Of a stretch of 64,000 bases of DNA, positions 1 to 64,000 are shown in pieces. The notes under the pieces are model-generated. The model was not told the origin of the DNA and ran no database searches. It worked only from the letters and a program-made list of their open reading frames with translations. Position numbers and translations under genes: made by a program. Source of the DNA: an uncultured Clostridia bacterium (lineage in GTDB: Bacteria > Bacillota > Clostridia > Christensenellales > CAG-314). Every line of letters begins with the position of its first letter. Positions within the stretch are counted from its first letter, which is position 1. The DNA is taken from positions 8,989 through 72,988 of the forward strand of contig CANQYT010000006.1 of assembly GCA_947628135.1 (NCBI GenBank), read 5' to 3'.

Positions 1-170
1 CTGATCTCCTCCAACCCCGCGATCATTCTGAGGGTAGTGGATTTGCCGCAACCCGAAGGACCGACGAACACGACGAACTCTTTGTCGTGTATTTCGAGGT
101 TGAAGTCGTGGACCGCACGGACTCCGCCGGGGTACACTTTTGCAATGTTTTTGAGTGATATGTTTGCCAT
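1..170 (-). CDS. msmX: Sugar ABC transporter ATP-binding protein (MsmX/MalK family), N-terminal part, runs off the window edge
   Basis: Manual translation from ATG at 170: [56 protein letters not shown] (Walker A); GGAGGAG SD upstream; not in the ORF track. Confidence 0.9.
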
Positions 171-247
171 TTGCTCCTCCTAAATGGTGACTGTTTTGCC
201 ACACTGATTTTTTGTTTTGTATGTTTTCCGCACGAGGCGGTTGTTGC

Positions 248-1486
248 TTACTCTGTCGGCTTGGACACGAAACCGAGTTTGCGCATTGCCGAACGAATTT
301 CCGAAAGGGAATTGAAATACTTCCACACTGTACGCTTGTAGTAGTTAGCGCCCATAAGCAGCGTTATGCCCTTGTCTATGCCGATGTAGCACTTGGCGCT
401 CCAACCCTCGGCGGCATTGAAACTGTCGTAAAGCCCGTAACGACCGTTGAGAGCGGCGCATTGTTTGTAAAGGTGCGCCAAGTCGAGCGCGTGCTTGTCG
501 TCGAATACGACGCTTGCCAACGCGGCATAGGGCGCAACTGTGCCGTCGGAGACGTTTTCGCTGTTGTTGTTGCCGCTGGGAGTGCTGCCTATGCGGCCGT
601 TGTAGCCGCCGACGACGGCGCAACTGCTCAGACCCCACACGCCCTCGGGGTACAACTTCGGTTGGGAGGCGCAAAACAATCTGTCGTTGCGCACCGCCTT
701 GACGGAGTTGTCGAACCAATCGACGCCGAATGGGTCTGTCTTGCCCTTGAAATCCACAAAGGCGTGACTGAATTGGTGAGCGAACAGACTGCCGAACCAA
801 GTGTGAATGAAGTCTTCGCCGTCCGCCGTTTTGCCCCAAAGTCTGCCAAAGCAGTTGTACGCCTCGTTGGCGCATTGGGCATTGTTGGCTGCCGCCAACA
901 CGTAGATCATCAGTTGCTCGGCGTAGAAATCCCAATGGACGCTCATACCGCTGTCGTAGCGCGCCATAAAGAAGTGCTTGTGCGTGGGGTCGAAGAACCA
1001 ATCCCAATCGGCACGGCGAACCAACTTGCGCGCCAATTTGAGAGTGTTGCTGCCGAAATACGACCCCGCGGTGAGCGCGCCGCAAAACAACAACGCGCTG
1101 TCTATCGTGGAAACCTCGCAGTTGCGGTAGCGTTTGCCCTCCTCAATACCGTAAAAGTGGTACAAGAAGCCGTGATCCTGTTGCAAACCGAGCAATGTTT
1201 CCAACGTGCCGTCGCATATACTCTTGGCGGCGTCGCGCTCTATCCAACCGAAATCCGCGCCCACTGCCATTGCAGCCAGCATAAAGCCGTTTGAGGCAAC
1301 GGAACAGACCTTTCTGCGGTTGGGAACGACGTCGGGCATAAGCCCAAACGTTTGCTGTTTGCGCGAGAAGTTGTCCAGAAAAAACCGAAAGCAACTTTGC
1401 ATTTCGTCCAACAGCGGTTGGTCGCACGGTCTTGTTTTCAAATGCTTGCGGGGCGCGGTCTGCGCGCCGTCGATGTGTGCGTTCAT
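248..1486 (-). CDS. GH144-like (glucoamylase family, PF10091-type) glycoside hydrolase, cytoplasmic; probable beta-1,2-glucanase
   Basis: Motifs EVSTIDSALL, WDFYAEQLMIY, WFGSLFAHQFSHAFVDF, WGLSSC, YIGIDKG; no signal peptide; paralogue of the next gene. Confidence 0.8.
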   Translation of the reverse strand: MNAHIDGAQTAPRKHLKTRPCDQPLLDEMQSCFRFFLDNFSRKQQTFGLMPDVVPNRRKVCSVASNGFMLAAMAVGADFGWIERDAAKSICDGTLETLLGLQQDHGFLYHFYGIEEGKRYRNCEVSTIDSALLFCGALTAGSYFGSNTLKLARKLVRRADWDWFFDPTHKHFFMARYDSGMSVHWDFYAEQLMIYVLAAANNAQCANEAYNCFGRLWGKTADGEDFIHTWFGSLFAHQFSHAFVDFKGKTDPFGVDWFDNSVKAVRNDRLFCASQPKLYPEGVWGLSSCAVVGGYNGRIGSTPSGNNNSENVSDGTVAPYAALASVVFDDKHALDLAHLYKQCAALNGRYGLYDSFNAAEGWSAKCYIGIDKGITLLMGANYYKRTVWKYFNSLSEIRSAMRKLGFVSKPTE

Positions 1487-1492
1487 TTTCTC

Positions 1493-2860
1493 CTATGCGG
1501 CGGTAATGCCCAAAGCGTTAAGCCCGTTTTGCAGATACTCGTTGCCGTTGGTGAGCGTCCAAATACCGTCAGTGACGTAGTTGTACAGCATACAAAGGGT
1601 TATGCCCTTGTCGATGCCGATGTAGGACGAGGCGTAGAAGTTCTTGTCCAGATTGTAACTGTCCACCAACCCGTAGCGACCGTTCAGTTTGCTTTCCTTG
1701 TCGAAAGCGGCAAGCGCTTCCAACGATTGCTTGGGGGTGAACACTACGCTGCCCAGCGCGCCGCAGGGCGCAACCGTCGCCACGTTGGGAAGATAGGCGT
1801 TGCGCTCGTCGGGGGCGGCTTGGGAAGGATCCCAACCGCGGATACCGCTGCCGATAAAGCCGCAGTAGCCGCTTACGCCGTCGCAAGCCGTCAGACCCCA
1901 CACGCCGTTGCGGAAAGTTTTGTGGACGCCGGAGTTGTCCTTGCAGTACTCGTAGTCGGCAAGGGACGCCTGAACGGAATTTTCCCACCAATCTGTGCCT
2001 TGCTCGTCTTTTTTGTTGCGGAAATCGATAAAGGCGTGACTGAACTGATAGGTGAATATGCTGCCGAACCAACTGTAATAGAATCTGTGACCGTTGTAGT
2101 TGCCCCGTTTGCGCGTGAAAGCGTAGTACTCGGAGTCGTCAAGACGGTAAGCCTGGTTGGGGCTGCCCGCGCCGAGGACGTAGATCATCAACTGCTCTGC
2201 GTAGAAATCCCACGGACCGCTGGGCGTGTTGCCGTTAAACGTCATAGCAATGCAGGGCTGTGTGCCGTTTTTGAGCCGCATAGACGTCCAATCGACGTTG
2301 GAATAGATTTGATTTGCCAACCTCTCCGTCTCTCCGCCGAAGTACTCCGCGGCTGTAAGCGCGCCGCACAGCATTATTGCCGTGTCGATGGAGGAATACT
2401 CGCTGTTGGGCGAGGGCTGCGCCGTGGTCATATCCAAAAAGTGGGTAAAGAAACCGTTTTTGGTGGCTTTGGACTCGGGGTCGGTTTGAAGGGTGAGCAG
2501 CGTGTTGAGAGTACCCTCGACGCGCGCTTGCGCCTCCGTCTTGGTTACATAGCCCCGCTCTGCGCCGATGACGTAGGCGGCAAGACCGAAGCCTACCGAA
2601 GCGATGGACGCAGGGCTGTCGTTGTCGCCGTACGCCTGCACGTAATTTGCGCGATCGGCAACAAGACCGTAGGCGGGAGAACCCTCGCGCGTTTGCGTTT
2701 CGTTCCAGAAGAAATCAAAACTGCCGCGCATTTCCTTGTCTATCAAATTGCCGTACTTGTTTATCAACTGCTCCTTGGTGGGCTCGCCGCAGGCGGCAAA
2801 GCACCCCAACAGCAGAAGGACAAGCAGTATTATACATATGGGTTGGAGATATTTCTTCAT
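1493..2860 (-). CDS. GH144-like glycoside hydrolase, lipoprotein; probable extracellular beta-1,2-glucanase
   Basis: Signal peptide with lipobox FAAC; SIASVGFGL, EYSSIDTAIMLCG, WDFYAEQ, FTYQFSHAFIDF, WGLTACDG, YIGIDKG. Confidence 0.8.
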   Translation of the reverse strand: MKKYLQPICIILLVLLLLGCFAACGEPTKEQLINKYGNLIDKEMRGSFDFFWNETQTREGSPAYGLVADRANYVQAYGDNDSPASIASVGFGLAAYVIGAERGYVTKTEAQARVEGTLNTLLTLQTDPESKATKNGFFTHFLDMTTAQPSPNSEYSSIDTAIMLCGALTAAEYFGGETERLANQIYSNVDWTSMRLKNGTQPCIAMTFNGNTPSGPWDFYAEQLMIYVLGAGSPNQAYRLDDSEYYAFTRKRGNYNGHRFYYSWFGSIFTYQFSHAFIDFRNKKDEQGTDWWENSVQASLADYEYCKDNSGVHKTFRNGVWGLTACDGVSGYCGFIGSGIRGWDPSQAAPDERNAYLPNVATVAPCGALGSVVFTPKQSLEALAAFDKESKLNGRYGLVDSYNLDKNFYASSYIGIDKGITLCMLYNYVTDGIWTLTNGNEYLQNGLNALGITAA

Positions 2861-2870
2861 ATAGCCTCTC

Positions 2871-4478
2871 TTATTCGCCCGTTATACCCGCTTTGTCTAT
2901 GCCGTCGACAAAGTACTTTTGGGTGAAGAAGAACATTATTATCAGCGGCAACACGTTGAGAAGCGTGCCTGCCATATAGATAGCGTCGTTGACGGATTTG
3001 CCCGTTGTGGAATCTGCACCGCCTCCGAAGGCGTTGTTGAATGCCTCTCTGAAACGCTGCAACTGCAAGGGCAGGGTGTAATCGGGCTGTCCGATATACA
3101 CCTGAGTAAGTACCGTCTCGTTGTAGTACCACACCACCGAAAGCAGGAAACTGAGCAGTATTGCGGGTACGGCGGCGGGCAGACCTATGCGGGTGAATAT
3201 CTGGAAAGAATTTGCACCGTCGATCTTGGCTGCCTCCACGACGGAATCGGGTATGCCGCGGAAGAATTGATAGAATATCAATATGAATACCGCAGATTTT
3301 ATTCCTTGACCCAATGCCGCGGGCACAATGAAACTAAGCACGTTACCCGAGAAATGCAGGTTGGTAAAGATGACCAACTGCGGGAACATTGTAAGTTGCG
3401 GCGGAATGATAAAGGTGAGTATTATCAGACCGAACAGCACCTTTTTGCCCGGGAAGCGGAAACGCGCAAGACCGTAGGCTGTAAGACAGCAAGCCGCCGT
3501 TTGGAACAGCGCGGGCAACACCGAAATGTACGCCGTGCGAGCAAGCGTACCGAAAAAGTTGACCGCCTGCGCCGCTTCGCTGTAATTGCTCCATTTCCAC
3601 TCCGTGGGCCAATAGGTGACCAACGGGTTGATGACGTCGCTTTCGCCCATCAACGAATAAGCAAGCATATACAGCATCGGGTAGATGTACACAAAGCCGA
3701 ACAATATGAGCAACGTGTAGCATACGATGAGTTGAATCGCGCCTTTCTTTTCGTTGTTGCCGAGAAGCGCGGTTTTCCACTCGTCCTTGGTGCGGCGGCG
3801 GAAGAAATGCGCAAAACGGCTTCTCATCAGAGTAACCTCGTCCACCTCTGCCTCTGCGTCCTCTTCGGAGTCGGCAAAGACGGGCTGTTCTTCGGCGTTG
3901 TCCGTTGCAACGTCGGCTGTGACGGCAACGGACTTGGGAGTCGCAGTGACCGTTGCCTCGTCAATAGTCGTTTGCTCGGCGGGCAGAGTCCCTTCGGGGG
4001 TTTCGGCTGCCTTTTCGGCACGGCGACGGGCGCGCTTTTGCGCCGCTTTGAGTTTTGCCTCTACGCACAGCGTCCACAGCATTTTGAAGAATACGCCTAC
4101 GTTTTTGAAAAATCTGACGGTCTTGTGCCAGGCGTTTACCCAAAAATCACGGATACGATGTCCCAAACCGACAAAGTAATTGCGTATTTTGCCGCCCAAC
4201 ATCACAAAGAAATTTTTTAAGCGCTCGCCGAAACTCTCTTTTTCGGATTCGGTTTCGGGTGCGGCGTCCTCGGTTGAAGCGTCCTGTGCGGGGGACGCGG
4301 TGGTCGGGGTCTCGGCGGTTTCGGCTGCCTCCGTAAGAGTTTCCTGCGCCGCGGGCATATCGGCGACATCTACCGACTGCTCTGTCGGTTCAACGTCCGC
4401 CGCGCGCTGTTCGTCGAGATTTTGCAGCGCTTCATTGTTGAGACTTTCGTCTTTCGGGGCGTGAATGCGTTTTTTCAT
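2871..4478 (-). CDS. Carbohydrate ABC permease (MalG-like) with a long N-terminal extension
   Basis: EAA motif VVEAAKIDGAN, multiple TM helices; start set at ATG 4478 (GAGGG SD, ATGA overlap with the upstream stop). Confidence 0.9.
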   Translation of the reverse strand: MKKRIHAPKDESLNNEALQNLDEQRAADVEPTEQSVDVADMPAAQETLTEAAETAETPTTASPAQDASTEDAAPETESEKESFGERLKNFFVMLGGKIRNYFVGLGHRIRDFWVNAWHKTVRFFKNVGVFFKMLWTLCVEAKLKAAQKRARRRAEKAAETPEGTLPAEQTTIDEATVTATPKSVAVTADVATDNAEEQPVFADSEEDAEAEVDEVTLMRSRFAHFFRRRTKDEWKTALLGNNEKKGAIQLIVCYTLLILFGFVYIYPMLYMLAYSLMGESDVINPLVTYWPTEWKWSNYSEAAQAVNFFGTLARTAYISVLPALFQTAACCLTAYGLARFRFPGKKVLFGLIILTFIIPPQLTMFPQLVIFTNLHFSGNVLSFIVPAALGQGIKSAVFILIFYQFFRGIPDSVVEAAKIDGANSFQIFTRIGLPAAVPAILLSFLLSVVWYYNETVLTQVYIGQPDYTLPLQLQRFREAFNNAFGGGADSTTGKSVNDAIYMAGTLLNVLPLIIMFFFTQKYFVDGIDKAGITGE

Positions 4479-5359
4479 TTCTTCACCCTCCTTTCGTGTT
4501 TTTTGAAGATCAGCACGGACAAACCGAGAAGCGCGAGCATCACTATAAAGTAGATCCACGCCATTGCAGACGAGTATCCGAAGCCGCCTGTCGCGCCTTG
4601 CTGCGTGTAGGCGCTTGTTATGCGCATTACTATCGGGTTGAGGGAGAACACCGACTGCATTACTACCGTGAATACCACGTTAAGCACGATAGTCGGGTTG
4701 AGCGCAGGCAGGGTGAGTTTCCAGAACATCTCCCACTTGGACGCGCCGTCTATCTGCGCCGCCTCGTACATATTTTTGTCCATCTTTTGCAGACCCGTCA
4801 TAAACACCAATATCTGAATACCGCTGAACCACAGTATCATTATGAATTCGCTCGTGAGGAATTGCAGCGCGTCCAACAGGAACTGCGGCACAGTGCCCGC
4901 AAGCGACTCGAAATTGATGAGTTCCTCTATACCCGGGAAGGACGCAACGCCCTGCTCGATAAAGATACCGATGACCGGACCGCTGGTGATGATAACGGGC
5001 AAAAAGAATACCGTACGGAAAAATCCCGTGCCCTTCAACTTGCTGTTGAGCAACATAGCAAGTATCAGCGATATTACCGTGATGACAGGTACGTACAGCA
5101 CCAACTTGATGACGTAGTCTTTGATGTCATTGAGGAAATCCGTATCCTTGGTCAACGCGTAGATATAGTTGCTGAATCCCACGCTCTCCGTTTGGAAGCC
5201 CGAATCCACGCTGACGTTGCTGAAACTGAAAATCAGAGTTTGTATTATCGGGTAGAGGGTGAACACCATAAAGCCCACAAGCCACAGGGCGCAAAAACCG
5301 TATCCCGACAATATATCTGAACGCGAATATTGAGTTTTGGGTTTTTTGTTGTTTTTCAT
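4475..5359 (-). CDS. Carbohydrate ABC permease (MalF-like)
   Basis: EAA motif MYEAAQIDGAS, about 6 TM segments. Confidence 0.92.
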   Translation of the reverse strand: MKNNKKPKTQYSRSDILSGYGFCALWLVGFMVFTLYPIIQTLIFSFSNVSVDSGFQTESVGFSNYIYALTKDTDFLNDIKDYVIKLVLYVPVITVISLILAMLLNSKLKGTGFFRTVFFLPVIITSGPVIGIFIEQGVASFPGIEELINFESLAGTVPQFLLDALQFLTSEFIMILWFSGIQILVFMTGLQKMDKNMYEAAQIDGASKWEMFWKLTLPALNPTIVLNVVFTVVMQSVFSLNPIVMRITSAYTQQGATGGFGYSSAMAWIYFIVMLALLGLSVLIFKKHERRVKK

Positions 5360-5391
5360 AGCCGTTTAGAATTGTTTTTGATTTTCGTCGG

Positions 5392-7518
5392 TCATTGTAC
5401 CGCTACGGCAGATTGCGCTTCCACCGTCACGCCGTTGTAGACGTAGGGTTGAGAGGAATAGTTGACTACCGTTTTGTAACCGTTGGAATAGGTGTTGATA
5501 TACACCTCTTGTCCGTCCGCCTTTTCTCTGCGAATTATCTGCGCGCCTACCACGTTTTGCAGTACGGCGCTGACGTCCTCATAGGTCTGACGCACGGTAT
5601 AACTCCAAACTTCGTAGGAGGAGGTGAATATGCTTTGACTGTCCGTGCCGTAAAGTTCGATGGCGTCCTCCTTGGTGAGAACAAAGGAGGGATACACGTT
5701 GCTGTCGATGAGGCGCAATGTGAGACTCGTGCCCGTGTAGTCCAAATTGAGCGCTGTGGAGTACATCGGGACGTAGCCGCCCAACACCATCTGCAAGAAA
5801 GGTACGCTTTCCGTCTCGATGAGGTAGGCGGAGTACTCGATGGGCGTGTCGATGTAACTGTCCATAACGTTGAACATATAACTGTTGGGGTTGGACAGCG
5901 CAATGCTCACACCGGCGTTTTTGACAAGTTCTACCGTTTGCTTGATGAGATCGGTGCGGGTGAACGCTTCCGTCTTGTAACCGCCGAACAGCAAGCCTCC
6001 GAGGTTGGTCGCCTCCAAACCCGCGTTGTAACCGTCCAGGCGGGAAACGTCGTTTTTTAAAAGCTTCGCCGTGTAGGAGGGTTTCAGCAAACTGAAAGTG
6101 GCGGTAGAACCCGCACGGGTGTCATTCAGCACAACGAACTGTTCAGAAATGTTCTGCACCAAGTTGGCGTTGGAAACTCCCGCTCTGTCGTAGGCGCGAA
6201 CGTAATCCACGGTAAAGTTGAAAGGCACATCCAACATAGCAAGTCTCGAACCCAAGTTGCGATAGCCCGCTTTGTTCGCCATAGGGAATACCGACGGCTT
6301 TGAGCCGCCCAAACCGCCGCGTTGATAGCCCGTGACCGCAACCGTAAGCCCCTTGCAGTAGTAGGAGACGCTTTCCGCCGTTTGAAGCACAAAGTCGGGG
6401 TCGGTCATATTGACGGTCTCGCGTCCGAACATCGAGGGCTTGTTGTCTGCCATCAAGAATTGCAAACGCATACCCACATTGTCGACCTTCTTCTTGTCGA
6501 GGTCGAGATAGTTGTCGCGATAGAGCGCGGCAACGTCGGCAATGTTGACGTCGGGTTCGCTCATCAAGTTGAAGTCCACACAGGCGTCAAAGTGGTTGCG
6601 CTCATCCTGAAAATCGTTGGTGTGAGTTTTGGAATCGAGAAAACGGTCGTACTCCTGACGATAGATGAAGCGGAAACCCGTGCGGTTGTAAGGTATACGC
6701 GAAATACCGCTTGTACCGGCGGTGATGTTGGCGTACTCCGCACCCTCGGCAGCCACCGTCATAGTGCTGTGATCGCTGTACATTGTGGCAACCACGGGCA
6801 TTGTGATGCGATGCGGCTCGTTTGCGCGCGAGGTGGGCGCAGTGATGCCGATGTCGTTGCCGTACACGCGTTGAGAGTACTCGTTTTGAGCGTTGCCCGG
6901 CGTGTTGAGGTCGATGAGCGCGCCGCTGCCGTCGGGAATGAATATTTTGCCGCCCTCAACGGTCTGATAACTGCTGTCGAAGTAGGGATAGATGGCAATT
7001 TGCTCCAACTTGTAGGCGGACGTTTCCTTTATCGACGAATCGGGCACGGTGACGCTTAACTTGTCGCCGGTCAAGCGCACCTCCACCTTGAAGGAGATGC
7101 TTATGTCCGTCAGACGAACGGTGGCGTCAAAGCCGTCTCCCCTTTCCACAAATTCACGTTCCCTGATGGGCTGTGTGGTGATACGCGTGATGGGACGATC
7201 GTACCGAGTGGAGTTGCCTCTGCGGAAAGAACGATACATCACATACAGCCCGTCCTCGATGTTTTTGTCGTTAGTCTCGGCGTCGTCGGGGTCTAACTTG
7301 CCGCTTGTCCATTCGATATCGCCCTTTTTGAGGGAGAGATTGAGGTTTGACTTGTTGACGGTGAGTTCGTAGTCGCCAACGGTGCAGGTGTAGAAGCCTT
7401 CCGCACCGCCGCCTTCCTCCGCAAGCGTAGAAGGCTCGCTCTCGGCGGCGATGGCTACGCCGACCGTGGAGCAGACGACAACTATTGCCAACAGGAGAAA
7501 TAACAGTTTTTTACGCAT
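5392..7518 (-). CDS. Secreted DUF5696-like protein (possible glycoside-hydrolase-like fold)
   Basis: Signal peptide MRKKLLFLLLAIVVV..AIA; motifs IFIPDGSGALI, VYGND, ETESVPFLQMVL typical of the family seen in NHL/YIP1 ABC clusters. Confidence 0.65.
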   Translation of the reverse strand: MRKKLLFLLLAIVVVCSTVGVAIAAESEPSTLAEEGGGAEGFYTCTVGDYELTVNKSNLNLSLKKGDIEWTSGKLDPDDAETNDKNIEDGLYVMYRSFRRGNSTRYDRPITRITTQPIREREFVERGDGFDATVRLTDISISFKVEVRLTGDKLSVTVPDSSIKETSAYKLEQIAIYPYFDSSYQTVEGGKIFIPDGSGALIDLNTPGNAQNEYSQRVYGNDIGITAPTSRANEPHRITMPVVATMYSDHSTMTVAAEGAEYANITAGTSGISRIPYNRTGFRFIYRQEYDRFLDSKTHTNDFQDERNHFDACVDFNLMSEPDVNIADVAALYRDNYLDLDKKKVDNVGMRLQFLMADNKPSMFGRETVNMTDPDFVLQTAESVSYYCKGLTVAVTGYQRGGLGGSKPSVFPMANKAGYRNLGSRLAMLDVPFNFTVDYVRAYDRAGVSNANLVQNISEQFVVLNDTRAGSTATFSLLKPSYTAKLLKNDVSRLDGYNAGLEATNLGGLLFGGYKTEAFTRTDLIKQTVELVKNAGVSIALSNPNSYMFNVMDSYIDTPIEYSAYLIETESVPFLQMVLGGYVPMYSTALNLDYTGTSLTLRLIDSNVYPSFVLTKEDAIELYGTDSQSIFTSSYEVWSYTVRQTYEDVSAVLQNVVGAQIIRREKADGQEVYINTYSNGYKTVVNYSSQPYVYNGVTVEAQSAVAVQ

Positions 7519-9586
7519 TTGTGAACATCTCCCTGAACAATGACGCAAAGTAACCGAAGAATTGGGTTACCAACATACGCAGCACAATGATGAAAAGAAT
7601 CGCCATTGCGAAGGCAAACACCGTGAGAATTACATTCTTGATTGCTTGCCAGAAGGTGTAGTCGTGCAGTTCCATTATCGCACGGAACACGCAAACCGCG
7701 CTCCATCCGTAGATAACGACCATCATAACATCGTAGATTATTTGCTCGTTGTAGGTCAAAAACCTACTTATTACGAACATTGGCAGCGCAAGTATCAGAT
7801 AGGGCGCAAGCGCATATATGAAGGAGATGAAGCAGTACTTCAACTTGCCCTCGCCGTCCGTTACCGTACTTACGAAGTAGTTGCACAGCACCAATCCCAA
7901 CAGCACTGCCGTAGAGGTAAGCACGATGCGCAAAGCGTTGCTGTTGTACACGCTGTTGTTGTTGAACAGGTAGCCCGTTACGATGACGCTGAGCAACTGC
8001 AACACCACAAACCACACGTACAGCACTATCGCCGACCAGACGCTTGTGGCGCTGTGGTACTTGGTTTGGTATACCGCGTCGGGCGTGGATTTGAAGTAAG
8101 CGCCCGTGTACAGCAGTTCGCGCACTATCTTGACGTTCTTGACCTTGCCCGCACCTTTCTTGATGGGCGCAAGTAACTTGGGCTTCTTTTTGTCCAATAT
8201 CTTCCACACCACAAACAGCGCTATCAGCACAAGTATCACCGAAACTATCCAGGCAATATTTTTTTGCAACCAATCGTTGCGGATCTCCCAATATGCCTCG
8301 GAATAACCCGCCTTGTCCTCGGCAAGCTTAAACTGCCTCAGAGCCGTCTGGTAGTCGCCCCTCTTCATACTTGCGCGAGCCAACGCTTTGTAGGAGACGA
8401 TGAAACTGCTGTTAAGCCGCAAAATGTTTTTCCAAAGCCCTTCGCCTTCGAGGTACAGACCGTCCTTGTAGTAACGCACTGCCTCAAATACCTTTTCGGC
8501 AAATTCGGTGCGTTCGTAGCGTACTATCATATTGTACTTGGAGTCCAACACTATCAAACTGCCGTCTTTGAGTACGCTTATCGCCTTGGGGGAAACCAAA
8601 CTGCCCAAACGTTCGTCGATGTCCTCTCCGCCGAAGCAGAACAGCAGATCGCCGTAACTGTCGAACACCGCGATGTGCCCGTCGGAGGTGACGGAATAAA
8701 TGTTCTCGTCCTCGTCGATGCTTATCGCCTCTGTGTTGGAGTAGTTGACCGACGGCGACATAATGGCGTTGCCCAACGTGTTGAGTTTTTTGACCGTGTT
8801 CTGAAAAGCGTTGTTCGTCACCGTGTAGATGAGTCCTCTGCTGCTGATTGCAACGTTGGTGGGCGTACGCGGTGCGGAAAGGAACAACTCCTTTTGCTCC
8901 TTGGAGAAGAACAGGTTCTGGAAGAAAGATTGGAAAGTAGACTCCGTCTCGTTTGCGCCGACGTATCCTACAAACTCGCTTGTAAACGTGCCGTCCGACT
9001 GTTCCTGCAAGTTGAGTTGCATAAGACCGGAAACGCACCCCTTGCTGACGAGGTAAATGTTGCCGCGGTTGTCCACTTTGAGTTTTTGCGGAACAAAGGG
9101 GGTTTCCGCGCCGACAAGCGGATTGTCGGGACGCCCCACTTCGCCGCGCAGTTCGCCCGTTGTTTTGTCAAAGACGTATATCTTTTGATTGGTCTCATCC
9201 GCAACGTAAAGCCAATCGCCGCTTATCGCAACGCCCGTCGGCTTGGAGAGCGTGCCTCTGCCTATCACAGACGAGTCTGTGCCGTCAAGGATCTTTTCCT
9301 CGCCGTCAATATCCAGCACCTGCACGCATTGCGTGATGGGATCGGCAATGTAGATGCTGTCGTTGTCCTCGTCCACCGCCATATCCATTTCGGGCACGGT
9401 GTCCTCCACTGTGCCGGGCAAAATAGTTTTGCCCGTGGGAGTGTAGGCGGTCTGCGTGGGCACGATACTACCCTCCGGTCCGACGGTCTCGGTGGAATAG
9501 GGCACGGCAAAGGCAATCGAAGGCATTGCGACCACAGCGATCGTCGCTAACACAAGGATTGCAATTACTATATACCAACGTTTCAC
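7511..9586 (-). CDS. NHL-repeat beta-propeller + TPR-like + YIP1-like multipass membrane protein
   Basis: GTG start at 9586 with GGAGG SD; signal peptide; NHL repeats (LSKPTGVAISGDWLYVADETNQKI, FVPQKLKVDNRGNIYLV); TPR-like helices; 1+5 TM C-terminus. Confidence 0.8.
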   Translation of the reverse strand: MKRWYIVIAILVLATIAVVAMPSIAFAVPYSTETVGPEGSIVPTQTAYTPTGKTILPGTVEDTVPEMDMAVDEDNDSIYIADPITQCVQVLDIDGEEKILDGTDSSVIGRGTLSKPTGVAISGDWLYVADETNQKIYVFDKTTGELRGEVGRPDNPLVGAETPFVPQKLKVDNRGNIYLVSKGCVSGLMQLNLQEQSDGTFTSEFVGYVGANETESTFQSFFQNLFFSKEQKELFLSAPRTPTNVAISSRGLIYTVTNNAFQNTVKKLNTLGNAIMSPSVNYSNTEAISIDEDENIYSVTSDGHIAVFDSYGDLLFCFGGEDIDERLGSLVSPKAISVLKDGSLIVLDSKYNMIVRYERTEFAEKVFEAVRYYKDGLYLEGEGLWKNILRLNSSFIVSYKALARASMKRGDYQTALRQFKLAEDKAGYSEAYWEIRNDWLQKNIAWIVSVILVLIALFVVWKILDKKKPKLLAPIKKGAGKVKNVKIVRELLYTGAYFKSTPDAVYQTKYHSATSVWSAIVLYVWFVVLQLLSVIVTGYLFNNNSVYNSNALRIVLTSTAVLLGLVLCNYFVSTVTDGEGKLKYCFISFIYALAPYLILALPMFVISRFLTYNEQIIYDVMMVVIYGWSAVCVFRAIMELHDYTFWQAIKNVILTVFAFAMAILFIIVLRMLVTQFFGYFASLFREMFTNA

Positions 9587-9630
9587 AAAGAAACCTCCGT
9601 AATTCTTTTTCGTAAATTTGCCTTTTGTTT

Positions 9631-10503
9631 TTACTTGATACCCGAGTGCGCCATTGTGTCCATAACCTTGCTCTGCATACAAATAAATATGATGAGGTTG
9701 GGCAGGAACATTATCAGCGCGCTTGCCGCCGTTATACCTTGCGTCACCGTGGACGAGCCTCCCGATGAGAACGTCGTGATGTAGTAGGCAAAGGTTTTGA
9801 GACTTTCGTTGTTAATGTACAGTGTGGAAGCCTCCACGTTGCCCCACGCCGACTGGAAGGACAGTATCGCCACCGTCGCAAGAGCCGGACGAACCATAGG
9901 AATGATGACTTTGAACAATATCGTCCACTCTCCCGCGCCGTCCATTTTGGCAGCCTCTATCAAAGGATCGGGGATCTGGTCCACAAACTGTTTGAGCAGG
10001 AACACGCCTATCGGCATTGCTATTATCGGCAGAATGTTGGCGACGAATCTGTCCACCAAGCCGAGGTTTACGATGATGATGAAGCGCGGTATCGACACTG
10101 CGATAGGCACAAACATCAGTGCAAGCGTGTTTATCTCAAACAGGACGTTTCTGCCCTTGAAGTTCTTTTTGGAAAGCACGTAGCCCGCCGAAACGGCAAG
10201 GAATATGCTTACCACCACCGTCAGCACCGTGACGATAATGGAGTTGAACAGATACCGCGCCGCCGGCACGGACGAACCCGCCATCAACTCAAACAACGCT
10301 TTGTAGTTGTCCCACGTGGGATTTTTTACAAAGAAGCTGGGCGGGAATTTGAACAATTCGTCCGCAGGCTTGAATGCCGTTGTAAAAATGTAAATGATGG
10401 GCAGCACCATAAACACCGCAAAGGGCAACAGTATGATGTAAAACTTTAATTGACTGATGTGGAAATGCTTGGGATTTATCTTTTTTCCTTGAAATGACGC
10501 CAT
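9631..10503 (-). CDS. Carbohydrate ABC permease (MalG-like)
   Basis: EAA motif LIEAAKMDGAG, TM helices. Confidence 0.92.
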   Translation of the reverse strand: MASFQGKKINPKHFHISQLKFYIILLPFAVFMVLPIIYIFTTAFKPADELFKFPPSFFVKNPTWDNYKALFELMAGSSVPAARYLFNSIIVTVLTVVVSIFLAVSAGYVLSKKNFKGRNVLFEINTLALMFVPIAVSIPRFIIIVNLGLVDRFVANILPIIAMPIGVFLLKQFVDQIPDPLIEAAKMDGAGEWTILFKVIIPMVRPALATVAILSFQSAWGNVEASTLYINNESLKTFAYYITTFSSGGSSTVTQGITAASALIMFLPNLIIFICMQSKVMDTMAHSGIK

Positions 10504-10518
10504 TTTGTACCTCCTCTA

Positions 10519-11484
10519 TCAGTCCTTTTCCGTCAGGATCTTACGTATTATCTTGGAAAGCAGGTATATCAGCAACAGCAGTACCACGCTGACGGCTGCG
10601 GCATAACCCATTTCATAACGAATGTAGCCGTAGTCCTCTATGTGGTTTACCATCAACTGACCCGCATAGTTGGGCGTCGGGTTGGAACCGGATAACTGCA
10701 CGCCTATCGCGCCCGCCTGGAAAGTGTTGACCACTGCCATAACCGCGCCGAACAGTAATTGCGGTTTCATCGAGGGCAGCGTGACGTACCAAATTTCCTG
10801 CGCACGGTTTTTCATACCGTCCATATACGCCGCCTCGTACAATTCGGGGTCGATGTTCAGTATGCCGGAAAGCATTGCCAGGAATCCCACGCCCATACTT
10901 GACCAAACGGTAACGATGATCATTATCGGCATCAGGTATTCCTCGCTCTGCAACCACTGTATCGCCTCGGAAATCACACCCCATTTGAGCAAAATCGCGT
11001 TGAGATAGCCGTTGGGGTCGCCCGAGAAAATAGTCGTCCACACCACCTGCATTGCAACGCCCGCGGTAAGCGACGGCGAGTAGATGAGCAGTGCAAGTAT
11101 GGTACGGGGAAGTTTGGGTATCTGCGCAAGCATCCACGCCAACAGGAAGGAAAGCAAGTAGCCGGTAGGTCCTGCGATAAGCGCGAACTTTATCGTGTTG
11201 GGCAGTACCTTCTGCATAAATTCCTCGTCCGCCGTCAACAACCGTATGTAGTTGGTAAAGCCTACGAAGTGGGGCGAACTGATACTGTTGAAGTCGGTAA
11301 ACGACAGCCCTATTGCGATGACGACGGGTAGCACTATGAACACAACGAAAGAAAGAATGTAAGGCGCAATAAGCAACGCCGTTGTAAATCCGCTTCTTTT
11401 GCCGCCTATCTTGGTTTTGTTTTTCATCTCTTTTCGTGTGGGCAGACGCGTGGCTTTTTCTTTTTTGATCGTAGTTTCTTCCAT
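10519..11484 (-). CDS. Carbohydrate ABC permease (MalF-like)
   Basis: EAA motif [11 protein letters not shown]; start MEETT at 11484 with GAGGAG SD. Confidence 0.92.
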
Positions 11485-11500
11485 ATGAAATCTCCTCAAA

Positions 11501-14479
11501 TCAATTGCTATTGCCGCGCTTGTACGCTTCAATATCTTCAAGAGTCGTCAGCTTGTACTGTTTGACGATCTCGCCGTCCTTCACGTAGCCGAATTCCTCC
11601 AACTTGCGCATCAGTTCCTTGTCTATCTTGGTTACTGCGTCCTCCACGGCGGAACGGGTGTTCTGACCGTTGATGACTATTTTGTTCCACGCGTTGCTCA
11701 GTTCGCGCTCCAGCATATACCAACCGGGCACTTTGGGTATTTCTCTCATCCACTCCCATTGCTCCAATATGATTTTTTTGTCGGCGCTGCTGAAAGCGAC
11801 GGAATTGTTGAATGCTTTGAGGTTTGCGCTGTTCCAGATGTAAGCCTTGCCGTACAGCATTGTCAAACGGTTCATAAACTCCGTTTGAATGTTTTCGCTC
11901 GACCACCATTTCAGCACTTCCCAGCCGGCTTTGTCCTTGTCGTCGCTGCCGCTCTTGAACAATGCCATCGAGGTCGCGCTGCCCGTTTGCCAACGCTCTA
12001 TCACGCCCTCTTCGTTTTCCACTCCCGGCGAAAGCGCGATGCCCCACTTGCCGGCTATTTCCGGCGCAGCCATATTGAGACGAATGTAGGTGTCGAACGT
12101 GGAAATACCTATCGGCAGACTTCCGTTGCGGAAGTTGTCGAAGAAGTTGCTTATCTGTTGCGGCAGACCGTACAGCGTGTACAACTCCGTCATCAATTTG
12201 ATGGCTTCGAGACTTTCGCTGTCCGCTATCGTAGTACGGGTGGCGTCGTCGCTGAACAGGTTGCCGCCGTATTGATAGATAAACGGCGCGGTCGTCATAA
12301 TCGACTTGCTTGCCGTACTGCTACTAAGCGGAATGTAGAAATTCAATCCTCTGCGCTGCAACTCGGGCAGCATACTGATGACGTCGTCCCACGTCTGCGG
12401 CAGTCTGTCCTCGGTGTAACCGAGACTTGCAAGCACGTCCTTGCGATAGTACATCACGTAGAAGTCCTGCGTTTCGGGCAGAGCCAAGCCCTTGCCGTCG
12501 GCGATAAGAGATATCATTGCGCCGCTGCTGAAACGCTGCAACACCTCGCCGTAATCGGGAAATTGCGTCAGATCTACCGTCAGATCGCGAATACCCATTT
12601 CGTAGGGCAGCCAGTTGGAAATGCCCATTACCGCATTGGGCGCGATGTTGGCGGCGTTGCTGAGTATCAACCGTCCCTCGTCGGCAAGTATGGAGAAGCG
12701 CACGTTGTAGCCCAGCGTGTCTTTCAAGTCGCTTGCCTCAAACAACTGCTGCATAAGATCGACGTACTGACGGCTGCGCGCCACCCACACCTCAATGGTG
12801 TCCTTGTCGTTGCTGGTAACGGAGTAGTCGGTAACAAAACTGCGGAAGAACTTTTTGACGCCCTCCCAAAAGCCGAAGAAACCGCTGCGATGTTTGATGC
12901 CCGTTTCGCCGCCCTCGGGATAGATGACTATCTTGTCGAGGTTGAGAGGCGTGCTTTCTATGTCCGTGCGGGCATTGGCAAGGGTTTGCACTATCGAGCC
13001 GCTGCCTTCGGATAACTGAGCGTAGTTGTTGGCTATCTGCTGAGGCTTTTCCAACAGACCGTCGATGGCGTTTACCGCCGCTTCGAAGTAGATTATCGCC
13101 TGATAGTTGACCTCCTCCGAGCCGTTGATGTTGCGCAACACGCGGCTGAGTTCCACCAATTGATTGCGAATGTTTTCGAGGCTATCCACCACTCCGGGGT
13201 AATCTACGTCGGGATTCCACTCTCTGTTTTTGTCCTGAATAGTGCCGGCGATCATTTTAAGTTGCAAATAAATTCTGTTGAGATCGTCGATGGATTCGGA
13301 AAGTTCTTGAAGGTGGCTTGCCGTCATACTGCCGTCCACCTTGACGGAGAGCAAATGCTTGCCCTGAGTCAAGTAGATTCCGTAGGGTTTGCCGTCCGCG
13401 CGATTGTACAGCGTTTCCTCCCGGAAACCGTCGCCGTTCATAAAGGGATAGCGCAGCAACTCGCGGAAAGGCGCTTTGCCGTCCACGGCTATCTTGGCGA
13501 AGGTAACGCGGTTGGAATTTTCATTGCTGAAATTGAAAGCAATGTTGTACACGCCCGTTTTTTCAACGTTTATTTCGTATGTGATCTCCTGAATGGGAGA
13601 ACTCATTCCCGAAACGGTGTTGAGGGGCGAGGTGTACGTTTCATAGGGCGTCACGTTGACGTCGGCGGCGTAAGTGGGCACAACGGAGGTGTTGTTCTTT
13701 CTGTAATTATGTTCCGCCTCCACAACGATGTTGCCCGCGCCGACTGTGTCGTCGTGCGTTTTGGCGTAGGTTTCGTAGGCGTCGGGCAACTTTTCCGAAC
13801 GCAGCCGAACGTTGCCTATCACCAACTGACCGGCAGAGATGGAAACCAACCTGACGGTGTTTTTTCCCGCATTGAAAGAGTAGACGGGAGCAATTGCCGT
13901 AAGCGAATCATACTCGTACAGCGGCTGATCTTTGCTCCACTGCTCCAACTTTTGCTGAGACGGAACGATCTCGTTGCCGAGTTTGTCCGTACTGAATTCT
14001 TCCGTTTTGTTTGTCCACAACGCTTTCATTCCGGAACGTTGCGAGGCGGGCGTCTCCTCTCCGTTGATGTAGATCTCCACCTCGCTGTCGGAAAGCCCGT
14101 TGTGCAGCACGTACCAATCGGCGTACACAGCCAATTTGTCGGCGGCGGCAAGTTCTACCGTAAACTCAACGTATTCGCCCTCTTCGAGCAACACGATGGT
14201 TTCTCCGACCGAGTGTACGGTGTTTTCGATAACCGCCGCGTCCAAGCCCTGCTCCGACGCATAACTCTGCAAGGCGACGTCAAACCGATCGTCGTCGCCC
14301 GTCAGCCCGTTTGTCGAGTCGAATTGCGCAAGAGCGTTCACACCGTCGGAGGAGGATTGTACCACGTCGGAAAAATTCTCGGCAGCGGAAAAATCGTAAA
14401 CCACACCGTTGCAGCCAATCAACAGAGTTGCCGCAATTGCCAAAACAATGGCGAGTAGTACGATCGATGCTTTTTTCAT
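11501..14479 (-). CDS. Large (about 990 aa) solute-binding lipoprotein: N-terminal CBM-like beta domains, helical region, C-terminal sugar-binding domain
   Basis: Lipobox LIGC; jelly-roll-like repeats ([24 protein letters not shown]); binding-protein motifs [25 protein letters not shown]. Confidence 0.85.
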
Positions 14480-14537
14480 AGCTTTTTCCTTATTTTTTTG
14501 CAATTTTGTGTGTTGGTCAAAAGGTTTCAAAGGCGTC

Positions 14538-14563
14538 CGATAGGGCCTGTTGCGGCCCTATCG
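14538..14563 (-). promoter_or_regulatory. Intercistronic stem-loop after the first binding-protein gene
   Basis: CGATAGGGCC-N6-GGCCCTATCG, perfect 10-bp stem with no adjacent U tract. Confidence 0.5.
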
Positions 14564-14573
14564 TAAAACTTTG

Positions 14574-15983
14574 TCAATATTTTTCCTCATAGTCTTCCAA
14601 GGCTTCGGCGTATCCTCGGTTGGCAAGCGCTTCAAGGTCTGCCGCGTACGCCGCAAATTGACCGTTGCCCGAGAAGCACGCGTCAAGATATTCTCCTATC
14701 TTGGCGTTGTCCTTTTTCACGTCGTCCGCTCCCGTCACGGACAAGCCTGTGCTTGCATTGAAACGAGACTCGTTGTAGCCGGGAACGACCTTGGTGGGTT
14801 CGAAAACGCTGTCCGCCAGCCTCTCGTAGAAAGGCACAACGCCCTTGACGGGGAATACTTCCTCAAAGTCATACAATATGTCGGTATCCGTAGTCATCGG
14901 CAGGGTGTTGGGCGTTTCTTCGTCATCTCTTGCAAACTGTATACGCATTGCAATGCCTTCGGGGTCGTAACTCATCCACTTGGCGAACTTGTATGCCAAC
15001 TCGGCATTGGGACTGTTCTTGTAGATGGCAAGATAGTCGGGAACAAGGCAGGAATAGCCCTCGTTGCGGGCGTTTTCACCGTCCATAGAGGGAATACCCA
15101 CAAAGCGGATACGGAAATCGTCGTTGTCTATCATATTGGGCACTTCGTAGGTGTAACCCCAACGCAGACCGACCTTGCCGTTGTCCCACGCCTTGACGTC
15201 GCTGTCGATACCTGCAAACCCTTGGTCTTTCTTTGCCTGGGTGAGAGAACCGAAACTGGAATGAGCATTGTAAAGCGTCTTTGTTTCCGAAATGCCCGCT
15301 TCAAATTCCGGAGTGTTGATATAGTATTTTTTCTCCGCGTCGCTCCAACCGAAGTAACCGTAATTTTTGTTTGCGGAGGCGGGATACCACTCGTAAACAG
15401 AACTTTCCCTGTTAAGACCCACGTAGTCGGGGGTTGCCGAAATTCCGCTTACCAATTCCTTGAATTGCGTATAGGTGATACCTTCGTTCCTGTTTTGCGG
15501 GAGAACGCTGTCAAGGTTGCAGTCCTCGATCAAGTCCTCGTTTATGAAGTAGCCCAGCATATGCAGCGCAAAGGGAATCGCATAGATACCGTCCTTGAAA
15601 TGCGCGCCTTGCTCTACCGTTTGGGGAATTTTCTGCCAATCTTCGTCCTCGGCGACAAATTCGGAAACATCCATTGCCAATTGATAGGTGAGTACAAAGG
15701 ACATATTGTTCACCATAAACACATCGGGCGCTTCCTGACGCTGAACAGCGCCCAACAAGCCGTTGGGATAGGCTTGATCTTGTCCGTAGTCGATGGTTTT
15801 TATCTTTACGTCGTACTTGTCTTCGAATGCCTTTATCATTTTGCGCTCGACCGATGGGTCGGAGTCTGTTCCGAAGTTCCAGTTGGCGTAAAGAAGGTCG
15901 TACTTGACGCTGCAAGCGGAAATAATAGTTACCGTAGCGGCAAGCAACAACACGAATACCAATACAATAGCTAACTTTTTCAT
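14574..15983 (-). CDS. Sugar ABC transporter solute-binding lipoprotein
   Basis: Lipobox ISAC; APDVF, GIYAIPF..GYFINEDL, NAELAYKFAKWMS. Confidence 0.88.
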   Translation of the reverse strand: MKKLAIVLVFVLLLAATVTIISACSVKYDLLYANWNFGTDSDPSVERKMIKAFEDKYDVKIKTIDYGQDQAYPNGLLGAVQRQEAPDVFMVNNMSFVLTYQLAMDVSEFVAEDEDWQKIPQTVEQGAHFKDGIYAIPFALHMLGYFINEDLIEDCNLDSVLPQNRNEGITYTQFKELVSGISATPDYVGLNRESSVYEWYPASANKNYGYFGWSDAEKKYYINTPEFEAGISETKTLYNAHSSFGSLTQAKKDQGFAGIDSDVKAWDNGKVGLRWGYTYEVPNMIDNDDFRIRFVGIPSMDGENARNEGYSCLVPDYLAIYKNSPNAELAYKFAKWMSYDPEGIAMRIQFARDDEETPNTLPMTTDTDILYDFEEVFPVKGVVPFYERLADSVFEPTKVVPGYNESRFNASTGLSVTGADDVKKDNAKIGEYLDACFSGNGQFAAYAADLEALANRGYAEALEDYEEKY

Positions 15984-16019
15984 ATTGTCCTCCTGTTTTT
16001 TGCTGTTATTTTGCGTATT

Positions 16020-18368
16020 TTACTCTATTTCTACTTCTACCTTGTGTTCGCCGTTGAGGTTGGGCAGAGGCTTGCCGTACTCTGCGGGCTTGCCGTCCAC
16101 CGTCATACGGTTGCGACCCGTGCGCTTCACCGTGATGTCGTAAAGGGAATTGCGGAAAGTCCTCTTGTAACTGTAACCCTGCCAACTTGCGGGAATACAG
16201 GGCGTGATCGTCAGCCCGTCGTAGGTGGCGCGTACGCCCAATATCCACTTGACGGCGACGTTGTGCAGCCATTGCGCCGAGCCGGAATACCAACTCCAAC
16301 CGCCTTTGCCGAAGTAGGGAGATATCGGACCGTCGCTGTTGCCGGGCAGAACGTACGGCTCGGAACGGAAATCGTCTATATCCTTGCCTCTGTTGGGAGG
16401 GCAAAGTCCCCTATACGCCTTGTACGCCATTTCGGCATTGCCCATAAGCGCGGCAGCCCACACAGCCCACGTAGCGGCGTGGGTGTACACACCGCCGTTT
16501 TCGCGCAGCCCCGGAGCATAGCGCGTGATGTAACCTATTTCGCAGTCCGGCGAACGGTACTCGGGCGAAAGAAGCAGCGCGCCGTAGTCTTTCAGAAGAT
16601 ACTTTTCCACCGACTTCATTGCGCTTTGCTTGCGCTGCTCTGTGGTGATGTCGCTGATCACCGCCCACAGTTGAGGATTGAGGAAAATTTTACCCTCATC
16701 GCAGTCCTTGCTGCCCAATTTTTTGCCATAGTCGTTGGTGGCTTGCAAAAACCACTCGCCGTCCCAGCCGTATTTGTTGAAATCCGTTTTTAACTTTTGC
16801 GCCTTGCTGCGCAGCAGATCGCCGAATGAAACGTCTCCGCGTTGGTCGGCAACGGGAGCAAAGCGGGTGATGATGTAGTACAAAAACTCCGCCACCCAAA
16901 AACTTTCCCCTTTCATACCGTGACCGACGGCGGAAAGACCGTCGTTCCAATCGTGCGCGCCCATAAGAGGAATGCCCCTCTCGCCGAACATTTCAAAACT
17001 GTGATTTATCGCCGCCTTGCAATGCTCGTAGATGTCCGCACTGCCGCCATCCAGCCAGATTGCCTGCTTGTCGAGAATGTCGCGGTTGCCCAACTCTTCC
17101 ATATAACACAGAGTGACAAAGGGCAGCCACAAAAAGTCGTCCGAGCAGGACGTGCGCGGACCTGCGCCGTCGTAGGTAAGCCACCAATGCAAAACGTCTC
17201 CCTTGGAAAATTGCTTGGTTGCGTGCAGCAAAATTTGCTTTTCGGTAAGACTCGGATCTGTCTCCAACGCTATGAGGCTGTCCTGCAACTGATCGCGGAA
17301 GCCTACGCCGCCGCTTATCTGATAGTACGCCGCTTTTGCCCACATACGGCAGGACAGCGCTTGATACTTGCACCAATAGTTGGTCATCACGTCAAACGCC
17401 GAGTCGGGAGTAGTTACGTGTTCCTTGTTGCACAACTCCGTCCAGAAGCGTTGCACCCGTTTCAATTCCTCTTCGGCGGCAACGTTTGTTGTCAAAGCCA
17501 AAGCGCGGTAGTTCTCCGTTTCCTTGCGGGCAAGACCTATCGCAAAGCACAGCGTTTTGCTGCCGTGAGGCGTCAATTCGACGTCCGCGCGCAATGCCGC
17601 GACGGGGTCGCCGTATCTGCCCTGATTGCAAGCAAGATTCGGCTGCTCCATCGCCAGCGGAGAGGCTTCGTCGCGATACATACCCAAGAAACTCTCTTTG
17701 TCGGTATCGAAGGAGGAGGGCTGCTGCGAGCAGGCGAAAAACGCCGTGTAGGGGTAGTCGTCGTTGTTGTAGCGACCCTTGCTGTCGGGAAAGCCCCACA
17801 GGCACTTGTTTGCCACTACTGCATACAACTCGTCGTCGTATCTGAGGTCGTAAAACAGGCGTTGAAACTCTCTGTGGGTGTCGTACGCTATGCCCAACGC
17901 CCACTCGAAGTAGCCCGTAACATCCAACGAACGCGCCTCGCTCGTGTTGTTGTTAAGTGTCAGCAGGGCGTACTCCATAGGTTTCTCGCGGGCGACGAAC
18001 ACCGTCAATTTGCTTGTAATGCCCTCCGAAACGCGCTCGAACACCGAGTAACCCAAACCGTGACGTACCGTGTAGCCGTCACAGCCCTTTTTGACGGGAT
18101 TGAGCGCCGCGCTCCAAAAACGTCCGCTCTTTTTGTCTCTTATATAAAAGTACTTGCCCCAATTGTCCTTTACAATATCCTGGTACAAGCGCGTGATGCG
18201 GTTTTGTTCGGCATTTCCGCGGAAAGAAAAGCCGCCTCCCGTTTGAGACACTATCAAAGAATAGTCTCCGTTGCTTATCACGTTGACCCAGGGACGGGGC
18301 GTATAGGGGTTTGTTATCACAAACTCCTTTCCGTCGTCGGTAAAATGTCCGTATTTGTTATCTAACAT
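16020..18368 (-). CDS. GH94 glycoside phosphorylase, NdvB/Cgs phosphorylase-domain-like; probable beta-1,2-oligoglucan phosphorylase
   Basis: TPRPWVNVISN, YYQISGGVGFRDQLQD, CSDDFLWL, DWNDG (catalytic Asp), GESFW, RENGGVYTHAA, GWSWYSGSA. Confidence 0.85.
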   Translation of the reverse strand: MLDNKYGHFTDDGKEFVITNPYTPRPWVNVISNGDYSLIVSQTGGGFSFRGNAEQNRITRLYQDIVKDNWGKYFYIRDKKSGRFWSAALNPVKKGCDGYTVRHGLGYSVFERVSEGITSKLTVFVAREKPMEYALLTLNNNTSEARSLDVTGYFEWALGIAYDTHREFQRLFYDLRYDDELYAVVANKCLWGFPDSKGRYNNDDYPYTAFFACSQQPSSFDTDKESFLGMYRDEASPLAMEQPNLACNQGRYGDPVAALRADVELTPHGSKTLCFAIGLARKETENYRALALTTNVAAEEELKRVQRFWTELCNKEHVTTPDSAFDVMTNYWCKYQALSCRMWAKAAYYQISGGVGFRDQLQDSLIALETDPSLTEKQILLHATKQFSKGDVLHWWLTYDGAGPRTSCSDDFLWLPFVTLCYMEELGNRDILDKQAIWLDGGSADIYEHCKAAINHSFEMFGERGIPLMGAHDWNDGLSAVGHGMKGESFWVAEFLYYIITRFAPVADQRGDVSFGDLLRSKAQKLKTDFNKYGWDGEWFLQATNDYGKKLGSKDCDEGKIFLNPQLWAVISDITTEQRKQSAMKSVEKYLLKDYGALLLSPEYRSPDCEIGYITRYAPGLRENGGVYTHAATWAVWAAALMGNAEMAYKAYRGLCPPNRGKDIDDFRSEPYVLPGNSDGPISPYFGKGGWSWYSGSAQWLHNVAVKWILGVRATYDGLTITPCIPASWQGYSYKRTFRNSLYDITVKRTGRNRMTVDGKPAEYGKPLPNLNGEHKVEVEIE

Positions 18369-18372
18369 ATAA

Positions 18373-18387
18373 TTCGTACCGTTTCAA
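18373..18387. promoter_or_regulatory. Candidate LacI-family operator
   Basis: TTCGTACCGTTTCAA: pseudo-palindrome with central CG just upstream of the GH94 start; divergent LacI-family gene nearby. Confidence 0.45.
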
Positions 18388-18447
18388 TAATTTCAATAAT
18401 TTCACCGCCGCAAGGCAGATTTCGACTTTTTTTATATATTCATTTTA

Positions 18448-18475
18448 AGTTTACCATACTGCAAACCCCTGTCAA
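18448..18475 (-). promoter_or_regulatory. Sigma-A promoter of the GH94/ABC operon
   Basis: TTGACA-16 bp-TAAACT with TG extension on the minus strand. Confidence 0.6.
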
Positions 18476-18536
18476 GACGGTTTTGTCGTTTAATTTGTTG
18501 AATTTTCATTGAAAAATTGTACAATCTATTGAAAAT

Positions 18537-18566
18537 TTGACAACTCTCGTGCAGATGTGTTACAAT
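18537..18566 (+). promoter_or_regulatory. Sigma-A promoter of the LacI/GH3 unit
   Basis: TTGACA-18 bp-TACAAT with TG extension. Confidence 0.55.
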
Positions 18567-18654
18567 AGGGTCGCAAAGCCGCGAGAACTGTGTAAATTGT
18601 TTGCGCGGACGACAAAAAAAATACTTTGCAAGGCATTGACAAAGAGGGAAGAAA

Positions 18655-19590
18655 ATGATTACACTGAAAGATATAGCGCAAAGAGCCAACGTGGCGGTAT
18701 CCACTGTCAGTTATGCGCTGAACAACGATCCGCGTATACCCGAGGAAACAAAAAACAGGGTAATGCAGGCGGCGAAAGAACTGGATTACACGGGCAAGAG
18801 CGGGCGCAGGCGCAGTCACGGGTATCAACGGCAATTGGTGCTTTGTCTGCATACGATAAGCGGAATCATATTTCCAGAGATAATAAGCACTTTGAAAAGC
18901 GTGCTTAACGTAAGCAATTGCGAGTTGGTCATCTACGTCGGCGAAAACATCACCAACCTCAAATGGATGGACGGGCTGTTTGTGCTCAACAGCGGAGTCA
19001 CCACCGCCGCCATCAAGGAAGTGATTCAACGGCGAATACCGGTGGTGATGATGGACAGAAACGAAACGATAGACGGTGCGGTGAGCGTTACGCTGGACAA
19101 CTTCAAGGGCGGCTACGACGTGACTATGGCGGTGATAGAAAGCGGCGCAAGGAGTTTTACCTTTGTGGGCGGACCGAACACCTCGGTGGAGAGCAAGGAT
19201 CGATACGAAGGCTTTTGCCAAGCCCTTGCGGACAGCCATCTGCAAAGTAAAAACACCGTTGTGCTGCAAAGCGACTTCACCTACGAGGGCGGAGTGAGCG
19301 TTTGCCACTTCTTGTTGGAAAAAGCCACGCTGCCCGACGCGATAATATGCGCCAACGACGAAACGGCAATGGGCATACACGACGAATTTGCCCGAAAGGG
19401 GCTGGACGGCAAAGTCCTGCTGGCGGGCTTTGACGGGCTGAAACCGCCAAGTAATTTCCGCTACATCACCGCCAAGGCGGAGCGCAAGCATTGGGGCGCG
19501 ATAGCCGCCTACTCTATGTTGCAGATGTACGACCACGTGGCGACGGAGCAAAAGATAAAGATACCCGTAGAGATCGTCCAATACTATTGA
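18655..19590 (+). CDS. LacI-family transcriptional regulator
   Basis: N-terminal HTH ITLKDIAQRANVAVSTVSYALN; sensor domain DAIICANDETAMG, LAGFDG. Confidence 0.95.
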   Translation: MITLKDIAQRANVAVSTVSYALNNDPRIPEETKNRVMQAAKELDYTGKSGRRRSHGYQRQLVLCLHTISGIIFPEIISTLKSVLNVSNCELVIYVGENITNLKWMDGLFVLNSGVTTAAIKEVIQRRIPVVMMDRNETIDGAVSVTLDNFKGGYDVTMAVIESGARSFTFVGGPNTSVESKDRYEGFCQALADSHLQSKNTVVLQSDFTYEGGVSVCHFLLEKATLPDAIICANDETAMGIHDEFARKGLDGKVLLAGFDGLKPPSNFRYITAKAERKHWGAIAAYSMLQMYDHVATEQKIKIPVEIVQYY

Positions 19591-19649
19591 CAAACCGCCG
19601 CTCGGCAAATAACGGCGTTTTTGAAAAGATTATCAAAGAGGAAAAAATA

Positions 19650-21620
19650 ATGACCTACGATCTTACCCCCACACAAAAACTGAAACTGCTTATGGGCAAG
19701 GACTGCTGGCACACGGAGGACTTTGACGGGCTGCTGTACGGTGCAACCGTCTCGGACGGTCCTCTCGGATTGCGCACCCCCGCCCTCGTTGACGGACAAT
19801 ACGTCGATCAGCCGTCGGTGGCATACCCGTCCATACAGATACTGAGCCAAAGTTGGGACAGCGGCTTGGCGTACCGCTTGGGCTGCGCGTTGGCGGACGA
19901 CGCCATAGAAAAGGACGTTGACGTACTGCTTGCGCCGGGACTGAACATCAAGCGCGACCCTCATTGCGGCAGAAACTTCGAGTATATGTCGGAAGACCCG
20001 CTGCTGACGGGCATTTTGGGCAGGGAATACGTGAAAGGTCTGCAAAACAACGGCGTAGGCGCAACGCTCAAACACTACTGTTGCAACAACTCCGAAAACA
20101 GCCGTATGTGGCTCAGCGCGGAGGTGGACGAAAGAACGCTGCGCGAAATATATCTGAAAGCCTTTGAAATTGCCTGCGAGGCAAAGCCTTGGGCAGTGAT
20201 GTGTTCCTACAACGTCGTCAACGGCGTGCGTATGGCGCAGCACAAAAAATTGTTTACGCTGCTGCGCAAAAAATTGCACTTCGGCGACGGGCTGATAATG
20301 TCCGATTGGGGCGCTGTTACCGACGCGGCGGCGTCCGTCAACGCAGGGCTTGATTTGATAATGCCCTACTCGGATAAATGCGAGGCGCAGTTGAAAGACG
20401 CACACATATCGGGGGAAATTTCACAAAAACAAGTAGAAGAAAACGCGGAAAGGGTAATCAAATTTATACAAAAATGCGCGCAAGCAAAGAAAACGCGAAA
20501 GGTACATTCCACCAAAGAAGAACGGCGCGAATTGGCGCGGCAAATAGAGGCGGAGGGCGTTGTTCTGCTCAAAAACAACGGGGTTTTGCCCATACGTGCG
20601 GACGCGAACGTGAGCCTTGGCGGCAATTTCGTCAACAACTACATCAACGGCGGAGGGTCATCTTCCGTGACGCCGAGCCAAACGCCCGTAACGCTGCTGC
20701 AAGCGCTTAAAGAGGCGCTACCCGACGGCACGATAACCTACCGCGATCTGTGGGAGTACGGCGTGTCCGAAGCGCCTCTGCTGCAAACGGAATGCGCCTA
20801 CGGCAAGGACGTTGCGCTGGTTTGCGCGGGACTGCACGACTGCGAGGGCTTTGACAGAGCCAACGCACGACTGCCCCGCTCGCAGGAGGAGATAATAAAG
20901 GAAACCGCACGCAAAAATCCCAACACCGTTGTGATACTGTACTGCGGAGCGACTGTGGATATGAGCGAATGGATAGACGACGTCGCCGCCGTGCTGTGGG
21001 CAGGCTACGTCGGCGAGGTGGGCAATCTTGCCGTGGCGGACGTGCTTACGGGCAAGGTGAACCCAAGCGGCAAACTGACGGAGACCTTCCCCTTGGGAGA
21101 AAACGACTATCCCGCACATCGTTGTTTCAAAAACAACACCGTAAGCCTGTATAACGACGGTTTGCTGGTGGGCTACCGCTACCACGTCACGGCGGAAAGG
21201 CTGGGTGTGGCAAACGCGCTGCCCAAGCCGCGCTTCCCATTCGGATACGGTTTGAGTTACTCTCACTTTGAGTACTCCGACGTCAAGGCGGTTACAACAC
21301 GGTCGGGCGTAAACGTAAACTATCGGATAACCAATACGTCGGATAGAGAGGGCACGGAGATATCTCAGGTGTACGTGCGCGAGGTGAACCCCCGCGTGTT
21401 CCGTCCTTTTATGGAATTGAAAGCCTTTGAGCGCACCGCCGTAAAGGCGCACGGCAGCACAGAGGTAAAAATATCGCTGCCCGCAAGCGCATTTGCCTAC
21501 TTCTCCGCGGCGGAGGATCGCTGGCTTGTCGAGGGCGGCGACTACGAAATATATATCGGTGGCAGCAGCGCAGATACACCGCTTTGCGCCAAAGTGAACG
21601 TCAAAAGACAACTTTTGTAG
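19650..21620 (+). CDS. GH3 beta-glucosidase with C-terminal Fn3-like domain
   Basis: SDGPLGLR, GRNFEYMSEDP, KHY, MSDWG nucleophile motif, VNPSGKL, FPFGYGLSYSHFEY; start MTYDL at 19650. Confidence 0.93.
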   Translation: MTYDLTPTQKLKLLMGKDCWHTEDFDGLLYGATVSDGPLGLRTPALVDGQYVDQPSVAYPSIQILSQSWDSGLAYRLGCALADDAIEKDVDVLLAPGLNIKRDPHCGRNFEYMSEDPLLTGILGREYVKGLQNNGVGATLKHYCCNNSENSRMWLSAEVDERTLREIYLKAFEIACEAKPWAVMCSYNVVNGVRMAQHKKLFTLLRKKLHFGDGLIMSDWGAVTDAAASVNAGLDLIMPYSDKCEAQLKDAHISGEISQKQVEENAERVIKFIQKCAQAKKTRKVHSTKEERRELARQIEAEGVVLLKNNGVLPIRADANVSLGGNFVNNYINGGGSSSVTPSQTPVTLLQALKEALPDGTITYRDLWEYGVSEAPLLQTECAYGKDVALVCAGLHDCEGFDRANARLPRSQEEIIKETARKNPNTVVILYCGATVDMSEWIDDVAAVLWAGYVGEVGNLAVADVLTGKVNPSGKLTETFPLGENDYPAHRCFKNNTVSLYNDGLLVGYRYHVTAERLGVANALPKPRFPFGYGLSYSHFEYSDVKAVTTRSGVNVNYRITNTSDREGTEISQVYVREVNPRVFRPFMELKAFERTAVKAHGSTEVKISLPASAFAYFSAAEDRWLVEGGDYEIYIGGSSADTPLCAKVNVKRQLL

Positions 21621-21890
21621 GAGATAACAAGCCTTTACCCCAAACCAAAAGTCTTTCGGTATCTGTTTTTTCCGCTTTGGGCAAAAACAGCAACGCAAAT
21701 CAAATACGTACCGCGGCATATTGTGCGTTGTGATACAATGTTTGCGATATGCGTATGCGGCGCATTTGTCGCACAAGTCTATGTTCGCCCGATTTGTTCG
21801 GTTGAAACAACTATTTAACAAATCGACGTTTGCAACACGTTGCGTTGAACGGACAGGGACATTGCGAAATAATATCGGCGGTGAGGAAAA

Positions 21891-22514
21891 ATGAAAAACA
21901 TTCTTTTTGTGGGAAACAGTTACACTTATTTCAACGATATGCCTACGCAACTGTTTGCGCCAATGATACGTCGGCACGGCGATTGGCAAGTAACCGCGGT
22001 AACTTGCGGCGGATATCATCTTGACCAATTTGCCGATTCGACCGATCCCGAAAGCGCGCGCCTGCGCCAAACGATAGCCCGCCGCCGCTTTGACGTCGCC
22101 GTGTTGCAAGATTTCAGTTTGGCTGCCCTCGTGGACGTGCAACGAATGGACCAAGGGCTGGACAATATAGTGCGCCTGTTGCGCGACAATGTGGAAAAAT
22201 TTATACTTTTTGCCACTTGGGGCAGAAAAACAGGCTGTCCGACATTGGACGAACTTGGCGTTGACAGCCAAGAAATGACGGATATTATTGCCGCCAAATA
22301 TGCGGCATTGGGCAAAAAATACAACTTCGCCGTGGCGCACGTGGGCAAGGCGTTTGTCGAATACGCGCGGCAACACCCCGAAGCGGAACTGTACTGCGAC
22401 GACCTGCACCACCCATCTCCGCTTGGCAGCGAGTTGGCGGCGCGCACTATTTGCAACGTCGTTTTGCAACTGTACCCCGACGCCCCGCCACGAAAAGACA
22501 CACAGCAACCCTAA
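21891..22514 (+). CDS. SGNH/GDSL-type hydrolase (DUF4886-like)
   Basis: Block I ILFVGNSYT, block V DDLHHPS. Confidence 0.75.
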   Translation: MKNILFVGNSYTYFNDMPTQLFAPMIRRHGDWQVTAVTCGGYHLDQFADSTDPESARLRQTIARRRFDVAVLQDFSLAALVDVQRMDQGLDNIVRLLRDNVEKFILFATWGRKTGCPTLDELGVDSQEMTDIIAAKYAALGKKYNFAVAHVGKAFVEYARQHPEAELYCDDLHHPSPLGSELAARTICNVVLQLYPDAPPRKDTQQP

Positions 22515-22516
22515 CA

Positions 22517-22861
22517 GCGGCAAGCAAAAAAGAGCAAAGAAAAACGGACACACCTTGCGTGAGTCCGTTTCTTTGCGCTTGCACCTGTGCCTTCGACGTA
22601 CGTCGAAACAACTAAGCGTAGCCGCGCATTGGCGGAGAGAACAGGATTTGTCCCGAGCAGAGCGAGGGTGAGCGGAACGAAGTGGAGCGCTACGTTTTTT
22701 CATTCACCCTGTTCTCGGAGTTATTGCGCGGCAAGCAAAAAAGAGCAAAGAAAAACGGACGCACCTTGCGTGAGTCCGTTTCTTTGCGCTTGCACCTGTG
22801 CCTTCGACGTACGTCGAAACTAAAAGCGCAGTTGCCGCCGTGGCGGAGAGAACAGGATTTG
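22517..22861. repeat. Tandem direct repeat (134-bp unit, 211-bp period) including the tRNA-Ser 3' end
   Basis: 22517-22609 matches 22728-22820 at 92/93 positions; 22630-22650 is identical to 22841-22861 (tRNA 3' 21 nt including CCA). Confidence 0.95.
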
Positions 22862-22929
22862 AACCTGCGGAGGCTGTTAACCTCGCACGCTTTCCAAGCG
22901 TGTGCCTTAAACCGCTCGACCATCTCTCC
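22841..22929 (-). tRNA. tRNA-Ser (anticodon GGA)
   Basis: GGAGAGA..TCTCTCC-G-CCA acceptor stem, anticodon arm CACGC-TTGGAAA-GCGTG, long variable arm, GGTTCAAATCC T arm; upstream TTGACT-17-TATTCT promoter. Confidence 0.97.
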
Positions 22930-23056
22930 AAACGTGCGTTGCCGCAATCAACATCGCCACATAAGAATACCAAAAATTTGCGTTTTAGTCAATTGTTATT
23001 GCATAAGTTGCAAAAATTTGCCCTCTTTTTGCTTGCACCGCCCGCCAAACCACATC

Positions 23057-23084
23057 AAAAGGACGCGCCGAGGCGCGTCCTTTT
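23057..23084. terminator. Intrinsic terminator after the giant lipoprotein gene (bidirectional form)
   Basis: AAAAGGACGCGCC..GGCGCGTCCTTTT. Confidence 0.85.
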
Positions 23085-23142
23085 GTTCAATATACTGCAC
23101 TATTCAGCCGCAGTTAGGCTACGATTTCCGTCATTGTGACGC

Positions 23143-26100
23143 TTAATCAACGAACTCTCCGTTTTCATAAGGAGTATCCGTGTCAAAATTGCATAATGCA
23201 ATAGTACCATCGTCAAAAACGACTAATCCCATTTGTAGCGATCCCGCATCGCTGGGAAGCGTAAACGTATAGTATTCGGTGGCTGTTCCGTCGCCGGAAT
23301 AGTAGCCCGCGCCGTGTGCCGTTAATCTTACCGTACCTTCAAACGCGCTGCCGTTGTATGTTCCGACTATCTTTGCTTCCGTTGCCGTTGTTGAAATATC
23401 AATTGTAATTTCTGTAATTACAACCGTCTTCTTTGAGACGAGACCCGTTTGAAACGACAAATTTCCGGTAAATACGTTGTCTTTGCCTCCTTCGTCGCCT
23501 CCGCCGGAAGTTTGTTTGGTGAACACTGCGGTATAGTCGCTGCCGTAATTGAAAGTGATTTCAAGTTGACCTTCCGTAGCCACCACTGTCAATTTGTAGA
23601 GTGGCATTTTCCACGTGCCTGTGGCTTCGTTGCCGTTCCAAGTCAAATCGACGTCAATAGGATAACTGCTGACAAGATGAAGTTTGTTGCCCGTAAGTTC
23701 CGCCTCGGTGAAGTTATATTCTCCGTAACCGCCAAACTTGTCGTCTAAGTCCGTTGTGCCGGCAGCGTTGGTATACTTGCCGTCGGCGTCTTCGGGCTTT
23801 TCGGGTTTTTCGTCGGGTTCAGAGGGCTGGATAGTAGACGTGCGGGTAAACTCGGAAGTTGCCCCGTCAATAGCCATTGTAGCCTTGTTGTCTTCCGTGA
23901 ACGTTATTACCAACGTGAATACAACTGTCTGGTTCGGTCCTAATTGACGAATTCTTTGCGCAGTAACAACAAGATATTTGCCGTCCTTTATTTCCGTGAC
24001 ATTGGCAAGAGCAGTAGGTTCGTCGGGATAATCTTTTGTTCCGAAAGAAATTCCGTCACTGTTTATCGTGATTTTAACAATTTCATTGTCGCTCAACGAT
24101 TCGCCTTCCCAAATGCCGAGATAGTCGTTTAACGTCTTGGTCGTGGGCGTGTAACTCTCCCATTGTGCGGTGAGGGTGACCCCCTCGGCGGGCATATCGA
24201 ACTGCTCGCCGGGTTGATAAACGTGACCCTTGCCGTCGGACCAACCTGTAAACATATAGTGAGCGTCGCCTTCGGTCACGTTGCCGAGACCGAATTCCAC
24301 AGTTACCTGTGCGCCCTGTTCGTACTGTTGGGTCTGCGGAAGTTCAACGCCCGCCGTGTGGTCGCCCGCGGAATAGGTTACGTCGTACTGTTGCGTAGGA
24401 GTGACAACGCTTCCGCCCTTGGTGAAAGTACCGAGAGACGCGTCGTCACTATCGCACAGCACCACCGTGTTGTCGTCAATCACAGCAATATAGAATGCGG
24501 TTTGTCCGCCTTCACTTGCCAATTTCATCTCGTAATAGAACTTCGGATCGCCGTCACCCTCGTACTTACTCTTGTTTTGGGAGTTGTCACTGAGTGTTAC
24601 AACAACGCGTTTGCTTGCCTGCGCCGTTGTGGAATAGGTTATATATGCTTTGGTCGTCAGCACAGTGGTATCTATCTCTATTTGAGTGACCGTAAACGTC
24701 GCATTTCCGAAACCCTTGTTCGTGTATGTAGCCGTACCGGTGAATATCGGCAATTCTTCGGGAGGAAGTTCCTCGCTGCCTTCGAGAGTCAGCGCACCAA
24801 TATCTCCTGATGTTGAAGTCGCAATAGCCAACTTCGTTCCGTCGCCGGTAAGACCTACACTGTAAGATGTGCCAGGATATGACACACTACTGTTTCTGGT
24901 GTACGGGGGATTCGCCAACGGAAACATTTTCCAAAATTTAATTACCGTTTGCGATCCGGGCCACGAACCGGTTGTCACCTGTTTCATAAACGTTTTGTTC
25001 GTCTCGTCGTTTTTAAGTTCGTCTACGTGTTCCGTGCCATCGACTGTGTAGGTCAGTTTGGCGTAGTTGTCATCGCCCTCAATCATTTCGATTGATTTGA
25101 AAACAACAGTCATATTGCCGTACGTAGTTTGCACTTCTCCAACGTATTTGAGCGTTTTTTCCTCAACGGGAGGGGTAGTATCTTTGCTGTACTCACGCGA
25201 GACAGTGTTTCCACCGTTGTAACGTGACGAACCTGTCAGTTTGTCTTTCGCTTGATTGAGAGACAAAATGAAAATGGTTTTTTGTGAAGAGCAAATTACC
25301 ACCGCATACTTGTCAATGCAGAGCAACGTAGCAGCATTATCCGCGCCATTAAGCGTGTAAGTAGCCTTGCCCGCACTTGTGAATGTCAATTTAGATGTAC
25401 CGGTGGACGCGTTCCAAGAACCGGCAAGGTCAGCAACCGATATATTCTCCAACGGGGTCTTTTCGGTATACGTTGTACCTTTGCACGTAATACTTGTTGC
25501 GGAATCGATTGTGATAAGGAAGTCTTCGCCGTAGGTATCGGAGTCACCGAGTTGATTGTTTCCTTGTATCAAACTGTAATACATATTGCCGTCGACAATT
25601 GCCGAGCCGACAATATCTTCATACGAGTCTTCGCCCGCTTGCGACAAAATTATAGATTTTTCGCCGTTTGTCCACACGCCGCACAATTCGGCAAAATCAA
25701 CCGAAGGCGCGGGCGCTTCTGTCCAAATGGCGTAGAGAGTGAGACTGTACGAACCCTCGGACTCCTGCACGTACTGTTTGTATTGATCGAAAGACCAAGG
25801 AGTGCTGCTATCGGTTGAAAGAGCAGGACCTTGCGCAGTGTAAGCCCAGCCGACAAATTGCTTGCCCGCATTGCTGAACGTGCATTGCAAACCGTTGATT
25901 TGACTGTAAATACCGGTGGCGTATTTGAACGTCTTTGCAGCCATTTCGCCCGTGCCGCCGTTGGGGTCGAATTTGAGCGTGACATCGACAGCCGTCCAGG
26001 TTGCCAATATTTGAATATCCTCCGCGGGCATTTGGTATGTTTGCTGAGGTTGATAAACCGTTTCGGTGATGTTTACCCAAGAGCCGCCCTCTTCTTCGTA

Positions 26101-27759
26101 GCGACTGTCCTCAACCCAATGCTGCACTTTCCAACCGGCAAAGGTGTAACCCGTGCGCGTCCAGGTGCAAGCGGGGAAGGTGATTTCAACACCGACTGCG
26201 TACTCGCCGCCTTGCGGCGCTTGACCGGAGACTTCCGCGTTGTAACCTTCGTAGTAACTTACGTTGTACTTGGTCGGTTCGGTTTGCGCTTCGTCCCAGA
26301 CTGCGGTAAGAGTTGCGCTGGAAGTAAACGTTTGGGTCGTGCCGGGTTGGTAAGTGTGACTGCCGTCGCTCCAACCGACAAGTACCAAATCGCCCTTGGA
26401 GTAACCTGCCGCGGCGGGCAACTGAACGGAAATGCCCATAGGAGAGTAACTTTCCTCCCAAACGGGCTGAGGCTGCGTGCCCGTGCCGCCGTCAAGAGCG
26501 AACGTTACGCAAATAGCGAACTTGGCGTTGAGAGTGATGTCCGCCGTGACGGGGGTAGTAAACAGGAACTCCGTGCCCTCGTCATCCGTCCAATAACGGA
26601 AAGTTTTCGTACAGTTGGGGTCGGTCGGGTCGGGGTCGGGTTTGGTTGCGGTTGAGCCGCTGTCGATGGTTTGAGTGGTGAACACATCCCCGCCCACTTT
26701 GAAAGTGACCGTTACTTGCTGTTGGGTGTGCTGCGCGGTGACTGTCATTGTGCAATTTTGCGCGGGCATTGTCCAACTTGCCGCGTCCACAGTCTCGTCG
26801 CTGACGGTGTAGGTGTACGCGTTTGCGTCAGCCCCCTCCTGATAGACTATCATATTGATAGGATTGCTACCGACGTTGCACCACACGTCGCCGCTGACAC
26901 TGCCTTGCAACGTGAGTACGCACATATCCGCATCCACGGACAGCGTGATCTCGTCGCCGTTTAAGTCGGCAACGAAACTGCCGCTGACGTTTTTGCCGTC
27001 AATGGTAAGTTCTATATTTACATCGCCGTATGCAAAAGTGATTTTGTTGTCCGCTATGGTGTAAGCGTGCGGTTCGACCATTTCAAAGTCGCCGAGCACT
27101 TTCGCGGTTGCAGACGAACCGAAATCAGTGAACATAAGCCCGAGTACGTGCGAACCATCGGCGTCAGCCATTTCGATGTAACCGTTGAAATAACCTGTAA
27201 CAAAAGGTTCGGTGGGTTGAGGCGTGCCGTTTGCCGTCCACTGTGCGGTAAAGGTTACGTCGCCCGCAAGCGTGTACTTGCTGCCTGCGCCGTAGGTGTC
27301 AGTTCCGTCACTCCAACCCGCAAAAGTGTGGTCGGCGTAACTGAACGTGTTGTCGGGGAGAGTTATCTCGCCGCCGACTGTGCCCGTGATAGCAGCAGGC
27401 GCATCGCCCGTTGCGCCACTGCCGCCCGTGAAAGTCGCAGTAGCCTGCTGTGCGTTAGTCGTCCACTGTGCGGTAAACGTTACGTCGCCTGCAAGCGTGT
27501 ACTTGCTGCCTGCGTCGTAGGTGCGAGTTCCGTCACTCCAACCCGCAAAAGTGCGGTCGGTGTAACTGAACGTGTTGTCGGGGAGAGTTATCTCATCGCC
27601 GACTTTGCCTGTGATAGCAGCAGGCGGTTCGCCCGTTGCTCCACTGCCTCCCGTAAAGGTTGCCGTTGCCTGCTGTTCGCAAGCGGCAAGCGCGAAAGCC
27701 GCCGTCAATGCAAAAGCCAAAACCAAACAAAGCAACCAACGTGACGTTTTGTTTGTCAT
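23143..27759 (-). CDS. Giant surface lipoprotein (about 1540 aa) with InlB B-type (Listeria-Bacteroides) repeats and unnamed beta-rich domains
   Basis: Lipobox LAAC; repeated FAGWSDG...TFTAQW units; start at ATG 27759 (GGAGG SD), alternative 27774. Confidence 0.85.
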   Translation of the reverse strand: MTNKTSRWLLCLVLAFALTAAFALAACEQQATATFTGGSGATGEPPAAITGKVGDEITLPDNTFSYTDRTFAGWSDGTRTYDAGSKYTLAGDVTFTAQWTTNAQQATATFTGGSGATGDAPAAITGTVGGEITLPDNTFSYADHTFAGWSDGTDTYGAGSKYTLAGDVTFTAQWTANGTPQPTEPFVTGYFNGYIEMADADGSHVLGLMFTDFGSSATAKVLGDFEMVEPHAYTIADNKITFAYGDVNIELTIDGKNVSGSFVADLNGDEITLSVDADMCVLTLQGSVSGDVWCNVGSNPINMIVYQEGADANAYTYTVSDETVDAASWTMPAQNCTMTVTAQHTQQQVTVTFKVGGDVFTTQTIDSGSTATKPDPDPTDPNCTKTFRYWTDDEGTEFLFTTPVTADITLNAKFAICVTFALDGGTGTQPQPVWEESYSPMGISVQLPAAAGYSKGDLVLVGWSDGSHTYQPGTTQTFTSSATLTAVWDEAQTEPTKYNVSYYEGYNAEVSGQAPQGGEYAVGVEITFPACTWTRTGYTFAGWKVQHWVEDSRYEEEGGSWVNITETVYQPQQTYQMPAEDIQILATWTAVDVTLKFDPNGGTGEMAAKTFKYATGIYSQINGLQCTFSNAGKQFVGWAYTAQGPALSTDSSTPWSFDQYKQYVQESEGSYSLTLYAIWTEAPAPSVDFAELCGVWTNGEKSIILSQAGEDSYEDIVGSAIVDGNMYYSLIQGNNQLGDSDTYGEDFLITIDSATSITCKGTTYTEKTPLENISVADLAGSWNASTGTSKLTFTSAGKATYTLNGADNAATLLCIDKYAVVICSSQKTIFILSLNQAKDKLTGSSRYNGGNTVSREYSKDTTPPVEEKTLKYVGEVQTTYGNMTVVFKSIEMIEGDDNYAKLTYTVDGTEHVDELKNDETNKTFMKQVTTGSWPGSQTVIKFWKMFPLANPPYTRNSSVSYPGTSYSVGLTGDGTKLAIATSTSGDIGALTLEGSEELPPEELPIFTGTATYTNKGFGNATFTVTQIEIDTTVLTTKAYITYSTTAQASKRVVVTLSDNSQNKSKYEGDGDPKFYYEMKLASEGGQTAFYIAVIDDNTVVLCDSDDASLGTFTKGGSVVTPTQQYDVTYSAGDHTAGVELPQTQQYEQGAQVTVEFGLGNVTEGDAHYMFTGWSDGKGHVYQPGEQFDMPAEGVTLTAQWESYTPTTKTLNDYLGIWEGESLSDNEIVKITINSDGISFGTKDYPDEPTALANVTEIKDGKYLVVTAQRIRQLGPNQTVVFTLVITFTEDNKATMAIDGATSEFTRTSTIQPSEPDEKPEKPEDADGKYTNAAGTTDLDDKFGGYGEYNFTEAELTGNKLHLVSSYPIDVDLTWNGNEATGTWKMPLYKLTVVATEGQLEITFNYGSDYTAVFTKQTSGGGDEGGKDNVFTGNLSFQTGLVSKKTVVITEITIDISTTATEAKIVGTYNGSAFEGTVRLTAHGAGYYSGDGTATEYYTFTLPSDAGSLQMGLVVFDDGTIALCNFDTDTPYENGEFVD
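27236..27675. repeat. Intragenic tandem duplication, 225-bp period (75 aa B-repeat)
   Basis: 27236-27450 and 27461-27675 are nearly identical at the DNA level. Confidence 0.9.
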
Positions 27760-27838
27760 TGTTTTTTCCTCCATAATATTTTTTTATCCGAAAAGCATTT
27801 CGCCGAAACGCCGCAAAACGTTTCGGCAAAAGCGCGTT

Positions 27839-30800
27839 TTACTGCTGCTTTTCGAGGGTAAACGATTTGTCGCTCTCGTTGAGAGTGAGAGTGTAAACTC
27901 CGTTGAATTCGCTGGGCACAGAGCCGTTGACGTAGCCGTCTTCGTCGTAGGTGGGCAGGGTGGAATCCACCACTACGGTGTACACGCCGTCGCCCGTCTT
28001 GCTGAACGTGACGTTTACTTCCTCCGTGCCGTTGGAAGTTTTGAACAGAATGTGAACGGATACGACTTCGCCGTCCGCACTCTTTGTGACGATTGCAACG
28101 TCGCCCGTAGACGCGTCGCGGTAGGTGATTATCGACGAACTGAGCGAACACTCGTAAGTGAAAGTTCCCGCTTGCGCGTCGAGGTACACCACCACTCTGT
28201 ACGTGTCATTGAGATGATACACGGTAAACACGTACACGTTGTCAACGTCGGGGGAAAGTTTGGTAAGAAACCAGCCTTGCGTTTCGGTGGACTTTTCCAG
28301 ACCGTTGCCGTCCACGTTTTTGAGTGTGCCGTTGGCGGTTATGTAGTTGCCGTCGTAGACGGTGAGCGTTGAGCCGTCCGCCGCAGTGTAGGTGGTTTGC
28401 GTGACTATCTTGGACTTGGTGTAGGTGAACGTGCAGTCATTGTACAGCGAAACCGTGTACACATAGCCGTCGTAAGTGAAATGCGTGCGGTAGTTGGAGT
28501 AGTCGAAGGTTACGTCCTCGCCGCAGAACTTGCCCGCAGTGCCTCCGAAGGTGATTTGAAGCGTTTCCGCGCCGTTGAGATAGGTGATGACAGTTCCCTT
28601 GCGCACAAACACGTACTCGTCGCTGTCGCCTACGGCGGAAACGTCCATACCCGTCATTTCGCCGTTTGAACCGATAGTAAGACGGTTTTCTATCACGGTG
28701 AGAGTGAGGGAAAGAGAACTGTACTCAAACCACGACACGGTAATCACGCTGCCTTCGCGCTTGTACAGCCCGAAATAGGTGTCGTAGAACATTATCCTGT
28801 CGCCTATTTCCAACTTTGCGGCGGCTTGCGCCTTGCTGTACCAATACTCGGCGGTATCCGCCTTGACGCGCAACGAAGATGAGTAGCGCGCCCAATTGCC
28901 GTTGGGACTTTCCGCAAAGGCGACGCCCGTTTCGTAACTGTTGACGTACACGCGCAAAGCAAGCACGCCGTCGAAGGGCAGACCGTTGAGTACGGGAACG
29001 GCGCTGTCGGCAAAGGAAATGACAAATTCCAGCGGGGTCACTTCCGTTTCGTCGGCGTTGGTTTCTCTGCCGCACTCGTAAAACGCACGATTGCCGATAG
29101 AGCCCACTGCGCCGTCGAAGGAAACGGAAACAAGTCCGAAATTGCGAGCGAACGCCAATTCGCCTATACTTTCCACACTGCCGAGTTCCAATTGAGTGAG
29201 AGCACATTCGTAAAATGCGTACGCGCCGACGGAAACGGTGGCGGAATTGAATGTGACGCTACCGAGATTTGCGCAGCCGCGGAAAGCGTTTGCGCCGATG
29301 TTGACGACGTTGTTGAGATCCGCCGAAACGATGTAATCCAGCCCCGCAAACACGCCGTCGGCAATGGATACGGCTTCGTCGGGAATGGAAATATGCACGT
29401 CGTGCGGGTCGGCGTCTTTGTTGTTGTAACTTACAAGCACGCCGTCTTTGATTTCGTAGAGCGGCTTGTTTGCCTGCTCGGCGTTGCTGGTGACAAATTG
29501 CGCGTAACCGCCCGACAAAGAGGGGGTAGCCGCCGTCCAGGTCGCCGCCGTGCGGTAGGCTTCCTCACTGCCGTCGGGGACGAATATCTTTAAGTTGCCG
29601 CTTATCCAACGGAACACGTCCGCGCCCAATTCGGGCGGAGTTGCCGACTTGAAATACGCGGTTTTGAGAACGGATCTTCCCGAAGAGGCGCTGTTTTCAA
29701 AGGCGTAGTCGCCTATTTTTTGCAAAGTGGTCGGGAAGGTGACAAAGGTGACGTTTTTGTCGGCGAACACGCGCGCCGCGATTTCCGTTACGCCTTCCGG
29801 TATCTCTATGACGCTGCTTGTGCCGAGGTACTCCGTGAGTACGCCGTCCACCACCACAAAGCCGTCCTCAAACAGACGGAAAGTGTTGCTTGCAAGGTCG
29901 ATACCTATACCCAACGTGCTGTTGTCGTCCACAAAACTCACGGTGAGTATGAAAGACGTTTCGGTCTCCGTGGGGGCGATGACGTAGAAACCTTCGCGTT
30001 CGTTGTCGCGGCTGCCGTCGGCGGAGTAGTAAATTCCGCCGTAGCCGTCAAGACAGATACGAGACGGATTGGAAGAATCCTCGTGCGCATACTCGCCGTA
30101 TTCGTTGTGACGTATGCTGAACAGCCCCGTACCTGCGTACTCGCCGCCGAGACCCCACCAGATGAAGTAGAACGGGTCGCCCGTCTTGGGCAGGAACACC
30201 ATTTCTTCACTCGCGCCGAAGTAATCGGCGTAGAAATAGATACCCTCGGAAACAAGTTGAAGCGTTTCCGCTTCCGTCGTGGGGTCGACTTCCACAGTGT
30301 AAAGACTTGCGTTGCCGTAGCCGTCGGGTTTGAGCGCGTAGGAATCGTCTACTTGTTGGTTGTAGTAGTAGACATAAACGTTGTCGCCCACGTAGCCGTA
30401 CTGCAAAAAGTAGCCTTCGGCAAATACGCCCTCGCCCAGATCTACGCTTTCATTGACCAAAGAGAAGTACATCTCCACTTGCGCGCCCGTTGCGGGCAAA
30501 ACGCCCGACAGATAGTAATCGCCGCGCGGCGTGACGTTGTAGGTGCAGGCGTAGGACTCCACGCGTTCGGTGTTTTCTTCGGGACGAGCCAGCACTCCCG
30601 CGCCGTAGCCGTCCAAAGCGAGCATAAGATCGTACCGCACAACGCCGTATTCCTGCGTTTCGAAATCGTAGTAAAGCGGGTCGAGGTAGAGATACGTCCC
30701 CGCCTCTTCGCCGCGGTAACGGAACAGTTTGTCGCCGTTGTCCGTGTAAATTTTGCCGTACAGCGTTTCGCCGTTTACGGAAACGTCAAATTCCACAGTG

Positions 30801-32113
30801 TCGCCCGTAAGCGTTTCGATGACGGTGATGTATCCCTCGTACTCCTCGCCGTTTTTCGTAAGTTTTGCCGCGCCTTTGCCCGTCATATTGCGGCGGATAC
30901 CCACTTTGTCGCCGCTGCCCGCGTCGTCGGTGTATACGTCGATGATGACAGGGTAGAACGTGACGTCGGAAGTGACCGTGTAGGAACTGCCGAACGCATA
31001 GTCGCGCCCGTTGCCCGTGGCGGACGTGCAGTAGGACAGTATTTCGCCGGTTGGGTCGTCGTTTGCGGGGGTGCGAACGGTAATTTCCGTACCCCAACGA
31101 ACGTTTTCCGTCGTTGTGCCGTCGTCGGCATAGGTGACGGTGAAGCAACGCAGTTTGTAGTAGGCGTTGAGTTGCAAACCGTTTTCCGACACGACGCCGC
31201 TGACAAGTATGCCGTCGCGGTCGAGGTCGGTCTCGTACTTGGAAGGATCGGGGTTGTCGGCGCTTGCCACCCTACCGACGGTGACTTCGGACGTGAGCGT
31301 TTCCAATTGGCGGTATTCGCCCGTTTCGTCCTCTACCCACCTGTTTTGGGTGACGGAAGCCGTCCAGACGGCGTACAGAGTGACGTCCTGCGAAAGAGTG
31401 ATTTCGTCGCCGACGGCGTAGCCCGTGCCCGTGCCGTCCGCCTTGGTGTTGTATCCGACGAATTTCGCCTGAGAAACGTAGGCGCAAGCGGGCAAGGTGT
31501 AGACAGAACCGCGTTTTGCGGAATATTCCGCCATTTCGCCCGTGGCGGAAAGCGCGTTGCCCTTGTCGAAAGTAAGCAAGGCAAGGGAAAGTTTGTAGTA
31601 CAGTTTCAGACAAGCGCCGCTTTCGGTGACAACGGCGTGCGTTACCGCGTCGGCGTTGGACGCGTCGTAATCGTAGCCGTCTATTTCGGGGGCGGCGACT
31701 TCCGCCTGCTCGCCCAACTGCGCTTGGAAAGTGAGCGTGCGCGCTTCGTCCTTGACGTAGCCGCCGTCAAGTTGCTCCAACCATATCTCCGCCGTGCAAT
31801 CGGCAAGCCAATGCGCCTTGACGGTGAAATCCTCGTCGGGAGCGACGGTTGCGCTTGTTACCTGCGCGCCGTTGAGATAGTAGCCGTCGAAGTGCAACGA
31901 CGTGGAGGGCTTTGTCTGTGTGTTGAGTTCGTCAAAAAAACTTGCGCCGACTTCCGCGGTGAAAGTTGTGTTGTCAGTATCCGCCAAACCGAAATCCACC
32001 GTAACCGTTACGTAGGACGGTTCGGGATCGTCGGGGTGGCAAGCCACGCAAAGACATATTGTCAGCAACAACGCCAGAAATACCGTTGCCGCAGATAAAA
32101 ATGCTTTCCTCAT
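27839..32113 (-). CDS. Giant surface lipoprotein (about 1420 aa) with B-type repeats and BspA-type leucine-rich repeats
   Basis: Lipobox CVAC; LRR units IPEGVTEIAARVF, LQKIGDYAFEN, VVNIGANAFRGCANL; three (L/P)DGYG repeats; start MRKAF at 32113 with AAGGAGG SD. Confidence 0.85.
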   Translation of the reverse strand: MRKAFLSAATVFLALLLTICLCVACHPDDPEPSYVTVTVDFGLADTDNTTFTAEVGASFFDELNTQTKPSTSLHFDGYYLNGAQVTSATVAPDEDFTVKAHWLADCTAEIWLEQLDGGYVKDEARTLTFQAQLGEQAEVAAPEIDGYDYDASNADAVTHAVVTESGACLKLYYKLSLALLTFDKGNALSATGEMAEYSAKRGSVYTLPACAYVSQAKFVGYNTKADGTGTGYAVGDEITLSQDVTLYAVWTASVTQNRWVEDETGEYRQLETLTSEVTVGRVASADNPDPSKYETDLDRDGILVSGVVSENGLQLNAYYKLRCFTVTYADDGTTTENVRWGTEITVRTPANDDPTGEILSYCTSATGNGRDYAFGSSYTVTSDVTFYPVIIDVYTDDAGSGDKVGIRRNMTGKGAAKLTKNGEEYEGYITVIETLTGDTVEFDVSVNGETLYGKIYTDNGDKLFRYRGEEAGTYLYLDPLYYDFETQEYGVVRYDLMLALDGYGAGVLARPEENTERVESYACTYNVTPRGDYYLSGVLPATGAQVEMYFSLVNESVDLGEGVFAEGYFLQYGYVGDNVYVYYYNQQVDDSYALKPDGYGNASLYTVEVDPTTEAETLQLVSEGIYFYADYFGASEEMVFLPKTGDPFYFIWWGLGGEYAGTGLFSIRHNEYGEYAHEDSSNPSRICLDGYGGIYYSADGSRDNEREGFYVIAPTETETSFILTVSFVDDNSTLGIGIDLASNTFRLFEDGFVVVDGVLTEYLGTSSVIEIPEGVTEIAARVFADKNVTFVTFPTTLQKIGDYAFENSASSGRSVLKTAYFKSATPPELGADVFRWISGNLKIFVPDGSEEAYRTAATWTAATPSLSGGYAQFVTSNAEQANKPLYEIKDGVLVSYNNKDADPHDVHISIPDEAVSIADGVFAGLDYIVSADLNNVVNIGANAFRGCANLGSVTFNSATVSVGAYAFYECALTQLELGSVESIGELAFARNFGLVSVSFDGAVGSIGNRAFYECGRETNADETEVTPLEFVISFADSAVPVLNGLPFDGVLALRVYVNSYETGVAFAESPNGNWARYSSSLRVKADTAEYWYSKAQAAAKLEIGDRIMFYDTYFGLYKREGSVITVSWFEYSSLSLTLTVIENRLTIGSNGEMTGMDVSAVGDSDEYVFVRKGTVITYLNGAETLQITFGGTAGKFCGEDVTFDYSNYRTHFTYDGYVYTVSLYNDCTFTYTKSKIVTQTTYTAADGSTLTVYDGNYITANGTLKNVDGNGLEKSTETQGWFLTKLSPDVDNVYVFTVYHLNDTYRVVVYLDAQAGTFTYECSLSSSIITYRDASTGDVAIVTKSADGEVVSVHILFKTSNGTEEVNVTFSKTGDGVYTVVVDSTLPTYDEDGYVNGSVPSEFNGVYTLTLNESDKSFTLEKQQ

Positions 32114-32199
32114 AAGTTTGTCCTCCTTGACCGTAAGCCGCGCGGTCGCGGCGGCAAAAGGTCGAATTTCGATTGTTAAAAAATCAAAATGTATTTTAT

Positions 32200-32229
32200 A
32201 TGATACCCCCCCCCGTGGGGTTTTGTCAA
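32200..32229 (-). promoter_or_regulatory. Sigma-A promoter with a G9 homopolymer in the spacer (candidate phase-variable promoter)
   Basis: Minus strand TTGACA-AAACCCCAC-GGGGGGGGG-TATCAT; spacer 18 bp; C9 on plus strand at 32206-32214. Confidence 0.7.
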
Positions 32230-32353
32230 ATAAATTGACATAATATTTGAAAACTATATAGAAAACGAGAAATACATAAAATAAAAAAACGGCGCAAAAG
32301 CGCCGCAAAATAAACGGAGAAAACCGCCGTAAAACAGGAAAAAAGTAGAAAAA

Positions 32354-33001
32354 TCAATCTTCGAAACGTTTCAGAACGATGACGCGAAGGGGCGGCTGAG
32401 GCTCGTCGTACAGCACGAGACTGTCGCTGTCGGATATTTCCACGCTGTTAGGGTCGAACAGGGACAGAAACCTGTCCGCGCTTTCTATGTCGAGGGTGTG
32501 TTCCGCCGTTTTGTAGTGCATAGGCACTACTATCGCGGGCTGAACTGCGTCCACCCAACGCTTTGCGCCCACGGCGTCCACAGTGTACACACCGCCCACG
32601 GGAAGAAGCAAAACGTCGCAACCGCGAATTTTTTCGGCGAGGTCGGCGTCGAAACAGCCGATATCTCCCATATGCACCACCGACAGCCCGTCTACGTTGA
32701 AACAAAATACGATGTTTTTGCCGCGCTTTGCACCGCGAACGTCGTCGTGGAAAGCGGGATACGCCGTGACAGCCACGTCGTCGGCGGCGCAGGAAACGGG
32801 CTCGTCCAACACCGCGGGATCGCCGAGAATGCCGTCCGAGCAATCGTGGTCGGCGTGATGATGGGACACCGTGACTACGTCGCAACGGACGGGAGTCATC
32901 GCAAAGCCCACCGTCTTTGCGGAATAGGGGTCGGTGACCAAGGTCGTACCCGTTTCGCTTATTATGCGGAAACTTGCGTGTCCGAGATATTGCAGTTTCA
33001 A
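32354..33001 (-). CDS. MBL-fold metallo-hydrolase
   Basis: YLGHASF, DPY, SHHHADH, HMGD, PMHY; TTG start at 33001 with GGAGG SD; promoter TTGACA-17-TACAAT at 33030-33058. Confidence 0.9.
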   Translation of the reverse strand: MKLQYLGHASFRIISETGTTLVTDPYSAKTVGFAMTPVRCDVVTVSHHHADHDCSDGILGDPAVLDEPVSCAADDVAVTAYPAFHDDVRGAKRGKNIVFCFNVDGLSVVHMGDIGCFDADLAEKIRGCDVLLLPVGGVYTVDAVGAKRWVDAVQPAIVVPMHYKTAEHTLDIESADRFLSLFDPNSVEISDSDSLVLYDEPQPPLRVIVLKRFED

Positions 33002-33254
33002 GAAGCACCTCCGACTTGTTTGTAAACGTATTGTAATGCAAAGCGCGGCGATTGTCAAACGGAAAGAAAAAAAATTTTTGAGCCGAACTGCGGCACGTAA
33101 GTGCGTTATACGCGCCAAAACGGGCGTTTCGGCAGGCAATTTGCAAAAAAAGTAGATTTTTTCGCCGTTATCTGCTATAATGATAGTGCAAAATAGGCAA
33201 TGGGGCGAAAAACCATTTGCATACCGCTCGCAGAGCGGACCTTTCGGAGGTTAT

Positions 33255-34268
33255 ATGAAAGCCTGGATATTGGAAGAACCCAAAAAATTAGTTCTGAGGG
33301 AATTTGCTCCCACCGAAATATCCGAAAATCAAATAAAAGTAAAAATCGAAGAAGTGCTGTTTGCCAACTCCGACTACGAAATTTACGTAGGCGCGAGCAA
33401 GCGCAAGTATCCCTTTATCATCGGGCGCAACGCCGTGGGCGTGGTATCCAAAGTTGCGGGGGACAATCCTTTCTTCAACAAAATGGATCGCGTCGCGATT
33501 GAGCCGTACATTCCCTGCGAAACGTGCGACGAATGTAAAAACGACGAATACGAAAAGTGTTCCAATATGCAGGAACTGGGCAACAACTGCAACGGTTTGC
33601 TGCAAAACTTTGTGGATCTGCCCTATTCGCTGCTGCACCGTCTGCCCGACAAACTGAGTACGGAAAAGGCGTTGTTTGTGCCCTACGTGGCGTTTTGCCT
33701 GAACGTTATCGACGCGCTCAATCTGGAAAAGGGCAGGCATATCGCCATTTTCTCCTCCACAAAGACGGGCTTGATACTTGCGCAGCTTGTGGCGTACTAT
33801 CAAGCAGTGCCCGTGTTCATCAGCAACCGCGAGGAACTGCTGGATACGGCGCGCGGGTTGGGAATTTTTTACAGTTTCAACCCCGACAGCGTGGACGTGG
33901 AAAACGAAATACTCGCCATCACGGGCGGCAGAATGTGTACGGAATTGGTGCTGTTTTCCAATTCGGACTTCAATATGAAGGACGTATACAACGTAGCCGC
34001 GGTAAACGCGAACATCTGCCTCGCGGGCTACTCCAACAAGGAAAGCAAACTGTCCGTGGCGCAGATATGCAAAAAACATCTTAATATCTTCGGCGTGTAC
34101 AACGGCGCGGGCAGTTACTCCTCCGCGATAAACCTGCTTGTTACGGAAACCGTAAACACCGACGCGCTGATAGGCAAGATAGTACCTTTCGACAAGTTGG
34201 ACGAGGAATTGGCAAAAACCGACCCCGACGAACTTATACTCAAATCGAAGATAGTAAAGATAAACTGA
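33255..34268 (+). CDS. Medium-chain (Zn-dependent ADH/threonine-dehydrogenase-like) family protein with degenerate catalytic motifs
   Basis: GroES-like N-terminus, structural Zn motif CETCDECKNDEYEKC; start MKAWIL at 33255 with GGAGG SD. Confidence 0.8.
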   Translation: MKAWILEEPKKLVLREFAPTEISENQIKVKIEEVLFANSDYEIYVGASKRKYPFIIGRNAVGVVSKVAGDNPFFNKMDRVAIEPYIPCETCDECKNDEYEKCSNMQELGNNCNGLLQNFVDLPYSLLHRLPDKLSTEKALFVPYVAFCLNVIDALNLEKGRHIAIFSSTKTGLILAQLVAYYQAVPVFISNREELLDTARGLGIFYSFNPDSVDVENEILAITGGRMCTELVLFSNSDFNMKDVYNVAAVNANICLAGYSNKESKLSVAQICKKHLNIFGVYNGAGSYSSAINLLVTETVNTDALIGKIVPFDKLDEELAKTDPDELILKSKIVKIN

Positions 34269-34280
34269 CAACGAAACGTA

Positions 34281-34312
34281 AAAACTCCCCGACCGCACCG
34301 TCGGGGAGTTTT
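34281..34312. terminator. Bidirectional intrinsic terminator
   Basis: AAAACTCCCCGAC..GTCGGGGAGTTTT between convergent genes. Confidence 0.85.
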
Positions 34313-34373
34313 AGTATGCAGTCGGTTTTCACCGACAAATGAAGTTGCGACATCGCCGAGGTAAAAGCGAAAT

Positions 34374-35279
34374 TTACTCGTCGTCGGGAACGACGAATAT
34401 GCCCGGGGCGACCTCGATTGGCTCGGTATCATCCTCTTCCGTCTCCTCGCCGCGATGAAAAATGGCTTCCGAACCCGCCGCTTTTACGTTGCGTTTGACA
34501 AGACCTTTTTTGATGAGTTCCATCAAACCCTCATAGGGCAGGTAGTAGTCCTGCGCCTCTCTGTCCGTTTGCTGTGCGCCGCGCTTTGCCATCACTTCGC
34601 CGATAAGTTGTGCGGCGTACTTGAAACGACGGGGGTTTTTGAGACGGTACAACAGCGGCGTATCGGCGTAGGCTACGCTGTCCGACGCGTCCTCCGTCTT
34701 GTACTTGGTGTCGGCGTAGTCGCTGGGGTCGAGCGGCAAGTAAACGCACAGCGTTTCGCCGCGAAAAGCCAGCCTTGCAACGACGTCGCCGCCGATACGG
34801 AAAGTTTCGCGCTTCCAACTCATACGCGAGTGCACTTTGGCGTAGGACAAAAGCAAATTTTTGAGGTCCGTGTAGCCGTTTTTTACTTCGTCGTCGGATT
34901 GTATCAACCTCGCGGTGAAACTTCTGTCGTAGCGCAGAATGCCTCCCGCAAAGGATTCCTCCGCAATGATAACGGGCTCGCGCTCGGGGGAACGCGGCGG
35001 CTGTTGCGGCGGCTCTTGGTCCGTTGCGGGCTGTGCGCTCTCAGCGGGCTCAACGTCCTCAACAGGCTGAACGTCCTCACTTTCGTGCGGGACGTCCTCA
35101 ACGGGCTGTTCGTCTTGTTCCGCCGCGTTCTTTGCCGAACGGAGGGACAGCACAAGCGAAATCACCAAAGCCACGGCTATCAACGCGAAGAAACACAAGA
35201 AAAACACTATCGCGGCAAAACCGCCTACCGAAAGATCCCAATAGTTTGAGCCTATCTGACTTGCCGATACCAGAAACAT
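34374..35279 (-). CDS. Hypothetical membrane-anchored protein: TM helix, acidic Pro-rich linker, globular C-terminal domain
   Basis: Start MFLVSAS at 35279 (GGGAG SD); one long hydrophobic helix; domain RYDRSFTARLIQS...RMSWKRETF. Confidence 0.75.
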   Translation of the reverse strand: MFLVSASQIGSNYWDLSVGGFAAIVFFLCFFALIAVALVISLVLSLRSAKNAAEQDEQPVEDVPHESEDVQPVEDVEPAESAQPATDQEPPQQPPRSPEREPVIIAEESFAGGILRYDRSFTARLIQSDDEVKNGYTDLKNLLLSYAKVHSRMSWKRETFRIGGDVVARLAFRGETLCVYLPLDPSDYADTKYKTEDASDSVAYADTPLLYRLKNPRRFKYAAQLIGEVMAKRGAQQTDREAQDYYLPYEGLMELIKKGLVKRNVKAAGSEAIFHRGEETEEDDTEPIEVAPGIFVVPDDE

Positions 35280-35356
35280 AATCTCATCTCCCGAATCAAC
35301 CGTAAAATCTCGTCCCGCAACTACGCCGAACGCGCCGCAGAGGGCGGGAAACGCGC

Positions 35357-35914
35357 CTATTTGAGTTTTTTCCCGTCGGAAAACGCGTTGCCCACTTTTG
35401 CGCCCACAACGCGATAGTCGTGAGCGGCGGAATTGTAGGAAATTATTTCCGCCTTGTCCAGATCGGGAATGCCTTTGCCGTCGAGCACACGCTCGTCCAC
35501 ACTGACGTTGACAACGTTGCCGACGATTATTCCGTCGTCGTTTACGTGGTCGAGAACGCACTCCAACACAATGGGCAGTTCCTCTATTATCGGCGCGTCC
35601 ACGTGCTGTGCCTTGACGGCGTGCCAGCCCGTACGCACAAACTTGTCGGGTACGTCGTTTGCGGAAACGATGCCGACGTAATCAGCCTGCACTACGTTGG
35701 CTGCGTTCGCAAAAGAGACGGTAAACGCCTTTGCGCGCAGAATATTCTTGGTGGTGACGTGGTCGTCGCTCAAACAAAGCATAACCTGATTTGTGTCGTA
35801 TACGCCGCCCCAAGCGGCGTTCATTGCGTCCGCTTTGCCGTCCTCGCCGTAAGTGGCGACTATCAGCACGGGACAGGGAAACATCCAAGTTTTTTTACCG
35901 AAATCTTTACGCAC
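35357..35914 (-). CDS. Flavin reductase family (flavoredoxin-like) protein
   Basis: FPCPVLIVATY..ADAMNAAWGG, AFTVSF, APIIEELPIVLEC; GTG start at 35914 with AGGAGG SD. Confidence 0.88.
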   Translation of the reverse strand: MRKDFGKKTWMFPCPVLIVATYGEDGKADAMNAAWGGVYDTNQVMLCLSDDHVTTKNILRAKAFTVSFANAANVVQADYVGIVSANDVPDKFVRTGWHAVKAQHVDAPIIEELPIVLECVLDHVNDDGIIVGNVVNVSVDERVLDGKGIPDLDKAEIISYNSAAHDYRVVGAKVGNAFSDGKKLK

Positions 35915-35997
35915 GGTACACCTCCTGTTTTTATTGATTATACCACGTAAAACGGCGGGTTTCAATAGGTTGCGAAGAAATTTGCTACAAAGTTGTG

Positions 35998-36026
35998 TTG
36001 ACAAAGAACCTTTTGCGGCGTATAAT
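35998..36026 (+). promoter_or_regulatory. Consensus sigma-A promoter
   Basis: TTGACA-17 bp-TATAAT, perfect consensus. Confidence 0.85.
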
Positions 36027-36051
36027 TGAGAAAAAAAACGAGGTGCGACTT

Positions 36052-36600
36052 ATGAAACAAGCGGTACTTGTAGTGGATATGCTGAACGACTTCGTCACGG
36101 GCGCGTTGAAGTGCGACCGCGGACTTGCCATTGTCCCCCAAACGTCGAAACTGTTGGAGGGCGCAAGAAAAGCGGGCGTGCCCGTGATCTTCTGCAATGA
36201 CGCCCACTTAAAGGGAATAGATCACGAATTGAAACTGTGGGGAGACCACGCCATAGCGGGCACAAAGGGCGCGGAAGTGATACCGGAACTGCGCCTTTGC
36301 GAAAAGGACTACGTCGTGCCCAAACGCAGATACAGCGCGTTTTTCCGCACCGACCTCGACCTGCTGCTGAAAGAATTGGGCGTGGACACCGTGATATTGA
36401 CGGGACTGCACACGCATATGTGCGTTCGCCACACCGCCGCAGACGCTTATCAACTCGGCTACGACGTAGTAGTTGCAAAGGACGCTACGGACAGTTTTAC
36501 GCAGGAGGACTACGACTACGGCATAAAGTACCTCGTTGCCACCTACGGCGCGACAATAACGGATACGGACGGCTTACTGAAAGAATGGGGCGTAAAATAA
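36052..36600 (+). CDS. Cysteine hydrolase, isochorismatase family (nicotinamidase-like)
   Basis: Triad Asp (VVDMLNDF), Lys (PKRRYSAF), Cys (THMCV); metal ligands DAH and DHA. Confidence 0.88.
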   Translation: MKQAVLVVDMLNDFVTGALKCDRGLAIVPQTSKLLEGARKAGVPVIFCNDAHLKGIDHELKLWGDHAIAGTKGAEVIPELRLCEKDYVVPKRRYSAFFRTDLDLLLKELGVDTVILTGLHTHMCVRHTAADAYQLGYDVVVAKDATDSFTQEDYDYGIKYLVATYGATITDTDGLLKEWGVK

Positions 36601-36677
36601 CGCCGCAAAACGCAAAGGATTTTCCCTACCCCATATTGAGTTTTTGATTCGATTGCGTAAAAAATACACCAATAATC

Positions 36678-36710
36678 AAGCGGGACGGCTGAACAGCCGT
36701 CCCGCTTTTT
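36678..36710 (+). terminator. Intrinsic terminator
   Basis: AAGCGGGACGGCTG-AA-CAGCCGTCCCGCTTTTT. Confidence 0.85.
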
Positions 36711-36737
36711 CTGCGTTGTCGAAATGGTGTTGCCGAA

Positions 36738-38744
36738 TCAATTTGACAAAGAACCGGCAAATTGCTTTTCGGCAAATTCCTTGATGTCGGTGTAGATATC
36801 TTCGTGGAACGGATCGCCCAATCCGCAGAAGTCCAACACGCCCGACGTGCCCGTATACGAATAGTTGTTAGGGTCGAAGGTCTCGCAGTAGGTAAACAGT
36901 TTGAGATAGGCGGTACGCGCCGCTTCGAGACCGTCGTTTTGCGAGATGGCGTATATCTCCACTGCGGGCAGCGCGCTTATCGCATAGGAAACATAGTAAG
37001 CGGCGCTGTCGAACACTACGTAGTACCAATAGTCGGTGCTTTCGTACTGTACTTCTTCTTCGGTGATGTACCAGGCAAGTATGTCGGAATAGGCTTGATC
37101 GAAGTTGTCCGTAATTTCGCCCTTGTAAGCCTTCCACTCCAACTCGTCCACCGCTGCCGCCGTGATGATAGTTTGCAGCATATAGGAAACTTGCGACATC
37201 TCCAAAGCGCTCATACCGTCGGTAACGGAGTTGGGTCTGTACTGTTTGAGCCAGGCAAGGAACAGCATTTCGTCCCCCTGCGACTGCGTTTCGTCGTGGT
37301 CGTAACTCAGCGACAAACCGCCGTTGTGAATGTTTTCGTAGTAGTGACCGAACTCGTGTACAAAGGTAAACGCGTCGTCGTAGTATCCGTTGTTCTGGAA
37401 GTAGCACACAGGCGTGTCGTCGGAATTTATCCAAGTGGTATACGCGCCCTCATACGAACCGCGGAAATACGTGCCGTTGCGGAACATATCGTTGACTGCG
37501 AAGGAAAATTCGATGCCGCTTTTGCTGTCCACGTCGGCTTTATCCAACCACTTGAAGTAGTCGGCGATGTAGTTTACCGTGGCGGAATTGCCGCTGTCGA
37601 AAACGGACGTAAACACACCGTCGTAAAACTCGCCGTCCGCACCGCTCAAAGAGATATAACCGTCGTCGCAGTAGTCGAGAATGGCGTAACTCAAATCAAC
37701 GTAAAGCGGCGCGATATACTGCTTGATGTAGTTGCGCATTTGCGTTATCTCTGTTTCGCCGTACTCGCGGTTGTAGATTTCCTTGTAGGCATACTGCATA
37801 TAGTTGGGATAGTTGTACTGCGCCACTTCCGCATTGTTGGCGTCTACCAACTGCTTGTAAAGAGCGTTGAAAGTCTCAACTCCCGCGTTGTTGTTAATCG
37901 CGTCGTAGTAGTTCTCCAAGATGGAATCGGCAGTACCGCTTTCGGGGGCGTTGACGTACATTTCCGCGAGCGCAAGAACTTCCGTCTTGTCGTCGTCGGG
38001 GAACATAGCCCAGAAATCGTCGGAAAAAGCCTTGTCCGCGTCGATGATAAACTGCCAATACTTAACGAAAAATTCATTGTATGCGGCTTCGATAGCGGTG
38101 TAATCGGACGTACCGTTGACGTCGTTATACAAAGATGCCCAACTGTACTGACCGTCGAGATAGGTGATCTCGTCGTTGAACACGGAAAACGCCTCGTTGA
38201 ACTCAGCCGCCGTTTTGCCGAGCGCCGTTTGGCAGGCGTCGCTGTGCGTGCGAATGGTGTTTTCTTTCGCGGTGTTGAAATCGTACTTGTTGTCGTAACT
38301 GCGAGTGCCGCTGTTGCGCCCTATCGAAGTGCAGCCTTCGACGCTGCACTGCACGTAAGCGAAATAACTGTCGCCGTAATCGTGCGTGTGCGCGGGTACT
38401 CCGCTGCCGCCGCCTGTTCCGCTACCGCCGCCTGTTCCGCTGCCTGTGCCACTACCTGTGCCCGTCGGAGACCACTTGGCGTACAGGTGGGAATTGGTCT
38501 CCAACGCCGTGCCGTCCTCAAACGGTACGGTCATTTCGGGATCTTTGAACCACCCCTCGAAATCGTAGCCGTCCCTGTGAGGCGTGGGCAGTTTTTCGTC
38601 GGGATCGTACAAAAATCTCTGCGTACGGTCCAAATCGTCGTAGTGATGCAAGAAAACCACGACGTTGTTTTCGGAATTGCAAGCCGCCGCAAAACAAGTA
38701 CACAAAAGTACTGCCGCGAGCAAGATCGCAAAAAATTTTTTCAT
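36738..38744 (-). CDS. Lipoprotein with B-type repeat, Gly/Ser linker and M3-like (oligoendopeptidase F-like) zinc peptidase domain
   Basis: Lipobox AAAC; DGYDFEGWFKD..LYAKW; GTGSGTGSGTGGGSG linker; HEFGH plus downstream ETQSQ; start MKKFF at 38744. Confidence 0.75.
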   Translation of the reverse strand: MKKFFAILLAAVLLCTCFAAACNSENNVVVFLHHYDDLDRTQRFLYDPDEKLPTPHRDGYDFEGWFKDPEMTVPFEDGTALETNSHLYAKWSPTGTGSGTGSGTGGGSGTGGGSGVPAHTHDYGDSYFAYVQCSVEGCTSIGRNSGTRSYDNKYDFNTAKENTIRTHSDACQTALGKTAAEFNEAFSVFNDEITYLDGQYSWASLYNDVNGTSDYTAIEAAYNEFFVKYWQFIIDADKAFSDDFWAMFPDDDKTEVLALAEMYVNAPESGTADSILENYYDAINNNAGVETFNALYKQLVDANNAEVAQYNYPNYMQYAYKEIYNREYGETEITQMRNYIKQYIAPLYVDLSYAILDYCDDGYISLSGADGEFYDGVFTSVFDSGNSATVNYIADYFKWLDKADVDSKSGIEFSFAVNDMFRNGTYFRGSYEGAYTTWINSDDTPVCYFQNNGYYDDAFTFVHEFGHYYENIHNGGLSLSYDHDETQSQGDEMLFLAWLKQYRPNSVTDGMSALEMSQVSYMLQTIITAAAVDELEWKAYKGEITDNFDQAYSDILAWYITEEEVQYESTDYWYYVVFDSAAYYVSYAISALPAVEIYAISQNDGLEAARTAYLKLFTYCETFDPNNYSYTGTSGVLDFCGLGDPFHEDIYTDIKEFAEKQFAGSLSN

Positions 38745-38846
38745 AACGTTCTCTCCCCATTTATGAATCGAATTAAGTTTACGCTCTTTGCCGTCAAATG
38801 TCAATATATGAAGTTTTATTTTGTTGCGTGTAACGGGCGAAATTTT

Positions 38847-40334
38847 TTACCTGCGTATCCAAGTGGAGGGCGCAAACGTCAGCAAGATCGGGTAGATCTC
38901 CAACCTGCCTATCAGCATTGCGAAAGAAAGCACCAATTTACTGAACCAATTGTACATATAGTAGCCGCCCGCCACCACGCCGTATGCAGGACCGATGTTG
39001 TTTACGCAGGAGACCGCCGCAGTGACGTTGGATTCCACAGTGAGACCCGTGCCGCCGTCGAAACAAAGCAGGACGAAAGTCGCCGCGAGAATGAGCATAT
39101 ACAGCCCGAAATAGCGCACTACGCCGTTCAACGCCTCGTCGGAGATGGTCTTACCCTCAAACTTGACCGCGGTTGCGTTGCGTGGGTGCACCACTCTGCG
39201 CAATTCCTTACGCACGGCAAGGCACAATATCGCAACGCGGCTCACTTTCAAACCGCCGCCCGTAGAACCCGCGCAGCCGCCGATGAACATCAGTAGGAAC
39301 AGCAGACCTTTGCTCAAAAGGGGGAAGGCGTTTATGTCCCCTGCCGAAGCGGGTATGGAACTGTACCCCGTGGTGCTTATGAACGAAGCCACCTGAAAAA
39401 CGGCTTGTCTTACCGAATCGTGCGCGTTTGAGGCAAAGGGCAGGTCCGCCAAAGCCAGATCCACCGAAACGACGGCGGAAGAGGCGACTATCACGCTGAT
39501 GAATATCCACAACTCCGTGGAACGGAACGCGGACTTGAACTTGCGCAGTATCCACAGATAGTACAGGTTGAAATTGATACCGAACAGCACCATAAACGCG
39601 GCTATTATCCACTGACAGGCGGCGTTGTAGCCGGCGATACTGTCGGAATGCACTCCGAAACCGCCCGTACCCGCCGTGCCGAACGCGTGTACGAAACTGT
39701 CGAATACGGGCATACCCGCAATTAGCAGCGCGACTATTTCCGCGGCGGTGAAACCGATGTACAGCAAATACAGTATCTGCGCCGTGCTGCGCGCGCGGGG
39801 AACTATCTTGTCAACGGTCGGACCGGGCATTTCCGCGCGAAGCACGTGCATACCGCGATTGGAAGAGCCGCTTTCGAAAGCCATCAGAAACACGATGACC
39901 CCCATACCGCCTATCCAATGGGTGAAACTCCGCCAAAACAGCAGCGCTTTGTCCGTAAGATACATCGCGTCGATATTTTCCCCCGTGAGTATCGTTGCTC
40001 CCGTAGTGGAAAAACCGCTGCACATCTCGAAAAACGCGTCTATGTAGTTGGGTATCGCGCCGCTGATGACAAAGGGCAACGCGCCTATCGCCGATACGTA
40101 TATCCAACTGAGCGCGACTATCACCAAACCCTCTTTGGAAAATATCGCGCGGGATTTGGGACGGACGGCAAAGGTGAAAACAAGCCCCACCGCAAGGGAA
40201 ATGCCCACCGTAGTGAGCAACGCCCACCAACTGCTTTCCGAAAGGGCAACCGCCAACGCCGTGGGTATACACAGCAGAACGGCGAGAATTATGCCGATCT
40301 TGCCTACCGTGTTGAAAATAACTCTGTAATTCAT
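38847..40334 (-). CDS. trkH: Trk potassium uptake membrane protein
   Basis: Pore motifs SGFSTTGAT, TAGTGGF, STTGYS, GGCAGSTGGGLK, NNIGP, GRLEI. Confidence 0.95.
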   Translation of the reverse strand: MNYRVIFNTVGKIGIILAVLLCIPTALAVALSESSWWALLTTVGISLAVGLVFTFAVRPKSRAIFSKEGLVIVALSWIYVSAIGALPFVISGAIPNYIDAFFEMCSGFSTTGATILTGENIDAMYLTDKALLFWRSFTHWIGGMGVIVFLMAFESGSSNRGMHVLRAEMPGPTVDKIVPRARSTAQILYLLYIGFTAAEIVALLIAGMPVFDSFVHAFGTAGTGGFGVHSDSIAGYNAACQWIIAAFMVLFGINFNLYYLWILRKFKSAFRSTELWIFISVIVASSAVVSVDLALADLPFASNAHDSVRQAVFQVASFISTTGYSSIPASAGDINAFPLLSKGLLFLLMFIGGCAGSTGGGLKVSRVAILCLAVRKELRRVVHPRNATAVKFEGKTISDEALNGVVRYFGLYMLILAATFVLLCFDGGTGLTVESNVTAAVSCVNNIGPAYGVVAGGYYMYNWFSKLVLSFAMLIGRLEIYPILLTFAPSTWIRR

Positions 40335-40335
40335 A

Positions 40336-41697
40336 CTACCTCAAAACGTCGTTAAGATCGTACAACTTTGCGTCAAGCGCAATGACGATAACGCTGTCCC
40401 CTTCCAGAATCTGATCGTCGCCGCTGGGAATGACGGTCTTGTTGCCGCGAATTATGCCCGCGATGACGGTGTTGGGGTTGAGGCGCAGTTCTTTCAAAGT
40501 TCTGCCGACGAGTTTGCAGTCGCCAAGCACACGAAATTCCAACGCCTCGGCGTGTTCGTCCATAAGACTGTACATCGTTTCCACCTTGCTGCTGACCGTG
40601 TTGTTGAGTGCGCGCGCATATCTCGTCAATGCGTCCGCAACCAACTTGCGCGGGGCTACCACGCTGTCCAGACCGAGTTTTTCCGACAGATCTGCCAATT
40701 CCGCGTGATTGACCTTTGCAATGACCTTGGGAACGTGCCGACTTGCCGCGTAGAAACTTATCAGAATGTTTTCCTCGTCCGTGCCAGTAAGCGCGACAAA
40801 CGCGTCCGCGCTTTCCACGCCCTCCTCCACAAGCAGATCGTGGTTCATTCCGTCGCCGTGAATGAGCGTTGCGCCCGCGGGCAATTTTTCCGCGAGTTCG
40901 GCGCAGCGATCCTCGTCGCGCTCCACTATCTTGACATAGTAGCCGTTTGCAACGAGCAATTTCGCAAGATAGTACGCCGTGGTGCTTCCTCCGAGAATAA
41001 TCACGTCGCGCCCCTGCTTTTGCAGAGCGCCGATACTTTTGAGAAATTTGTGCGTTTCGGAACGCTTGACCATAATGGCGACCCTGTCCCCCGCGTGCAA
41101 CACGAACGTGCCGTTGGGAACGTGCACCTCTTCGCCGTTTTGTACGGCGCACACGACAAATTCGACGGGGCACTTTTTGCGCAAATCCATCACGCTTGCG
41201 TCGCAAAGCACCGAACCTTTGCGCACGATAAGTTCCAACAACTGCAATTTTTTGCCAGCAAAATTGTCAACGGAGACTGCGGACGGAAGTTTGAGCCAGT
41301 CGAACAGCGTTTCGGCGGTGAGGCGCTCGGGATTGAGCACCATCGAAAGTTCCAATTCCTTTACGATGAAGTTGAGCCCGTCCTCGTTGTAGTCCGCTTC
41401 CCTTATGCGGGCGACGGTGTGCTTTGCACCCATACGCTTTGCAAGAAAACAACTGAGCATATTCACTTCGTCCGACTGCGTGACTGCAATGAACAGGTCC
41501 GCCTTGTTTACGCGGGCGGAAAGCAACATTTCGCGTGAGGTGGCGCTGCCGCACACCGCCATTACGTCAAACGTGTTGGACACCTGTTCGATGACGTCGG
41601 GATCGTTGTCTATCGCCGTGATGTCGTGATTGTCGTCCGTCATACTGTCGATGATGGCTTTGCCCACTTTTCCGCAACCTGCAATGATTATCCTCAT
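40336..41697 (-). CDS. trkA: Trk potassium uptake NAD-binding subunit
   Basis: MRIIIAGCGKVG, two RCK_N/RCK_C pairs; adjacent to trkH. Confidence 0.95.
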   Translation of the reverse strand: MRIIIAGCGKVGKAIIDSMTDDNHDITAIDNDPDVIEQVSNTFDVMAVCGSATSREMLLSARVNKADLFIAVTQSDEVNMLSCFLAKRMGAKHTVARIREADYNEDGLNFIVKELELSMVLNPERLTAETLFDWLKLPSAVSVDNFAGKKLQLLELIVRKGSVLCDASVMDLRKKCPVEFVVCAVQNGEEVHVPNGTFVLHAGDRVAIMVKRSETHKFLKSIGALQKQGRDVIILGGSTTAYYLAKLLVANGYYVKIVERDEDRCAELAEKLPAGATLIHGDGMNHDLLVEEGVESADAFVALTGTDEENILISFYAASRHVPKVIAKVNHAELADLSEKLGLDSVVAPRKLVADALTRYARALNNTVSSKVETMYSLMDEHAEALEFRVLGDCKLVGRTLKELRLNPNTVIAGIIRGNKTVIPSGDDQILEGDSVIVIALDAKLYDLNDVLR

Positions 41698-41796
41698 AAA
41701 AAAATTCCCCTTCTTCGGAAAACGGCGTCCGCGCCTTGCGCGGGCACATAATTCAACATTATACATTGTATCACAAGAAATCAACTAATGCAACAC

Positions 41797-41822
41797 AAAA
41801 AAAGGACGGCAAAATGCCGTCC
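41797..41822 (-). terminator. Intrinsic terminator after the acyl-CoA ligase gene
   Basis: GGACGGC stem followed by T7 on the minus strand. Confidence 0.75.
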
Positions 41823-41836
41823 GAAAAAAATATCCC

Positions 41837-43402
41837 TCAATTGCGCTCTTCCAACGCGCGGAAATCTATCTTGCCCAAAGGCGTGCGAGGCATTTCGTCG
41901 ATGACTTCCACGTAGCGCGGCACGGCGTAACGGATAAGATTCGCCTTGCAGTGCGCGGTGACCTTCGTCTTTACCTCGTCAAGCGGCATTGCACGCTTCA
42001 ACGTGACGTACACTTTGACGAATTGTTTGCCCTCCGTCTTTACGCCCACGGCGCACGCTTCCGACACAAAATCGAGATCGGCGACGCACTTTTCCACCTG
42101 CGCGGGGAACACGTTGACGGCGGCTATCTTCAAGGAACGCTTTTTGCGGTCCACCACAAACAAATACCCGTCGTCGAGATAGCCCACGTCGCCCGTTTTT
42201 ACCCAAACGACGCCGTTTCTGCGCACAAGACAGTCGTCGCCCTCAACGTAACCGCTCATTGTTCCGCCGCCGCTTACCGCTATCTCGCCCTTTTCGCCAT
42301 TCGGAAGAACGTTGCCGTCGTCGTCCCATATCTCCACCGCAAAGCCGGGCATAGGACGTCCGCAACTGCCCTTTCGGGAATGATCGTAGTTGTTTACCAC
42401 GCACACGCCGCACATTTCGGTAAGTCCGTAACCGCGCATAAGACGGGCGCGCGTGCCGTGCGAGGACAATATGCCGTCCACTTTTTCCACGAGACTTTCA
42501 TCGCAGACGTCTCCGCCGCACCAAATTACGTCGAGATTTTTGAGCCCTTTGCAATCGAAAACGCCCTTTGCAAGCATCTTTTTGAGCATTGCGGGCACGA
42601 CCGACCACACCTTGACGTTGTATTTGTTCAATATGCGAGCGACAGCCTTTACGTCGAATTGCGGCACGAGTACGAGACTGTATCCCACGCACAACGGTCC
42701 GTGCATAGCCGAACACAATCCGTATGCGTGAAATACGGGCAGCGTAGCCAGATTGTAGTAGCCGTGAGCAACGTTGGGATGATACATCGCCCACATACCG
42801 TCCACCACGCCGTTGAACGCGTCGTTGGTAAGTTTGACTATCTTGGGAGCGCCGCTCGTGCCGCCGCTGTGCATATAGCAGAGCAGGTCGCCGCCGCTGC
42901 CCTCTACCGCAGTGCCGACGCCTTTGCCCATTTTGAGCAGACGTCGGTACGTAAGTATGTTGCCGAGACGTTTGCCGAGCGCCGAATACAACTTGTAAAA
43001 GGGTTTGCGCACCGTTACGTAGTCGGCTATACTGCAACGAACGAGCGTCTGACCCAGACCGAGCAACGGACGTTCGTCCCGCACGGTCGCGTCAAAGAAA
43101 AACAGCGCTTTGGAGCGGGTCTTTGCGAGGTTTTCCGCAAGCAGATTGACGGGGACGAGGGGATGTACCACGTTTGTCACTATGCCCAATTTACTGCACG
43201 CGTAAAACGCCGCGAGCGCCTGCGGACAGGTGGGAAGTTGCAGGGTGACAACGTCGCCCTTGTTGAGCCCCATTTGCTTCAAGCCTCCCGCAAGCAGTTC
43301 GACGTGTTGCAGAAAATCGCTTGTTTTTATCGCGTGACCGTAAAATACTATTCTTCCGTCGCGATCTGCGCCGTTTTGCAATAATTCGTAGCAGGTGTTC
43401 AT
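41837..43402 (-). CDS. Acyl-CoA synthetase (AMP-forming, long-chain fatty acid ligase-like)
   Basis: YMHSGGTSGAPK, GYGLTE, TGDVG, DRKK, PRTPLGKID; alternative start 43414. Confidence 0.9.
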   Translation of the reverse strand: MNTCYELLQNGADRDGRIVFYGHAIKTSDFLQHVELLAGGLKQMGLNKGDVVTLQLPTCPQALAAFYACSKLGIVTNVVHPLVPVNLLAENLAKTRSKALFFFDATVRDERPLLGLGQTLVRCSIADYVTVRKPFYKLYSALGKRLGNILTYRRLLKMGKGVGTAVEGSGGDLLCYMHSGGTSGAPKIVKLTNDAFNGVVDGMWAMYHPNVAHGYYNLATLPVFHAYGLCSAMHGPLCVGYSLVLVPQFDVKAVARILNKYNVKVWSVVPAMLKKMLAKGVFDCKGLKNLDVIWCGGDVCDESLVEKVDGILSSHGTRARLMRGYGLTEMCGVCVVNNYDHSRKGSCGRPMPGFAVEIWDDDGNVLPNGEKGEIAVSGGGTMSGYVEGDDCLVRRNGVVWVKTGDVGYLDDGYLFVVDRKKRSLKIAAVNVFPAQVEKCVADLDFVSEACAVGVKTEGKQFVKVYVTLKRAMPLDEVKTKVTAHCKANLIRYAVPRYVEVIDEMPRTPLGKIDFRALEERN

Positions 43403-43550
43403 ACCATTACCCATCCGATGACACTTAGTATACCAAAGTTCGCCGCAAAATGCAATAAATATAGACGTTTAACGCCGCAAATCGCAATCGCAAGGCACAT
43501 TTTGCACAAAAAAACCGCCCGACCGAAGTCGGACGGCAATGATTCGAAAT

Positions 43551-44087
43551 TTACAGCAGGGGTATCACACCGAGATAACAAATGTCGCTTCGTTCGGCGG
43601 CTTTGCCTTCGGCAAGGACAAACGCCTTTTTCATTACCGTGCCGCCGCTCATCTCAACCAATTTTTCCAGACCGACGAGACTGTTGCCCGTGCTTACCAC
43701 GTCGTCGATTATGCCCACCTTTTTGCCGCGCATAAGTTGAGCGTCGTGCGCGGAAAGGTACAGTTTCTGCTCGCGCCCCGTGGTAATACTGCTTTGAATG
43801 TCCACTTCCAGACCGTCCTGCATATACAGTTTCTTGGATTTGCGCGCCACGGCGTAAAAGGGGTGTCCCAACTCGCGCGCAATTACGTGAGTGAGTTGCA
43901 AGCCTTTGCTTTCGGCGGTGAGCAATACATCGCAGTCGGACACGAGTTTTGCAAGTTCCTTTCCGCAATGTTCGGTAAGCGCGACGTTGCCGTGCAGATT
44001 GAAAAACGCTATCTTCGCGCCGCTCGGCAGCGGAATGACGGGGAGTTCGGCGTTGAAGCCTTTGATGTTTACCTTGAAAATTTTCAC
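43551..44087 (-). CDS. Type I phosphoribosyltransferase (adenine PRTase-like)
   Basis: AESKG, ARK, PRPP motif IIDDVVSTGNS; GTG start with GGAG SD. Confidence 0.88.
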   Translation of the reverse strand: MKIFKVNIKGFNAELPVIPLPSGAKIAFFNLHGNVALTEHCGKELAKLVSDCDVLLTAESKGLQLTHVIARELGHPFYAVARKSKKLYMQDGLEVDIQSSITTGREQKLYLSAHDAQLMRGKKVGIIDDVVSTGNSLVGLEKLVEMSGGTVMKKAFVLAEGKAAERSDICYLGVIPLL

Positions 44088-44187
44088 GTTGTATCTCCGA
44101 AAAATTTTTTCTGTGCAGTTGCCGTATTATTGTACTACTTTTGCCGTCGCTTTGTCAATAGGAAAGGCAAAAAATACGAGATGGGGG

Positions 44188-44757
44188 TCAAATTTTTACA
44201 CCGTGTTCGTAAACGGGAATTATCCTGTCCCCCTTGACGAGGTAGCCCTTTTCCGCAAAACGCCACATCGGCGCGTCGCTGTGGCTGTCGGAATAGTACG
44301 CAGCGAGGGACGTTTCGCCCGTTTGTTCGGTGAAATACTTTACTTTGTACTTGCCGTGGCAGTGCTTGCCCGTAAGTTTGCCTTTCGGGCTGAAATCGGT
44401 GGCGACGCACCTGACTCCCAACCTGCGGCACGCCTCGCCCACGACGAAATACGGAGTCGCCGACACCACCACGTCGTCATCGCGCTTTGCTGCGAGATAC
44501 CAACCCTTGATACGGCGCATATTTCTGTCCCAAAACTTGTTTACGTACCGTTGAACGTGCGGCACGAACACCACGAAACCCTCCAATAGCAGCAAATAAA
44601 CGTTTTTGTTGAGGATACGCAGACCCCTGAGCAGCAACGCCGTCAAGATGACGGGCAAATACAGCACCAGATAGGGCAGCCGCACCAGACAAAACAGTGA
44701 AAAACTGCGCATACTGTTGCCGCGGAATATCGTGTCGTCGAAGTCGTAACCGTTCAT
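44188..44757 (-). CDS. HAD-superfamily (IB-like) phosphatase with a hydrophobic segment
   Basis: Motif I YDFDDT, motif II VSAT, motif III K, motif IV YSDSHSD; ATG at 44757 lies 6 nt after the -10 box. Confidence 0.85.
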   Translation of the reverse strand: MNGYDFDDTIFRGNSMRSFSLFCLVRLPYLVLYLPVILTALLLRGLRILNKNVYLLLLEGFVVFVPHVQRYVNKFWDRNMRRIKGWYLAAKRDDDVVVSATPYFVVGEACRRLGVRCVATDFSPKGKLTGKHCHGKYKVKYFTEQTGETSLAAYYSDSHSDAPMWRFAEKGYLVKGDRIIPVYEHGVKI

Positions 44758-44843
44758 AAATTTATTATACCACAGCAAATGCTTTTTATCAAGTTTATAA
44801 TAGCAATGCGGACAAACGTCAAATTGCAAAGTTGTGCGCCCAT

Positions 44844-44873
44844 AAAATTGCCCCGACGGCGAAGTCGGGGCAA
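44844..44873 (-). terminator. Intrinsic terminator ending the AGPS-like operon
   Basis: TTGCCCCGAC-N6-GTCGGGGCAA then TTTT on the minus strand. Confidence 0.7.
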
Positions 44874-44887
44874 GGAATCGGCTGCTG

Positions 44888-46624
44888 TCACCACTTGGGA
44901 CGGATAAACTTTTTGCTCTTTTCGGGCAGGTCGAGACCCAGCGTGCCGCCCGGGTTCATCAGTCCGTCCGGGTCGAAGTGCTTTTTGAGAGCCTTGTAAA
45001 TCTGCATCTGACGAGTACCTATTTGTCCTTCCAACCAGGGCGCGAAAAATTTGCCTATGCCGTGATGGTGACTGATAGCCGCGCCGCTCTTCTGAATGTG
45101 GTCGAGGATACCGCTCCAATAATCCACAAATTCGTCCAACTTCGTCATACGGGCGATGAAGATAAAGTACAGGTTTGCGCCCTGCGGATAGCAGTGAGAC
45201 ATATGGGTCATACAAATGGTGTCGGGACGGCTGTGGCAGTAGTCGCGCACCATTTTGTGGACCTGTTCCATCTGACTCCACCTGACGCTGCATTCGAGGG
45301 TGTCCGTCATTATGCCGAAATCCTGCATACTGTCGCGCAGATAGGGGTCGTTGAAACGTCCCTTTTCCCACGCGGAAGTGACCGCGCCGGTGAGACTCAT
45401 CGCTTTGTACTTTTTGCAAATACGCTTTACGTTGCGGCGGACGTTTTTGCAGAAACCTCTTTCGCCGTCGGTGAAACCGAGGAACAGACAGCGTTCGTGC
45501 GGTTTGTAACCGAACATTTTGAGCAGACCGTTGAGCGGACTTTCGTCTACGCCGTACATACGCATAGTGATGTCCGTTTCTTCGGGGTCGGACAGACGGA
45601 AAACGCTCGGACGTCCGCATTCGCACTGCATAATCTCCCTCGCCGCTTCCATTGCCGATTGCCAATCCTTGAACATATAACTGAATTTGAGGTGGTTTTT
45701 CGGCTGCCAACGGAAAATTTTGAGTGTGACGTGCGTAAGCACGCCGAATGTGCCCTCGCTGCCCATCATTATCTGGTTGATGTCCGGACCGGTTGCGCGC
45801 GCGGGAAAGGCTTCCGTCTTTACCACGCCCGTGGGTGTGGCGTACTCCTGCGCGATGACGATGTCCTCTATCTTGCCGTAGTAGGTGCTGTTTTGCCCTG
45901 CGCCGCGCGTAACGGTCCAACCGCCTACCGAACTGTACTCAAACGATTGCGGAAAATGTCCGCAGGTGTAGGCGCGCTTTGCTCCGAACAGCCGCTGTGC
46001 GTCGCGCAACGTTTCTTCCAACTTAGGTCCGCTCATACCCGCTTCCACGGTGATGGTCTGGTCCGTCTCGTTGAAATCCACCACCTTGTTGAAGTGACGG
46101 CGCATATCGAGGGTGATACCGCCCTTTATCGGCTCTACTCCGCGCGTGACGGACGAACCGCCGCCGTAAACGTAGAGAGGTATCTTGTGCCGCACGCAAA
46201 ACGCCACCAACTTTTCCACGTGGTCTTTGTTTTCGGGGTAGACGACGGCGTCGGGAACATTGTCCGCGATATGCTCCCGCAGACGAAGCAAGTCGTACAT
46301 CGTTTTGCCGTACGCTACCGACAGACGGTCGTAGTCGTCGGTGGAAACGTTGTCGTCGCCCACTATCAGACGCAATTCGTCCAACTGTTCCAACGTCAGA
46401 GCGCAAGGTTTGTCAAGTTTGACTATTTCCAGCCCCAACGGCTCGGCGTAATTTTTGAAATCGTCGTCGGTGAGGTGAAACGTTTCCTTCATCATCTTGT
46501 ACAGCGCTTCTTTGGGCGCTTTGACAAAGGCGGGATCGCCCCATTTGTAGATGGAACGGTAACTTCCCTTGGGGGCGACTTCTCTGTACCATTTCGGCTC
46601 GAAGCCTTTGTAGGGTTTGCTCAT
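44888..46624 (-). CDS. FAD-linked oxidase family, alkyl-dihydroxyacetonephosphate synthase (AGPS)-like protein
   Basis: PDAVVYP, YGGGSSV, GHFPQSFEYSSVGGW, GSEGTFGV, RLSD, HMSHCYPQGANLYF, SHHHGIG, DPDGLMNPG. Confidence 0.85.
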   Translation of the reverse strand: MSKPYKGFEPKWYREVAPKGSYRSIYKWGDPAFVKAPKEALYKMMKETFHLTDDDFKNYAEPLGLEIVKLDKPCALTLEQLDELRLIVGDDNVSTDDYDRLSVAYGKTMYDLLRLREHIADNVPDAVVYPENKDHVEKLVAFCVRHKIPLYVYGGGSSVTRGVEPIKGGITLDMRRHFNKVVDFNETDQTITVEAGMSGPKLEETLRDAQRLFGAKRAYTCGHFPQSFEYSSVGGWTVTRGAGQNSTYYGKIEDIVIAQEYATPTGVVKTEAFPARATGPDINQIMMGSEGTFGVLTHVTLKIFRWQPKNHLKFSYMFKDWQSAMEAAREIMQCECGRPSVFRLSDPEETDITMRMYGVDESPLNGLLKMFGYKPHERCLFLGFTDGERGFCKNVRRNVKRICKKYKAMSLTGAVTSAWEKGRFNDPYLRDSMQDFGIMTDTLECSVRWSQMEQVHKMVRDYCHSRPDTICMTHMSHCYPQGANLYFIFIARMTKLDEFVDYWSGILDHIQKSGAAISHHHGIGKFFAPWLEGQIGTRQMQIYKALKKHFDPDGLMNPGGTLGLDLPEKSKKFIRPKW

Positions 46625-46630
46625 AGATTT

Positions 46631-48160
46631 TTACTCCTTTTCAAGATATTTGTAGAAACTTTGCAGTTTGGCGTAGAGTTTGAGATAGATGTTTTTGTAG
46701 ATGTGTTCGTAAGTGACGACCGCCGTCGGCTCGGGGGTGAAAACGTCGGTGTAGCGCACCATATTGCTTATCGCATCGTGTTCGCTTGCGTACACTCCGC
46801 AGGATACGAAGGTCACTATCGCCGCGCCCAATGCGCTCGTTTCGTAGGTTTGCACGCGTTTGACGGGTTTGTTGAATATATTTGCGGCTATCTGACAAAT
46901 CAGATCGCTTTGCGAGCCGCCGCCGGAAACGGCGATGAAGTCGATTTTTTGCTTGCCGCGCTTTTCCATACGCTCCAAGCCTTCGCGCAGGGCAAAGTCG
47001 ATACCCTCGATGATGGCGCGATAGACGTGCGCGCGAGTGTGGTAGTCGGAAAAGCCTATTATCGCGCCGCGCGCTTCGGGCGCGGTAAGCCCCGCCTGCC
47101 AGAACGGCTGCAAGATAAGTCCGTCGCTGCCCGCGGAAACGGATTCTATTTCCTCGTTCATTATTTCCTCGACGGATCTGCCCATTTCCTCGGCGCGCTT
47201 TTCCAAATGACGGGCGAAATTCTGCTTAAACCAACTTATCATCCAATAGCCGCGGAATATCTGCACTTCGGGGTTGTAGTAATCTTTGAGTACGGCGGGA
47301 TAGGCGGGCATAAATTTTTCCGGTTCGAAATACTTCTTGGTGGAAAATTGCACCGTAGACGTAGTGCCGAAACTGACGGAGGCGACGTTGGTATCCACGC
47401 ACCCCACGCCCACCGTTTCGCAGCCCTTGTCCGAACCGCTTGCGATGACTTTCAACCCGACGGGCAAGCCCGTTTGCAAAGCGCATTCGGCGGAGATCGT
47501 GCCCACAACGTCCCCGGGAGAACAGATGGGGATCATATATTTGAGGTCCAACCCGTATACTGGGAAAGTGAGATCCTTTTCGCTCAGATAACGTTTCTTT
47601 TTGTGATCGAAGGGGAAGTGCCCTATCGTGGAGGCGTAACTGTCGACGAGATTGCCCGTAAGCAGCAAATTTATGTACGCCGAAATGTGCGCCACCTTGT
47701 GTACCTTTGCCCACAGTTCCGGCTCGTGCTGCATTATCCAACGGGTCTTTACTTTGCCGCGAATGGCGTTTACCGTGCGGGTCATATTCGCCAATTTGAA
47801 CAGAAACGCGTTTTTCGCGGGAAGCGGTTCGGACACGTCCGCCGTGCGCTGATCGCTCCACAGGATCATATCGCGCAGGACGTTGTTGTGTTCGTCCAAC
47901 AACACCGCGGTGTCGCGGAAGGTGTCCACGCTCATCGCTATTACTTCGCTCATCAGATCGGCGTGCCGCTCGGTGAGTTTGCGCGTTATGTCGCACAGCA
48001 CGCTCCAATACATATCGGCGGATTGCTCCATATAGCCGTTTTGCTTGCTGATATAGGGAACATATTTGACCTGTTCCTTTACCAACAGATTGCCCTTTTC
48101 GTCGAAAATGATACCGCGCATACTTTGCGTGCCGACGTCTATTACGAGAACGTTACTCAT
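46631..48160 (-). CDS. FGGY-family carbohydrate/polyol kinase
   Basis: IDVGTQSMRG, ILWSDQR, GSDKGCE, SFGTT, RAIIEG, SGGGSQS, SALGAA. Confidence 0.92.
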   Translation of the reverse strand: MSNVLVIDVGTQSMRGIIFDEKGNLLVKEQVKYVPYISKQNGYMEQSADMYWSVLCDITRKLTERHADLMSEVIAMSVDTFRDTAVLLDEHNNVLRDMILWSDQRTADVSEPLPAKNAFLFKLANMTRTVNAIRGKVKTRWIMQHEPELWAKVHKVAHISAYINLLLTGNLVDSYASTIGHFPFDHKKKRYLSEKDLTFPVYGLDLKYMIPICSPGDVVGTISAECALQTGLPVGLKVIASGSDKGCETVGVGCVDTNVASVSFGTTSTVQFSTKKYFEPEKFMPAYPAVLKDYYNPEVQIFRGYWMISWFKQNFARHLEKRAEEMGRSVEEIMNEEIESVSAGSDGLILQPFWQAGLTAPEARGAIIGFSDYHTRAHVYRAIIEGIDFALREGLERMEKRGKQKIDFIAVSGGGSQSDLICQIAANIFNKPVKRVQTYETSALGAAIVTFVSCGVYASEHDAISNMVRYTDVFTPEPTAVVTYEHIYKNIYLKLYAKLQSFYKYLEKE

Positions 48161-48512
48161 TTGCTTCCTCCATATCTCTCGTTGTTACAAGTCTGACGCC
48201 CGTTCCGAACAGGTCGTCCACCAAAACCGTGCCTATGGGCAGCGGTTGAGTTATCGTCAGGTCGCGGCAAAGCGACATCAGATCGAAAATTTTGTCTTTG
48301 GGTATTTCTCCGTCCGTTTTTACCGAAACCACGGGATACCCTTTCACCGTGGAACGTACAGACCCCGTAACGCTGCGGGTGGGGTGGGTGAGTTCGCCTA
48401 CGGCAAAACTTTCGCCCCGTTTGCACTTGTTGCCCGAAACGGCTATCTGCCCGTCTTGCCGAGTCACGGTCAGTCTGCAACCGTTGGGACACACGATACA
48501 CACCATTTCCAT
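48153..48512 (-). CDS. CxxC metal-binding protein (DUF1667-like), small subunit of the GlpA-like trio
   Basis: CIVCPNGC...GNKCKRG. Confidence 0.85.
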   Translation of the reverse strand: MEMVCIVCPNGCRLTVTRQDGQIAVSGNKCKRGESFAVGELTHPTRSVTGSVRSTVKGYPVVSVKTDGEIPKDKIFDLMSLCRDLTITQPLPIGTVLVDDLFGTGVRLVTTRDMEEANE

Positions 48513-48513
48513 A

Positions 48514-49749
48514 CTATTTGTCCTCCAATCTTACGGTAAAGTCGTCCAACGTGTGCGCTGTGTCGAAGTTGACCACGATACGCTCCATTTCCGGCGGAAG
48601 CAACTTTGCGTACACCTTGGAAAACACCGTTTCGTCTCCCGCTGTCACCACAAGACGCTGGTTTGTCAATTCCTCGCTTGCGCGGAAGTACATCACCACT
48701 TTGTCTATCCCGCCGTTTACGTCGATACGCTGAGGCACGACGTACAGCAGTTTGCCCTCCGTCGAAACGGGTCTCAACTTGCGCTTGCCGCGGCGCACGA
48801 CGGCGCTTCCCGCAGTTTCGCCGCTTTCGGAAACGTAGTCCACAAGGTCGTTGACGTGCAACGCGTTGCCGCAGGCAAAAATACCCTCCGCAAGCGTTTG
48901 ACAGTTTTGGTCCACTATCGCGCCCTTTGTCTTGGGGTCGAGCGGCACTTGCAGATCGCGGGCGAGTTCGTTTTCGGGTATAAGCCCCACCGCAAGCACA
49001 AGGCAATCGCATTCCACTATCTGCTCCGTGCCGACGATGGGCCGCATACGCTCGTCCACCTTGCTGATTTCCACCTTTTCCAACCGTGTTGTGCCGAACA
49101 CGCGCGTCACCGTGGAGGACAGGTGTAGCGGAATGTCGAAGTCGTTCAGACATTGATGAATGTTCCTCGTCAGTCCGCTCGCAACGGGTTTCGCCTCGTA
49201 CACGCCTACGACTTTCGCCCCCTCCAAAGTGAGACGGCGCGCCATTATCAGTCCTATGTCGCCGCTGCCGAGTACGACGACTTTTTTACCGGGCATAACG
49301 CCGAGAATGTTGACGAGATTTTGCGCCGCGCCTGCGGTGTACACTCCCGCGCACCTGTCGCCGTGAATACCGATACCGTTGCGGGTGCGTTCGCGGCAAC
49401 CCGTAGCGAGGACGATACCGCCGCATTCGACCTGTTTCAGTCCCTCCTTGCAAACGTACGTCAATTTGTAGCCGTCGTCGCACTTTTCGGTGCGTGTGAC
49501 GAAACTCAACAGACTTACCTGTACGTTTGTTTGGCGCAATTTCTTTACAAACCTGTCGGCATATTCCGGTCCGGAAAGTTTTTCGCCGAAACGCACAACG
49601 CCGAATCCGTCGTGTATGCACTGTTTGAGAATGCCGCCCAATTTCGCTTCGCGCTCGATAAGCAGCACGCTTGCGCCCTGTTCGGAGGCGCGTATTGCCG
49701 CGGCAAGTCCGGCAGGACCGCCGCCGATAACCGCTACGTCGTATCTCAT
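48514..49749 (-). CDS. NAD(P)/FAD-dependent oxidoreductase (partner of the GlpA-like dehydrogenase)
   Basis: GGGPAGLAAA, LGGILKQCIHDGFG, ATGCRER, GSGDIGLIMARR, GIFACGNALHVNDLVD. Confidence 0.9.
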   Translation of the reverse strand: MRYDVAVIGGGPAGLAAAIRASEQGASVLLIEREAKLGGILKQCIHDGFGVVRFGEKLSGPEYADRFVKKLRQTNVQVSLLSFVTRTEKCDDGYKLTYVCKEGLKQVECGGIVLATGCRERTRNGIGIHGDRCAGVYTAGAAQNLVNILGVMPGKKVVVLGSGDIGLIMARRLTLEGAKVVGVYEAKPVASGLTRNIHQCLNDFDIPLHLSSTVTRVFGTTRLEKVEISKVDERMRPIVGTEQIVECDCLVLAVGLIPENELARDLQVPLDPKTKGAIVDQNCQTLAEGIFACGNALHVNDLVDYVSESGETAGSAVVRRGKRKLRPVSTEGKLLYVVPQRIDVNGGIDKVVMYFRASEELTNQRLVVTAGDETVFSKVYAKLLPPEMERIVVNFDTAHTLDDFTVRLEDK

Positions 49750-51470
49750 TGTCCCACCTCCTTTATTTTACACACGGCAACGTTGCTGCCTATGTCGTCC
49801 TTGGTTACGTCCTCTGCCTGCACGCCCGTTTCGTTGGCTATGATATCCACTATCAGCGGCATACAAAATCCGCCCTGACAACGCCCCATTCCCGCGCGCA
49901 CGCGACGCTTTACGCCGTCTACCGTGGTTACTCCCAACGGGTTGCGCAACGCTCGCTTTATCTCGCCGAGGCTTACCTCCTCGCATCGGCACACTATTTT
50001 GCCGAAATCGGGGTCGCTCTTTATCAATTCGTCGCGGTCGGCGTCGCTTAGTGATTTCGCTTTGACGGGACGAGGGCGAACGGGGTCGAACCGCTCGTTT
50101 GCCGCAACTTGCGTCCCAGCGGAAAGCAAATAGTCCTTTACGATTTCCGCAACGTCCTTGCTGAAAGCGGGGGCTGCCGTTATGCCCGGGGACTGTATCC
50201 CGGCAACGTGCACCAGATTAGCCACCTTGGCGCTGCGCTCGATGATGAAATCCTCTTCGTAGGTGGGGGCGCGAACTCCCGAAAAATACGCTATTACGTC
50301 GCTGCGCCTGAGCGTGGGACAAACCCCGCTGTGCTTTGCGAAAACGCTGTCGAAACTTTGTCTGTCGGTGGACGTATCCTCGCGATCGGGTATTTCCACC
50401 GCGTCCGGACCGAGCAGATAATTGCCGTCCGCAGTGCGAATTACGCCGCCGCCCTTGGTTGAACCGCTGCCGAACTTGGAAAGCGATTTGAGCGTAGGAC
50501 CCATACTTATCGTTTGGGAGGGAACGCCCTCCGCCTTGGGGTCGAGCATAAGATCCGTTCCGCGCCGCGGGTGAATGGAAAAGTACCTGTCTCCCGCCAT
50601 TTCGGCGATTTTATCGGCGAATACTCCCGCGCAATTTACGACGCAACGGGCGGTAAACGTTCCTCTGTTGGTGCAAATGCGCGCCACCTTGCCCTTTTCC
50701 ACGTCCATACCCGTCACGGCGGTATTCAGACAGATTTTTGCGCCGTTTTGTACGGCGTTTTCCGCATAGGCTATCGTAAGTTGGTAGGGAGATACGTACC
50801 CCGTGGAGGGCGCGTACAGTGCGCCCACGGCAAAGTCTTTTACGCGCGGCTCGACTTGGGCAATTTCCTTTTTGCCGAGGATACGCACGCCCGGTATGCC
50901 GTGCTTGACGGCGCGCTTGACCGTGCCCTTTGCAAAAAACCTGATGAGGCGGCTGTCGAATATCACGTACTGTCCCGACCTGCGGAAATCCACCCCCAAT
51001 TCCTTGCACACGTCGCCGTACAGGGCGTTGCCCGCCACGCCGTACTTCAATTTGAGACAGCGGTGTTTGAGGTCAATGCCCGCGTGTACCATTCCGTTGT
51101 TTGCGCCGCTTGCGCCGCGGGCGACGTCGCTGTGCTTTTCCACCAACAAAATGCGCAGTTTGTACTTTGTCAGTTCGCGCGCGACGGCGCAGCCGCTTAT
51201 TCCGCCGCCGATGACGACGACGTCCCAATCAGTGCCGTCAAGCGCGTTGTCGCTAAGCGCGGGAAGCCGCTCTGCGGGCGCAACGTAACCTTTGAGCGCA
51301 ATGTCGTTGACGACGTGTTTGCCTTCCGTCACGAACATCTTGCCTATCGCAACGACGTCGCTCCACTTGTCGCATTCGCCGGAAAGAAAAACGCTGCGTT
51401 CGTCCTCGCGCACGGAAACGTCCACGCCGTACCGCTTGCGTACTTGCTTTATCGTTTTGTCGAAATCCAT
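49746..51470 (-). CDS. FAD-dependent glycerol-3-phosphate-dehydrogenase-like (GlpA/LhgO) protein with C-terminal BFD-like [2Fe-2S] domain and an extra N-terminal domain
   Basis: GGGISG, ASGANNGMVHAG, GIQSPGITAAP, CRCEEV..RAGMGRCQGGFC; start MDFDK at 51470 with GGAGG SD. Confidence 0.88.
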   Translation of the reverse strand: MDFDKTIKQVRKRYGVDVSVREDERSVFLSGECDKWSDVVAIGKMFVTEGKHVVNDIALKGYVAPAERLPALSDNALDGTDWDVVVIGGGISGCAVARELTKYKLRILLVEKHSDVARGASGANNGMVHAGIDLKHRCLKLKYGVAGNALYGDVCKELGVDFRRSGQYVIFDSRLIRFFAKGTVKRAVKHGIPGVRILGKKEIAQVEPRVKDFAVGALYAPSTGYVSPYQLTIAYAENAVQNGAKICLNTAVTGMDVEKGKVARICTNRGTFTARCVVNCAGVFADKIAEMAGDRYFSIHPRRGTDLMLDPKAEGVPSQTISMGPTLKSLSKFGSGSTKGGGVIRTADGNYLLGPDAVEIPDREDTSTDRQSFDSVFAKHSGVCPTLRRSDVIAYFSGVRAPTYEEDFIIERSAKVANLVHVAGIQSPGITAAPAFSKDVAEIVKDYLLSAGTQVAANERFDPVRPRPVKAKSLSDADRDELIKSDPDFGKIVCRCEEVSLGEIKRALRNPLGVTTVDGVKRRVRAGMGRCQGGFCMPLIVDIIANETGVQAEDVTKDDIGSNVAVCKIKEVGQ

Positions 51471-51624
51471 TTCCCCCTCCCTGTTTCGGAAAGCAGCCGA
51501 ATAGGGCGAAATTACGTTTCCGCGCCCTTCGGCATTTACCACAAATTTTTTTACAATTCCATTATACCAATACGATACGCAAACAACAATACCGAAATTT
51601 TTCGCTATACGCGCACCGCAACGC

Positions 51625-51655
51625 AAAAAAAAAGCGCCCAACGTGTGTTGGGCGC
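51625..51655 (-). terminator. Intrinsic terminator
   Basis: GCGCCCAAC stem plus T9 on the minus strand. Confidence 0.8.
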
Positions 51656-51730
51656 GCGTCTCAGACGCAATTGAAATTGTTTTGCAAACGCGCAAGCGTC
51701 GTCCGCCGTCACGGCAGAGGGCTTTGTACG

Positions 51731-52171
51731 TCAGCCCCTGCTCGACATAGCGACAAATTGCGTGGAGAGTTTTTGAACGTCTTGTCCTTTTACGGAATAG
51801 GTTATCACGATCATTGCGCCTTGAAGCGAAACGTTGTGACCTTCCTCGTCCGACTTGATTTGCTCGTAATGAGACTTTGCCGCGTCGGCGTCTTTGTAAT
51901 ACCTGATGGAAACGACGTCGCCGGTGAGTTTTTCCAGCGTTTCGGGCTTGGCAAGTTCCGCGATGGTAAAGTCGTCAAGGTTGGTTTTCCAAGCGTTCAG
52001 TCTGGCTGTCAAATCGCCGACCGTAACTTTACTGAGATACACGTGGTAGTCTCTGCTCTCCAAAGTGTCCCTGTCCTTGTCGGGATCGCCCGAATAGCCG
52101 CAAGCGACGAGCGCGGTAACCGTAAGCGCAACGAGAAGCGCAACGGCAAAAATCTTTACGAATTTCTTCAT
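51731..52171 (-). CDS. Hypothetical small lipoprotein
   Basis: MKKFVKIFAVALLVALTVTALVAC lipobox; GGAGGT SD; own TTGACA-17-TATCAT promoter. Confidence 0.8.
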   Translation of the reverse strand: MKKFVKIFAVALLVALTVTALVACGYSGDPDKDRDTLESRDYHVYLSKVTVGDLTARLNAWKTNLDDFTIAELAKPETLEKLTGDVVSIRYYKDADAAKSHYEQIKSDEEGHNVSLQGAMIVITYSVKGQDVQKLSTQFVAMSSRG

Positions 52172-52466
52172 ATAAGTTACCTCCATTGTTTGATATACCT
52201 TATGATAGCACTTGAATTTTTTTATGTCAATCTTAAAACAAAAAATTTACGGGCATTTCATCGCTTTTACGCAATGCCTGTAAAAAGGATATGCCGCCCT
52301 GCGCCGCTTTCCGACAAAAAGCGACATTGTTCGTCGGCATTTGCGAGTTTCGCCGCTTGCCGCAGTTATTTTAGGGGCATATACCGAAAATGCAAACCGG
52401 CAAAACGTCTGTACAGCAACGGCGAAAACAATGTCCGCCGATACCCGACGGCAAATACTGCGCGGC

Positions 52467-53372
52467 TCAGCCGTGCAGCAGCGAAAAATATCTGTCGTCG
52501 CCGTCGGGGAAAAACGTCACGATGTTAGCGCCCTTGTAGGCGGGATTTTCCGCAAGCCTTATCGCGGCGACGATGTTTGCGGCGGAACTTAGTCCGCAAC
52601 TGTAACCCTGTTTGAGATTGAGCAGTTTGAACATATCCAACGCTTCGTCGTCGGTGACGAGTTCCACGCGGTTGACGAGTTTGCGGTCGTACAGCGCGGT
52701 GACGAATCCCGCGCCGATACCCTGAATGGCGTGCGTGCCTTTGCAATTGCGCGAAATTACGGGACTGCCCGCAGGTTCGACGGCGATTATTTCCATATCG
52801 GGAAAGGCTTCGCGCAGCCGCCTGCCCGTGCCGACGAGCGTTCCGCCCGTGCCTACGCCCGTGATAAGCACGTCGACTTTGTCCAACTGATCTATTATTT
52901 CCGTGCCCGTGGAAACGTAATGCGCCCACACGTTGGCGGGATTTTCGAATTGTTTGAGCCACACGTGACCTTTGCGTTCGGCATACCGTTCCACCGCCTC
53001 TATTGCGCCGCGCATACCCGCTTTGCCCTCGGTAAGCACCAATTGCGCGCCCAAACCTTGAAGCATTGTGACGCGCTCCACAGACATACTGTCCGGCATA
53101 GTGAGCAGCACTTTGTAGCCGAGACGAATGCCGACGTAGGCAAGAGAAATGCCCATATTGCCGCTTGTCGCCTCCACGATTGTGTCGCCCTTGTGCAGCA
53201 CGCCGCGTTCTTCCGCGTCAAGGATCATCGCCAGCGCAGCCCTGTCCTTTACGCTGCCGCTTGCGTTCATCGCTTCGTTTTTGATGTATATATCCGCGTC
53301 GAAATCTTCCTCGTAAGGTATCAGCGGAGTGTCGCCGATACCCAACGGACGCGCGTTTGTGTAGAAATCCAT
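52467..53372 (-). CDS. cysK: Cysteine synthase (O-acetylserine sulfhydrylase)
   Basis: SGSVKDRAA PLP lysine, EATSGNMG, QFENPAN, GVGTGGT, HAIQGIG. Confidence 0.92.
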   Translation of the reverse strand: MDFYTNARPLGIGDTPLIPYEEDFDADIYIKNEAMNASGSVKDRAALAMILDAEERGVLHKGDTIVEATSGNMGISLAYVGIRLGYKVLLTMPDSMSVERVTMLQGLGAQLVLTEGKAGMRGAIEAVERYAERKGHVWLKQFENPANVWAHYVSTGTEIIDQLDKVDVLITGVGTGGTLVGTGRRLREAFPDMEIIAVEPAGSPVISRNCKGTHAIQGIGAGFVTALYDRKLVNRVELVTDDEALDMFKLLNLKQGYSCGLSSAANIVAAIRLAENPAYKGANIVTFFPDGDDRYFSLLHG

Positions 53373-53424
53373 ATACCTCCTATGTATGCGGCAAGCCGCC
53401 AAACGGTGCAAAACGCCGTGAAAA

Positions 53425-55854
53425 TCAAATTATTATGTTTACCAATCTGCCGGGAATGGCAACTACCTTTTTGACCGCCGCGCCGCCCAAAGCCTCCGCA
53501 ACGCGGCTGTCGGCAAGCACAAACTTTTCCAACTCCGCGGGGGACAGCGTGCTGTCTACGGTGAGTCTCACCTTGGGGCGGGAATTTATCTGAACGAGTA
53601 TCTCCGCCTCGCTAACTTTGAGAGCGCGCTCGTCGTATTCGGGGAATTTGCTTACAACGATACTGCCCTCGTGCCCCGTTTGCTGCCAGAGCTCCTCGCA
53701 GAAATGCGGAGCGAGGGGGCAGAGCAATTTGAGCAGATCGTCGACCGCGCCGCGATACAGACGAGCGTTTTTGACGGGAAGTTTGTCGTACTTGGCAAGC
53801 GCGTTGACCAATTCCATCATACGGGCGACCGCCGTGTTGAAAGAAAACGCGGGGTAGTCGGCGTCCACAGCCTTTACGGTGGAGTGACGGACTCTGTCAA
53901 GTTCCCTTTCCTCTGCGCCCGCGTCCTCCTTTGCGGGATAATCGCCGTACGCCGCAGTTACGTAGCGTTCGACGCGATCCAACCATTTGTTTATCGCTTT
54001 GATACCGTCGTCCGACCACGGACCGCCCTCTACGTAGCGGAAACCGAACGCCAGATAGCAACGGAACACGTCCGCGCCGTATGCGTTTACGTAGTCGTCG
54101 GGGGACACCACGTTGCCGTGAGTTTTGCTCATACGGTTGCCGTCCGGACCGAGTATTACGCCTTGATGTACCAACGACTTGAACGGTTCGTCGAAATGCA
54201 GATAACCCATATCGCGCAACGCTTTCGTGATGAAACGCGCATACAGCAGGTGCATACAGGCGTGTTCAGCGCCGCCGACGTACTTGTCTACGGGCAGCAT
54301 CTTGTCTATCAGCGCCGTGTCGAAAGGCTTTTCGGCGTTGTGCGCGTCGGGGTAACGAAGATAGTACCAACTGCTGCATACGAAGGTATCCAGCGTGTCC
54401 GGGTCGCGCGTTGCGGGAGCGCCGCACTTGGGACACCGTACGTCGTGGATAAACTTGTCGTGTTTGGCGAGGGGACTTGTTCCGTCGGGACGAAATTCCA
54501 CGTCGTACGGAAGCAAAACGGGCAGGTTCTCGTCGGGAACTTCGCCGCAGTGCGGACAATATACGATGGGTATCGGAGCGCCCCAATAACGCTGACGGGA
54601 CACAAGCCAATCTCTCAAACGGTAGTTTGTGGTAAGTTTGCCCTTGCCTGTTTGAGCCAACTTTTCCACGACGGCGATTTTGCCGCGCTCGCTTGCGATA
54701 CCGTCGAATTCGCCGCTGTTGCACATCACGCCGTAATCGGTAAACGGCAATTCGTCGTCAACGTCGGGAGAAGCGCCCTTGATGACGCGTTTTATTTCCA
54801 AACCGTGCGTCCGCGCAAATTTGTAATCGCGCGCGTCGTGCGCGGGCACTCCCATAACAGCGCCCGTGCCGTAACTTGCAAGTACGTAATCGCCTATCCA
54901 CACGGGGATACGCTCGCCGTTGATAGGGTTGACGGCGTAAGCGCCCGTAAATACGCCCGTCTTGTCCTTGGCGGTGGAAAGACGCTCTATTTCGTTGGTT
55001 TTTGCCACCTCGTCAATATATGCCTGCACCGCCGCCTTTTGTGCGGGGACGGTTATTTTGGGGACAAGTTCGTGTTCGGGCGCAAGTACCGCGTACGTAC
55101 AGCCGAACAGCGTGTCGGCGCGCGTTGTGAACACTTTGAAAGAGCCGCTGCCGTCGGCAAGTTCGAACACGATTTCTCCGCCCTGCGACTTGCCTATCCA
55201 ATTGCGCTGCATTGCCTTGGTCTTTTCCGGCCAGTCCAAATTGTCAAGACCTTGAAGCAATTCCTCGGCGTAGTCGGTTATTTTGAAAAACCACTGCGTA
55301 AGATCCTTTTTTACGACCTGACTGTCGCAACGCTCGCAACGTCCGTCTACCACCTGCTCGTTGGCAAGCACGGTGTTGCAACTCGGACACCAATTGACGG
55401 GCGCTTTTTTGCGGTAGGCAAGCCCCTTTTTGTACAGTTGGATAAATATCCACTGCGTCCACTTGTAATAGTCGGGCAAACAGGTCTTTATTTCGTGATC
55501 CCAATCGAACATCGCGCCGATGTTTTTGAGTTGCCCTTCCATTACTTCAATGTTGTGCAAGGTACTGTCCTGCGGATGAACGCCCGTCTTTATCGCATAA
55601 TTCTCGGCGGGCAATCCGAACGCGTCGAATCCCATAGGCTGAAAAACGTTTTTACCTTTCATTATCTGATAGCGCGCAAAACTGTCCGTCAGCCCGTAGT
55701 TGTACCAATGCCCGACGTGCAGTTTGCTGCCGCTGGGGTAACTGAACATTTCCAGCACGTAGTACTTGTCGTCGACGTTGTTTTCGTCGAATTTGTATAC
55801 CTGCCGCTCGCTCCACAGTTTGTTCCATTTTTTTTCTACCGCAATCTTGTCCAT
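53425..55854 (-). CDS. leuS: Leucine--tRNA ligase
   Basis: [57 protein letters not shown] (KMSKS variant); start MDKIA at 55854. Confidence 0.97.
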
Positions 55855-55976
55855 AAATCCCTCTCGGTTGGTTATATGCAAAATTGTAGTCCAACAACGG
55901 GTGTTTGTCAAGAGAAAGCGCGCCGTTTGTTGTTCGGCGCAATATGCGTCCCGCAATGTCAACATTTTTGAAAAAA

Positions 55977-56023
55977 TGTCGAAATTTGTTATTTTTGAAT
56001 ATTTTTTTGTCGAATTTGTCGAT
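55977..56023 (+). promoter_or_regulatory. Cluster of Spo0A-binding-type (0A) boxes
   Basis: TGTCGAA at 55977-55983 and 56008-56014, TGTCGAT at 56017-56023; further near-matches at 55957 and 56093. Confidence 0.6.
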
Positions 56024-56142
56024 TTTAGAGAGAGTATTGCGGTAAAATTTCATTAAAAAGTCAAAATATTTTTGTAAAAATATGTTGTATTGTGTCAAAT
56101 TTTATGTTATTATAGTTTTAAGTTGATCAGGAGGATACAGGT

Positions 56143-56598
56143 ATGGATGGCGTCAACAAAGACGATTGTTTTTTACACGGCGACGAATTGTATAAGAGTA
56201 TCGTGGGCGACGGCGCAAGCGACGTACACGTGCTGGTCGGTCAACTGTTGATCGGACTCGGTTTCAAGAGCAAACTGACGGGTACGCAGTACTTGAAGGA
56301 CGCGATATTGTACCGATATGCCAGACGGGACGTGGCGCACATCAACTACAACAATGAAGTGTACACCGACGTGGCGGAGAGATTGCACTCCACTCCGTGC
56401 AGGGTGGAACGCGCGATAAGAAAAGCCATCGGCGACTGCGCCGACTTCGGCAATCTCAACGCTTTCAACGACTTGATACACGGCAGAGTTACCGCGCCGG
56501 GATACGTTCCGTCCAACACCGAGTTGATAAGCCGCATTGTGGATTGGCTCAACATCGAAGAGGAAAAAGGTCACATAGCCAAGTCGGACGAGCAATGA
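56143..56598 (+). CDS. Stand-alone Spo0A C-terminal DNA-binding domain protein (no receiver domain)
   Basis: LGFKSKLTGTQYLKDAI, VYTDVAERLHSTPCRVERAIRKAI, PSNTELI match Spo0A C-domain motifs; AGGAGG SD. Confidence 0.85.
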   Translation: MDGVNKDDCFLHGDELYKSIVGDGASDVHVLVGQLLIGLGFKSKLTGTQYLKDAILYRYARRDVAHINYNNEVYTDVAERLHSTPCRVERAIRKAIGDCADFGNLNAFNDLIHGRVTAPGYVPSNTELISRIVDWLNIEEEKGHIAKSDEQ

Positions 56599-56656
56599 CG
56601 GACGCACGGGTTGCGTTTGCGCCCGAAAGGGTGTATAATGCCGTCGAGGTGACTTG

Positions 56657-57553
56657 ATGACGGCAAACAATATTTACGAATGGACGGCGGAGGACTGCCG
56701 ACGGTGCTTGCCTTGGCGCAGCGGAGAATGCAACAAGGGAGATTTCGGCTACGTGGCGCTTATCGGCGGCAGCGAAAAATACTGCGGCGCGGCTAAGTTG
56801 GCGAACTTGGCGGCGTCGGCTATGCGCAGCGGCGCGGGCGTGGTAAAACTTGCCGTACCGAAAAACGTTGCGCGCGCCGTTTTGCCCTGCTTGTTGGAAA
56901 GCACGCTTTTTCCGCTGTCCGCGGCAAAGGGACAGTTGGTTTTCGACGAGGCTCAATTTGCCGAACTGACCCGCAACGTGCGCACCGTTGCGTTTGGAAT
57001 GGGTTGCGGCACGGGCGACGGCGCAAAACAGGCGCTGAAATGGTTGCTGGAAAAATACGACGGCACGCTTGTTGTGGATGCCGACGGCTTGAACTGCCTT
57101 GCCGCGTTGGGAACGGAATTGCTGAAAAAGTGCGCGCCGAACCGCGTTGTGCTTACGCCGCACGCGGCGGAATTTTCCCGTTTGACGGGCGAGACGGTGG
57201 AAAACGTCTTGCAAAACAAGGCGGACCTTGCGCGCCGCTTTGCGGAAAAGTACGAAGTTACCGTGTTGGTTAAGGGCGAGGAAACCATAGTTTCCGACGG
57301 CTTTTCGATACTTTCGGTAAAACGTGGCTGTGCGGGAATGGCTACGGCGGGAAGCGGAGACGTGCTTTCCGGCATTGTGGCGGCAATTTGCGCGTACAAC
57401 CGCGACGACGTTACCGCAGCGACCGCCACCGCCGCCTACGTAAACGGAGTTGCGGGTGAACTTGCGCAGGAAAAAACCAACCCCATATCGATGATTGCGT
57501 CCGACACGACGAGATGCATTGCGCAAGCGATAACGAATATTTTGAAGGGATAA
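56657..57553 (+). CDS. nnrD: NAD(P)H-hydrate dehydratase
   Basis: NKGDFG, IGGSEKYCGAA, VDADGLN, LTPHAAEFSRL, MATAGSGDVLSG. Confidence 0.92.
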   Translation: MTANNIYEWTAEDCRRCLPWRSGECNKGDFGYVALIGGSEKYCGAAKLANLAASAMRSGAGVVKLAVPKNVARAVLPCLLESTLFPLSAAKGQLVFDEAQFAELTRNVRTVAFGMGCGTGDGAKQALKWLLEKYDGTLVVDADGLNCLAALGTELLKKCAPNRVVLTPHAAEFSRLTGETVENVLQNKADLARRFAEKYEVTVLVKGEETIVSDGFSILSVKRGCAGMATAGSGDVLSGIVAAICAYNRDDVTAATATAAYVNGVAGELAQEKTNPISMIASDTTRCIAQAITNILKG

Positions 57554-57810
57554 CCGCGCGAGGCGCAATCAAGAAGCGCTCAAATGCGCTTGCGCGCGGA
57601 AAAAGCGCGGCAACCGCCCCCACCGCAAACGAGCGCCGCTTTTCTGCCGCGCGTTTGTTTTGCTTTGCGCAAATTGCGGCACGTGGGTTGTGACGACAGC
57701 AAGACTTGCCGTTGACCTTTCGGCGACGAGAAAAAAACTCTTTCACAAAATTAGTCCTCCGTGGTGAACGCATAGCCCAATCTTTCGGCGACGTAAAAAG
57801 CTCTTTCACT

Positions 57811-57851
57811 AAAACACGAGCCAAACTATACTGTTCGGCTCGTATTTTTTT
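57811..57851 (+). terminator. Intrinsic terminator-like hairpin
   Basis: ACGAGCC..GGCTCGT stem followed by ATTTTTTT. Confidence 0.6.
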
Positions 57852-58087
57852 GAGGAGATACAACTCTAATCATCAAATATACTCATTTGATTTTGTACAA
57901 CGATCCAGCATAAATTTTCGCCTTTTTATTATAATATAAAATCAAAATTATTGAATATTTTCACAAAAAAAATAGAAAAGCACCGCGATATTTTCACCAT
58001 ACGTGCAATTATGACAATTTTTCCGCCGATATTGTTATACAAAACACTAAAACAGCATACGGCAAAGCAGCATCCAAACGTCAGCAT

Positions 58088-58128
58088 AAAACAATACGAG
58101 TCCAACACTACCTGTCGGACTCGTATTG
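58088..58128 (-). terminator. Terminator downstream of mrr
   Basis: CAATACGAGTCC..GGACTCGTATTG stem, T tract on the minus strand. Confidence 0.65.
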
Positions 58129-58172
58129 CTCTGCTTTGGCGAAGCAGTAGCGACTAAATTGAATTTATTTTT

Positions 58173-59087
58173 TCATAAAGTGTCGAAATAATCACTATCC
58201 ACGCGTTTGATCGTAATCGTCTTTTCCACAGAAACACCGACATTATATTCATACATCAGCTCTACCAGATTTTTACCGTTTATTAAAACGACGGAATTGG
58301 AGTTGTTTCTATTTACTGCCTCAATCGCTTGCTTGGTAAAATCTGATGTGGTAATAAATATACCTTTTCGCGCACCCTTTAATTGTAGTGCGCCGAAAAA
58401 CTGTTGGATCGTCGGGTGTCCAACCAAATTATCACGATTATACCTTTTGGCTTGTATATATATTGTATCTAATCCGAGTTTATCTTCTTTAACTAAACCG
58501 TCAATTCCTTCATCTCCCGACTTTTTGGTCGCCTTGCCTGCATCGGCTATATTACCTCCATATCCCATTGCAACTATTAAATCGACAACCAATTGTTCAA
58601 AAGCATATGGGGATTGTTCTAAAATTTTATTAAGTAGGTCATCGCAAACACTTTTTTTCAGTATTTCGTTTCCCTCTAATATTTTTTCCATAGGTGTTTT
58701 TTCTTCTTCAAACACCCCTTCGTGCCGATGAGTATTTTTGCCGTCTATATTTTGAAATTCCACAAACTGAGGGTATCTGCGCAAATAGGCAGTGTTTAGA
58801 TTTGTTATATTCTCTGCAACAACTCGATTGCCTTCGTCTGTAATTTTATAGTTTGATCTTGAAGGACTTAATATAAGTCCCGCCTTTTTCAAATACGTTA
58901 ATGCCCATCCAATTCGATTGATATATGTCGGTTGTGTTTGCGATGGCAAAGTTTCGTCCATTTGTTCAGTGGTAAGATGCATCATCGATGCCACATCGTG
59001 ATAGATAACTCTCTTCTGCCATATTTTGCCATTGGAAAGTAATTTAATTATAGGAAACATAAACTCTTGATAACTTGGAACATTCAT
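58173..59087 (-). CDS. mrr: Mrr-family type IV restriction endonuclease
   Basis: Mrr_N (PSYQEFMFPII..NRIGWALTYLKKAGLI) and catalytic SGDEGIDG..IYIQAKRY..GIFITTSDF; AT-rich; alternative GTG start 59096. Confidence 0.93.
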   Translation of the reverse strand: MNVPSYQEFMFPIIKLLSNGKIWQKRVIYHDVASMMHLTTEQMDETLPSQTQPTYINRIGWALTYLKKAGLILSPSRSNYKITDEGNRVVAENITNLNTAYLRRYPQFVEFQNIDGKNTHRHEGVFEEEKTPMEKILEGNEILKKSVCDDLLNKILEQSPYAFEQLVVDLIVAMGYGGNIADAGKATKKSGDEGIDGLVKEDKLGLDTIYIQAKRYNRDNLVGHPTIQQFFGALQLKGARKGIFITTSDFTKQAIEAVNRNNSNSVVLINGKNLVELMYEYNVGVSVEKTITIKRVDSDYFDTL

Positions 59088-59191
59088 ATAAAACACCTTT
59101 TTTATTTAATTATATCACACATTCTAAAACATAGAAACAATATTTTGACAAAATGTTACTTTTATACTAATCTTATAAGGGAACACAAACT

Positions 59192-60185
59192 ATGAAAACA
59201 CGAAAAAAAACTACACAACTAGATATTTCGGTCAAAAAGGCTTCTACGCCCGTTCTTTTTTTTAGACTCAAATTATATTATAGAATTTAATAAGGTACTA
59301 AAAAACAATTGTACCGACAAGAGTTACGAGAAATTGCTTGATGTACTTAATATAATGTCAAATGAAAATCTAATTCATTGCCCCATTGCAGATCAATCGT
59401 TGGAGGTATCATACGGCAAAAACAAACAACAAAATTTACAACTACTCAATCGCATAAGCAATGGCAGCAGATTCCGTCATTATGTAACCATCGAAAAACA
59501 GGAACAAGCGATTTTCTTTGATGCTTATCTTAACTCTGAAACAAAGATTATTTTAGATTACAATTTAGGCTTGCGATTTTTGGGCGAGACCTCGCAATCA
59601 TCAAATATCGACATTTCATTTGTAGTTGAAGATAATGTAATTCTTTCTTTACAAGAAAGTAAAATAGAATTTGCAAAAAAAATGAACGAGTTAAAAGAAA
59701 AGAAAAAAGATTTATCTTTTTATCAATTGTTCGAACAGGAAACAAATTCTGAGGGCAATACTTTGGAAATATATTTAAAAAATCCAAATTCTCAATTTAT
59801 ATCTAAACAGTTCACGAAAGAAATATTAGAAATTTATGCGCATATTATTGCTAAAAACGATTTTTCTATCAATGAAATGTCTTTACAACTATTTATGACC
59901 TTTTTATTTAGCGATTATTGGAAAGAAACGCCTTATTGCTATATCAAAAAATCAATTTTGGCATTTATGCTTTCCCGCAATCGTCATTTTAAAAAAAGCG
60001 ATTTTATGGATATAAACAATGCCTGTTATTTTTTTCCTTTCTGTAATTTCTTTTTAACAGATAAATATTTGGCAAATTGTTTGAATGAACTTGGCTTAGA
60101 GAAAAAATATAATACCGTTGTTTTTTCAAAAACCAATTTAGATGAGTTAATTGATATTTTAGAACACTTGATAGGAATCAATTAA
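59192..60185 (+). pseudogene. PIN-domain-like protein split by a 1-nt frameshift at a T8 tract (about 330 aa if restored)
   Basis: The ATG 59192 frame stops after 32 codons; removing one T from 59256-59263 gives PVLFLDSNYII joined to the 59334-60185 ORF, which ends SDFMDI..CNFFLTDKYL. Confidence 0.65.
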
Positions 60186-60480
60186 ATATATCTAAAAGAT
60201 TCTGCGCCGAATCGACTTAAAAGTTTTCAATCGAAACACAAAACGCGCAAGCACCTTTTCAATCGAACAATGCAACGGCTTGACGGCGATCACGGACAAT
60301 GCAATAGAAGTAAACGGATAGTATTTGACGAAACTGCTGCCAAAATGTTGACTTCCGCGTGGCAGAGCGATCTATACTCGTCCTTGATCATAAATTCACG
60401 ACGGAACTTCCACAAGACAACCGCGTCCTGTGGAAATTGAGCCAACAGATTTTTGCAATGTAAGATTTATCTAAAACGAA

Positions 60481-60654
60481 TCAGATGTTTTTCAGAATTT
60501 CTATAATTGCTTTGAATTGTGCCAACTCATTCAAATCTTTCCAAAATCGCATTTGATTTCTTTGAGATAACTTGCTGTAATCGTCTGCAAATTCCTGTCC
60601 CTTTTGTACCGTTTTTACAAAAAATTCTTGATATGCTTTTTCTTCGTCTATCAT
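60481..60654 (-). CDS. Small hypothetical protein, 57 aa
   Basis: MIDEEKAYQEFFVKTVQKGQEFADDYSKLSQRNQMRFWKDLNELAQFKAIIEILKNI; GGAG SD 6 nt upstream; hairpin at 60408-60435 downstream. Confidence 0.55.
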   Translation of the reverse strand: MIDEEKAYQEFFVKTVQKGQEFADDYSKLSQRNQMRFWKDLNELAQFKAIIEILKNI

Positions 60655-61041
60655 TTTTTCTCCATTAAGTGATAAAATACTTAAAATCTACTTTCCGATT
60701 GGTTTTGAATTGCGCTTCGGTATAAAAAGAAACGCGCAGTGCTTCCTTTGAGTTGTAACTTGTGGGGCGGTTTGGTGGGGCGAGGCAAGGCACACAAAGC
60801 GAGAAAGGCGTAAGTCCCAATAGGTTTTTGTTGCGGAAAGGGCTGTGAAGTTCGCAGCCCTTTCCGCAAAAATATGTACCTCGTAGGTAAAAATCGCGTT
60901 GTTTGAGCAGCCGTTGTCCCGACGGGCAGACGACTTTTGCTCGATCGCTCCGTCCATATGCGGTTGCAGTCGCCGCCGCAAAAGGTGCGACTGCGGCGAC
61001 GCTTCGGCAAAGGCAAACGAAAATATGCGCCGCCGTTACGT

Positions 61042-62289
61042 TTACTTGTCCTTTTTGCTGCCGAACTTTTTCTTCATCGCCGCGAACGTCCTTGCAAAGA
61101 AACCTTGCGGCTTTTGTTCGATGATGGTCACGTTGTCCTCGTCCAACGACTTGGTAACTTCCACTTCCTCGTACTCGCAATAGTCGGAGGTTATCGCTTT
61201 TGTCGTCGTCTCGTTGAAGAAACGCGTGTAACCCGTTTCCACAGCGACGCGAATGACATCGTGTTCGCGTATGGTGTACTTGTTGGGTATCTTTACCACA
61301 ACGTCTATGTCTCCCACTTTGCCGTGTACGTTGAGAATGTCTCCCAGCAACTCGACAATGCCCACTTCCATTGCAAAGGACGCGTCTCTGAACTGTTGAA
61401 AACGATCGTCGCCCTCATATATCAAATTTTCGGGGCGAACGCCGTAAACCAACCCGTGACCGACGTAGTTTTTCAGCAGTTCTTTCTCTTCGCCGCGCAG
61501 GGCAACGGTCTGCTCCGACCCGCGAATGGCAAACGTGCCGTCCTCGTTGAGCGTGCCGTACAGGAAATTCATCGCGGGCGTGCCGATGAAACCCGCCACA
61601 AACAAGTTTGCGGGGTTTTGGTATATTTCGTTGGGAGTGCCTATCTGCTGAATGAAACCGTCTTTCATAACCACGATGCGGCTTGCCATCGTCATTGCCT
61701 CTATCTGGTCGTGAGTGACGTAGATGGTTGTTGCGCCCACTTCTTCGTGGATACGCACGATTTCGCTGCGCATCGCTACGCGCAATTTGGCGTCCAAGTT
61801 GCTGAGCGGTTCGTCCATAAGAAACACTTTGGGACGGCGCACGATAGATCTGCCCAACGCCACTCTTTGGCGCTGTCCACCCGAAAGGTTGCGCGGTTTG
61901 CGGTCGAGATAGGGTTTCAGCCGTAAGATCTTTGCCGCTTCCTGTACGCGACGGTCGATTTCTTCCTTGGGTACTTTGCGCAGTTTCAGCGCGTACGCCA
62001 TATTGTCGTACACCGTCATTTGCGGATACAGCGCGTAGCTTTGAAACACCATCGCGATGTCTCTGTCCTTGGGCGCGGCTTTGTTCATCAATTTGCCGTC
62101 GATGTACAATTCGCCGTAGGATATTTCCTCCAACCCCGCCACCATACGCAGCGTCGTCGATTTGCCGCAACCGGACGGTCCGACAAAGACGATGAATTCG
62201 CCGTCTTGTATGTCGATGGAAAAGTCGTGTACCGCGTGCACTCCGCCTTCATACACTTTGTTTACGTTTACCAATTTTACCGATGCCAT
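61042..62289 (-). CDS. msmX: Sugar ABC transporter ATP-binding protein (MsmX/MalK family)
   Basis: [37 protein letters not shown] domain, extended C-terminal tail. Confidence 0.93.
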   Translation of the reverse strand: MASVKLVNVNKVYEGGVHAVHDFSIDIQDGEFIVFVGPSGCGKSTTLRMVAGLEEISYGELYIDGKLMNKAAPKDRDIAMVFQSYALYPQMTVYDNMAYALKLRKVPKEEIDRRVQEAAKILRLKPYLDRKPRNLSGGQRQRVALGRSIVRRPKVFLMDEPLSNLDAKLRVAMRSEIVRIHEEVGATTIYVTHDQIEAMTMASRIVVMKDGFIQQIGTPNEIYQNPANLFVAGFIGTPAMNFLYGTLNEDGTFAIRGSEQTVALRGEEKELLKNYVGHGLVYGVRPENLIYEGDDRFQQFRDASFAMEVGIVELLGDILNVHGKVGDIDVVVKIPNKYTIREHDVIRVAVETGYTRFFNETTTKAITSDYCEYEEVEVTKSLDEDNVTIIEQKPQGFFARTFAAMKKKFGSKKDK

Positions 62290-62291
62290 AG

Positions 62292-63242
62292 TTATTTTAC
62301 CGCCTTGTTTATTTTTTCTTTGTTACCCATTGCCGCAATTGCGCCAAAATTCATCGTTGTGTACGCGCCGCATTTGCACGCGAAATCCAAAATATCTTTG
62401 CAGTCGATACTCGCAACGTTTAGCGGCGTTGCGCCCGCCTCTATCAGCCGAGAGATAAGCCCTCCGAAGAAGGAATCGCCCGCCCCGGTAGTATCCGCCA
62501 CAGCCACCTTGTAACCGTTGCAGACAGCGCTCGGTTTGCCGTCCGAATACAGTTTTGCGCCTTTGCCGCCGTCCGTTACCGCAAGCAAACGCGTTTTGCC
62601 CGAAAACATCGCTTCAACGGCTTGTTCGCCCGTGCGTTCGGTCAGGAACTCCATTTCGTCCCTGCCCACCTTTACGACGTCGGCAAGAGGGGCAAACCGT
62701 CTTACCGTTGCGCGCAGTTCCTCTTTGTCCCACAGATTGAAACGCAAGTTGGGGTCGAAACACACCAACGCACCCGCCGCGCGCGCCTTGTCTATCAGAT
62801 ACAGGTGCGTTTGCCTCGCCTCTTCGGTGGCAAGCGCCACACTGCCGAACTCAAATGCGTCGCCGCTTTCAAAGGCGACGTCGGCAAAGTCGTTCGGCGT
62901 GAAAGACAGGTCCGCCGCGGTCCTACGGTAAAAACTGAATTCCCGTTCGCCGTTTGCCGCAAAACTCACAAACGCCAACGACGTGTCCCGTTCGGCGCTT
63001 CGTCCGACGTGACTTACGTCCACGCCTTCGCGTTGCAGCGTTTCCACCAAGAAGTCGCCGAAAGAATCCTGCCCCACCTTGGTAAGATACGCGCTGTCCG
63101 TCCCCAATTTGGCGGCTTGTACGCACACGTTTGCAGGCGCTCCGCCCGCCTTTTTTACAAATTGTTCAGTATCTTTGAGAGAGGCCGTTCCCACCGACTG
63201 AAAGTCGATAAGCAACTCTCCCAAACAGTACAGCCTACTCAT
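62292..63242 (-). CDS. PfkB-family sugar kinase, probable fructokinase
   Basis: GGAPANV, FDPNLR, DTTGAGDSF; follows a GH32 gene. Confidence 0.88.
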   Translation of the reverse strand: MSRLYCLGELLIDFQSVGTASLKDTEQFVKKAGGAPANVCVQAAKLGTDSAYLTKVGQDSFGDFLVETLQREGVDVSHVGRSAERDTSLAFVSFAANGEREFSFYRRTAADLSFTPNDFADVAFESGDAFEFGSVALATEEARQTHLYLIDKARAAGALVCFDPNLRFNLWDKEELRATVRRFAPLADVVKVGRDEMEFLTERTGEQAVEAMFSGKTRLLAVTDGGKGAKLYSDGKPSAVCNGYKVAVADTTGAGDSFFGGLISRLIEAGATPLNVASIDCKDILDFACKCGAYTTMNFGAIAAMGNKEKINKAVK

Positions 63243-63999
63243 AAAACTTTACGTCCTTTACCGTGACCTTTGCGCCGTTGGAATAAAACGCAAGGTTGTT
63301 GCCGTCCATATCGGTGACGCGTGACGTCAAAGCGACCGTACCGTCCAAATAGACCGTAACCACCTCGCCGTCGATAATTACGTCCACCGCGTACTCTTTG
63401 TCAAGTTCGAAGGCAAAGTTCACCGACGTCAAAGGCGCGCCGTAACGCAGAATACTCGATACGTTGTTGTAGCAGACAAGTTTGCCGTTTTGCGGCTCAA
63501 ACGCCAACGCCGCACTGCCGAGACGCTTGTTGTAGTCTCCGTCCAAACCGAACGTCAAGCCGAAGTCTCCGCCCGCTTCCTCCACGCTCATCGTGAAAGA
63601 AATGCGCGTTACGTTGTCGGAAAGTCTTTGCAGACCGACTGCGTCGAATTTGCCGCTTTCAAAGACAAATTCGCTTTGTTTGCCGCCGTCCACGGTGAGA
63701 TACTCGACTTCGTGCGAAAAATACTTTTTGTAACTGTCCGGCATAACCGCGCACAGTTCGCCGTCGGGCATTTGCTTGATTTGATGAGTGACAAGATTGC
63801 CGCCCCAATCGAATCCGCCCGCCGCACCGCCGCTGAGGCGCGCGCACCAGGCGAACGCAAACAGTTTGCCGTCGGCTTTTTCCAGACGTCCCGCGTAAAA
63901 GCCCGCGGCGTCTATTGAGTCACGCTCGAACTTGTGCCATTCGGGGTCGTCGTGAGAGGTTTTGTAACGATAGTGCGTGACGCGGTCCGTCCCCTCGCC
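63235..63999 (-). CDS. GH32-like beta-fructofuranosidase/levanase, C-terminal part (5' end outside the window)
   Basis: Frame is open to the window edge: ..GFYAGRLE..FAWCAR..FDWGGNLVTHQIKQMPDGEL followed by a beta-sandwich domain. Confidence 0.75.
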   Translation of the reverse strand, partial: GEGTDRVTHYRYKTSHDDPEWHKFERDSIDAAGFYAGRLEKADGKLFAFAWCARLSGGAAGGFDWGGNLVTHQIKQMPDGELCAVMPDSYKKYFSHEVEYLTVDGGKQSEFVFESGKFDAVGLQRLSDNVTRISFTMSVEEAGGDFGLTFGLDGDYNKRLGSAALAFEPQNGKLVCYNNVSSILRYGAPLTSVNFAFELDKEYAVDVIIDGEVVTVYLDGTVALTSRVTDMDGNNLAFYSNGAKVTVKDVKFYE

Positions 64000-64000
64000 C

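Follow-up and report, generated by a model that had tools for sequence, protein, structure and literature searches.

An operon in an uncultured Clostridia bacterium, a gut anaerobe, raises the question of whether an anaerobe could process glyceryl ethers without oxygen. Alkylglycerol monooxygenase requires oxygen. According to the available text of two reviews (PMC9192799, PMC7911779), no other enzyme is known to cleave alkylglycerols, and our literature search found no paper on an anaerobic route of alkylglycerol cleavage. The operon lies on the minus strand (51470-44888) of the stretch of DNA analysed (64 kb, hereafter the window), and had been predicted to phosphorylate an O-substituted glycerol, oxidise it to alkyl-DHAP and cleave the ether at an enzyme resembling alkyl-DHAP synthase (AGPS).

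Five genes form a single operon in the order FngA/GlpA-like, Pyr_redox_2, DUF1667, FGGY kinase and AGPS-like; they lie at the coordinates originally given, and every domain was confirmed by Pfam. The first (51470-49746) encodes a long-form FngA, a GlpA-like FAD dehydrogenase of 574 aa (DAO, 1e-67; Fer2_BFD, 2.2e-13). It is followed by genes for an FngB-like NAD(P)/FAD oxidoreductase of 411 aa (49749-48514; Pyr_redox_2, 8.8e-33; family as named in the available part of PMC13689815), an FngC-like DUF1667 Cys-cluster protein of 119 aa with CxxCxxxC and a fourth Cys (48512-48153; 5.7e-25), an FGGY-family kinase of 509 aa (48160-46631; FGGY_N, 3.4e-36; FGGY_C, 9.9e-34) and an AGPS-like flavoenzyme of 578 aa (46624-44888; FAD_binding_4, 2.1e-31; FAD-oxidase_C, 4.7e-28). 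From 5' to 3', the first two genes overlap by 4 nt, a gap of 1 nt comes next, the DUF1667 and kinase genes overlap by 8 nt, and 6 nt separate the kinase gene from the AGPS-like gene. The predicted limit of 6 nt holds at three of these junctions and is slightly exceeded at one, the 8-nt overlap.

FngA starts at the ATG at 51470, preceded by the ribosome-binding site GGAGGGGG at 51480-51473. By direct reading of the sequence, a promoter-like site is located at 51589-51561 (minus strand), with TTGTTG, a 17-nt spacer and the extended -10 element TGgTATAAT (51569-51561). This candidate for the predicted promoter is absent from the consensus scan, which required at least 4/6 matches per hexamer and listed no promoter upstream of 51470. 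Farther upstream, the terminator of a lipoprotein gene (51655-51634, minus strand; scan and sequence) marks the 5' boundary of the operon. At the other end, the scan recovered the predicted intrinsic terminator (44873-44838, minus strand), with a 10-bp stem (7 G-C pairs) at 44873-44848 and a T run. Rfam at gathering thresholds returned a single tRNA in the whole 64-kb window; the leader of the operon gave no riboswitch match. Short contigs from RNA libraries (2 runs from 2 studies) covered parts of all five genes, in 18/30 bins for X1 and 9/30 bins for X2, several being 99% alike; as their word shares were small (0.18 and 0.07) and DNA carry-over is possible, we do not count them as proof of expression, nor do we read anything into the stretches left uncovered.

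The identities predicted for the GlpA-like trio were right, but such a trio is now characterised as electron-bifurcating. According to the available part of PMC13689815 (2026), FngABC is a family of glycerol-3-phosphate:ferredoxin/NAD oxidoreductases that needs reduced ferredoxin and NAD+; the word 'alkyl' is absent from its main text as available. Genes for all three subunit types lie side by side in the window: A with DAO and a [2Fe-2S] BFD, B of the FAD/NAD Pyr_redox type and C with DUF1667. The NCBIfam G3P models all scored under their cut-offs (219.9 vs 460 and 124.9 vs 552.8). Its FngA consists of an extra alpha/beta mini-domain (residues 1-60), a linker to about residue 80, the DAO domain and a C-terminal BFD-like [2Fe-2S] domain. 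The model has a pLDDT of 90.6, with blocks within residues 1-60 at 94-97, and its best structural match is the glycerophosphate oxidase of Mycoplasma pneumoniae (4x9m, Z 42.4, model range 79-470). For residues 1-82, the ESM Atlas gave a best score of 0.79 to an unnamed cluster, which offered no lead. Among the bifurcating FngABC enzymes, a recently described family, the cassette defines a 'long' subfamily of its own.

The nearest solved relative of the last protein is AGPS, as had been predicted. Its best PDB sequence match is Dictyostelium AGPS (2uuu, E 3.8e-67, query residues 61-559); guinea-pig AGPS (4bby) matched over its full length (E 3e-53), and D-lactate dehydrogenase (E 9.4e-25) only over the FAD domain. 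Among the Foldseek matches listed, AGPS chains filled ranks 1-34 (TMq 0.73-0.78) and D-lactate dehydrogenase first appeared at rank 38 (TMq 0.61-0.67); identity in the structural alignments to AGPS chains was 24-26%. The structural and sequence matches included entries for AGPS mutants, 4bca and 4bc7 (Arg mutated in 4bc7). The protein has the AGPS architecture, with FAD_binding_4 and FAD-oxidase_C, an AGPS-type N-terminal region and the overall fold. In the alignment with 4bby, Tyr578 corresponds to Y486 (GANLYFIF), the HHH loop to H519-H521 and Arg419 to R343, and these residues are invariant in 53/53 orthologues. We take guinea-pig Tyr578 to be catalytic and the HHH loop and Arg419 to serve the AGPS reaction, roles reportedly described by Nenci in PNAS in 2012. 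Complex prediction for the AGPS-like protein (1-558) and long FngA (1-440), from 53-row alignments of each, returned no answer (score 0.00) and carries no weight either way.

In a FastTree phylogeny of the family (112 rows, unrooted, local supports only), the AGPS-like protein fell within a 19-row clade (support 99). The eukaryotic representative (P0261) and a member fused to a PlsC/GNPAT-type acyltransferase (P0173) belong to a separate 12-row clade (support 100), and E. coli YgcU to a 5-row clade of its own (support 99). ETF-type genes are the partners of YgcU, and the window genes scanned included no ETF gene. The AGPS motifs proposed to be of eukaryotic type are real, but the protein that bears them is separate from both the eukaryote-linked AGPS clade and the YgcU clade, and the tree does not make it an ortholog of the acyltransferase-linked enzymes.

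By curated cut-offs, the FGGY kinase is neither GlpK (147.6 bits vs 590.35) nor XylB (258.1 vs 380.25), and a true GlpK is encoded elsewhere in the same genome (685.4). The GlpK-type Arg, acidic residue (Asp for Glu), Trp and catalytic Asp are kept in 47/47 kinase sequences, with the GlpK Tyr and Phe positions substituted. YgcE scored best among the kinase comparisons made (26% identity, 194 bits); 'ygcE' is not mentioned in the FGGY paper of Zhang 2011. Orthologues at 45% identity share their operons with genes for PAP2 phosphatases and an acyl ligase (G046, G048). The kinase gene is missing from 22/80 related loci, and 4/5 genomes examined from such loci have no orthologue of it elsewhere. 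Conversely, the kinase persists in 5 same-genus genomes that have neither the AGPS-like gene nor long FngA; in G016, for which the context was read, the lone kinase sits between the genes found on either side of the full operon in relatives. Because it is missing from those loci and stands alone in those genomes, the kinase is not a dedicated first step, and the phosphorylation originally proposed is not obligatory.

The linkage of the other components is strong. Across 80 related loci, which span Clostridia, Bacilli/Erysipelotrichaceae and spirochaetes, Fng genes lie directly upstream of the AGPS-like gene in 73 and the full five-gene order is found in 48; the linkage to kinase and GlpA genes that had been expected in relatives was thus recovered. 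The 27/61 relatives that have long FngA are also those with an AGPS/YgcU-like gene (the organism's own genome, 23 genomes of the same genus, G059, G052 and G058), and neither is ever found without the other. Their co-inheritance is obligatory: they are gained or lost together across the 61 genomes. Within the genus the cassette is patchy, being present in 23/36 genomes and absent from 13/36. In other phyla, AGPS-like domains are fused to DAO plus DAO_C (GlpD-type) in 5/14 long representatives scanned, and the 4 of these fusions that are in the tree fall on at least 3 branches.

These data bear on an alternative in which FngABC is a plain G3P/DHAP oxidoreductase and the AGPS-like protein a 2-hydroxyacid-type dehydrogenase that merely shares its operon. 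Neither a short FngABC nor GpsA was found in this genome, so the long FngABC, the only one present, may simply handle plain G3P/DHAP, with GlpK encoded elsewhere; in addition, GlcD is the top NCBIfam name of the AGPS-like protein. However, the GlcD score is far under its cut-off (122.5 vs 567.9), and D-lactate dehydrogenase matches just the FAD domain. The joint gain and loss of long FngA and the AGPS-like gene, the lone kinase left between the operon's flanks in G016 and the GlpD-type fusions, which argue for a shared pathway, also speak against it. We consider this alternative very improbable.

Some neighbours of the operon suggest a lipid-type context. A TetR regulator lies upstream in 24/80 loci, and 2 loci, both without the FGGY gene, have a DAGK_cat/YegS (DgkB-type) lipid kinase immediately after the AGPS-like gene. 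Downstream, 5 loci have an Abhydrolase_3 esterase, and an acyl-CoA/AMP ligase is close by in 5; on the 3' side, 10 loci have a ferredoxin-linked AOR with Fer4 and 3 an indolepyruvate-type oxidoreductase. Each lipid-type neighbour occurs in only 2-24 of the 80 loci, many of them close kin. A HAD-IB hydrolase and an acyl-CoA ligase encoded downstream were set aside as unproven members of the system, their synteny being confined to 4 close relatives (L005-L008); a further ligase match (25% identity) lies upstream in L069 and a HAD match upstream in L014.

The context can also be read in terms of a small, soluble phosphorylated polyol, which the kinase would make and FngABC would oxidise and the AGPS-like protein, as a second dehydrogenase or isomerase rather than an ether/ester exchanger, would convert further at the level of the ketose phosphate. 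According to section 15 of PMC13689815, as far as its available text goes, many Clostridial FngABC adjoin sugar kinases and polyol genes rather than glycerol genes. YgcU, which keeps the Tyr/HHH/Arg motifs, is clustered with the FGGY kinase YgcE, ETF genes, an SDR and two transporters, and in the relatives G052 and G058 YgcU-like genes adjoin ETF or Fng genes. Such ETF neighbours suggest redox enzymes. On the other side, the recurring neighbour clusters of the 80 loci include no uptake transporter, sugar-type regulator or aldolase/isomerase, the TetR and lipid-type genes taking their place; and the window clade keeps an AGPS-type N-terminal region that is missing from YgcU, which forms its own clade. 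A polyol pathway is, in our judgement, unlikely.

If the substrate is a lipid, the operon might make ether lipids instead of degrading them. FngABC would oxidise 1-acyl-G3P (or supply DHAP for acylation), the AGPS-like enzyme would put a fatty alcohol in place of the acyl group, and FngABC would reduce alkyl-DHAP to 1-alkyl-G3P; since oxidation is followed by reduction, the cycle would be redox-neutral. Conservation of the AGPS catalytic residues and fold favours such a route, as do the acyltransferase fusion in P0173, the acyl-CoA ligase downstream of the operon here and in 4 close relatives, the AOR adjoining the operon in 10 loci, which could reduce released fatty acid to aldehyde, and the fact that a PlsA-type (HGD-D) gene was not found in this genome. 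But Pfam identified no acyltransferase or fatty-acyl reductase within the operon, and the window clade stands apart from the one linked to acyltransferases. The cassette is dispensable in the genus, and a TetR repressor with a kinase is better suited to an inducible salvage route. For the anaerobes studied there, species that may lack the operon, the available text of PMC9702350 states that classical labelling ruled out both DHAP and long-chain alcohols as precursors of plasmalogens and that levels of saturated ethers were low. We regard biosynthesis as distinctly unlikely. Absence of GpsA was dropped as a clue to biosynthesis: it is common to all 37 genus genomes (0/36 in the others), carriers and non-carriers, and so does not discriminate.

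We tentatively favour the possibility that the operon serves an oxygen-independent, accessory salvage or breakdown of 1-O-substituted glycerols via a keto intermediate. The substituent on O-1 would most likely be of lipid type: alkyl, alk-1-enyl or acyl. The kinase, where present, would phosphorylate the free primary hydroxyl, and already phosphorylated substrates would enter directly. The specialised long FngABC would then oxidise C-2 to the ketone, with reduced ferredoxin and NAD+ by analogy with Pyrococcus FngABC. By AGPS chemistry, the conserved Tyr would bring about enolisation, a flavin-N5 adduct would form and the C-1 substituent would be lost, so that the AGPS-like enzyme would exchange or remove this substituent to yield DHAP or acyl-DHAP. 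Substrate class, order of steps and catabolic direction are what we infer from the genes and their context.

Salvage is suggested by the AGPS kinship (best PDB matches, fold and invariant residues) and by the coupling to a G3P-type dehydrogenase, seen in the Fng linkage, the co-occurrence in 27/61 relatives and the GlpD-type fusions. The route would not be the ordinary glycerol one, because the kinase is far under the GlpK cut-off, a true GlpK lies elsewhere and short FngABC trios are also present in 4/5 other genomes, one of them adjoining GlpK. TetR, the lack of a recurring uptake transporter and the lipid kinase, esterase, acyl ligase and PAP2 neighbours point to a lipid-type context; the AOR/Fer4 or indolepyruvate-type neighbours, the patchy cassette and the labelling results are consistent with an oxidative, accessory character. 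Counting against salvage are the ETF genes beside YgcU-type relatives, the motifs shared with YgcU, the placement in a well-supported clade other than that of P0261 and P0173, the kinase being absent from 22/80 loci and alone in 5 same-genus genomes, the low counts of each lipid-type neighbour among loci that are often close kin, and the lack of a short FngABC and of GpsA in this genome, where the long FngABC may simply handle plain G3P/DHAP. The original prediction is partly supported: the gene identities, the AGPS kinship and the linkage stood, but the kinase step is not obligatory and the AGPS-like protein falls outside the eukaryotic clade.

The boldest form of the salvage reading, in which anaerobes of the gut and elsewhere cleave or exchange the chemically inert glyceryl ether bond without oxygen, the kinase and the specialised bifurcating FngABC turning 1-O-alkyl(enyl)glycerol into alkyl-DHAP and an AGPS-family enzyme running in reverse, relative to ether-lipid synthesis in animals, to release an alcohol or aldehyde and DHAP, is unlikely. 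If true, ether cleavage by the cassette would parallel, in anaerobes, the reaction of alkylglycerol monooxygenase, which depends on oxygen and tetrahydrobiopterin. Widely distributed, the gene set offers a testable frame for AGPS homologues of bacteria and for the ygc genes of E. coli: G3P-type oxidation feeding an AGPS-type reaction. Enzyme assays and induction tests are feasible because cultured carriers exist (Emergencia timonensis, Faecalicoccus pleomorphus and Treponema sp. TIM-1), as does a Clostridium amylolyticum protein at 69% identity.

Compared with known systems, the AGPS-like protein shares with AGPS (2uuu, 4bby; EC 2.5.1.26) both Pfam domains, the fold, the catalytic Tyr, the HHH loop and the Arg. 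It differs in its clade, with 24-26% identity in the structural alignments, and its operon offers a kinase and a bifurcating dehydrogenase in place of a GNPAT-type acyltransferase or fatty-acyl reductase partner; its host is an anaerobe. FngABC, as described in the available part of PMC13689815, has the same three subunit types in identical order, whereas the window FngA bears the confidently folded N-terminal mini-domain (about 60 residues) and linker, co-occurs in this long form with an AGPS/YgcU-like gene and has an adjacent kinase that is not GlpK. For Myxococcus xanthus, the available text of bioRxiv 10.64898/2026.06.23.733905 (citing Lorenzen 2014) ties the bacterial AGPS homologue Agps to a minor ether-lipid route and reports no Fng or kinase linkage; this organism is aerobic. 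The ygc cluster of E. coli K-12 (ygcU, ygcE, ygcQR, ygcNO, ygcW and ygcP), for which the matches listed in our literature search were unrelated papers by title and abstract, likewise pairs an AGPS-family flavoprotein (YgcU, 29% identical, 188 bits) with an FGGY kinase. There, ETF/FixCX-type genes, an SDR and two transporters replace the FngABC of the window, and YgcU lacks the first ~80 residues (alignment from ~81), whereas the alignment of the window protein to 2uuu begins at residue 61.

The operon consists of five closely packed genes on the minus strand (51470 to 44888), encoding in order FngA (ATG at 51470; 574 aa, Pfam DAO and BFD-like [2Fe-2S] domains), FngB (411 aa, Pyr_redox_2), FngC (119 aa, DUF1667, with a CxxCxxxC…C cluster), an FGGY kinase (509 aa, FGGY_N and FGGY_C) and the AGPS-like flavoenzyme (578 aa, FAD_binding_4 and FAD-oxidase_C). 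From 5' to 3', the FngA and FngB genes overlap by 4 nt, 1 nt separates FngB from FngC, FngC and the kinase gene overlap by 8 nt, and 6 nt lie between the kinase and AGPS-like genes. The tight coupling described in the original prediction was confirmed, but its bound of 6 nt or less is exceeded by the 8-nt overlap. A strong terminator was found after the AGPS-like gene, as predicted, at 44873-44848 on the minus strand. Upstream on the same strand, the terminator of the preceding lipoprotein gene (51655-51634) is followed by an extended -10 element read from the sequence (TGgTATAAT, 51569-51561) and by the ribosome-binding site GGAGGGGG of the FngA gene. This promoter-like -10 element may correspond to the predicted promoter; a consensus promoter scan upstream of FngA listed none. 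The leader (51470-51560, about 85 nt from the -10 to the ribosome-binding site) could form a hairpin (AGGGCG ... CGCCCT); it matched no Rfam family, and in the window no regulator gene adjoins it, a place taken by a TetR gene in 24 of 80 related loci.

The genome assembly is 1.66 Mb in size and 95% complete; among public records it is closest to MAGs of uncultured gut Clostridia that carry labels such as Christensenellaceae or 'Candidatus Fimimonas'. The predicted lipoprotein upstream of the operon (51731-52186, 151 aa) has two paralogues with 27-31% identity on contigs C20 and C5 of the same genome. Elsewhere in the window, a 151-aa protein (56143-56598) is the Spo0A C-terminal DNA-binding domain alone, without a receiver domain. 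A low-GC island (58000-60200; GC 0.33 vs about 0.53), which is probably acquired DNA, carries a gene for an Mrr-type restriction endonuclease (58173-59096, minus strand) and a 283-aa ORF (59334-60185) with no match in Pfam. At 61042-63999, three consecutive genes encode a MalK-type ABC ATPase, a PfkB kinase and a protein with a GH32 C-terminal domain; they probably form a cluster for the use of fructan or sucrose, which extends past the window edge.

The closest solved relatives of the AGPS-like protein were Dictyostelium ADPS (E 3.8e-67, query residues 61-559) and guinea-pig AGPS (3e-53); D-lactate dehydrogenase came next at 9.4e-25, over the FAD domain only. Among the structural matches listed for its AlphaFold model (pLDDT 85.1), AGPS chains took ranks 1-34 (TMq 0.73-0.78) and D-lactate dehydrogenase appeared from rank 38 (TMq 0.61-0.67). 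Tyr578, the HHH loop and Arg419 of guinea-pig AGPS, whose catalytic roles were reportedly described by Nenci in 2012, align with Y486, H519-H521 and R343. All of these were unvaried in 53/53 orthologues, which bears out the prediction that AGPS motifs, including the catalytic Tyr, are kept. The motifs leave function unsettled, because YgcU, the AGPS-family flavoprotein of E. coli, keeps the same ones. In a FastTree phylogeny of 112 AGPS-family members, with local supports and a midpoint root that served the drawing only, the window protein fell in a 7-row clade nested in 15- and 19-row clades (supports 97-100). The eukaryotic representative P0261 (source eukprot) and P0173, a family member fused to a PlsC/GNPAT-type acyltransferase, belonged to a separate 12-row clade (support 100), and YgcU to a third clade (support 99). 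With three separate clades, the sequences identify the window protein as an AGPS-family enzyme without establishing it as an AGPS orthologue: the proposed family assignment stands, but the protein lies apart from both the eukaryotic/acyltransferase-linked clade and that of YgcU.

Conservation of the neighbourhood, on which the proposal also depended, was evident across 80 loci found by searching with the AGPS-like protein (64-92% identity). Emergencia timonensis and Faecalicoccus pleomorphus are cultured carriers. The genes upstream were FngA-B-C-kinase, the full order, in 48 loci, FngA-B-C without the kinase in 22 and FngA-B-kinase in one; FngB-C-kinase (2 loci) and the kinase alone (2 loci) were seen where the contig end was reached. 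None of these genes adjoined the AGPS-like gene in the remaining 5, which all come from MAGs of Treponema or Spirochaetaceae; in three of these loci the upstream flank is shorter than 5.2 kb. In 5 of the 14 long family representatives scanned, with named examples from Calditrichota and Fidelibacterota, AGPS-like domains were joined to DAO and DAO_C, as in GlpD-type G3P dehydrogenase; the four fusions placed in the tree lay on at least three branches. As sequence evidence, these fusions independently support a coupling of AGPS-like and G3P-dehydrogenase functions.

By its scores, the kinase is neither GlpK (147.6 bits, cut-off 590) nor XylB (258.1 bits, cut-off 380). The true GlpK of the genome (685 bits) is encoded on another contig (C7:13166-17665), directly 3' of split transketolase genes and 5' of a metallophosphoesterase gene; neither a glycerol facilitator nor a G3P dehydrogenase gene adjoins it. 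Plain glycerol metabolism accompanied by an unrelated dehydrogenase appears a very improbable explanation of the operon. We aligned 47 kinase sequences with E. coli GlpK and the genome's own GlpK at what we take to be glycerol-binding positions. All 47 keep Arg84, Trp104 and Asp246 and have an acidic residue at position 85, where Asp stands in place of Glu; Tyr136 and Phe271 were replaced. This pattern is weak evidence, compatible with a predicted substrate with a glycerol-like head group and something extra. The kinase is an optional part of the cassette: in 4/5 kinase-lacking genomes checked, the best other FGGY match was at most 29% identical, and 5 same-genus genomes keep the kinase (62-69% identity) without the AGPS-like gene and without long FngA. 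In one genome of this kind, G016, the kinase gene is all that lies between MatE and DTD, the genes bordering the complete operon in relatives; FngABC and the AGPS-like gene were thus lost, or acquired, together and independently of the kinase.

FngA occurs in two forms. Of 71 FngA matches at AGPS-like loci, 70 begin no later than residue 30 of the window protein (long FngA), whereas further FngA genes in these or related genomes begin near residue 80 and encode about 480 aa (short FngA); in locus L091 a short trio directly adjoins a GlpK gene. Among 61 relatives, long FngA was found in 23 same-genus genomes and the window's own, together with G059, G052 and G058. Exactly these genomes hold an AGPS-like gene, which is of the window type except in G058, where it is YgcU-like; because the genomes are kin, this match describes the sample and is not meant as a statistic. 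The 13 same-genus genomes without the AGPS-like gene had short FngA only (12) or none (G015). Two long FngA genes contain an in-frame TAG (G006:C20 and G013:C5); these and two other otherwise full-length matches with single in-frame stop codons (kinase, G036:C1; short FngA, G027:C4) are decaying copies or assembly errors. In the predicted model, the extra N-terminal part of long FngA forms a helix-strand-strand-helix-strand unit (pLDDT blocks 94-97), which was covered by no match in a structural search; the best match of the catalytic domain was Mycoplasma glycerophosphate oxidase (Z 42.4, model residues 79-470). Short FngABC was not found in the window's genome, and GpsA (PF01210, NAD-dependent G3P dehydrogenase) was found neither there nor in any of 36 same-genus genomes, whereas it was present in 16/24 other genera of the order and 14/14 control genomes. 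In the window's genome, no G3P source other than long FngABC and GlpK is visible. Therefore, its long FngABC may also interconvert plain G3P and DHAP.

Oxidation of a 1-O-substituted glycerol-3-phosphate at C-2 places the substituent alpha to a ketone, the only position where AGPS chemistry can displace it. From this established knowledge of AGPS we infer the logic of the operon: the kinase would act first, then the G3P-type dehydrogenase and then the AGPS-type enzyme. The GlpD fusions fit such a route via a substituted DHAP. We tentatively favour, as a possible reading, the catabolic or salvage direction, because the cassette is accessory within the genus and includes an ATP-spending kinase, a TetR regulator is often present, and ferredoxin-linked oxidoreductases, which could provide the reduced ferredoxin required by FngABC, trail the operon in 13 loci. 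It is also favoured by classical labelling, described in PMC9702350, which ruled out that the anaerobes studied make plasmalogens from DHAP and long-chain alcohols. Ether-lipid synthesis by a redox-neutral cycle (LPA -> acyl-DHAP -> alkyl-DHAP -> alkyl-G3P) is an unlikely alternative to this salvage role.

The neighbours recurring across the 80 loci included no uptake transporter and no sugar-type regulator; a divergent MatE efflux-type gene lay upstream in 10 loci, mostly same-genus. Within 2.5 kb of the operon, tblastn detected TetR upstream (24/80), AOR with a 4Fe-4S ferredoxin downstream (10/80), an Abhydrolase_3 esterase (5/80), an acyl-CoA/AMP ligase (5/80), an alcohol-acetyltransferase-like protein (4/80), an indolepyruvate-type ferredoxin oxidoreductase (3/80) and a DAGK_cat/YegS-type lipid kinase (2/80), the last at two loci without the FGGY gene, starting 16-46 nt past the AGPS-like match. 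In two relatives, G046 and G048, orthologues of the kinase (45% identity) share operons with PAP2 phosphatases and an acyl ligase. Individually these signals are small, and many of the loci are closely related; taken together, the signals favour lipid-type over sugar-type substrates. A soluble polyol-phosphate redox or isomerase pathway, for which YgcU/ETF clusters and a remark on polyols in the Fng paper (PMC13689815) speak, is a somewhat doubtful competitor of the salvage reading. Two same-order relatives (L103, G052:C54; L105, G058:C21) encode YgcU-like flavoproteins that share 44-46% identity with the E. coli protein. One of the two genes adjoins an ETF-like gene and an FGGY kinase gene; the other adjoins a DUF1667/Pyr_redox/GlpA-like set, with an ETF-like gene about 4 kb off. 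Such arrangements connect the ygc type of E. coli with the Fng type.

Our literature search returned no paper joining an AGPS homologue with FngABC/DUF1667 genes and none on anaerobic alkylglycerol cleavage. No NCBIfam glycerol-phosphate model reached its cut-off with the trio. By Pfam domains, the predicted set of a GlpA-like protein, an NAD(P)/FAD oxidoreductase and a Cys-cluster protein matched the FngABC architecture, which was published in October 2026. According to that paper (PMC13689815), the Pyrococcus furiosus heterotrimer oxidises G3P and reduced ferredoxin together and reduces NAD+, about 35% of FngA homologues, chiefly from Clostridia, are FngABC, and many lie beside sugar kinases, not glycerol genes; in its main text, 'alkyl' and 'FAD-binding' do not occur. 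The published three-gene architecture is exactly that of the window trio. New here are the tie between the cassette and this published family, the division of FngA into long and short forms, of which the long one occurs exactly where the AGPS-like gene does, a kinase that is independent of the rest of the cassette, and the lipid kinase at loci without the FGGY gene.
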